A DNA stretch of 20,000 nt, taken from positions 48,455 to 68,454 of the forward strand of contig JAADIO010000046.1 in assembly GCA_013151235.1 (NCBI GenBank). Reading direction: 5' to 3'. Within the stretch, counting starts at the first letter, position 1; the number at the start of each line of letters is the position of its first letter. This document shows, piece by piece, positions 1 through 20,000 of the stretch. The position numbers and the translations under genes are program-made. The notes beneath the pieces are model-generated. The model was not told the DNA's origin. It worked only from the letters and a program-made list of their open reading frames with translations, and did no database searches. The DNA comes from Deltaproteobacteria bacterium. Lineage in GTDB: Bacteria; CG2-30-53-67.

Positions 1-393
1 GAGTTTCCCCTCCTGTGGGTTGAAAAGGAACAGCTCGTGGCGGTTCTTCGACTCCTTCGTGACCGTTTCGATTTCGAGTCCCTCATGTGCGAGACGGCGG
101 CCGACAAGGGGAATCATTTTGATCTGATCTATCACCTTTTCTGTACGGTCCGCAGGGAGACCCTGGTGATCAAGACGGAGGTTCCCCGCGGGAATCCGCA
201 GGTGGAGACGGCGGAAGAGGTATGGAGCTCGGCCAACTGGTACGAACGGGAGATCTTCGATCTGTTCGGTGTGGAGTTCATCGGCCACAGTGACCTGTCA
301 AGGATCCTGCTCCCGCCGGACTGGGTCGGCCATCCCCTCCGGAAGGACTACAGCCCGGCCGCGGAGTATCACGGCATGAAAATCGAGTTTTGA
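1..393 (+). CDS. nuoC: NADH-quinone oxidoreductase subunit C (5'-truncated by window edge)
   Basis: Frame is open from base 1. NuoC signature ANWYEREIFDLFGVEFIGH..RILLP.DWVGHPLRKDY. Separate from nuoD (not fused). Confidence 0.97.
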   Translation, partial: EFPLLWVEKEQLVAVLRLLRDRFDFESLMCETAADKGNHFDLIYHLFCTVRRETLVIKTEVPRGNPQVETAEEVWSSANWYEREIFDLFGVEFIGHSDLSRILLPPDWVGHPLRKDYSPAAEYHGMKIEF

Positions 394-427
394 TGAAACG
401 GTTTAAGACGAAACCCCGAGGTTGAAA

Positions 428-1558
428 ATGGCAACCGTACGATCCACGTTACGGACACAGGAAATGCTCCTCAACATGGGGCCGCATCATCCGAGTACTC
501 ACGGGGTACTGAGGCTGATTCTCCGTCTCGACGGGGAGGTGGTGGAAGATGTTTTCCCGGATATCGGCTATCTCCACCGGGGGATCGAGAAAATCGGAGA
601 GTCCCTGACCTACAGGCAGTTCATCCCCTACACCGACCGGGTGGAGTACCTCTCATCGATGAACGTCAATCACCTGTACTGCATGGCCGTGGAAAAACTG
701 GCCGGGATCGAGGTGCCGGAACGGGCGGAATACATCCGGGTGATCATGGCGGAGTTGAACCGGATCATCAGCCACATCATCGGCTGCGGGGCGCTTGCCA
801 TGGACCTCGGCGCCTTCACCCCATTTCTCTACGGCGTGGTGGAACGGGAAAAGGTGAACGATCTTTTCGAGATGACCTGCGGCCAGCGGCTGACCTACAA
901 TTACATGAGAATCGGCGGGGTCTCGCAGGACCTGCCCGAAGGATTTGTCGGGAAGTGCAATCTCTTTCTCGACGAGATGAAGTCCCGGTGGGACGAGATC
1001 AACCGGCTCATCACCGGAAATGAAATCTTCGTGCGGCGGCTGGCGGACGTGGCCGTCCTGACCGTGGAGGACGCCTTCGGTTACAACATCACCGGTCCCA
1101 ACCTTCGTGCTTCCGGTGTGGACTGGGACCTTCGGCGGGACATGCCCTACTCGGTCTATGACCGCTTCGGTTTTGATGTTCCCGTGGGCTACGGAGAGCG
1201 GGGAACCGTCGGGGACAGCTACGACCGTTATCTCATGCGGGTCCGGGAGATCTACGAATCCCTCCGGATCGTCCGGCAGGCACTGGACGGACTGCCGGAG
1301 GGGGAGGTGCAGGCGAGGGTCCCGAAGATCTTCAAACCGCCCGCAGGTGAGGTCTATATGAGGGCGGAGAGCCCCAGGGGGGAGATGGCCGTATATATCG
1401 AAAGTGACGGTTCGGCCAGGCCTGCACGAATCAAGTTCAAGACCCCTTCGTTTAATTCTCTGGGGGTGTTCAATAAGATCTGCCGGGGACATATGCTTTC
1501 CGACCTCGTGGCCGTGATCGGAAGTTTTGACATCGTCCTCCCGGAAGTGGACAGGTGA
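428..1558 (+). CDS. nuoD: NADH-quinone oxidoreductase subunit D
   Basis: Motifs NMGPHHPSTHGVLRL, GYLHRGIEK, ESPRGE and C-terminal DIVLPEVDR. ATG at 428 is preceded by GAGG. No NiFe-binding CxxC pairs. Confidence 0.97.
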   Translation: MATVRSTLRTQEMLLNMGPHHPSTHGVLRLILRLDGEVVEDVFPDIGYLHRGIEKIGESLTYRQFIPYTDRVEYLSSMNVNHLYCMAVEKLAGIEVPERAEYIRVIMAELNRIISHIIGCGALAMDLGAFTPFLYGVVEREKVNDLFEMTCGQRLTYNYMRIGGVSQDLPEGFVGKCNLFLDEMKSRWDEINRLITGNEIFVRRLADVAVLTVEDAFGYNITGPNLRASGVDWDLRRDMPYSVYDRFGFDVPVGYGERGTVGDSYDRYLMRVREIYESLRIVRQALDGLPEGEVQARVPKIFKPPAGEVYMRAESPRGEMAVYIESDGSARPARIKFKTPSFNSLGVFNKICRGHMLSDLVAVIGSFDIVLPEVDR

Positions 1559-2652
1559 CGGAGATGGAATCGAGCAGCAGACTCTTCTCGGAATTTCTGC
1601 AGCGGAGCCTACACATCAGTCCGGCTCTTGCCGCCGTCTTGTCGCTGATCGTTGGTGTCGGACTTGGCGTGGCGGCGATTCCCCTGATCCCCGGTTTCGG
1701 GAGTTACCTGGAGCGGAAGGTCGCGGCCGACATCCAGCAGCGGATCGGACCGAACCGGGCGGGGTTCCTTCCCTTCGGGATCATGCAGGTCCTGGCCGAC
1801 GGGATCAAGACATTGCAGAAGGAAGATCTGATCCCGGCCAAGGCGGACCGCTTTCTCTTCCGTGCGGCGCCCTATGTCTGTATCGTCGGGGTTTTCTCCT
1901 GCTTTGCTGCGATCCCGTTTTCGGAGTACTGGTACCCGGCGGACCTGAACATAGGGGTCTATTATATCCTCTGCGTTTCGTCGCTCATGGCGGTCGGGAT
2001 CGTCCTGGCGGGGTGGGCGTCGAACAACAAATGGACCCTCCTCGGCGGGATCCGTTCGGCCGGGCAGATGGTGAGCTACGAGATTCCCATCGCCGTGTCG
2101 GTGGTGACCGTGGCCATGCACTTCGGTTCCCTCGATCTTGCCGAGATTACGGCGGCGCAGAAGAACGGATGGGCCGTCGCTTTCTGGAATACCAATCCTT
2201 TTATTACGCTCTCTTTCGTTGTTTACTGGATCGCGGCCCTGGCCGAATGCAACCGGACCCCGTTCGATCTTCCGGAGGCAGAGTCGGAATTGGTGGCGGG
2301 CTACTTCACGGAGTACAGCGGCCTTCGCTTTTCCTTCTTTGCCATTGCCGAATATGCCGAAATGTTCGTTGTTTCGGCCATGGCCGTGATCCTCTACTTC
2401 GGCGGGTTCACTCTCCCCTTCGAGGGCTCTCTTTCCGTACTGAAGGGGTTGCCCGGAGGCGGGCTCGCGACGCTTCATTTTGCCGTCTTCCTGGTCAAGG
2501 TCTGGTTCATGATCTTTCTCATGATCTGGATCCGCTGGACCCTGCCCCGCTACCGGATCGACCAGTTGATGGATCTCTGCTGGAAGGGGCTTTTGCCCCT
2601 TGCCTTTTTAAACTTCTTAGGGTCGGCCTGTTGGATGGCCCTGATCGGTTAA
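1555..2652 (+). CDS. nuoH: NADH-quinone oxidoreductase subunit H
   Basis: Motifs ERKVAADIQQRIGPNR, ADGIKTLQKED, NRTPFDLPEAESELVAGYFTEYSG, PRYRIDQ. GTG start overlaps the nuoD stop (GTGA). Confidence 0.97.
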   Translation: MTEMESSSRLFSEFLQRSLHISPALAAVLSLIVGVGLGVAAIPLIPGFGSYLERKVAADIQQRIGPNRAGFLPFGIMQVLADGIKTLQKEDLIPAKADRFLFRAAPYVCIVGVFSCFAAIPFSEYWYPADLNIGVYYILCVSSLMAVGIVLAGWASNNKWTLLGGIRSAGQMVSYEIPIAVSVVTVAMHFGSLDLAEITAAQKNGWAVAFWNTNPFITLSFVVYWIAALAECNRTPFDLPEAESELVAGYFTEYSGLRFSFFAIAEYAEMFVVSAMAVILYFGGFTLPFEGSLSVLKGLPGGGLATLHFAVFLVKVWFMIFLMIWIRWTLPRYRIDQLMDLCWKGLLPLAFLNFLGSACWMALIG

Positions 2653-2655
2653 GAC

Positions 2656-3135
2656 ATGTTGAAAATGTTCAGGCAGACCGTGAAGACCCTTCGCACCTCC
2701 CTCACCGGGATGCGGATTACGGCGCGTTATTTCAAACCGGGCACGGAGGTAACCCGGGAGTATCCCGAGGTTCCGCCCTTATCCTTTGAGCGAACCCGGG
2801 GGCGGATGGATGTGGCCATGGATCGGTGTACCGCCTGCACCTTGTGTGCGAAGGCCTGTCCCGTGGAGTGCATCACCATCGAGACGGAAAAGAAGCGGGA
2901 AGGGAAGGGGAGGCGGGCGGCCCGGTTTGTCATCGATTTTTCCCGGTGCATGTTCTGCGGGCTCTGTGTGGAGGCCTGTCCTACGAAGGCGATCCGGCAT
3001 ACGGGCAAGTGCGATTTCTCCTCTTATCTGCGGGAAGACCTGGTGGAGGATTTCGGCATGGGATTCTACACGGAGGAGGAGAAGACAATAAAAACCAAGG
3101 CACTAAGGATCAAAGGCACAGAGGGGCAAAGTTGA
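2656..3135 (+). CDS. nuoI: NADH-quinone oxidoreductase subunit I (2x[4Fe-4S])
   Basis: TREYPE motif; two CxxCxxCxxxCP motifs (CTACTLCAKACP, CMFCGLCVEACP); position after nuoH. Confidence 0.95.
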   Translation: MLKMFRQTVKTLRTSLTGMRITARYFKPGTEVTREYPEVPPLSFERTRGRMDVAMDRCTACTLCAKACPVECITIETEKKREGKGRRAARFVIDFSRCMFCGLCVEACPTKAIRHTGKCDFSSYLREDLVEDFGMGFYTEEEKTIKTKALRIKGTEGQS

Positions 3136-3206
3136 AAGTAAAAAGCAAAGTCTAAACCAAAAGGCATTCACCATGAAGGATGATGAAGTCGTAAAAAGTC
3201 ACGAAG

Positions 3207-3308
3207 CCCTTCGACCCTTCGACCAGCTCAGGACAGGCGTGCTCAGGGCGAACGGTGTAAGTTATTGATATTCCGTTCGTGGTGAGCCTGTCGAACCATG
3301 AACGGAAT
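3207..3308. repeat. REP-like palindromic doublet inside the MITE
   Basis: CCCTTCGA..GCTCAGGGCGAACGG unit, plus an inverted related unit forming hairpin ATTCCGTTCGTGGT-GAGCCTGTCGA-ACCATGAACGGAAT (3270-3308). Confidence 0.75.
3258..3270 (-). promoter_or_regulatory. IHF consensus site
   Basis: Minus strand reads TATCAATAACTTA, an exact match to WATCAAnnnnTTR, centred between the two REP-like units. Confidence 0.55.
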
Positions 3309-3381
3309 CCGGAAAACGATTTTTTACGACTTCATCAAGGATATGAAGGGTATGAAGAAAGAAAGGGCAAATTCACCGCAG

Positions 3382-3465
3382 TCTCCCTGCCGGGAGAGGG
3401 GAAGTTGTTTTGCCTTGAGGATGTCACTTCCTCTCCCCTTAGGGAGAGGATGGAGGTGAGGGGGG
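3382..3465. repeat. Second REP-like family (CTCTCCC/GGGAGAG hairpins)
   Basis: Hairpins TCTCCC-tgcc-GGGAGA (3382-3397) and TCCTCTCCC-ctta-GGGAGAGGA (3429-3450), followed by TGGAGGTGAGGGGG. Confidence 0.65.
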
Positions 3466-3510
3466 ACGTTGGCTTCCGTCTGACCGTTGACTCTTACAAA
3501 CCGAGGGATC

Positions 3511-4035
3511 ATGGAACTCAAAGAGATCATCTTCATCCTGCTGGTTGTTGTAACGATCGTGTCTGCTTGGCTTGTGGTCTCGCTGAAGCACATCATCCAC
3601 GCGGCCTTTGCTCTGCTGATCACTTTCTTCGGTGTCGCCGGGCTCTTTGTCTATATCAGCGCCGATTTCCTGGCCGCGACACAGATTCTGATCTATGTGG
3701 GCGGGGTCATGATTCTCGTATTGTTTGCCATCATGCTCTCCGAGAAGGTTTATAACGTCAGCATATTCAACCGGTCGAAGATCCTGCCGGCTCTGCTCGT
3801 CTTCGGCGGGGTACAGTTTGTTCTTGTGCGGGTGATGTTGGAGTCGGCCTGGAGGATAAGGCCGGGAACGGCTTCGGTGATGCGCCCCACGACGAAGATC
3901 CTGGGGCGGCTTCTATTGAATGATTACCTGCTTCCGTTTGAGCTGGTCTCCGTTCTGCTCCTTGCCGCGCTGATCGGTTCGGTGGTGCTGATCCGAAAAG
4001 AGGTCCGGCGGGGACAACGCGGGGGGGAGGGGTGA
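3511..4035 (+). CDS. nuoJ: NADH-quinone oxidoreductase subunit J
   Basis: Motifs ADFLAATQILIYVGGVMIL.LFAIML and YLLPFELVSVLLLAALIG. ATG at 3511 follows GAGGG. Confidence 0.96.
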   Translation: MELKEIIFILLVVVTIVSAWLVVSLKHIIHAAFALLITFFGVAGLFVYISADFLAATQILIYVGGVMILVLFAIMLSEKVYNVSIFNRSKILPALLVFGGVQFVLVRVMLESAWRIRPGTASVMRPTTKILGRLLLNDYLLPFELVSVLLLAALIGSVVLIRKEVRRGQRGGEG

Positions 4036-4340
4036 TGATCTCCCTGGAAAGCTATCTTTTTGTCGGAATGATGCTCTTTGTTTTCGGCATGTTCGGGATC
4101 ATCACCCGGAAGAATGCCATCAGCGTTCTTCTCGGATTTGAACTGGTGATGAATGCCGCGGGGCTCAATTTTGCGGCCTTCTCCCATTTTACGGACAAGA
4201 CCATCCATGGGCAGGTCTTTACCCTCTTTATTATCGCCCTGGCTGCGGCGGAGTCGGTGGTCATCCTGGCCCTGATCATTGCGGTCTACCAGAAGATGGA
4301 TACGATTCAGATCGATGAGATTGATTCCTTAAAAGGGTAA
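4035..4340 (+). CDS. nuoK: NADH-quinone oxidoreductase subunit K
   Basis: Motifs RKNAI.VLLGFELVMNAA and GQVF.LFIIALAAAE. Start overlaps the nuoJ stop (ATG 4035, or GTG 4032). Confidence 0.96.
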   Translation: MISLESYLFVGMMLFVFGMFGIITRKNAISVLLGFELVMNAAGLNFAAFSHFTDKTIHGQVFTLFIIALAAAESVVILALIIAVYQKMDTIQIDEIDSLKG

Positions 4341-4431
4341 AGGGGGCCTGTTTGCAGATACTGTGACGCACCGGGAGTGCCGCCGTATTTACGAACAGGG
4401 CCGCTCAGCCCGGCATGAAGGGAAGGCATTT

Positions 4432-6537
4432 ATGATGACATACGATTTAGCGCATCCATCTTTTCCCGTGATTGTGCTGCTCCTTCCCCTTTCGGCCTTC
4501 GTGGTGCAGCTCTTCTTCGGCAAAAGGCTTCCCCGGGGCGGGGACTGGATTTCCACGACGGCGATCCTCGGCGGGTTCGTGCTTTCTCTCCTCACTGCGG
4601 TTGATGTCCTTTCTTACGGTGACCCGAACTTTCATTATGAGGTTTCCGTCCCCTGGATTGCCTTCGGTCATGTCACGCTGACCATGGGGATGCTCGTCGA
4701 TAACCTTACGGCGATCATGCTCGTCCTCGTAACGGGGATTGCCTCGTGCGTTCACTTCTTTTCCATGTACTATATGGACGGTGATGCCGGGTATCATCGC
4801 TATTTCGGTTATCTCTCCTTCTTTTGTTTTTCCATGCTGGGGATCGTGATTTCCGATAATCTCCTGATGACCTTCATGTTCTGGGAACTGGTCGGGTTTG
4901 CCTCCTATTCCCTGATCGGATTCTGGTTTCACAGGGACTCCGCCGCGGAGGCGCAGAAGAAGGCTTTCGTGGTCAACCGTGTCGGCGATGTCGGGTTCAT
5001 TGTCGGTCTGATGATCGTCTTCTCCCGGGTCGGGGACTTCCGTTTCAGCCGGGTTTTTGATGCCGTCGGCGCCGGCTCCTTCAACGGCGCAGTCCTCTTC
5101 GGGATTCCTCTTTTGACTGTTGCCGGAATCGGGATCTTTCTCGGGGCCATGGGGAAGTCGGCCCAGTTCCCCCTCCACGTCTGGCTCCCCGATGCCATGG
5201 AGGGGCCGACCACGGCGAGTTCCCTGATTCATGCCGCAACGATGGTGGCGGCAGGGGTCTTTCTTACGGCCCGGATCTTTCCGGTTCTGACGCCGGAGGC
5301 GTTGGTCTTCGTGACCTGGATCGGTGCGATCACGGCGATGATGGCGGCGACGATCGCCCTGGTCCAGCGGGATATCAAAAAGGTTCTCGCCTACTCCACG
5401 ATCAGCCAGCTCGGTTATATGATGTTGGGGCTCGGCGCCGGCGGTTACGCTGCGGGGTTGTCTCATCTCTTTACCCACGCCTTCTTCAAGTGCCTTCTCT
5501 TCCTCTGTGCCGGGAGCGTGATCCATTCCCTCCACACGCAGGACATGTTCGAGATGGGGGGGCTCAGAAAAAAAATGCCCGTGACTTTTATCACGATGCT
5601 GTCGGGGGCGCTTGCAATCTCCGGTGTCCCCTTTTTCTCCGGCTTCGTCAGTAAAGATGCCATCCTGACCCAGGTTTATCTGAAGACGCTGGAACAGCCC
5701 GACCTGCTCCATCGCATTCCCTTCCTCCTTGGGATGGGGGCGGCGGTGCTGACGGCCTTCTACATGTTTCGTTTGATCTTTCTGACCTTCTTCGGTACAC
5801 CGAGGGATCGGGGCAGATTTGATCACGCCCATGAATCGCCGCCTCTGGCGACGGTTCCTCTGGTGATCCTCGCGCTCTTTACCTTCGGGTTCTTCTGGAG
5901 CGGAAGTGTCGATCTGCCTGTGCCGGGCCATGCGGTTCGGATTCCCGTGGGGTTTGTTGAGGAAGGATGGATCTCTCATCTTCTCGTGCCGCCTGCCCTC
6001 AAAGGTCTTTCCGTCTCCACAGCGGAAGGAGATTACAGCGAAGCGAAGGAAGTCGAAGAAGGATATGCGGATCCGCACTCTGCAGCCCACCGCCGGGTGG
6101 GTCTCCTTTCCATGGCGGCGGCCGCCGCCGGGATTCTACTGGCCTGGATGATCTATCTGAAAGAATGGATCTCCGCCGGGGCGGTCCGGCGCCGGATGAT
6201 TGTTGCGGCCTTGTTCCTGGAAAACCTCTGGTATTTCGATTATCTCTATGACCGGGGAATCGTCCGGGGTCTGCATCGATGGAATCGTGCCGTCTTCCGG
6301 TTTGACCGGAAGGTGATTGACGGGCTGGTAAATGCCGTTGGTTGCGGCGGAGCCTGGACGGGACGTCTTGCCGGGGCTTTCGACCGGAACGTGATCGACG
6401 GATTGGTGACCCTGACAGCGGACTCCGCTCAACGTCTGGGGCGGGAGTTCAGCCGGTTTCAGACCGGCCGGATACAGGGGTATGTTTTTTTGGGCCTGCT
6501 GGCCCTCTGTCTCTATGTGATCGTCGGGGTAATGTAA
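4432..6537 (+). CDS. nuoL: NADH-quinone oxidoreductase subunit L with lengthened lateral helix
   Basis: Motifs FWELVG, KAFVVNRVGD, GKSAQFPLHVWLPDAMEGPT..S.LIHAATMV, KKVLAYSTISQLG, HAFFK. ATG at 4432 follows AAGGGAAGG. Confidence 0.97.
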   Translation: MMTYDLAHPSFPVIVLLLPLSAFVVQLFFGKRLPRGGDWISTTAILGGFVLSLLTAVDVLSYGDPNFHYEVSVPWIAFGHVTLTMGMLVDNLTAIMLVLVTGIASCVHFFSMYYMDGDAGYHRYFGYLSFFCFSMLGIVISDNLLMTFMFWELVGFASYSLIGFWFHRDSAAEAQKKAFVVNRVGDVGFIVGLMIVFSRVGDFRFSRVFDAVGAGSFNGAVLFGIPLLTVAGIGIFLGAMGKSAQFPLHVWLPDAMEGPTTASSLIHAATMVAAGVFLTARIFPVLTPEALVFVTWIGAITAMMAATIALVQRDIKKVLAYSTISQLGYMMLGLGAGGYAAGLSHLFTHAFFKCLLFLCAGSVIHSLHTQDMFEMGGLRKKMPVTFITMLSGALAISGVPFFSGFVSKDAILTQVYLKTLEQPDLLHRIPFLLGMGAAVLTAFYMFRLIFLTFFGTPRDRGRFDHAHESPPLATVPLVILALFTFGFFWSGSVDLPVPGHAVRIPVGFVEEGWISHLLVPPALKGLSVSTAEGDYSEAKEVEEGYADPHSAAHRRVGLLSMAAAAAGILLAWMIYLKEWISAGAVRRRMIVAALFLENLWYFDYLYDRGIVRGLHRWNRAVFRFDRKVIDGLVNAVGCGGAWTGRLAGAFDRNVIDGLVTLTADSAQRLGREFSRFQTGRIQGYVFLGLLALCLYVIVGVM

Positions 6538-6561
6538 TGAATCGAAGGGAGCGGACCTGAA

Positions 6562-8109
6562 ATGCTGATGAATCATATCCTGTCGTGGATGACCTTCTTT
6601 CCCCTTTCGGTCATGGTGGTGATTCTCTTTCTTCCCGGATCAAAGAAAAACCTGATCCGATGGACCGGTGTTCTCGGTTCTCTGGTTCCCTTCCTCCTTT
6701 CCTGCTGGATCTTTTTCGTCTATCAGGACAACGGCTCCCTGGCCTTCGTGGAGAGAAGCGCATGGATTCCCCTCTTTCATATCGAATACTACATGGCCAT
6801 CGACGGGCTTTCCGCCTCCCTTCTGATCCTGACGGCGCTGATCTCCTTTATCGCCGTGGTGGCCTCGTGGGGGATCGAAAAGCAGTTGAAAGGGTACTTC
6901 GCCCTGATGATGCTCCTGGAGACGGGGATGATCGGGGTCTTCTGTGCCCTCGACTTTTTCCTCTTTTACATCTTCTGGGAGCTGATGCTCCTGCCGATGT
7001 ATTTCCTCATCGGGATCTGGGGGGGGCCGCGGAAGGAGTATGCTGCGATCAAGTTCTTTCTCTACACCCTTGCGGGTTCGGTTCTGATGCTCCTCGCCAT
7101 GCTGGCGATCTATTTTTATTCGAATATCGACGGTCACCACTCCTTCGATCTTATCGCCCTGGCGGCGCACTACAAACAGTTCGAGGCGGCTCCTCCCATA
7201 TTCGGTTTCCGCTTTCCCCTGATCGTCTTTGCAGCGCTCTTCATCGGTTTTGCCATCAAGATACCCGTCTGGCCCTTCCACACCTGGCTGCCCGACGCCC
7301 ATGTGGAGGCGCCCACGGCGGTCAGTGTGATCCTGGCGGGGGTTCTTCTCAAGATGGGGGGATACGGTCTGCTCAGGATCTGTTATGCCGTCTTCCCCCG
7401 GGCGGCGATCTACTTCGCCGTGCCCATCGGGATTCTCGGGGTGACCAGTATTCTCTACGGCGCCTTCTGCGCCATGGCCCAGAAAGATCTGAAAAAACTG
7501 GTGGCCTACTCCTCCGTTTCCCATATGGGGTATGTCATGTTGGGGATTGCCGCCCTGCGGGAGACCAGTATGTTAGGCGCCGTCATGCAGATGTTCAACC
7601 ACGGCACGGCCACGGCCATGATGTTCCTTCTCGTCGGGGTGATCTATGACCGGGCACATCACAGGGACATGGAAAGGTTCGGCGGGATCGGGGCGGTGGT
7701 CCCCCGCTACATGGGGGTGATGATCCTGGCGACCTTCGCTTCGATGGGTCTGCCGGGGCTCTCCGGGTTCATCTCGGAGATCTTCGTCTTCCTGGGCTCC
7801 TTCCGGTCGGGGATTGCCTCCCATGCCGGGTCGGTCTGGAACTTTGTGAACTTTCAGTCCCTGACGATTATCGCCGCATTCGGTGTCGTGATTACGGCGG
7901 CCTATCTCCTCCGGATGCTGCAGAAGGTTTTTTTGGGTCCCCTGAATCCGGAATATGAGAACCTGGCCGAGATCAACGGCCGGGAAATCTTTACCCTCGT
8001 GCCTCTGGGGATTGCCGTGATCGTCTTCGGCGTTTACCCTATGCCGTTGATCCGGTTGATGAACTCATCCGTGACGCATCTTGTCGGGTTCATCCTGGGG
8101 AGTCAGTAG
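6562..8109 (+). CDS. nuoM: NADH-quinone oxidoreductase subunit M
   Basis: Motifs FYIFWELML.PMYFLIGIWG, YAAIKFFLYT, PFHTWLPDAHVEAPT, LLKMGGYG, KKLVAYSSVSHMG. Confidence 0.97.
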   Translation: MLMNHILSWMTFFPLSVMVVILFLPGSKKNLIRWTGVLGSLVPFLLSCWIFFVYQDNGSLAFVERSAWIPLFHIEYYMAIDGLSASLLILTALISFIAVVASWGIEKQLKGYFALMMLLETGMIGVFCALDFFLFYIFWELMLLPMYFLIGIWGGPRKEYAAIKFFLYTLAGSVLMLLAMLAIYFYSNIDGHHSFDLIALAAHYKQFEAAPPIFGFRFPLIVFAALFIGFAIKIPVWPFHTWLPDAHVEAPTAVSVILAGVLLKMGGYGLLRICYAVFPRAAIYFAVPIGILGVTSILYGAFCAMAQKDLKKLVAYSSVSHMGYVMLGIAALRETSMLGAVMQMFNHGTATAMMFLLVGVIYDRAHHRDMERFGGIGAVVPRYMGVMILATFASMGLPGLSGFISEIFVFLGSFRSGIASHAGSVWNFVNFQSLTIIAAFGVVITAAYLLRMLQKVFLGPLNPEYENLAEINGREIFTLVPLGIAVIVFGVYPMPLIRLMNSSVTHLVGFILGSQ

Positions 8110-8184
8110 GGCAGAGATGGGGAATAGAAATTGGAAATTGGGAAAGATTAAAAGCATTCACCTGAATTAAACCAGGGTGACTCT

Positions 8185-9651
8185 ATGTCTTTACTGCAAC
8201 AGAATATTCTCGATGTGCAGCGCCTCCTTCCGGAGATCCTTCTCTTCGGTGTCTTTGGGGTGATGCTGACGGCCGACCAGTTTCTGCCGAGACGGCGGAA
8301 AAAGTGGATCGTTACTTTGGGGATTGCGGGGCTGGCTGTTGTCGGTTGTCGTCTGGTCATGGAAGGAATGACGGTGGCCCGATCGGGGCCGGTTTCCCTC
8401 TTCGGAGGAATGATGGTTGTCGATCATTTCGCGATCTTTTTCCAGTGGATCTTCCTGGTCACGACCGTTGTTGCCCTGCTGATGGCTGTCCGCTCGGACG
8501 AGATTGAGAAACAGAACGAAGGGGAATACTACATTCTGACCGTGGCGGTCTGCTTCGGGATGTTCTTTCTTGCCGCCTCGACTCACCTGTTGATGATCCT
8601 CCTCTCCTTCGAGATGATCAGCATCGTCTCCTACGTGCTGGCCGGCTACCTGCGGGGGGATCCCCGGTCGAGCGAATCCGGGATCAAGTACGTGATCTAC
8701 GGCGCTTTTACGACGGGGATCATGATCTACGGGATGTCTCTTCTCTACGGCCTGACCGGGTCATTGCAGATTGAGCGGATTCACGATTTCCTGATGACCG
8801 CCCGGACAGGGGTGGTTCCCGTGACGGTGATTCTCCTGATGATCTCGGCGGGGATGCTCTACAAGATCGCCGCCGTTCCCTTTCATATGTGGTCGCCCGA
8901 TGTCTATGAAGGGGCACCGACGGCGGCGACCGCTTTCTTCTCCGTCGGTCCGAAGGCGGCGGGGTTCGCCATCCTGATCCGGTTCTTCCTGGTGACCTTC
9001 GGCAAGGATTTTCAGGTTGACTGGCGGCAGATCATGGCGATCCTCTCGATGGCGACGATGACGATCGGGAATTATACGGCGCTCAGGCAGGAGAACGTGA
9101 AACGGATGCTGGCCTACTCCAGTATCAGCCATGCCGGATATCTCCTTATGGGAATGGCCGTGGCCTCGCCCGCGGGACGCAGTGCCATCCTTTTCTATCT
9201 CCTTGTTTACATGGTGATGAATTCGGGCGCCTTTATCGTGGTCCTCGCACTGGAGAACATTCTGCACGATTCGGACCTTGCGATTTACAGAGGGATCGGG
9301 ACCCGGCTGCCGCTGCCGGCGGTGACGATGGTCATCTTTCTTGTCTCTCTCGCCGGTCTTCCCCCCACGGCCGGTTTTGTGGGAAAATTCTTCCTCTTCA
9401 AGGCGGTGATCGCCGAGAAGCTCTATCTTCTGGCCCTGGTGGGCATTGTCAACAGCCTGGTTGCTCTCTATTACTATATGCGGGTGGTCAAAGCGATGTA
9501 TATGGAACAGCCGGAGCAGGCGTTGCCGCAGGAGATGTCGGTAACGCCGCTCTATCGTTTTCTGCTGGTCTTGTCGGCGGTGCCGATACTTTATCTTGGG
9601 ATTTTCTTCGAAACGGTTTATCATATATCGGCCCAAGTCGTGTTCGGGTAG
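8185..9651 (+). CDS. nuoN: NADH-quinone oxidoreductase subunit N
   Basis: Motifs SSESGIKY, KIAAVPFHMWSPDVYEGAPT, KRMLAYSSISHAGY, GLPPTAGFVGK, YYYMRVVK. Confidence 0.97.
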   Translation: MSLLQQNILDVQRLLPEILLFGVFGVMLTADQFLPRRRKKWIVTLGIAGLAVVGCRLVMEGMTVARSGPVSLFGGMMVVDHFAIFFQWIFLVTTVVALLMAVRSDEIEKQNEGEYYILTVAVCFGMFFLAASTHLLMILLSFEMISIVSYVLAGYLRGDPRSSESGIKYVIYGAFTTGIMIYGMSLLYGLTGSLQIERIHDFLMTARTGVVPVTVILLMISAGMLYKIAAVPFHMWSPDVYEGAPTAATAFFSVGPKAAGFAILIRFFLVTFGKDFQVDWRQIMAILSMATMTIGNYTALRQENVKRMLAYSSISHAGYLLMGMAVASPAGRSAILFYLLVYMVMNSGAFIVVLALENILHDSDLAIYRGIGTRLPLPAVTMVIFLVSLAGLPPTAGFVGKFFLFKAVIAEKLYLLALVGIVNSLVALYYYMRVVKAMYMEQPEQALPQEMSVTPLYRFLLVLSAVPILYLGIFFETVYHISAQVVFG

Positions 9652-9687
9652 GGGGACACAGGGACGGATTTATTGGAGAGCCTTGTA

Positions 9688-10305
9688 ATGCCGGGTGACA
9701 GCGGAAATTTCAGGTTTCCTTTTCGGGGAATCTCGCGGGAGAAGTTCTATACCGAGTCGGACCCGAAATTCTATGAGAAGGTAGAAGAGATTTCATCCTG
9801 CTGGCAGGAGGAGTTCGATGCCGGGAATCTGCATGCCGTGGCTGCCCTGCTGAAGGAAGGGGGGCCGGCGTTTTTGCATGTTCCCTGGATCCGGGAACAG
9901 ATAAGGGTCTGGGAGGAGGAGGCGAGCGAGTCCTCGTTGAAACTTCTTCAGGAGATTGAAGCGATCGTGACCGGCAAGTCCCATGAGACCGGAAGTCAAA
10001 AGCCTTTCGGTGAAAAACAGTTGATGCTCAAGGAGTATGATACCTATCTCCACCGTTTCATCGAGCTCTGTGAGAAACGGCGACTGATCTGCGGAGATTG
10101 CCCCAATTTTCAGCAGGACCCCTATATCGTCTCCTGCTTTGCCGACTGTGATTTCCCGGCACGGCGTGAGAAACTTCGGGAGGTTGCCGGGGGTGTCAGG
10201 CGGATGGAGACGATCTTTCAACATCCTCCCTACCTGAAAGCCCTTCGCATGGTGGTGCTCGATGGTGAGATCTTTCGGAAACGGAAGAATCCCGGAAGGG
10301 GTTAA
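9688..10305 (+). CDS. Hypothetical soluble protein with C-terminal Cys cluster
   Basis: About 205-aa ORF filling the gap after nuoN. GGAG lies upstream of ATG 9688. Contains C-x6-C-x2-C-x11-C-x3-C. No family recognised. Confidence 0.7.
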   Translation: MPGDSGNFRFPFRGISREKFYTESDPKFYEKVEEISSCWQEEFDAGNLHAVAALLKEGGPAFLHVPWIREQIRVWEEEASESSLKLLQEIEAIVTGKSHETGSQKPFGEKQLMLKEYDTYLHRFIELCEKRRLICGDCPNFQQDPYIVSCFADCDFPARREKLREVAGGVRRMETIFQHPPYLKALRMVVLDGEIFRKRKNPGRG

Positions 10306-10949
10306 CAACAGCGGGCCATGACCTGCTTTCTCCCGTTCCGTTTTGCCTCGTAGAGCGCCTGGTCGGCCACTTCAAGAATCTCTCCGTTTTGCATAAAGGA
10401 TTGACAGTTTGAGACGATTCCGCAACTGAAGCTCACCGCTACAGGGGAATGAGAAGGGATCGTCAGGGGCTTTTGTATCAGCCGTTGCAGGATTCTCTCC
10501 ATGATCGTAAGGCCGGCCGTGATATCCGTGTCGGGCATGATGACGGCAAACTCCTCACCGCCGATCCGGCAGACCACATCCACCCGCCTCAGATTTTTCT
10601 TCAGGAATTGTGCAAACTTGCGGAGGACCTGGTCCCCGACCTGATGGCCATGGCTGTCGTTGATTTTTTTGAAATGGTCGAGGTCGACAATCGCGACGCA
10701 GAAAGGAAAACCTTGCCGGGACATGCGGGCGATCTCTTCTCCCAGGCGGTTGTCGAAGTAGCGCCGGTTGAAGATATGGGTCAGATGATCGATGACGGCC
10801 ATTTTCTTGTAGGAGCGAAGTGCCCGGACCTCTCTTTCCAGTTTTGCGATCTTTTCCTCATAGTATCCGGGATCGTAGGGGATGGGATTGGTTTTACGGG
10901 CGAGGTCGGGTGAAACGATCTTCTTCTCAATGGCTATGCCTTGACTCAT
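10302..10949 (-). CDS. Diguanylate cyclase (GGDEF domain, short N-terminal coiled coil)
   Basis: Motifs DHLTHIFNRR, DLDHFKKINDSHGHQVGD, RIGGEEF, ADQALYEAKRNGR. RxxD I-site (RRVD) lies five residues before GGEEF. AGGAG RBS. Confidence 0.95.
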   Translation of the reverse strand: MSQGIAIEKKIVSPDLARKTNPIPYDPGYYEEKIAKLEREVRALRSYKKMAVIDHLTHIFNRRYFDNRLGEEIARMSRQGFPFCVAIVDLDHFKKINDSHGHQVGDQVLRKFAQFLKKNLRRVDVVCRIGGEEFAVIMPDTDITAGLTIMERILQRLIQKPLTIPSHSPVAVSFSCGIVSNCQSFMQNGEILEVADQALYEAKRNGRKQVMARCC

Positions 10950-10996
10950 GGTTCACTCCTGTTTCAGGTCCGCAGTTTTGACACAAATGGTATGTA

Positions 10997-11013
10997 AGCA
11001 AAGACTGTGCCAA
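10997..11013 (-). promoter_or_regulatory. Sigma-54 (-24/-12) promoter of the diguanylate cyclase
   Basis: Minus strand reads TTGGCACAGTCTTTGCT = TGGCAC-N5-TTGC consensus, about 50 bp upstream of the ATG and in the correct orientation. Confidence 0.85.
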
Positions 11014-11028
11014 CCAGGTTTTTGTCTG

Positions 11029-11041
11029 TAACTGTATGATT
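11029..11041 (-). promoter_or_regulatory. Probable IHF site upstream of the sigma-54 promoter
   Basis: AATCATACAGTTA has one mismatch to WATCAAnnnnTTR and lies in AT-rich sequence just upstream of the -24 box. Confidence 0.45.
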
Positions 11042-11206
11042 TTAATGAATTTCAGAAAAAATCATCCGGCTCCGGGGAGGACATTTCTTTGTCGGTGTCG
11101 TATCTTTTGACGGGGGGGAGCGGGGATTATCATGAAGAACCGGCGGGGGATTATGATATACTTCCTCTTTGTTTGATCGTGGTAAAACGTTCCTCAGGGA
11201 GGTTCC

Positions 11207-12352
11207 ATGCGGGTTGCAATCATTGGAGCAGGGATTGCAGGGTGCCATGCCGCCGCTCTGCTTGCAGGGGAAGGGCATGAGGTCCTCCTTTACGATCCGA
11301 TGTCGCCCTGGGAGAAACCCTGCGGTGGTGGGATCACTCCCCGAAACTTCAGAGATTTTCCTTTCCTTAATGAGTTCCGGTCCGGCTGTTTTCCCGTCCA
11401 CCGGATGCTGATGGAGGCGCCCGACGGCACAAGATGCGTCATTCCGTTTCCCGAACCGGTATGGATTGCCTCCCGGCATGCACTCGGAGAGTTCCTCCTG
11501 AAACGGGCGGAGGCGGCTGGCGCCCGGCATCTGAGGCAACAGGTCATCAGGGTTGAGGGAAAAGGGGAAGGGTGGAGGGTTGTCACCGGGGGAGGAAAAA
11601 CCGGAGCCGATTTCCTTGTCGGCGCCGACGGGGTCAACAGTATGGTCCGCTCCCGGTTGTCCGCCCGGTTGCCCCGAAAAGACGAAACGTTGGCCGTCGG
11701 CTACTGGATCGAAGGGGCGATGGAAGATGAACTTGTGATCGCCTTTCTGAAGGGGATTTCCGGTTATCTTTGGATCTTCCCGCGGAAAGAGCACCTCTCC
11801 GCCGGGATCGGGGCCCGGGTGGGAGAGGCCTCGGGCCGGGAACTGTTCGGACACCTCGACCGGTACCTTGAACGGTTTGATGCACGCCTCATGGAACGGC
11901 CCAAAAAACCTTATGGGGCCTTGATCCCGGCGCTGACCCGGGAGGGGTTGAAGGTGAACCGCATCTGCGGGGGAAACTGGGCGCTGATCGGTGATGCCTC
12001 CGGGCTTGTTGATCCGGTGACGGGCGAGGGGATCTATTACGCCTTCCGGTCCGCCGAATTTCTTGTTGAGGCCTTCCGGTGGTGTAAGGTGGAAATGTAT
12101 GAAGAGATCTGCCGGAAACGGATCGTACCCGAACTTCGTCAGGCGGCGGCCTATGTGCGGACCTTTTTCGATCCCGGCGTCTCCTGCCGTCTGGTGCAAC
12201 TTGCCGGAGACAAGGCGGGCGTCCGGCGACTTCTGGCAAGGCTGATTGCCGGGGAGCAGGGGTATCGCACTTTGAAGAGGGAACTGCTGAAGGTCATTCC
12301 CTCACTTTTTTGGGATTTCCTGGGAAATATGTTTCCGGGCGAATTGAAATGA
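11207..12352 (+). CDS. FAD-dependent oxidoreductase, geranylgeranyl reductase family
   Basis: Rossmann motif VAIIGAGIAG, plus EKPCGGG, VGADG.NS, GYLWIFP, LIGDASGLVDPVTGEGIYYA. GGAGG RBS. Confidence 0.9.
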   Translation: MRVAIIGAGIAGCHAAALLAGEGHEVLLYDPMSPWEKPCGGGITPRNFRDFPFLNEFRSGCFPVHRMLMEAPDGTRCVIPFPEPVWIASRHALGEFLLKRAEAAGARHLRQQVIRVEGKGEGWRVVTGGGKTGADFLVGADGVNSMVRSRLSARLPRKDETLAVGYWIEGAMEDELVIAFLKGISGYLWIFPRKEHLSAGIGARVGEASGRELFGHLDRYLERFDARLMERPKKPYGALIPALTREGLKVNRICGGNWALIGDASGLVDPVTGEGIYYAFRSAEFLVEAFRWCKVEMYEEICRKRIVPELRQAAAYVRTFFDPGVSCRLVQLAGDKAGVRRLLARLIAGEQGYRTLKRELLKVIPSLFWDFLGNMFPGELK

Positions 12353-12424
12353 TTCGGTTTACATGATATACATGTGGATAGATCTATCAATATGTTTAAT
12401 TGTTGTGCTTGAGGTTTGACCCGT

Positions 12425-13693
12425 TTGGACATTCCCTTATATTCATACATCCTGTTCACCCTCGGTTTTCTTCTGTTTTCCGCCTTTATCTCCGGTTCGA
12501 AGAAGGCCTTCTTTTTTCTGGATCGTGAGGAGATCCTCTCTCTTCCTTCCGGGAAGGGGCGGGAGGCGCTCCTCTTTCTAAGTGGGAAACCGAGACGTAC
12601 CCTGCTGACGCTTCTGATCCTGCACCTCGTTTTCCAGGCTTTGTTGGTGCTCTTTACGCTGACGGCCATTCAACAGGCGCCGGCCCGGTTGGCGGCGCTT
12701 TTCTGCCTCCTGATTCTCTATCTTGCCGTCGGAAGGATTCTTCCGCGTGCCCTGGTGCAGGGGCGGGAACTGCTCTATCTCCGGAATGCGGCCGTCTATT
12801 TGAAATTTCTTTTTCGTCTTGTTGCCCCTTTTCGGGCCATTGTTGAGAAGATCTCCTTTTTTCTGCTCCGGGGAAGCGGCGGGGAATTGCCGATGTTTCA
12901 GGATCGGGACTTCATCCACCGGGTGATGCCGGTGCCGGAGGAGGGTCCGGGACTGTATGAACGGGAGATGGTTCAGAACGTCATGGAGTTCCAGGAAACA
13001 CTGGTCAAGGAAGTGATGACGCCCCGGCCCGACATGTTTTGTGTCGAACTGGAGGAGGATGTGCAGAGCGTTATGGAGAAAATCCGCACCTCCCGTTATT
13101 CCCGTATCCCCGTGTATGAGAAGGATCTCGATCATATCGTGGGGATCCTCTATGCCAAGGATCTGCTCTCCCTCCTGATCGAAGAGAACGGTATGGAACG
13201 GCATTGTATCGGGGAACTACAGCATCCGGCATTGCATATTCCGGAAACCAAACGAGTCAGTGAACTCCTCCGTGATTTCAAGAAGCAGAATGTTCATATT
13301 GCCATGGTGGTGGATGAGTTCGGCGGGGTGGAAGGTCTGGTCTGTCTTGAGGATCTCCTGGAAGAGATCGTGGGAGAACTCCAGGACGAGGCGGATGAGG
13401 AAGAGCGGCCGGTAAAAAAGATTTCCGACCGGGTCTGCCGTGTTTCCGCGATGTTGCCGCTGGAGGATTTCAACACCCTCTTCCAGGTTTCCATTGAAAG
13501 TGAGGACTACGAGACGGTCGGGGGGTTTGTGGTGGATCAATTGGGGCATTTTCCCAAATGGGGGGAGCGGATTCGTTATGAAGGGCTGGAGATCGTGGTT
13601 TACCGGGTCCGGAAGGTCCGGGTCCTGGAACTGATGGTCACCCGGCTCGATGACGTTCCGGCAGAGGGTGAAGCTCCTGCCGGAGAGATGTAA
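12425..13693 (+). CDS. CNNM/CorB (hemolysin-like) transporter: DUF21 + CBS pair + CorC/HlyC
   Basis: N-terminal TM segments; VKEVMTPRPDM, YSRIPVY, HIAMVVDEFGGVEGLVCLEDLLEEIVGE, DYETVGG. Start is uncertain (TTG 12416 or 12425). Confidence 0.9.
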   Translation: MDIPLYSYILFTLGFLLFSAFISGSKKAFFFLDREEILSLPSGKGREALLFLSGKPRRTLLTLLILHLVFQALLVLFTLTAIQQAPARLAALFCLLILYLAVGRILPRALVQGRELLYLRNAAVYLKFLFRLVAPFRAIVEKISFFLLRGSGGELPMFQDRDFIHRVMPVPEEGPGLYEREMVQNVMEFQETLVKEVMTPRPDMFCVELEEDVQSVMEKIRTSRYSRIPVYEKDLDHIVGILYAKDLLSLLIEENGMERHCIGELQHPALHIPETKRVSELLRDFKKQNVHIAMVVDEFGGVEGLVCLEDLLEEIVGELQDEADEEERPVKKISDRVCRVSAMLPLEDFNTLFQVSIESEDYETVGGFVVDQLGHFPKWGERIRYEGLEIVVYRVRKVRVLELMVTRLDDVPAEGEAPAGEM

Positions 13694-13698
13694 AACGC

Positions 13699-14955
13699 AT
13701 GTGGCTGAATCTTTTCTATCTGATTGCCGGACTGGCCGGATTCGTCGGGGAGGCCTTTTTCGCCGTTGCCGAGAATGCCCTGGTGGCTTCCGATAAACTG
13801 CTTCTTCTCGATCAGAAGGAGAAAGGGCCGGGGATCCTGCCGCTGTTGCAGATGCTTTCCCATCCACAGCGGATCTCCCAGACCCTGCTCGTCGGATCGG
13901 TCTTCTCCGTGGGGGTTGGTACAACCTTTTCTTTTCTGCTCCTTTTCCGTCTCAGCGGCGGTACGCCCGGTTTGCTTCTTCTTCCGGTTTTTGCCTTTCT
14001 CCTGATCCTGATCATCGTTTTTGCGGAAGTCCTTCCCCGTGCGATTTTTTCGGATTGTCCCGAGGAAACGGCCCTTCGTATCGCCCGGCCCCTTGCGGTC
14101 TGCATGTCGTCTCTGCGTGTTGTGATCGACCCGGCCCTACGCTTTTTCGAGACCGTACGCACGATTTCCGGGTTGAAAGGGAAAGAGGAAACCCCCTTTG
14201 TTGAAGACGAGGACCTGGAGTGGATCCGCCGGTTTGTCCGGGGGAGTGAAACCCTGCGCAGAGAGGAGGTCCGGATCATCCGGAAAATCATCGATTTCAG
14301 CGAGATCCGTGTCCGCGATGTTTGTGTCCCCCTCGAACAGGTGATCGCGGTCGAGGAGAGGGAGAATATTTCCCGGGCCATTCGGAAAATTCGGGAAAGC
14401 GGATTCACGCGCCTTCCCGTCTATCGGAAGGAAGAACATGAAATTGTGGGCATACTTCATGCCCTCGATCTCTTCAGCCAGCGGGGACTCGATACTCCGG
14501 TGGACGCGTGCTGCCGTCAACCCTTCTTTGTTTCGGAGGAGACCTTGATTCGTGATCTCTTCCGGGACCTCCAGCGATTGGGGATCGTCATGGCCGTGGT
14601 CCGGAATCATACAGGCAGGGCGGTCGGCATTGTCACCATGGAAGATCTGCTGGAGGAGATCTTTGGAGAGATTGAGGATGAATTTGACCTGAAGGATCAG
14701 TTTTTCCGGAAGATCGGCCGCGGGGAGTATCTTGTGGATACCCGGGTTGACCTTGATGCTTTGCAGGAGGCTCTTCAGTTGCCGATTCCCCGAAACGGCT
14801 ATCGGACCTTGAACGGGTATATCCTTCACTATCTTCGGCGGGTCCCCCAGGAGGGGGAACGGTTCACCATCGGGGACCTGATGTTTAAGGTCGAGCTGGC
14901 CGATCAACGGAGAATTTATAAACTCTTTGTACGAAAACTGGAATTTCCCCGATAG
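13699..14955 (+). CDS. Second CNNM/CorB (hemolysin-like) transporter
   Basis: Motifs EAFFAVAENALV, FAEVLPR, GFTRLPVY, GIVTMEDLLEEIFGEIEDEFD, YRTLNGY. Confidence 0.9.
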   Translation: MWLNLFYLIAGLAGFVGEAFFAVAENALVASDKLLLLDQKEKGPGILPLLQMLSHPQRISQTLLVGSVFSVGVGTTFSFLLLFRLSGGTPGLLLLPVFAFLLILIIVFAEVLPRAIFSDCPEETALRIARPLAVCMSSLRVVIDPALRFFETVRTISGLKGKEETPFVEDEDLEWIRRFVRGSETLRREEVRIIRKIIDFSEIRVRDVCVPLEQVIAVEERENISRAIRKIRESGFTRLPVYRKEEHEIVGILHALDLFSQRGLDTPVDACCRQPFFVSEETLIRDLFRDLQRLGIVMAVVRNHTGRAVGIVTMEDLLEEIFGEIEDEFDLKDQFFRKIGRGEYLVDTRVDLDALQEALQLPIPRNGYRTLNGYILHYLRRVPQEGERFTIGDLMFKVELADQRRIYKLFVRKLEFPR

Positions 14956-14976
14956 GTCCGATATCCGGAATTGTTC

Positions 14977-15006
14977 TTGACAGTAAATATTCGGGAATGT
15001 TAATAT
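14977..15006 (+). promoter_or_regulatory. Sigma-70 promoter of the Fo operon
   Basis: TTGACA (14977-82), 18-bp spacer, extended -10 TG-n-TAATAT (hexamer 15001-06). Confidence 0.65.
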
Positions 15007-15035
15007 CCCGAAGTTTGTATGAAGCCGATCATCCC

Positions 15036-15257
15036 ATGAAAAAAGAAGACAAGGCCTTCTACAGGAAGCTCTATTCGGTCAGTACGGCCGGCATCTACAT
15101 GGTTGTCGCGACGATGATCGGCTATTTTATAGGGAACAAACTGGACCGGTGGTTTGACACTTATCCCTGGCTGACCCTGTTCTTTCTCTTTTGCGGAATT
15201 GCGGCCGGGTTCAAGAACCTGATCGAAATCGCCATCAAGGAAAATAAAGAGGAATAG
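15036..15257 (+). CDS. atpZ: AtpZ/AtpI-family (ATP synthase gene 1) small membrane protein
   Basis: Pattern IGYFIG.KLDRWFDTYPWLTLFFLFCGIAAGFKNL; first gene upstream of atpB. Confidence 0.85.
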   Translation: MKKEDKAFYRKLYSVSTAGIYMVVATMIGYFIGNKLDRWFDTYPWLTLFFLFCGIAAGFKNLIEIAIKENKEE

Positions 15258-15263
15258 TCCGAT

Positions 15264-15665
15264 ATGAGCGGTGAAAAGGGGCAGCATCTGACGATCAAAG
15301 GGGTTACCTGGCCGGGATTGCTCTTTCTTCTCCTTCTCCTCGGGGCGTCCGTTCCCCTCTTCGGTCGGGGCCTTGCCCTCGGCATGGGGGTCGGAATGGC
15401 CGTGGGACTGCTGAATTTCAAGGCGATTGAGTTGATCGTCAAACGGGTGATGGGACCGGACGGCGGGAGCAGGCTCCTCTACGGAATCTTCGGAATGGTG
15501 AAGTTCCTGGTCCTGGGGGGCATATTTTTTCTGCTGATTTATTATAAATTTTTTGATGTGTACGGGATTGTCGCCGGGTTTACGGCGGTACTTCTGCTGG
15601 TGATGATGGAAGGACTGCTCCGGGCGAACCGTTTTGACACCAACGAACTGACCGTGGAGGAATAG
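15264..15665 (+). CDS. atpI: ATP synthase protein I
   Basis: 4-TM 133-aa protein (G...GLLNF, KFLVLG, GIVAGF) immediately before atpB. Confidence 0.8.
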   Translation: MSGEKGQHLTIKGVTWPGLLFLLLLLGASVPLFGRGLALGMGVGMAVGLLNFKAIELIVKRVMGPDGGSRLLYGIFGMVKFLVLGGIFFLLIYYKFFDVYGIVAGFTAVLLLVMMEGLLRANRFDTNELTVEE

Positions 15666-15670
15666 TCGCC

Positions 15671-16336
15671 ATGCACGAACCACCGATGTTTTTGAGCTTT
15701 CTGGGACATGAATATCTGCCGTTGGGATATGCGGTTGTTTCCGTTCTGCTCCTGCTCCTTTTAGCGAAGATCGCCACCTCCAATCTGGCCCTGGTCCCCT
15801 CGGGCCTGCAGAATTTTTTTGAATCGGTCCTGGAGATGGTCCTGAATTTCATGGCCGAGATCATGGGAGAAAAAAATGCCCGCCGGTTTTTGCCGATGAT
15901 CGGGACCTTTGCGCTCTTTGTTTTTGTTTCAAACGTGATGGACGTGTTCCCCGGCATGGGGTCGGCAACCTCCAACCTCAACATCACCGTCGCCTGTGCC
16001 CTGATCGTCTTCTTTTCCGTCCATATCTTCGGGATCAAGGAGCACGGGTTCAAATACCTGAAACATTTCATGGGACCGGTCCCCTGGCTGGCCCCTCTCA
16101 TGTTTCCCATTGAAATCATCGGGCATCTGGCAAGGCCGCTCTCGCACAGTCTGCGGCTTTTCGGGAATATCTTCGGGGAAGATGTCCTGTTGGCGATTCT
16201 CGCAGGCCTGGTGCCGTTTCTGGTTCCCGTCCCGATCCTCGGCCTGATGATCTTTACCAGCACGGTGCAGACCTTTGTCTTCGTCCTTCTGGCGATTCTC
16301 TATATACAGGGGGCCGTTGAGCATGGAGAACATTAG
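15671..16336 (+). CDS. atpB: ATP synthase Fo subunit a
   Basis: Motifs VPSGLQNFFE, ATSNLN, PIEIIGHLARPLSHSLRLFGNIFGED (essential Arg), VQTFVF.LL..LY. Confidence 0.97.
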   Translation: MHEPPMFLSFLGHEYLPLGYAVVSVLLLLLLAKIATSNLALVPSGLQNFFESVLEMVLNFMAEIMGEKNARRFLPMIGTFALFVFVSNVMDVFPGMGSATSNLNITVACALIVFFSVHIFGIKEHGFKYLKHFMGPVPWLAPLMFPIEIIGHLARPLSHSLRLFGNIFGEDVLLAILAGLVPFLVPVPILGLMIFTSTVQTFVFVLLAILYIQGAVEHGEH

Positions 16337-16576
16337 GCGGTTTTGCTGAAAGTCCATCCGTTGTGAGACGATGGAGATGAATTGCTGATTTCTCCCGGGA
16401 TTTCCCCGGGATCCATTCCTGTGGTTTTTGTACAACCGGCCATGGGCCTGTAACCGCCTTCCGGGGACGGAAGCGTGGGGCACATTCCAAGGTGGGGGAA
16501 CGATACCTTGCATGTGCGGCAGGTGGCATGGAGGGTGTTTCGAAAAGCCGCACACTACAGAAGGGAGGTTTACCTT

Positions 16577-16897
16577 ATGCGTCGTATGATAACTTCTTTG
16601 TTTGTTTTTGCCGTGATGCTGCTTTCCGCCATGCCGGCCATGGCGGCGGAAGGAGCGAACGGCGGCGGTTCCAATGGGATCATCGCCATCGCCACGGCAC
16701 TGGCCGTCGCCATTGCCGCCTTCGGCGGCGGGATCGGTCAGGGGAATGCCGTCAACGGGGCCATGCAGGGGATTGCCCGGAACCCCGGGGCATCCGGAAA
16801 GATCATGACCAACATGATCATCGGTCTTGCCATGATCGAGTCTCTGGTCATCTATGGTCTGGTCATTGCTTTCATGCTCCTCGGCAAAATGGGTTGA
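16577..16897 (+). CDS. atpE: ATP synthase Fo subunit c with N-terminal signal-like extension
   Basis: Motifs GGGIGQG, IARNP, GLAMIESLVIY. GGGAGG RBS before ATG 16577. Confidence 0.96.
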   Translation: MRRMITSLFVFAVMLLSAMPAMAAEGANGGGSNGIIAIATALAVAIAAFGGGIGQGNAVNGAMQGIARNPGASGKIMTNMIIGLAMIESLVIYGLVIAFMLLGKMG

Positions 16898-16910
16898 TGG
16901 ATGTTGCGGG

Positions 16911-16941
16911 GAGGCGGGACGTGTTGCGTCCCCTTTTGTTT
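16911..16941 (+). terminator. Probable intrinsic terminator after atpE
   Basis: Hairpin GGGACG-tgttg-CGTCCC followed by CTTTTGTTT. Confidence 0.6.
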
Positions 16942-16985
16942 GATGGTTTTGTAAGAATCGCTCTCTTTTTGTAAAGGTGAAGAGA

Positions 16986-17426
16986 ATGTCCAACGTTCGT
17001 AAAATTCTTGTTGCCGTTGATTTCAGTGAGGATTCGAAAAAGACCCTCCGATATGCCTTTGATTTTTTTAAAGGGGGGGGCGTTGAGATGCATGTCGTCC
17101 ATGTCATCTACGACCCGCTGCCTGAAGGTTCCTACATTCCCCATCGCTCCGTCGACGAAATGGAAAAGTCCGTTGTCGATTTGACCATGGAGGAACTGAA
17201 GAAGTTTATCTCCCGGAAAATCCTGAACAGTGGTGAAAACATAGAGCCGGTCGTTCTGCGTGGTACCCCCTATGCCGAACTGATCGGTTATGCCAAGAAA
17301 TATGGTGCCGAGCTGATCGTTATCGGAAGTCAGGGAATGAGCCGTCTGGAGAAGATGCTCCTCGGGAACGTGACCGACAAGGTCGTCCGCAAATCCCCCA
17401 TCCCCGTCATGGTCTATAAAGGATAG
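16986..17426 (+). CDS. Universal stress protein (UspA family)
   Basis: Motifs KILVAVDFSEDS, VVHV, G.PY.ELI.YA, LIVIGSQG..LLGNVTDKVVRKSPIPVMV. Confidence 0.95.
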   Translation: MSNVRKILVAVDFSEDSKKTLRYAFDFFKGGGVEMHVVHVIYDPLPEGSYIPHRSVDEMEKSVVDLTMEELKKFISRKILNSGENIEPVVLRGTPYAELIGYAKKYGAELIVIGSQGMSRLEKMLLGNVTDKVVRKSPIPVMVYKG

Positions 17427-17473
17427 ACTGTATTCCGGCAGGCCATTTCTCTCTTTCTTCTTTGAGGATATTC

Positions 17474-18907
17474 ATGAGTGACAAGATCCGTGTCCGTTTT
17501 GCCCCGAGCCCCACGGGGTATCTCCACATCGGAGGGGTCCGTACGGCTCTTTTTAACTACCTCTATGCCCGGAAAGAGGGGGGTACCTTCGTTCTCCGGA
17601 TTGAAGATACCGATGCGGAACGCTCTACGGAGGAATCGACGCAGGCGATCCTCGACGGGATGGAATGGCTCGGTCTTGACTATGACGAAGGACCGCTCCA
17701 CCAGAGTGACCGTCTCGACCTCTACCAGGAGCACATCGACCGGTTGCTCAACGAAGGGAAGGCTTATCCCTGCTACTGCTCCAAAGAGGAACTGGAGGAA
17801 CGGCGCAAACAGGCCCTGAAAGAGGGGCGGGATCCGAAGTATGACGGCCGGTGCCGGGGAGGGGCCGATCCCGTTCCCGGACGGGAGCCGGCGATCCGTT
17901 TCAAGGCGCCCCACACGGGAACGACCGTCGTCCACGACCTCATCCGGGGAGATATTGTATTCGACAACAGTCAGGTGGATGACCTCATCATCCGGCGCTC
18001 CTTTGGAATGCCGACCTATAATCTCTGTGTTGTTGTTGATGATGCCCTGATGGGGATGACCCATATCATCCGGGGCGATGACCACCTGACGAATACCCCG
18101 AAACAGATCCTCCTTTACGAGGCGCTGGGATACGAACCGCCGAAGTATGCCCACGTCCCGATGATCCTCGGCGCCGACAAGACCCGTCTTTCCAAGCGGC
18201 ACGGTGCGACCTCGATTATGGCCTACAAGGAGATGGGCTACCTTCCGGAGGCAATGCTCAACTACCTGGCGCGGTTAGGTTGGGGGCACGGCGACGAAGA
18301 GATTTTTTCCCTTGAAGAGCTGGTCGAGAAATTTTCCCTCAAGGGGATTAATAGATCACCGGCCGTTTTCAACCCGGAAAAGCTCCTCTGGCTCAACCAT
18401 CACTATATAAAGACGGGAGACCCGAAACGGCTGGCCCGGCTTTTCCATGAGATACTCGTCGAAAAGGGGATCCTGAATGTTCCTTTGGGCGACGACCGGC
18501 GGGAGTGGCTCGAGGAGATCGTTAAATGTCAGCAGGAAAAGCGGAAGACCCTCGTGGAAATGGTGGAGCAATCGACCTATTTCTTCCGGGACGATTTCGA
18601 GATCGAGGAGAAGGCCGGTAAAAAGGTTCTCAAACCGGCGGCCCGGTCCATCCTTTGGAAATTCAAGACAAAGCTTTCCGGATTGGAAGCCTTCACGGAG
18701 GAGGCCTTGGAGTCGGTCTTTAAGCAGATCATGGAGGAAGAGGATCTGAAATTGGGCAAGATCGCCCAGCCGCTTCGCGTCGCACTGACCGGTGGGACCG
18801 TGAGCCCCGGGATTTTTGAACTCGTCTCGATTCTCGGGAAAGAGAGCGTACTCGCCAGGATCGACCGTGCAATCGTCTATATGGATTCCCGCCCTGATCC
18901 AGCCTGA
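17474..18907 (+). CDS. gltX: Glutamate--tRNA ligase
   Basis: Motifs RVRFAPSPTGYLHIGG, LRIEDTD, AYPCYC, HIIRGDDH, RLSKRHG, PLRVALTG..SPGIFE. GAGG RBS. Confidence 0.98.
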   Translation: MSDKIRVRFAPSPTGYLHIGGVRTALFNYLYARKEGGTFVLRIEDTDAERSTEESTQAILDGMEWLGLDYDEGPLHQSDRLDLYQEHIDRLLNEGKAYPCYCSKEELEERRKQALKEGRDPKYDGRCRGGADPVPGREPAIRFKAPHTGTTVVHDLIRGDIVFDNSQVDDLIIRRSFGMPTYNLCVVVDDALMGMTHIIRGDDHLTNTPKQILLYEALGYEPPKYAHVPMILGADKTRLSKRHGATSIMAYKEMGYLPEAMLNYLARLGWGHGDEEIFSLEELVEKFSLKGINRSPAVFNPEKLLWLNHHYIKTGDPKRLARLFHEILVEKGILNVPLGDDRREWLEEIVKCQQEKRKTLVEMVEQSTYFFRDDFEIEEKAGKKVLKPAARSILWKFKTKLSGLEAFTEEALESVFKQIMEEEDLKLGKIAQPLRVALTGGTVSPGIFELVSILGKESVLARIDRAIVYMDSRPDPA

Positions 18908-18913
18908 TTTTTC

Positions 18914-18942
18914 TTGACAGAAAAAACCGGTTTTGTTAAATT
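18914..18942 (+). promoter_or_regulatory. Sigma-70 promoter of the tRNA pair
   Basis: TTGACA-17bp-TAAATT with extended TG, 11 bp before tRNA-Gln. Confidence 0.75.
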
Positions 18943-18953
18943 TCAAAACTTAT

Positions 18954-19027
18954 TCGGGTGTCGTCCAATGGTAGGACACCAGACTCTGGATCTGGCTATC
19001 GAGGTTCGAATCCTTGCACCCGAGCCA
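18954..19027 (+). tRNA. tRNA-Gln (anticodon CTG)
   Basis: Acceptor TCGGGTG/CACCCGA; anticodon arm CCAGA-CT CTG GA-TCTGG; GGTTCGAATCC; encoded CCA. Confidence 0.97.
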
Positions 19028-19029
19028 GT

Positions 19030-19104
19030 GGTCCCATCGTCTAGTGGTTAGGACGCCGGCCTCTCACGCCGGTAACGCGGGTTCGAATCCCGCTGGGATC
19101 ACCA
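19030..19104 (+). tRNA. tRNA-Glu (anticodon CTC)
   Basis: Acceptor GGTCCCA/TGGGATC; anticodon arm CCGGC-CT CTC AC-GCCGG; GGTTCGAATCC; encoded CCA. Confidence 0.97.
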
Positions 19105-19239
19105 AAAATTCTTCTTATTCTTCTTGTCCTCCGGATCACTGCTTCTATTCCCGTCCGACGTGGTGGGATTCGGTCGTATAAGGAACGTTTCATTTATCCC
19201 CGTTCACCGGGCCTTCGGCCCTTGCTCACGGTTGCACGG

Positions 19240-19270
19240 TCGAATCCCGCTGGGATCACCAAAAATTCTT
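19240..19270 (+). repeat. Exact 31-bp direct repeat of the tRNA-Glu 3' end (att-like)
   Basis: TCGAATCCCGCTGGGATCACCAAAAATTCTT occurs at 19083-19113 and 19240-19270. Confidence 0.93.
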
Positions 19271-19748
19271 TGTACAACAAAGAATTTTTGCTCTCCAATG
19301 ATCTACCGAACCCCTCAATCTTTAGAAAAATAGACGTCGGTTTTTTCGATTTCTGAAAAAGTACGGAAAAGCGGTCTGTCGCTATGCGATATCGGTACCG
19401 CACGGCATCTCTGCCGTACGATGGAGCTGAACGAACATTACGAAGAGGTCCTGACATTTACCGCGAGTCTCTAAAAGGAACAGAAACGGAAGGGGACGAA
19501 GATCCCCTATCTCTCCCCTGTCAGCCACTTGTCGATACACGGTGAAATGGTTCTTGGTTCAGTTAGACGACCGGTTTCTCCGGTTCGTTCCTTCCATTCA
19601 AGCCTTAGAAGTAGATATTGCTTGTTTTTTATCCCTTGGCTCGTTATGATCCATCCACTGAGGAATCCGGGAATTTCAATTCATTCAAATTCGCCAATCA
19701 AAGATATGCCATGAACTGAAAAATGTTTTTGGAGGGGGTGGTATCGTG

Positions 19749-19793
19749 AAAGCCGTTTCTGCTTCACAGAGGTGAAAAAGAAGCGGCTTTTTT
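19749..19793 (+). terminator. Long hairpin with T-tract (terminator-like)
   Basis: Outer stem AAAGCCGTTTCT..AGAAGCGGCTTT, inner stem TTCAC-agag-GTGAA, ending in a 6-T run. Confidence 0.55.
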
Positions 19794-20000
19794 GTCTTTC
19801 CCGGACATGATCTGTCCGGTATTGGATGGTAAGATCGTTGCATGATCTCTCCGAACAATGAAAGAGATTTCTTCCGGGTCCGTGAGGCGAAAAAGATCGG
19901 GATTGACTTGATCGGGGGAAAAGGGGTAATCCTGTTTGGGGTTTTACCTCCTTGATCTCCTCTAATCGGGAAGAGGTCAGGGTTTTGCCTCCTTCATCCC

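Follow-up and report, generated by a model that had tools for sequence, protein, structure and literature searches.

Tandem duplication of a 26-residue module in the NuoL lateral helix of an 11-gene complex I operon with one nuoM

Why should a complex I operon with a single nuoM encode a NuoL whose lateral helix (HL) is as long as that of an enzyme with two? This question is raised by a nuo operon in the window, the 20,000-nucleotide stretch of deltaproteobacterial DNA analysed here. By Pfam matches and the list of open reading frames the operon comprises 11 genes, nuoABCDHIJKLMN, of which nuoA and nuoB lie just upstream of the window on the same contig (C21:47440-48377). The remaining genes are all encoded on the forward strand: nuoC (1-393, its 5' end cut by the window edge; Pfam Complex1_30kDa, 2.9e-40), nuoD (422-1558; Complex1_49kDa, 4.2e-94), nuoH (1555-2652; NADHdh, 1.9e-113), nuoI (2656-3135; Fer4 families), nuoJ (3487-4035; Oxidored_q3, 5.2e-35), nuoK (4032-4340; Oxidored_q2, 5.9e-25), nuoL (4363-6537; Proton_antipo_N, PF00662, 2.8e-17, and Proton_antipo_M, PF00361, 2.8e-77), nuoM (6562-8109; Proton_antipo_M, 5.5e-72) and nuoN (8185-9651; Proton_antipo_M, 5.9e-73). 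Thus nuoL is placed between nuoK and nuoM and, as a preliminary description of this DNA had stated, only one nuoM separates nuoL from nuoN. Since nuoD directly adjoins nuoH, there is no nuoE, nuoF or nuoG between them, and neither gene order nor Pfam matches place any of the three in the window operon. No electron-input module is evident upstream of nuoA, where PEPCK, NamZ, a pyridine-nucleotide disulphide oxidoreductase, an AAA ATPase and a divergent LysR regulator are encoded.

The open frame of nuoL begins at GTG 4363, with the likely true start at ATG 4432 (701 residues), since matches to orthologues begin only at residue 21-24. The C-terminal part of its translation reads WYFDYLYDRGIVRGLHRWNRAVFR-FDRKVIDGLVNAVGCGGAWTGRLAGA-FDRNVIDGLVTLTADSAQRLGREFSR-FQTG: here, within HL, FDRKVIDGLV (6301-6330) returns as FDRNVIDGLV (6379-6408) with an offset of 78 nt, or 26 codons, exactly as first described. 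The two candidate docking modules so defined, module 1 (FDRKVIDGLVNAVGCGGAWTGRLAGA, 6301-6378) and module 2 (FDRNVIDGLVTLTADSAQRLGREFSR, 6379-6456), are followed by the QTG motif and the C-terminal anchor helix TM16 (6460-6534), with QTGxxQxY found in both the long and the short HL classes described below. The repeat exceeds chance: the best 10-residue self-match in the window NuoL is 9/10, a value never reached in 200 shuffles of the same protein, for which the best self-match was 8 (once), 7 (29 times), 6 (143 times) or 5 (27 times). The distance from FDYLYD to QTG (residues 625-702) is 78 aa, compared to 53 aa in the NuoL of a second nuo operon in the same genome (contig C72), and the WYxDxxYD-to-QTG stretch is longer by 25 residues; measured between the same alignment columns HL has 77 residues in the window as against 51-53 in the short class, so that the net insertion proposed in the preliminary description is borne out by alignment. 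In the short-HL C72 NuoL, the distance from the motif D to the Q of QTG is 26 residues, which equals the period of the repeat.

Comparison of the two 26-residue units reveals that 11/26 residues are identical, 9 of them within the first 14, while at the DNA level only 37/78 nt and 9/26 third-codon positions are alike; the likeness is therefore held at the level of the protein and does not reflect a recent copy. The preliminary description had taken the still-recognisable duplication to show how the extension arose: a tandem origin agrees with a second lineage (G019), in which the first 14 codons of both units are still alike at 38/42 nt in what appears to be a near-fresh copy, but a young age does not hold in the window lineage, where the duplication is old because synonymous sites are randomised. 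Across 46 long-HL NuoL sequences (41-83% identity to the window NuoL), module 1 is conserved as FD..iIDGiVNGsA and module 2 as FD.yVVDGLVN..A, with an information content of 3.3 bits or more at F, D, I/V, D, G, V and N of each module. Furthermore, HL is exactly 77 residues long in 46 of 53 distinct long-HL sequences, which argues for a fixed geometric constraint and not for a floppy loop. The duplication may have arisen more than once, as seven long-HL sequences are placed outside the main clade, some of them on weak nodes (0.11-0.19) and others on well-supported ones (0.94).

The genome (2.62 Mb, 73 contigs, 99.25% complete) was searched by tblastn using NuoL, NuoM and NuoN as queries, which returned three antiporter-like sets: the genes of the window operon, the L-M-N genes of the second nuo operon on C72 (nuoA-N, 14 genes), and two genes on contig C19. 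The latter cluster may be read as a Hyf/Hyc-type group-4 hydrogenase because neighbouring genes, judged from their translations alone, resemble those for hydrogenase large and small subunits. The orphan nuoM whose search had been suggested was not found by tblastn among the 73 contigs of this 99.25%-complete genome. The window NuoM and NuoN are 47% and 40% identical to their C72 counterparts, and the other subunits of the window operon are not enlarged relative to the C72 operon: H, J, K, M and N have 365, 182, 102, 515 and 488 aa, compared to 337, 176, 101, 502 and 482 aa. Downstream of nuoN lies an open reading frame of 210 aa (9673-10305) that we ruled out as an extra membrane subunit, as it is confined to close relatives, matches no Pfam family and lacks a hydrophobic stretch (maximum Kyte-Doolittle 19-residue mean 0.99).

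We then surveyed 93 NuoL entries, which gave 83 distinct complete sequences; eight entries with a truncated, frameshifted or masked NuoL (L038, L067, L075, L079, L097, L098, L109 and L027) were set aside before HL was counted, and L128 (a duplicate of L106) and L064 (C-terminus cut) were left out of the tree. The possibility that the arrangement is peculiar to the window genome could be discarded, with a long HL present in 53/83 distinct complete NuoL and a single nuoM in 44/45 long-HL operons in which L to N is visible. The D-H junction is visible in 39 long-HL operons, and none of these has nuoE or nuoF: 38 are without E, F and G and show the order nuoABCDHIJKLMN with nuoD adjoining nuoH, and one has a G-like gene only. 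In a tree of the NuoL core, with the HL columns removed, the window sequence lies inside a clade of 46 sequences that all have a long HL (FastTree support 0.975), a placement that answers the phylogenetic check originally proposed. The window operon shows the gene order of this long-HL, single-nuoM, nuoEFG-less 11-gene family, two FDxxVIDGxVN modules 26 residues apart, an HL of 77 and the corresponding position in the core tree; by sequence, the locus is thus an unexceptional representative of a large clade of NuoL that spans many phyla and in which a long HL and one nuoM are the usual state. Carriers include Ignavibacteria, Bacteroidota (Sphingobacterium, Parapedobacter and several MAGs), Chlorobi, Calditrichota, Planctomycetota, the window lineage and others, and the NuoL of Sphingobacterium paucimobilis (L085) exhibits three modules beside one nuoM. 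A short HL is found in cyanobacterial-type NuoL/NdhF, whose operons lack nuoEFG, and in five other operons without nuoEFG.

The AF2 model of the window NuoL (mean pLDDT 87.7; model numbering is the residue number minus 23) exhibits the C-terminal TM15, a long lateral helix and TM16, with C-terminal helices at 535-576, 582-673 (with two one-residue breaks) and 682-700, the last being TM16. HL itself (6226-6450) is predicted as one unbroken 75-residue helix, residues 622-696 counted from GTG 4363 or 599-673 in the model, which continues through both modules with no hairpin; pLDDT drops from about 86 to about 43 along HL, with values of 43-66 over module 2. The top Foldseek matches of the model are NuoL/NdhF/ND5 chains, and among the solved chains covered by a sequence search (50 chains, E <= 1e-20) and Foldseek (known NuoL, NdhF, ND5 and MrpA, judged by chain lengths and alignments) there was no sign of a long HL. 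MAFFT alignment places E. coli P564-L565-N566 opposite V-I-D of the module 2 motif, and L565 and N566 are reported as the HL residues nearest to NuoM in the E. coli structure 3RKO, in the region of the kink (PMC3274701). Hence we regard it as very nearly certain that the window nuoL carries an old tandem duplication of one 26-residue HL module that has been kept by selection in a nuoEFG-less operon with one nuoM, and that the doubled motif corresponds in the alignment to E. coli residues for which contact with NuoM has been reported.

An explanation for the additional module could lie in HL acting as a ruler on which docks recur about every 23-26 residues. Of these docks the first, the WYxDExYD segment, would lie over NuoL itself, a placement that we infer from reports that HL touches all three pump subunits; the second, FDxxVIDGxVNG, would be the dock for NuoM, and the third, RxxQTG together with TM16, would sit at NuoN. 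One added NuoM-type dock would lengthen HL by 26 residues, or about 39 Å, and leave the QTG/TM16 anchor unchanged. An antiporter-like subunit can be taken to be roughly 39 Å wide. The simplest way to fit all four docks would be an L-M-M-N arm in which the single nuoM supplies two copies, and the resulting fourth pump module would probably allow 5 H+ per 2 e-, which would suit a low-potential donor (e.g. ferredoxin) or reverse electron flow towards it. That a Nitrospirales operon with a true L-M-M-N order (L127) has an HL of equal length between the same landmarks speaks for this arrangement and agrees with the 2M likeness originally noted; the absence of nuoE/nuoF from the 39 long-HL operons, the unenlarged other subunits and the similarity of the QTG/TM16 region in both HL classes are also in its favour. 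Several observations count against it: a need for two copies, if real, has hardly ever been answered by gene duplication in this clade, given one nuoM in 44/45 long-HL operons; the three modules of L085 strain a rule of one module per pump or imply three copies; and a docking face shared by M and N predicts raised M-N similarity, which is not seen (median scores of 310 for long-HL and 326 for the remainder, p = 0.23, where the long class is mostly one clade and rows are non-independent). L-M similarity scores are 380 for long-HL as against 294 (p = 3e-7), again with a long class that is mostly one clade and with non-independent rows. To these points can be added the low AF2 confidence over module 2, the slack in HL indicated by the 6-7 residue insertions that E. 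coli HL is reported to tolerate at several sites (PMC3274701), and the short HL of cyanobacterial-type NuoL/NdhF and the five other nuoEFG-less operons. On balance, the whole statement, an ancient module duplication together with an L-M-M-N arm holding two copies of a single NuoM, is one that we advance tentatively, as falling just short of an even chance. Its extension, that HL would be a molecular ruler setting the number of pump modules, that the entire long-HL single-nuoM family would be L-M-M-N with 5 H+ per 2 e- and two NuoM from one gene, and that three-module variants would hold three, is somewhat more tentative still.

The long HL could instead be a longer brace with no fourth pump. 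Here, the arm would remain L-M-N, with module 1 docked on NuoM and module 2 on the corresponding homologous site in NuoN, and TM16 would be carried about 39 Å further to a position near NuoK/J/A or NuoH, stiffening the membrane arm of an enzyme without the large NuoEFG head. The near-universal single nuoM fits such a brace directly, as does a Melioribacteraceae MAG (G039) whose only antiporter-like genes (E <= 1e-5) are the three of its long-HL operon; NuoN, as a homologue of NuoM, could accept a NuoM-type dock, and the three modules of L085 beside one nuoM are more easily seen as a brace that is longer still. Within our sample a long HL is moreover found only in operons without nuoE or nuoF, yet the five nuoEFG-less operons and the cyanobacterial-type proteins manage with a short one. 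Anchoring at a non-homologous site would lead one to expect a changed QTGxxQxY/TM16 region, which is in fact alike in both classes, and the true 2M enzyme spends the same added length on a fourth subunit. We consider the brace rather unlikely.

A fourth pump subunit might also be encoded elsewhere in the genome, as NuoM or NuoN of the C72 operon or as a subunit of the putative C19 hydrogenase cluster. Candidate genes are thus present in the window genome, and antiporter-like matches beyond the long-HL operon occur in 9/10 carrier genomes (5 to 8 matches each, compared to 3 in G039). However, G039 shows no antiporter-like gene apart from the three of its operon, and in a Chlorobiales MAG (G044) the long-HL operon is joined only by one MrpA/MrpD-like pair, named from reading-frame lengths alone. 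The additional sets form complete L-M-N or Mrp-type clusters of their own, and no orphan antiporter-like gene was found in the 10 carrier genomes searched, several of which are MAGs of unreported completeness; three complete genome or chromosome-level records (G036, G037 and G038) contain exactly two L-M-N sets each and no orphan. The distal NuoM paralogue put forward in the preliminary description is weakened by these three genomes and by G039, and we judge a pump subunit supplied from elsewhere to be improbable. Equally doubtful is a tolerated relic, in which the module would be looped out or lie on lipid without a partner as a neutral remnant of an earlier 2M state or of slippage: the short insertions tolerated in E. 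coli HL (PMC3274701) and the repeated duplication, with seven sequences outside the main clade and a near-fresh copy in G019, would permit it, but both modules are strongly conserved at phylum-level distances, length is held at 77 in 46/53, residues are kept where third-codon positions are randomised, and the helix predicted by AF2 is continuous.

The H+/e- ratio of complex I follows from how many antiporter-like modules it has, and decides in turn how much energy is kept from a low-potential donor, or what reduced ferredoxin costs by reverse electron flow. If a second NuoM is indeed held by the long HL, a new stoichiometry would enter models of many anaerobes, including gut and sediment Bacteroidota and Ignavibacteria, and gene counts alone would under-report the number of pumps. 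HL would then be seen as a ruler for assembly and no longer as a strap, a four-pump complex I would be common and not a rarity of 2M lineages, and duplication of the nuoM gene would be a later refinement. The window locus is one more ordinary carrier, albeit a clean and well-conserved example with a short-HL paralogue as internal control in the same genome.

The long HL itself is already known from 2M enzymes and, beside one nuoM, from Ca. Manganitrophaceae (PMC9040806). In 2M complex I (Chadwick, Hemp, Fischer and Orphan 2018, ISME J 12:2668), as described in PMC9040806, PMC6606698, PMC12342949, PMC7117926 and PMC7419157, HL of NuoL is lengthened by about 26 residues and two diverged nuoM are present. 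The window NuoL is lengthened by as much at the same place, with the HL of 77 also seen in L127, and the Nitrospira-type 2M cluster is likewise described as being without nuoE and nuoF (PMC6606698). In contrast, the window operon has one nuoM, with no orphan in the genome; the second module of L127 has decayed (2/26 residues alike, compared to 11/26 and the motif in both modules in the window), and L127 falls outside the window's clade in the core tree. For the Complex_I_1 and Complex_I_2 clusters of Ca. Manganitrophaceae, Yu et al. 2022 (PMC9040806) note the HL insertion beside one nuoM and ask whether there is room for an extra pump or the complex is in transition, which is the same question as that raised by the window operon. 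Both clusters are described there as canonical in gene content and therefore probably include nuoEFG, a description that sets them apart from the 11 genes of the window. Among the papers compared here, in which 2M complex I was covered through citing papers, the insertion beside one nuoM is noted only in PMC9040806.

The preliminary description had attributed an insertion with a single nuoM to "green", Chlorobi-type operons: the combination does occur in a Chlorobiales MAG (L043), but the label was a mix-up, since green complex I is rhizobial and has two MrpD-like subunits instead of NuoL (Degli Esposti and Martinez-Romero 2016, as described in PMC9040806). That enzyme is another variant with four pump subunits, whereas the window encodes only one NuoL, which bears Proton_antipo_N and has HL in its C-terminal part, along with one nuoM and one nuoN. 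As to the missing nuoEFG, the 11-subunit NUO of Bacteroides fragilis is reported not to oxidise NADH in experiments, its donor being unknown (Ito et al. 2020, PMC7002350); the likeness to the window operon is drawn on gene content, and the organism is distantly related to that of the window.

Cyanobacterial and plastid NDH-1 takes electrons from ferredoxin. These enzymes (e.g. 6HUM, 6KHJ) provide the closest solved NuoL/NdhF by sequence and fold, and, like the window operon, have 11 core subunits and no NuoEFG; their NuoL fold is also the same (Foldseek TM 0.76-0.84). They differ in a short HL, of 51-52 residues in the cyanobacterial loci L081, L087, L089 and L105, and their solved arm is one of three antiporter-like subunits.

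The translation and the raw sequence both bear out the tandem repeat that the preliminary description had placed in the lateral strap helix (HL) of the NuoL encoded in the window: FDRKVIDGLV (6301–6330) recurs as FDRNVIDGLV (6379–6408), 26 codons further on. The claimed lengthening holds as well, with 78 residues from FDYLYD to QTG vs 53 in the NuoL paralogue encoded on contig C72 of the same genome. A 9/10 self-match arose in none of 200 protein shuffles, the shuffle maximum being 8, reached once. The two 26-residue units are identical at 11/26 residues but at only 9/26 third-codon positions: as residues are kept and third-codon positions are not, the likeness is held by protein-level selection and not by recent copying. 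Both modules are strongly conserved in 46 long-HL sequences (FD..iIDGiVNGsA and FD.yVVDGLVN..A), the following QTGxxQxY/TM16 region with its C-terminal anchor helix is alike in long- and short-HL classes, and in the short-HL C72 paralogue the distance from the motif D to the Q of QTG is 26 residues, equal to the repeat period. In an AF2 model built from a 63-sequence alignment, with a mean pLDDT of 87.7, both modules are predicted to lie in a single continuous helix of 75 residues that forms no hairpin; confidence along HL drops from ~86 to ~43 toward TM16, as expected since the strap was modelled without partners.

When E. coli K-12 NuoL was aligned with long- and short-HL NuoL, V-I-D of FDxxVIDG fell on P564-L565-N566. 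In the account of Belevich et al. (2011; PMC3274701), P564 lies in the HL kink at the NuoM contact, and within HL it is L565 and N566 that come closest to NuoM in structure 3RKO. Given this match to the E. coli contact, the duplication is, judged by the alignment, a doubling of the predicted NuoM-docking module of HL.

Pfam scans and the ORF list place one co-directional nuo operon in the window: nuoC (1–393, cut by the window edge), nuoD (422–1558), nuoH (1555–2652), nuoI (2656–3135), nuoJ (3487–4035), nuoK (4032–4340), nuoL (4363–6537), nuoM (6562–8109) and nuoN (8185–9651). With nuoA and nuoB immediately upstream on the contig (C21:47440–48377), where a divergent LysR-type regulator gene lies beside nuoA, this makes an 11-gene nuoABCDHIJKLMN operon; nuoD abuts nuoH, and nuoE, nuoF and nuoG are therefore absent. 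The nuoL frame opens with GTG at 4363, and because orthologue alignments begin only at residue 21–24, ATG 4432 (701 aa) is the likelier start and the first 23 codons (4363–4431) are probably untranslated; 5' of this ATG, back-translation of the protein gives a purine-rich stretch, GAAGGGAAGG. Between nuoI and nuoJ the otherwise tight operon is interrupted by 351 nt (3136–3486); relatives have ~230 nt at this place, and the gap holds no ORFs beyond two short ones (31 and 53 aa), neither with evident membrane character. An ORF for a 210-aa soluble protein with no Pfam match (9673–10305) starts 22 nt past nuoN, and its only matches are in close relatives (78% identity in genome G002, a partial match in G004); being soluble and poorly conserved, it was ruled out as a space-filling extra membrane subunit. 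None of the other operon genes, compared by length with the C72 operon, is enlarged enough to fill the extra HL space.

The same gene order, single nuoM and insertion are common to the close relatives G001, G004, G005 and, in part, G002, and recur in the distant genomes G028, G029 and G019, whose NuoL is 42–46% identical (BLASTP). The best 80 of at least 598 matches from a scan of species-representative genomes, together with the loci of these genomes, gave 93 entries; eight were set aside because their NuoL was truncated, frameshifted or masked, and the 85 kept include one duplicate (L128 = L106) and one NuoL cut at the C-terminus. Between fixed alignment columns, HL measures 77 residues in 46 of the 85 and 51–53 in 30, the rest being 76–80 (six rows, five distinct), 103 (one), 135 (one) and 33 (the truncated NuoL). 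Taken as breadth and not prevalence, since loci were chosen by likeness to the window NuoL, a single nuoM is present in 44 of 45 long-HL operons with nuoL to nuoN visible, the lone exception being a Nitrospirales L-M-M-N operon. Where the nuoD–nuoH junction is visible, none of nuoE, nuoF and nuoG occurs in 38/39 long-HL operons, the other having a G-like gene only; among 21 such short-HL operons, 14 have nuoE or nuoF, five have none of the three and two, seen in part, show just a G-like gene. Judged by record titles, the long-HL carriers include Ignavibacteria, Melioribacter, Sphingobacterium and other Bacteroidota, a Chlorobiales MAG, Calditrichota, Marinimicrobia, KSB1, Zixibacteria, Planctomycetota and Deferrimicrobiaceae. 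A NuoL core tree (HL columns removed) unites 46 long-HL sequences, the window's included, in a single clade (support 0.975), with seven falling outside. At loci with L, M and N, the median local score for L-to-M similarity is 380 in long-HL vs 294 in short-HL operons and that for L-to-N is lower in long-HL (280 vs 315), both confounded by shared ancestry.

Other straps have also been lengthened. In the G019 lineage (L026 in G019:C3; L134–L136 in G046 and G019), 38/42 nt are identical between the two modules over their first 14 codons, and the long-HL NuoL is 59–62% identical to the short-HL NuoL of the same genomes, again with one nuoM and without nuoEFG; this suggests a separate and far more recent duplication, or else gene conversion. 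Sphingobacterium paucimobilis HER1398 (L085:10025–12067) encodes a NuoL with three FD/LDxxxV(D/E)G modules (HL 103 = 77 + 26); its eight antiporter-like genes lie in three separate clusters, which coordinates and frame lengths suggest are two L-M-N sets and an Mrp-like pair. In an Ignavibacteriae MAG (L108), whose contig stops inside the NuoL gene, the HL modules are separated by 58 inserted residues that include two hydrophobic, TM-like segments (HL 135). Outside any nuo operon, a Nitrospirales MAG (L126, G031:C5:364000–383999) encodes a 713-aa NuoL/MrpA-like protein (ORF 11755–13893, minus strand) flanked by two NuoM-like genes; its C-terminal helix has three tandem ~27-residue repeats (WLWxxxDxxxxD...), a further strap lengthening by module duplication.

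We propose that HL is a periodic ruler that docks at three places: the WYxDExYD segment would lie over NuoL itself (inferred from reports that HL touches each of the three pump subunits), FDxxVIDG over NuoM and QTG/TM16 at NuoN. An extra NuoM-type dock would add 26 x 1.5 Å = ~39 Å, which we take to be about one antiporter-like subunit's width. Four docks and an unchanged anchor would be met most simply by an L-M-M-N arm in which the single nuoM supplies two NuoM copies, an inferred step that we advance tentatively, as quite possible. Against it stand sequence and Foldseek searches of solved structures that turned up no long-HL enzyme, the near absence of nuoM duplication in the long-HL clade, the three modules beside one nuoM in S. 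paucimobilis, M–N similarity that is not raised in long-HL operons (compared across the loci that have L, M and N) and the tolerance of E. coli HL to short insertions, as described in PMC3274701. A somewhat unlikely alternative is that HL forms an extended brace across L-M-N, its TM16 being anchored at a more distant point.

A fourth pump module encoded at another locus is improbable: one carrier genome shows just three antiporter-like genes, and three carriers with complete genome or chromosome-level records have exactly two L-M-N sets each. In the present genome (99.25% complete), tblastn with NuoL, NuoM and NuoN found three sets, namely L-M-N of the window operon, L-M-N of the 14-gene nuoA–N operon on C72, E, F and G included, and two genes on contig C19; the single nuoM of the preliminary description stands, with no orphan nuoM in this whole-genome search. 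The C19 genes belong to a putative cluster (G000:C19:11783–20632, minus strand) read from translations as a Hyf/Hyc-type group-4 NiFe hydrogenase, because neighbours resemble hydrogenase large- and small-subunit genes; its antiporter-like subunits have 708 and 483 aa, the longer one ending in its own lateral-helix-like segment and terminal TM. That the extra module is a tolerated relic is likewise hardly to be expected, with the modules conserved and HL length fixed.

For the preferred L-M-M-N arm, the cost of a fifth proton could be covered by the extra driving force that ferredoxin has over NADH, and the absence of nuoEFG beside a long HL fits an electron donor of low potential. In B. fragilis, the 11-subunit NUO is described as not oxidising NADH (PMC7002350).

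Among 2M enzymes, with two nuoM genes, a Nitrospirales MAG locus (L127, reached via L090; nuoABCD-(G-like)-IJKL-M-M-N) has a NuoL HL of 77, with the length and insertion site of the window NuoL, but in its second module, which decay has left as IENHVVYAGLN, 2/26 residues match the first, whereas the window keeps both modules intact beside one nuoM. The label of a '2M hallmark' thus suits the HL length, but neither the gene content nor the state of the modules. A lengthened HL beside one nuoM is described for Complex_I_1 and Complex_I_2 of Ca. Manganitrophaceae, where the same question is raised (PMC9040806); to this we add that the doubled unit maps to the NuoM contact already published, that the proposed docks are equally spaced at 26 residues, that the genome carries its own ready control in a short-HL paralogue and that the G019 lineage has a near-fresh, apparently independent duplication.
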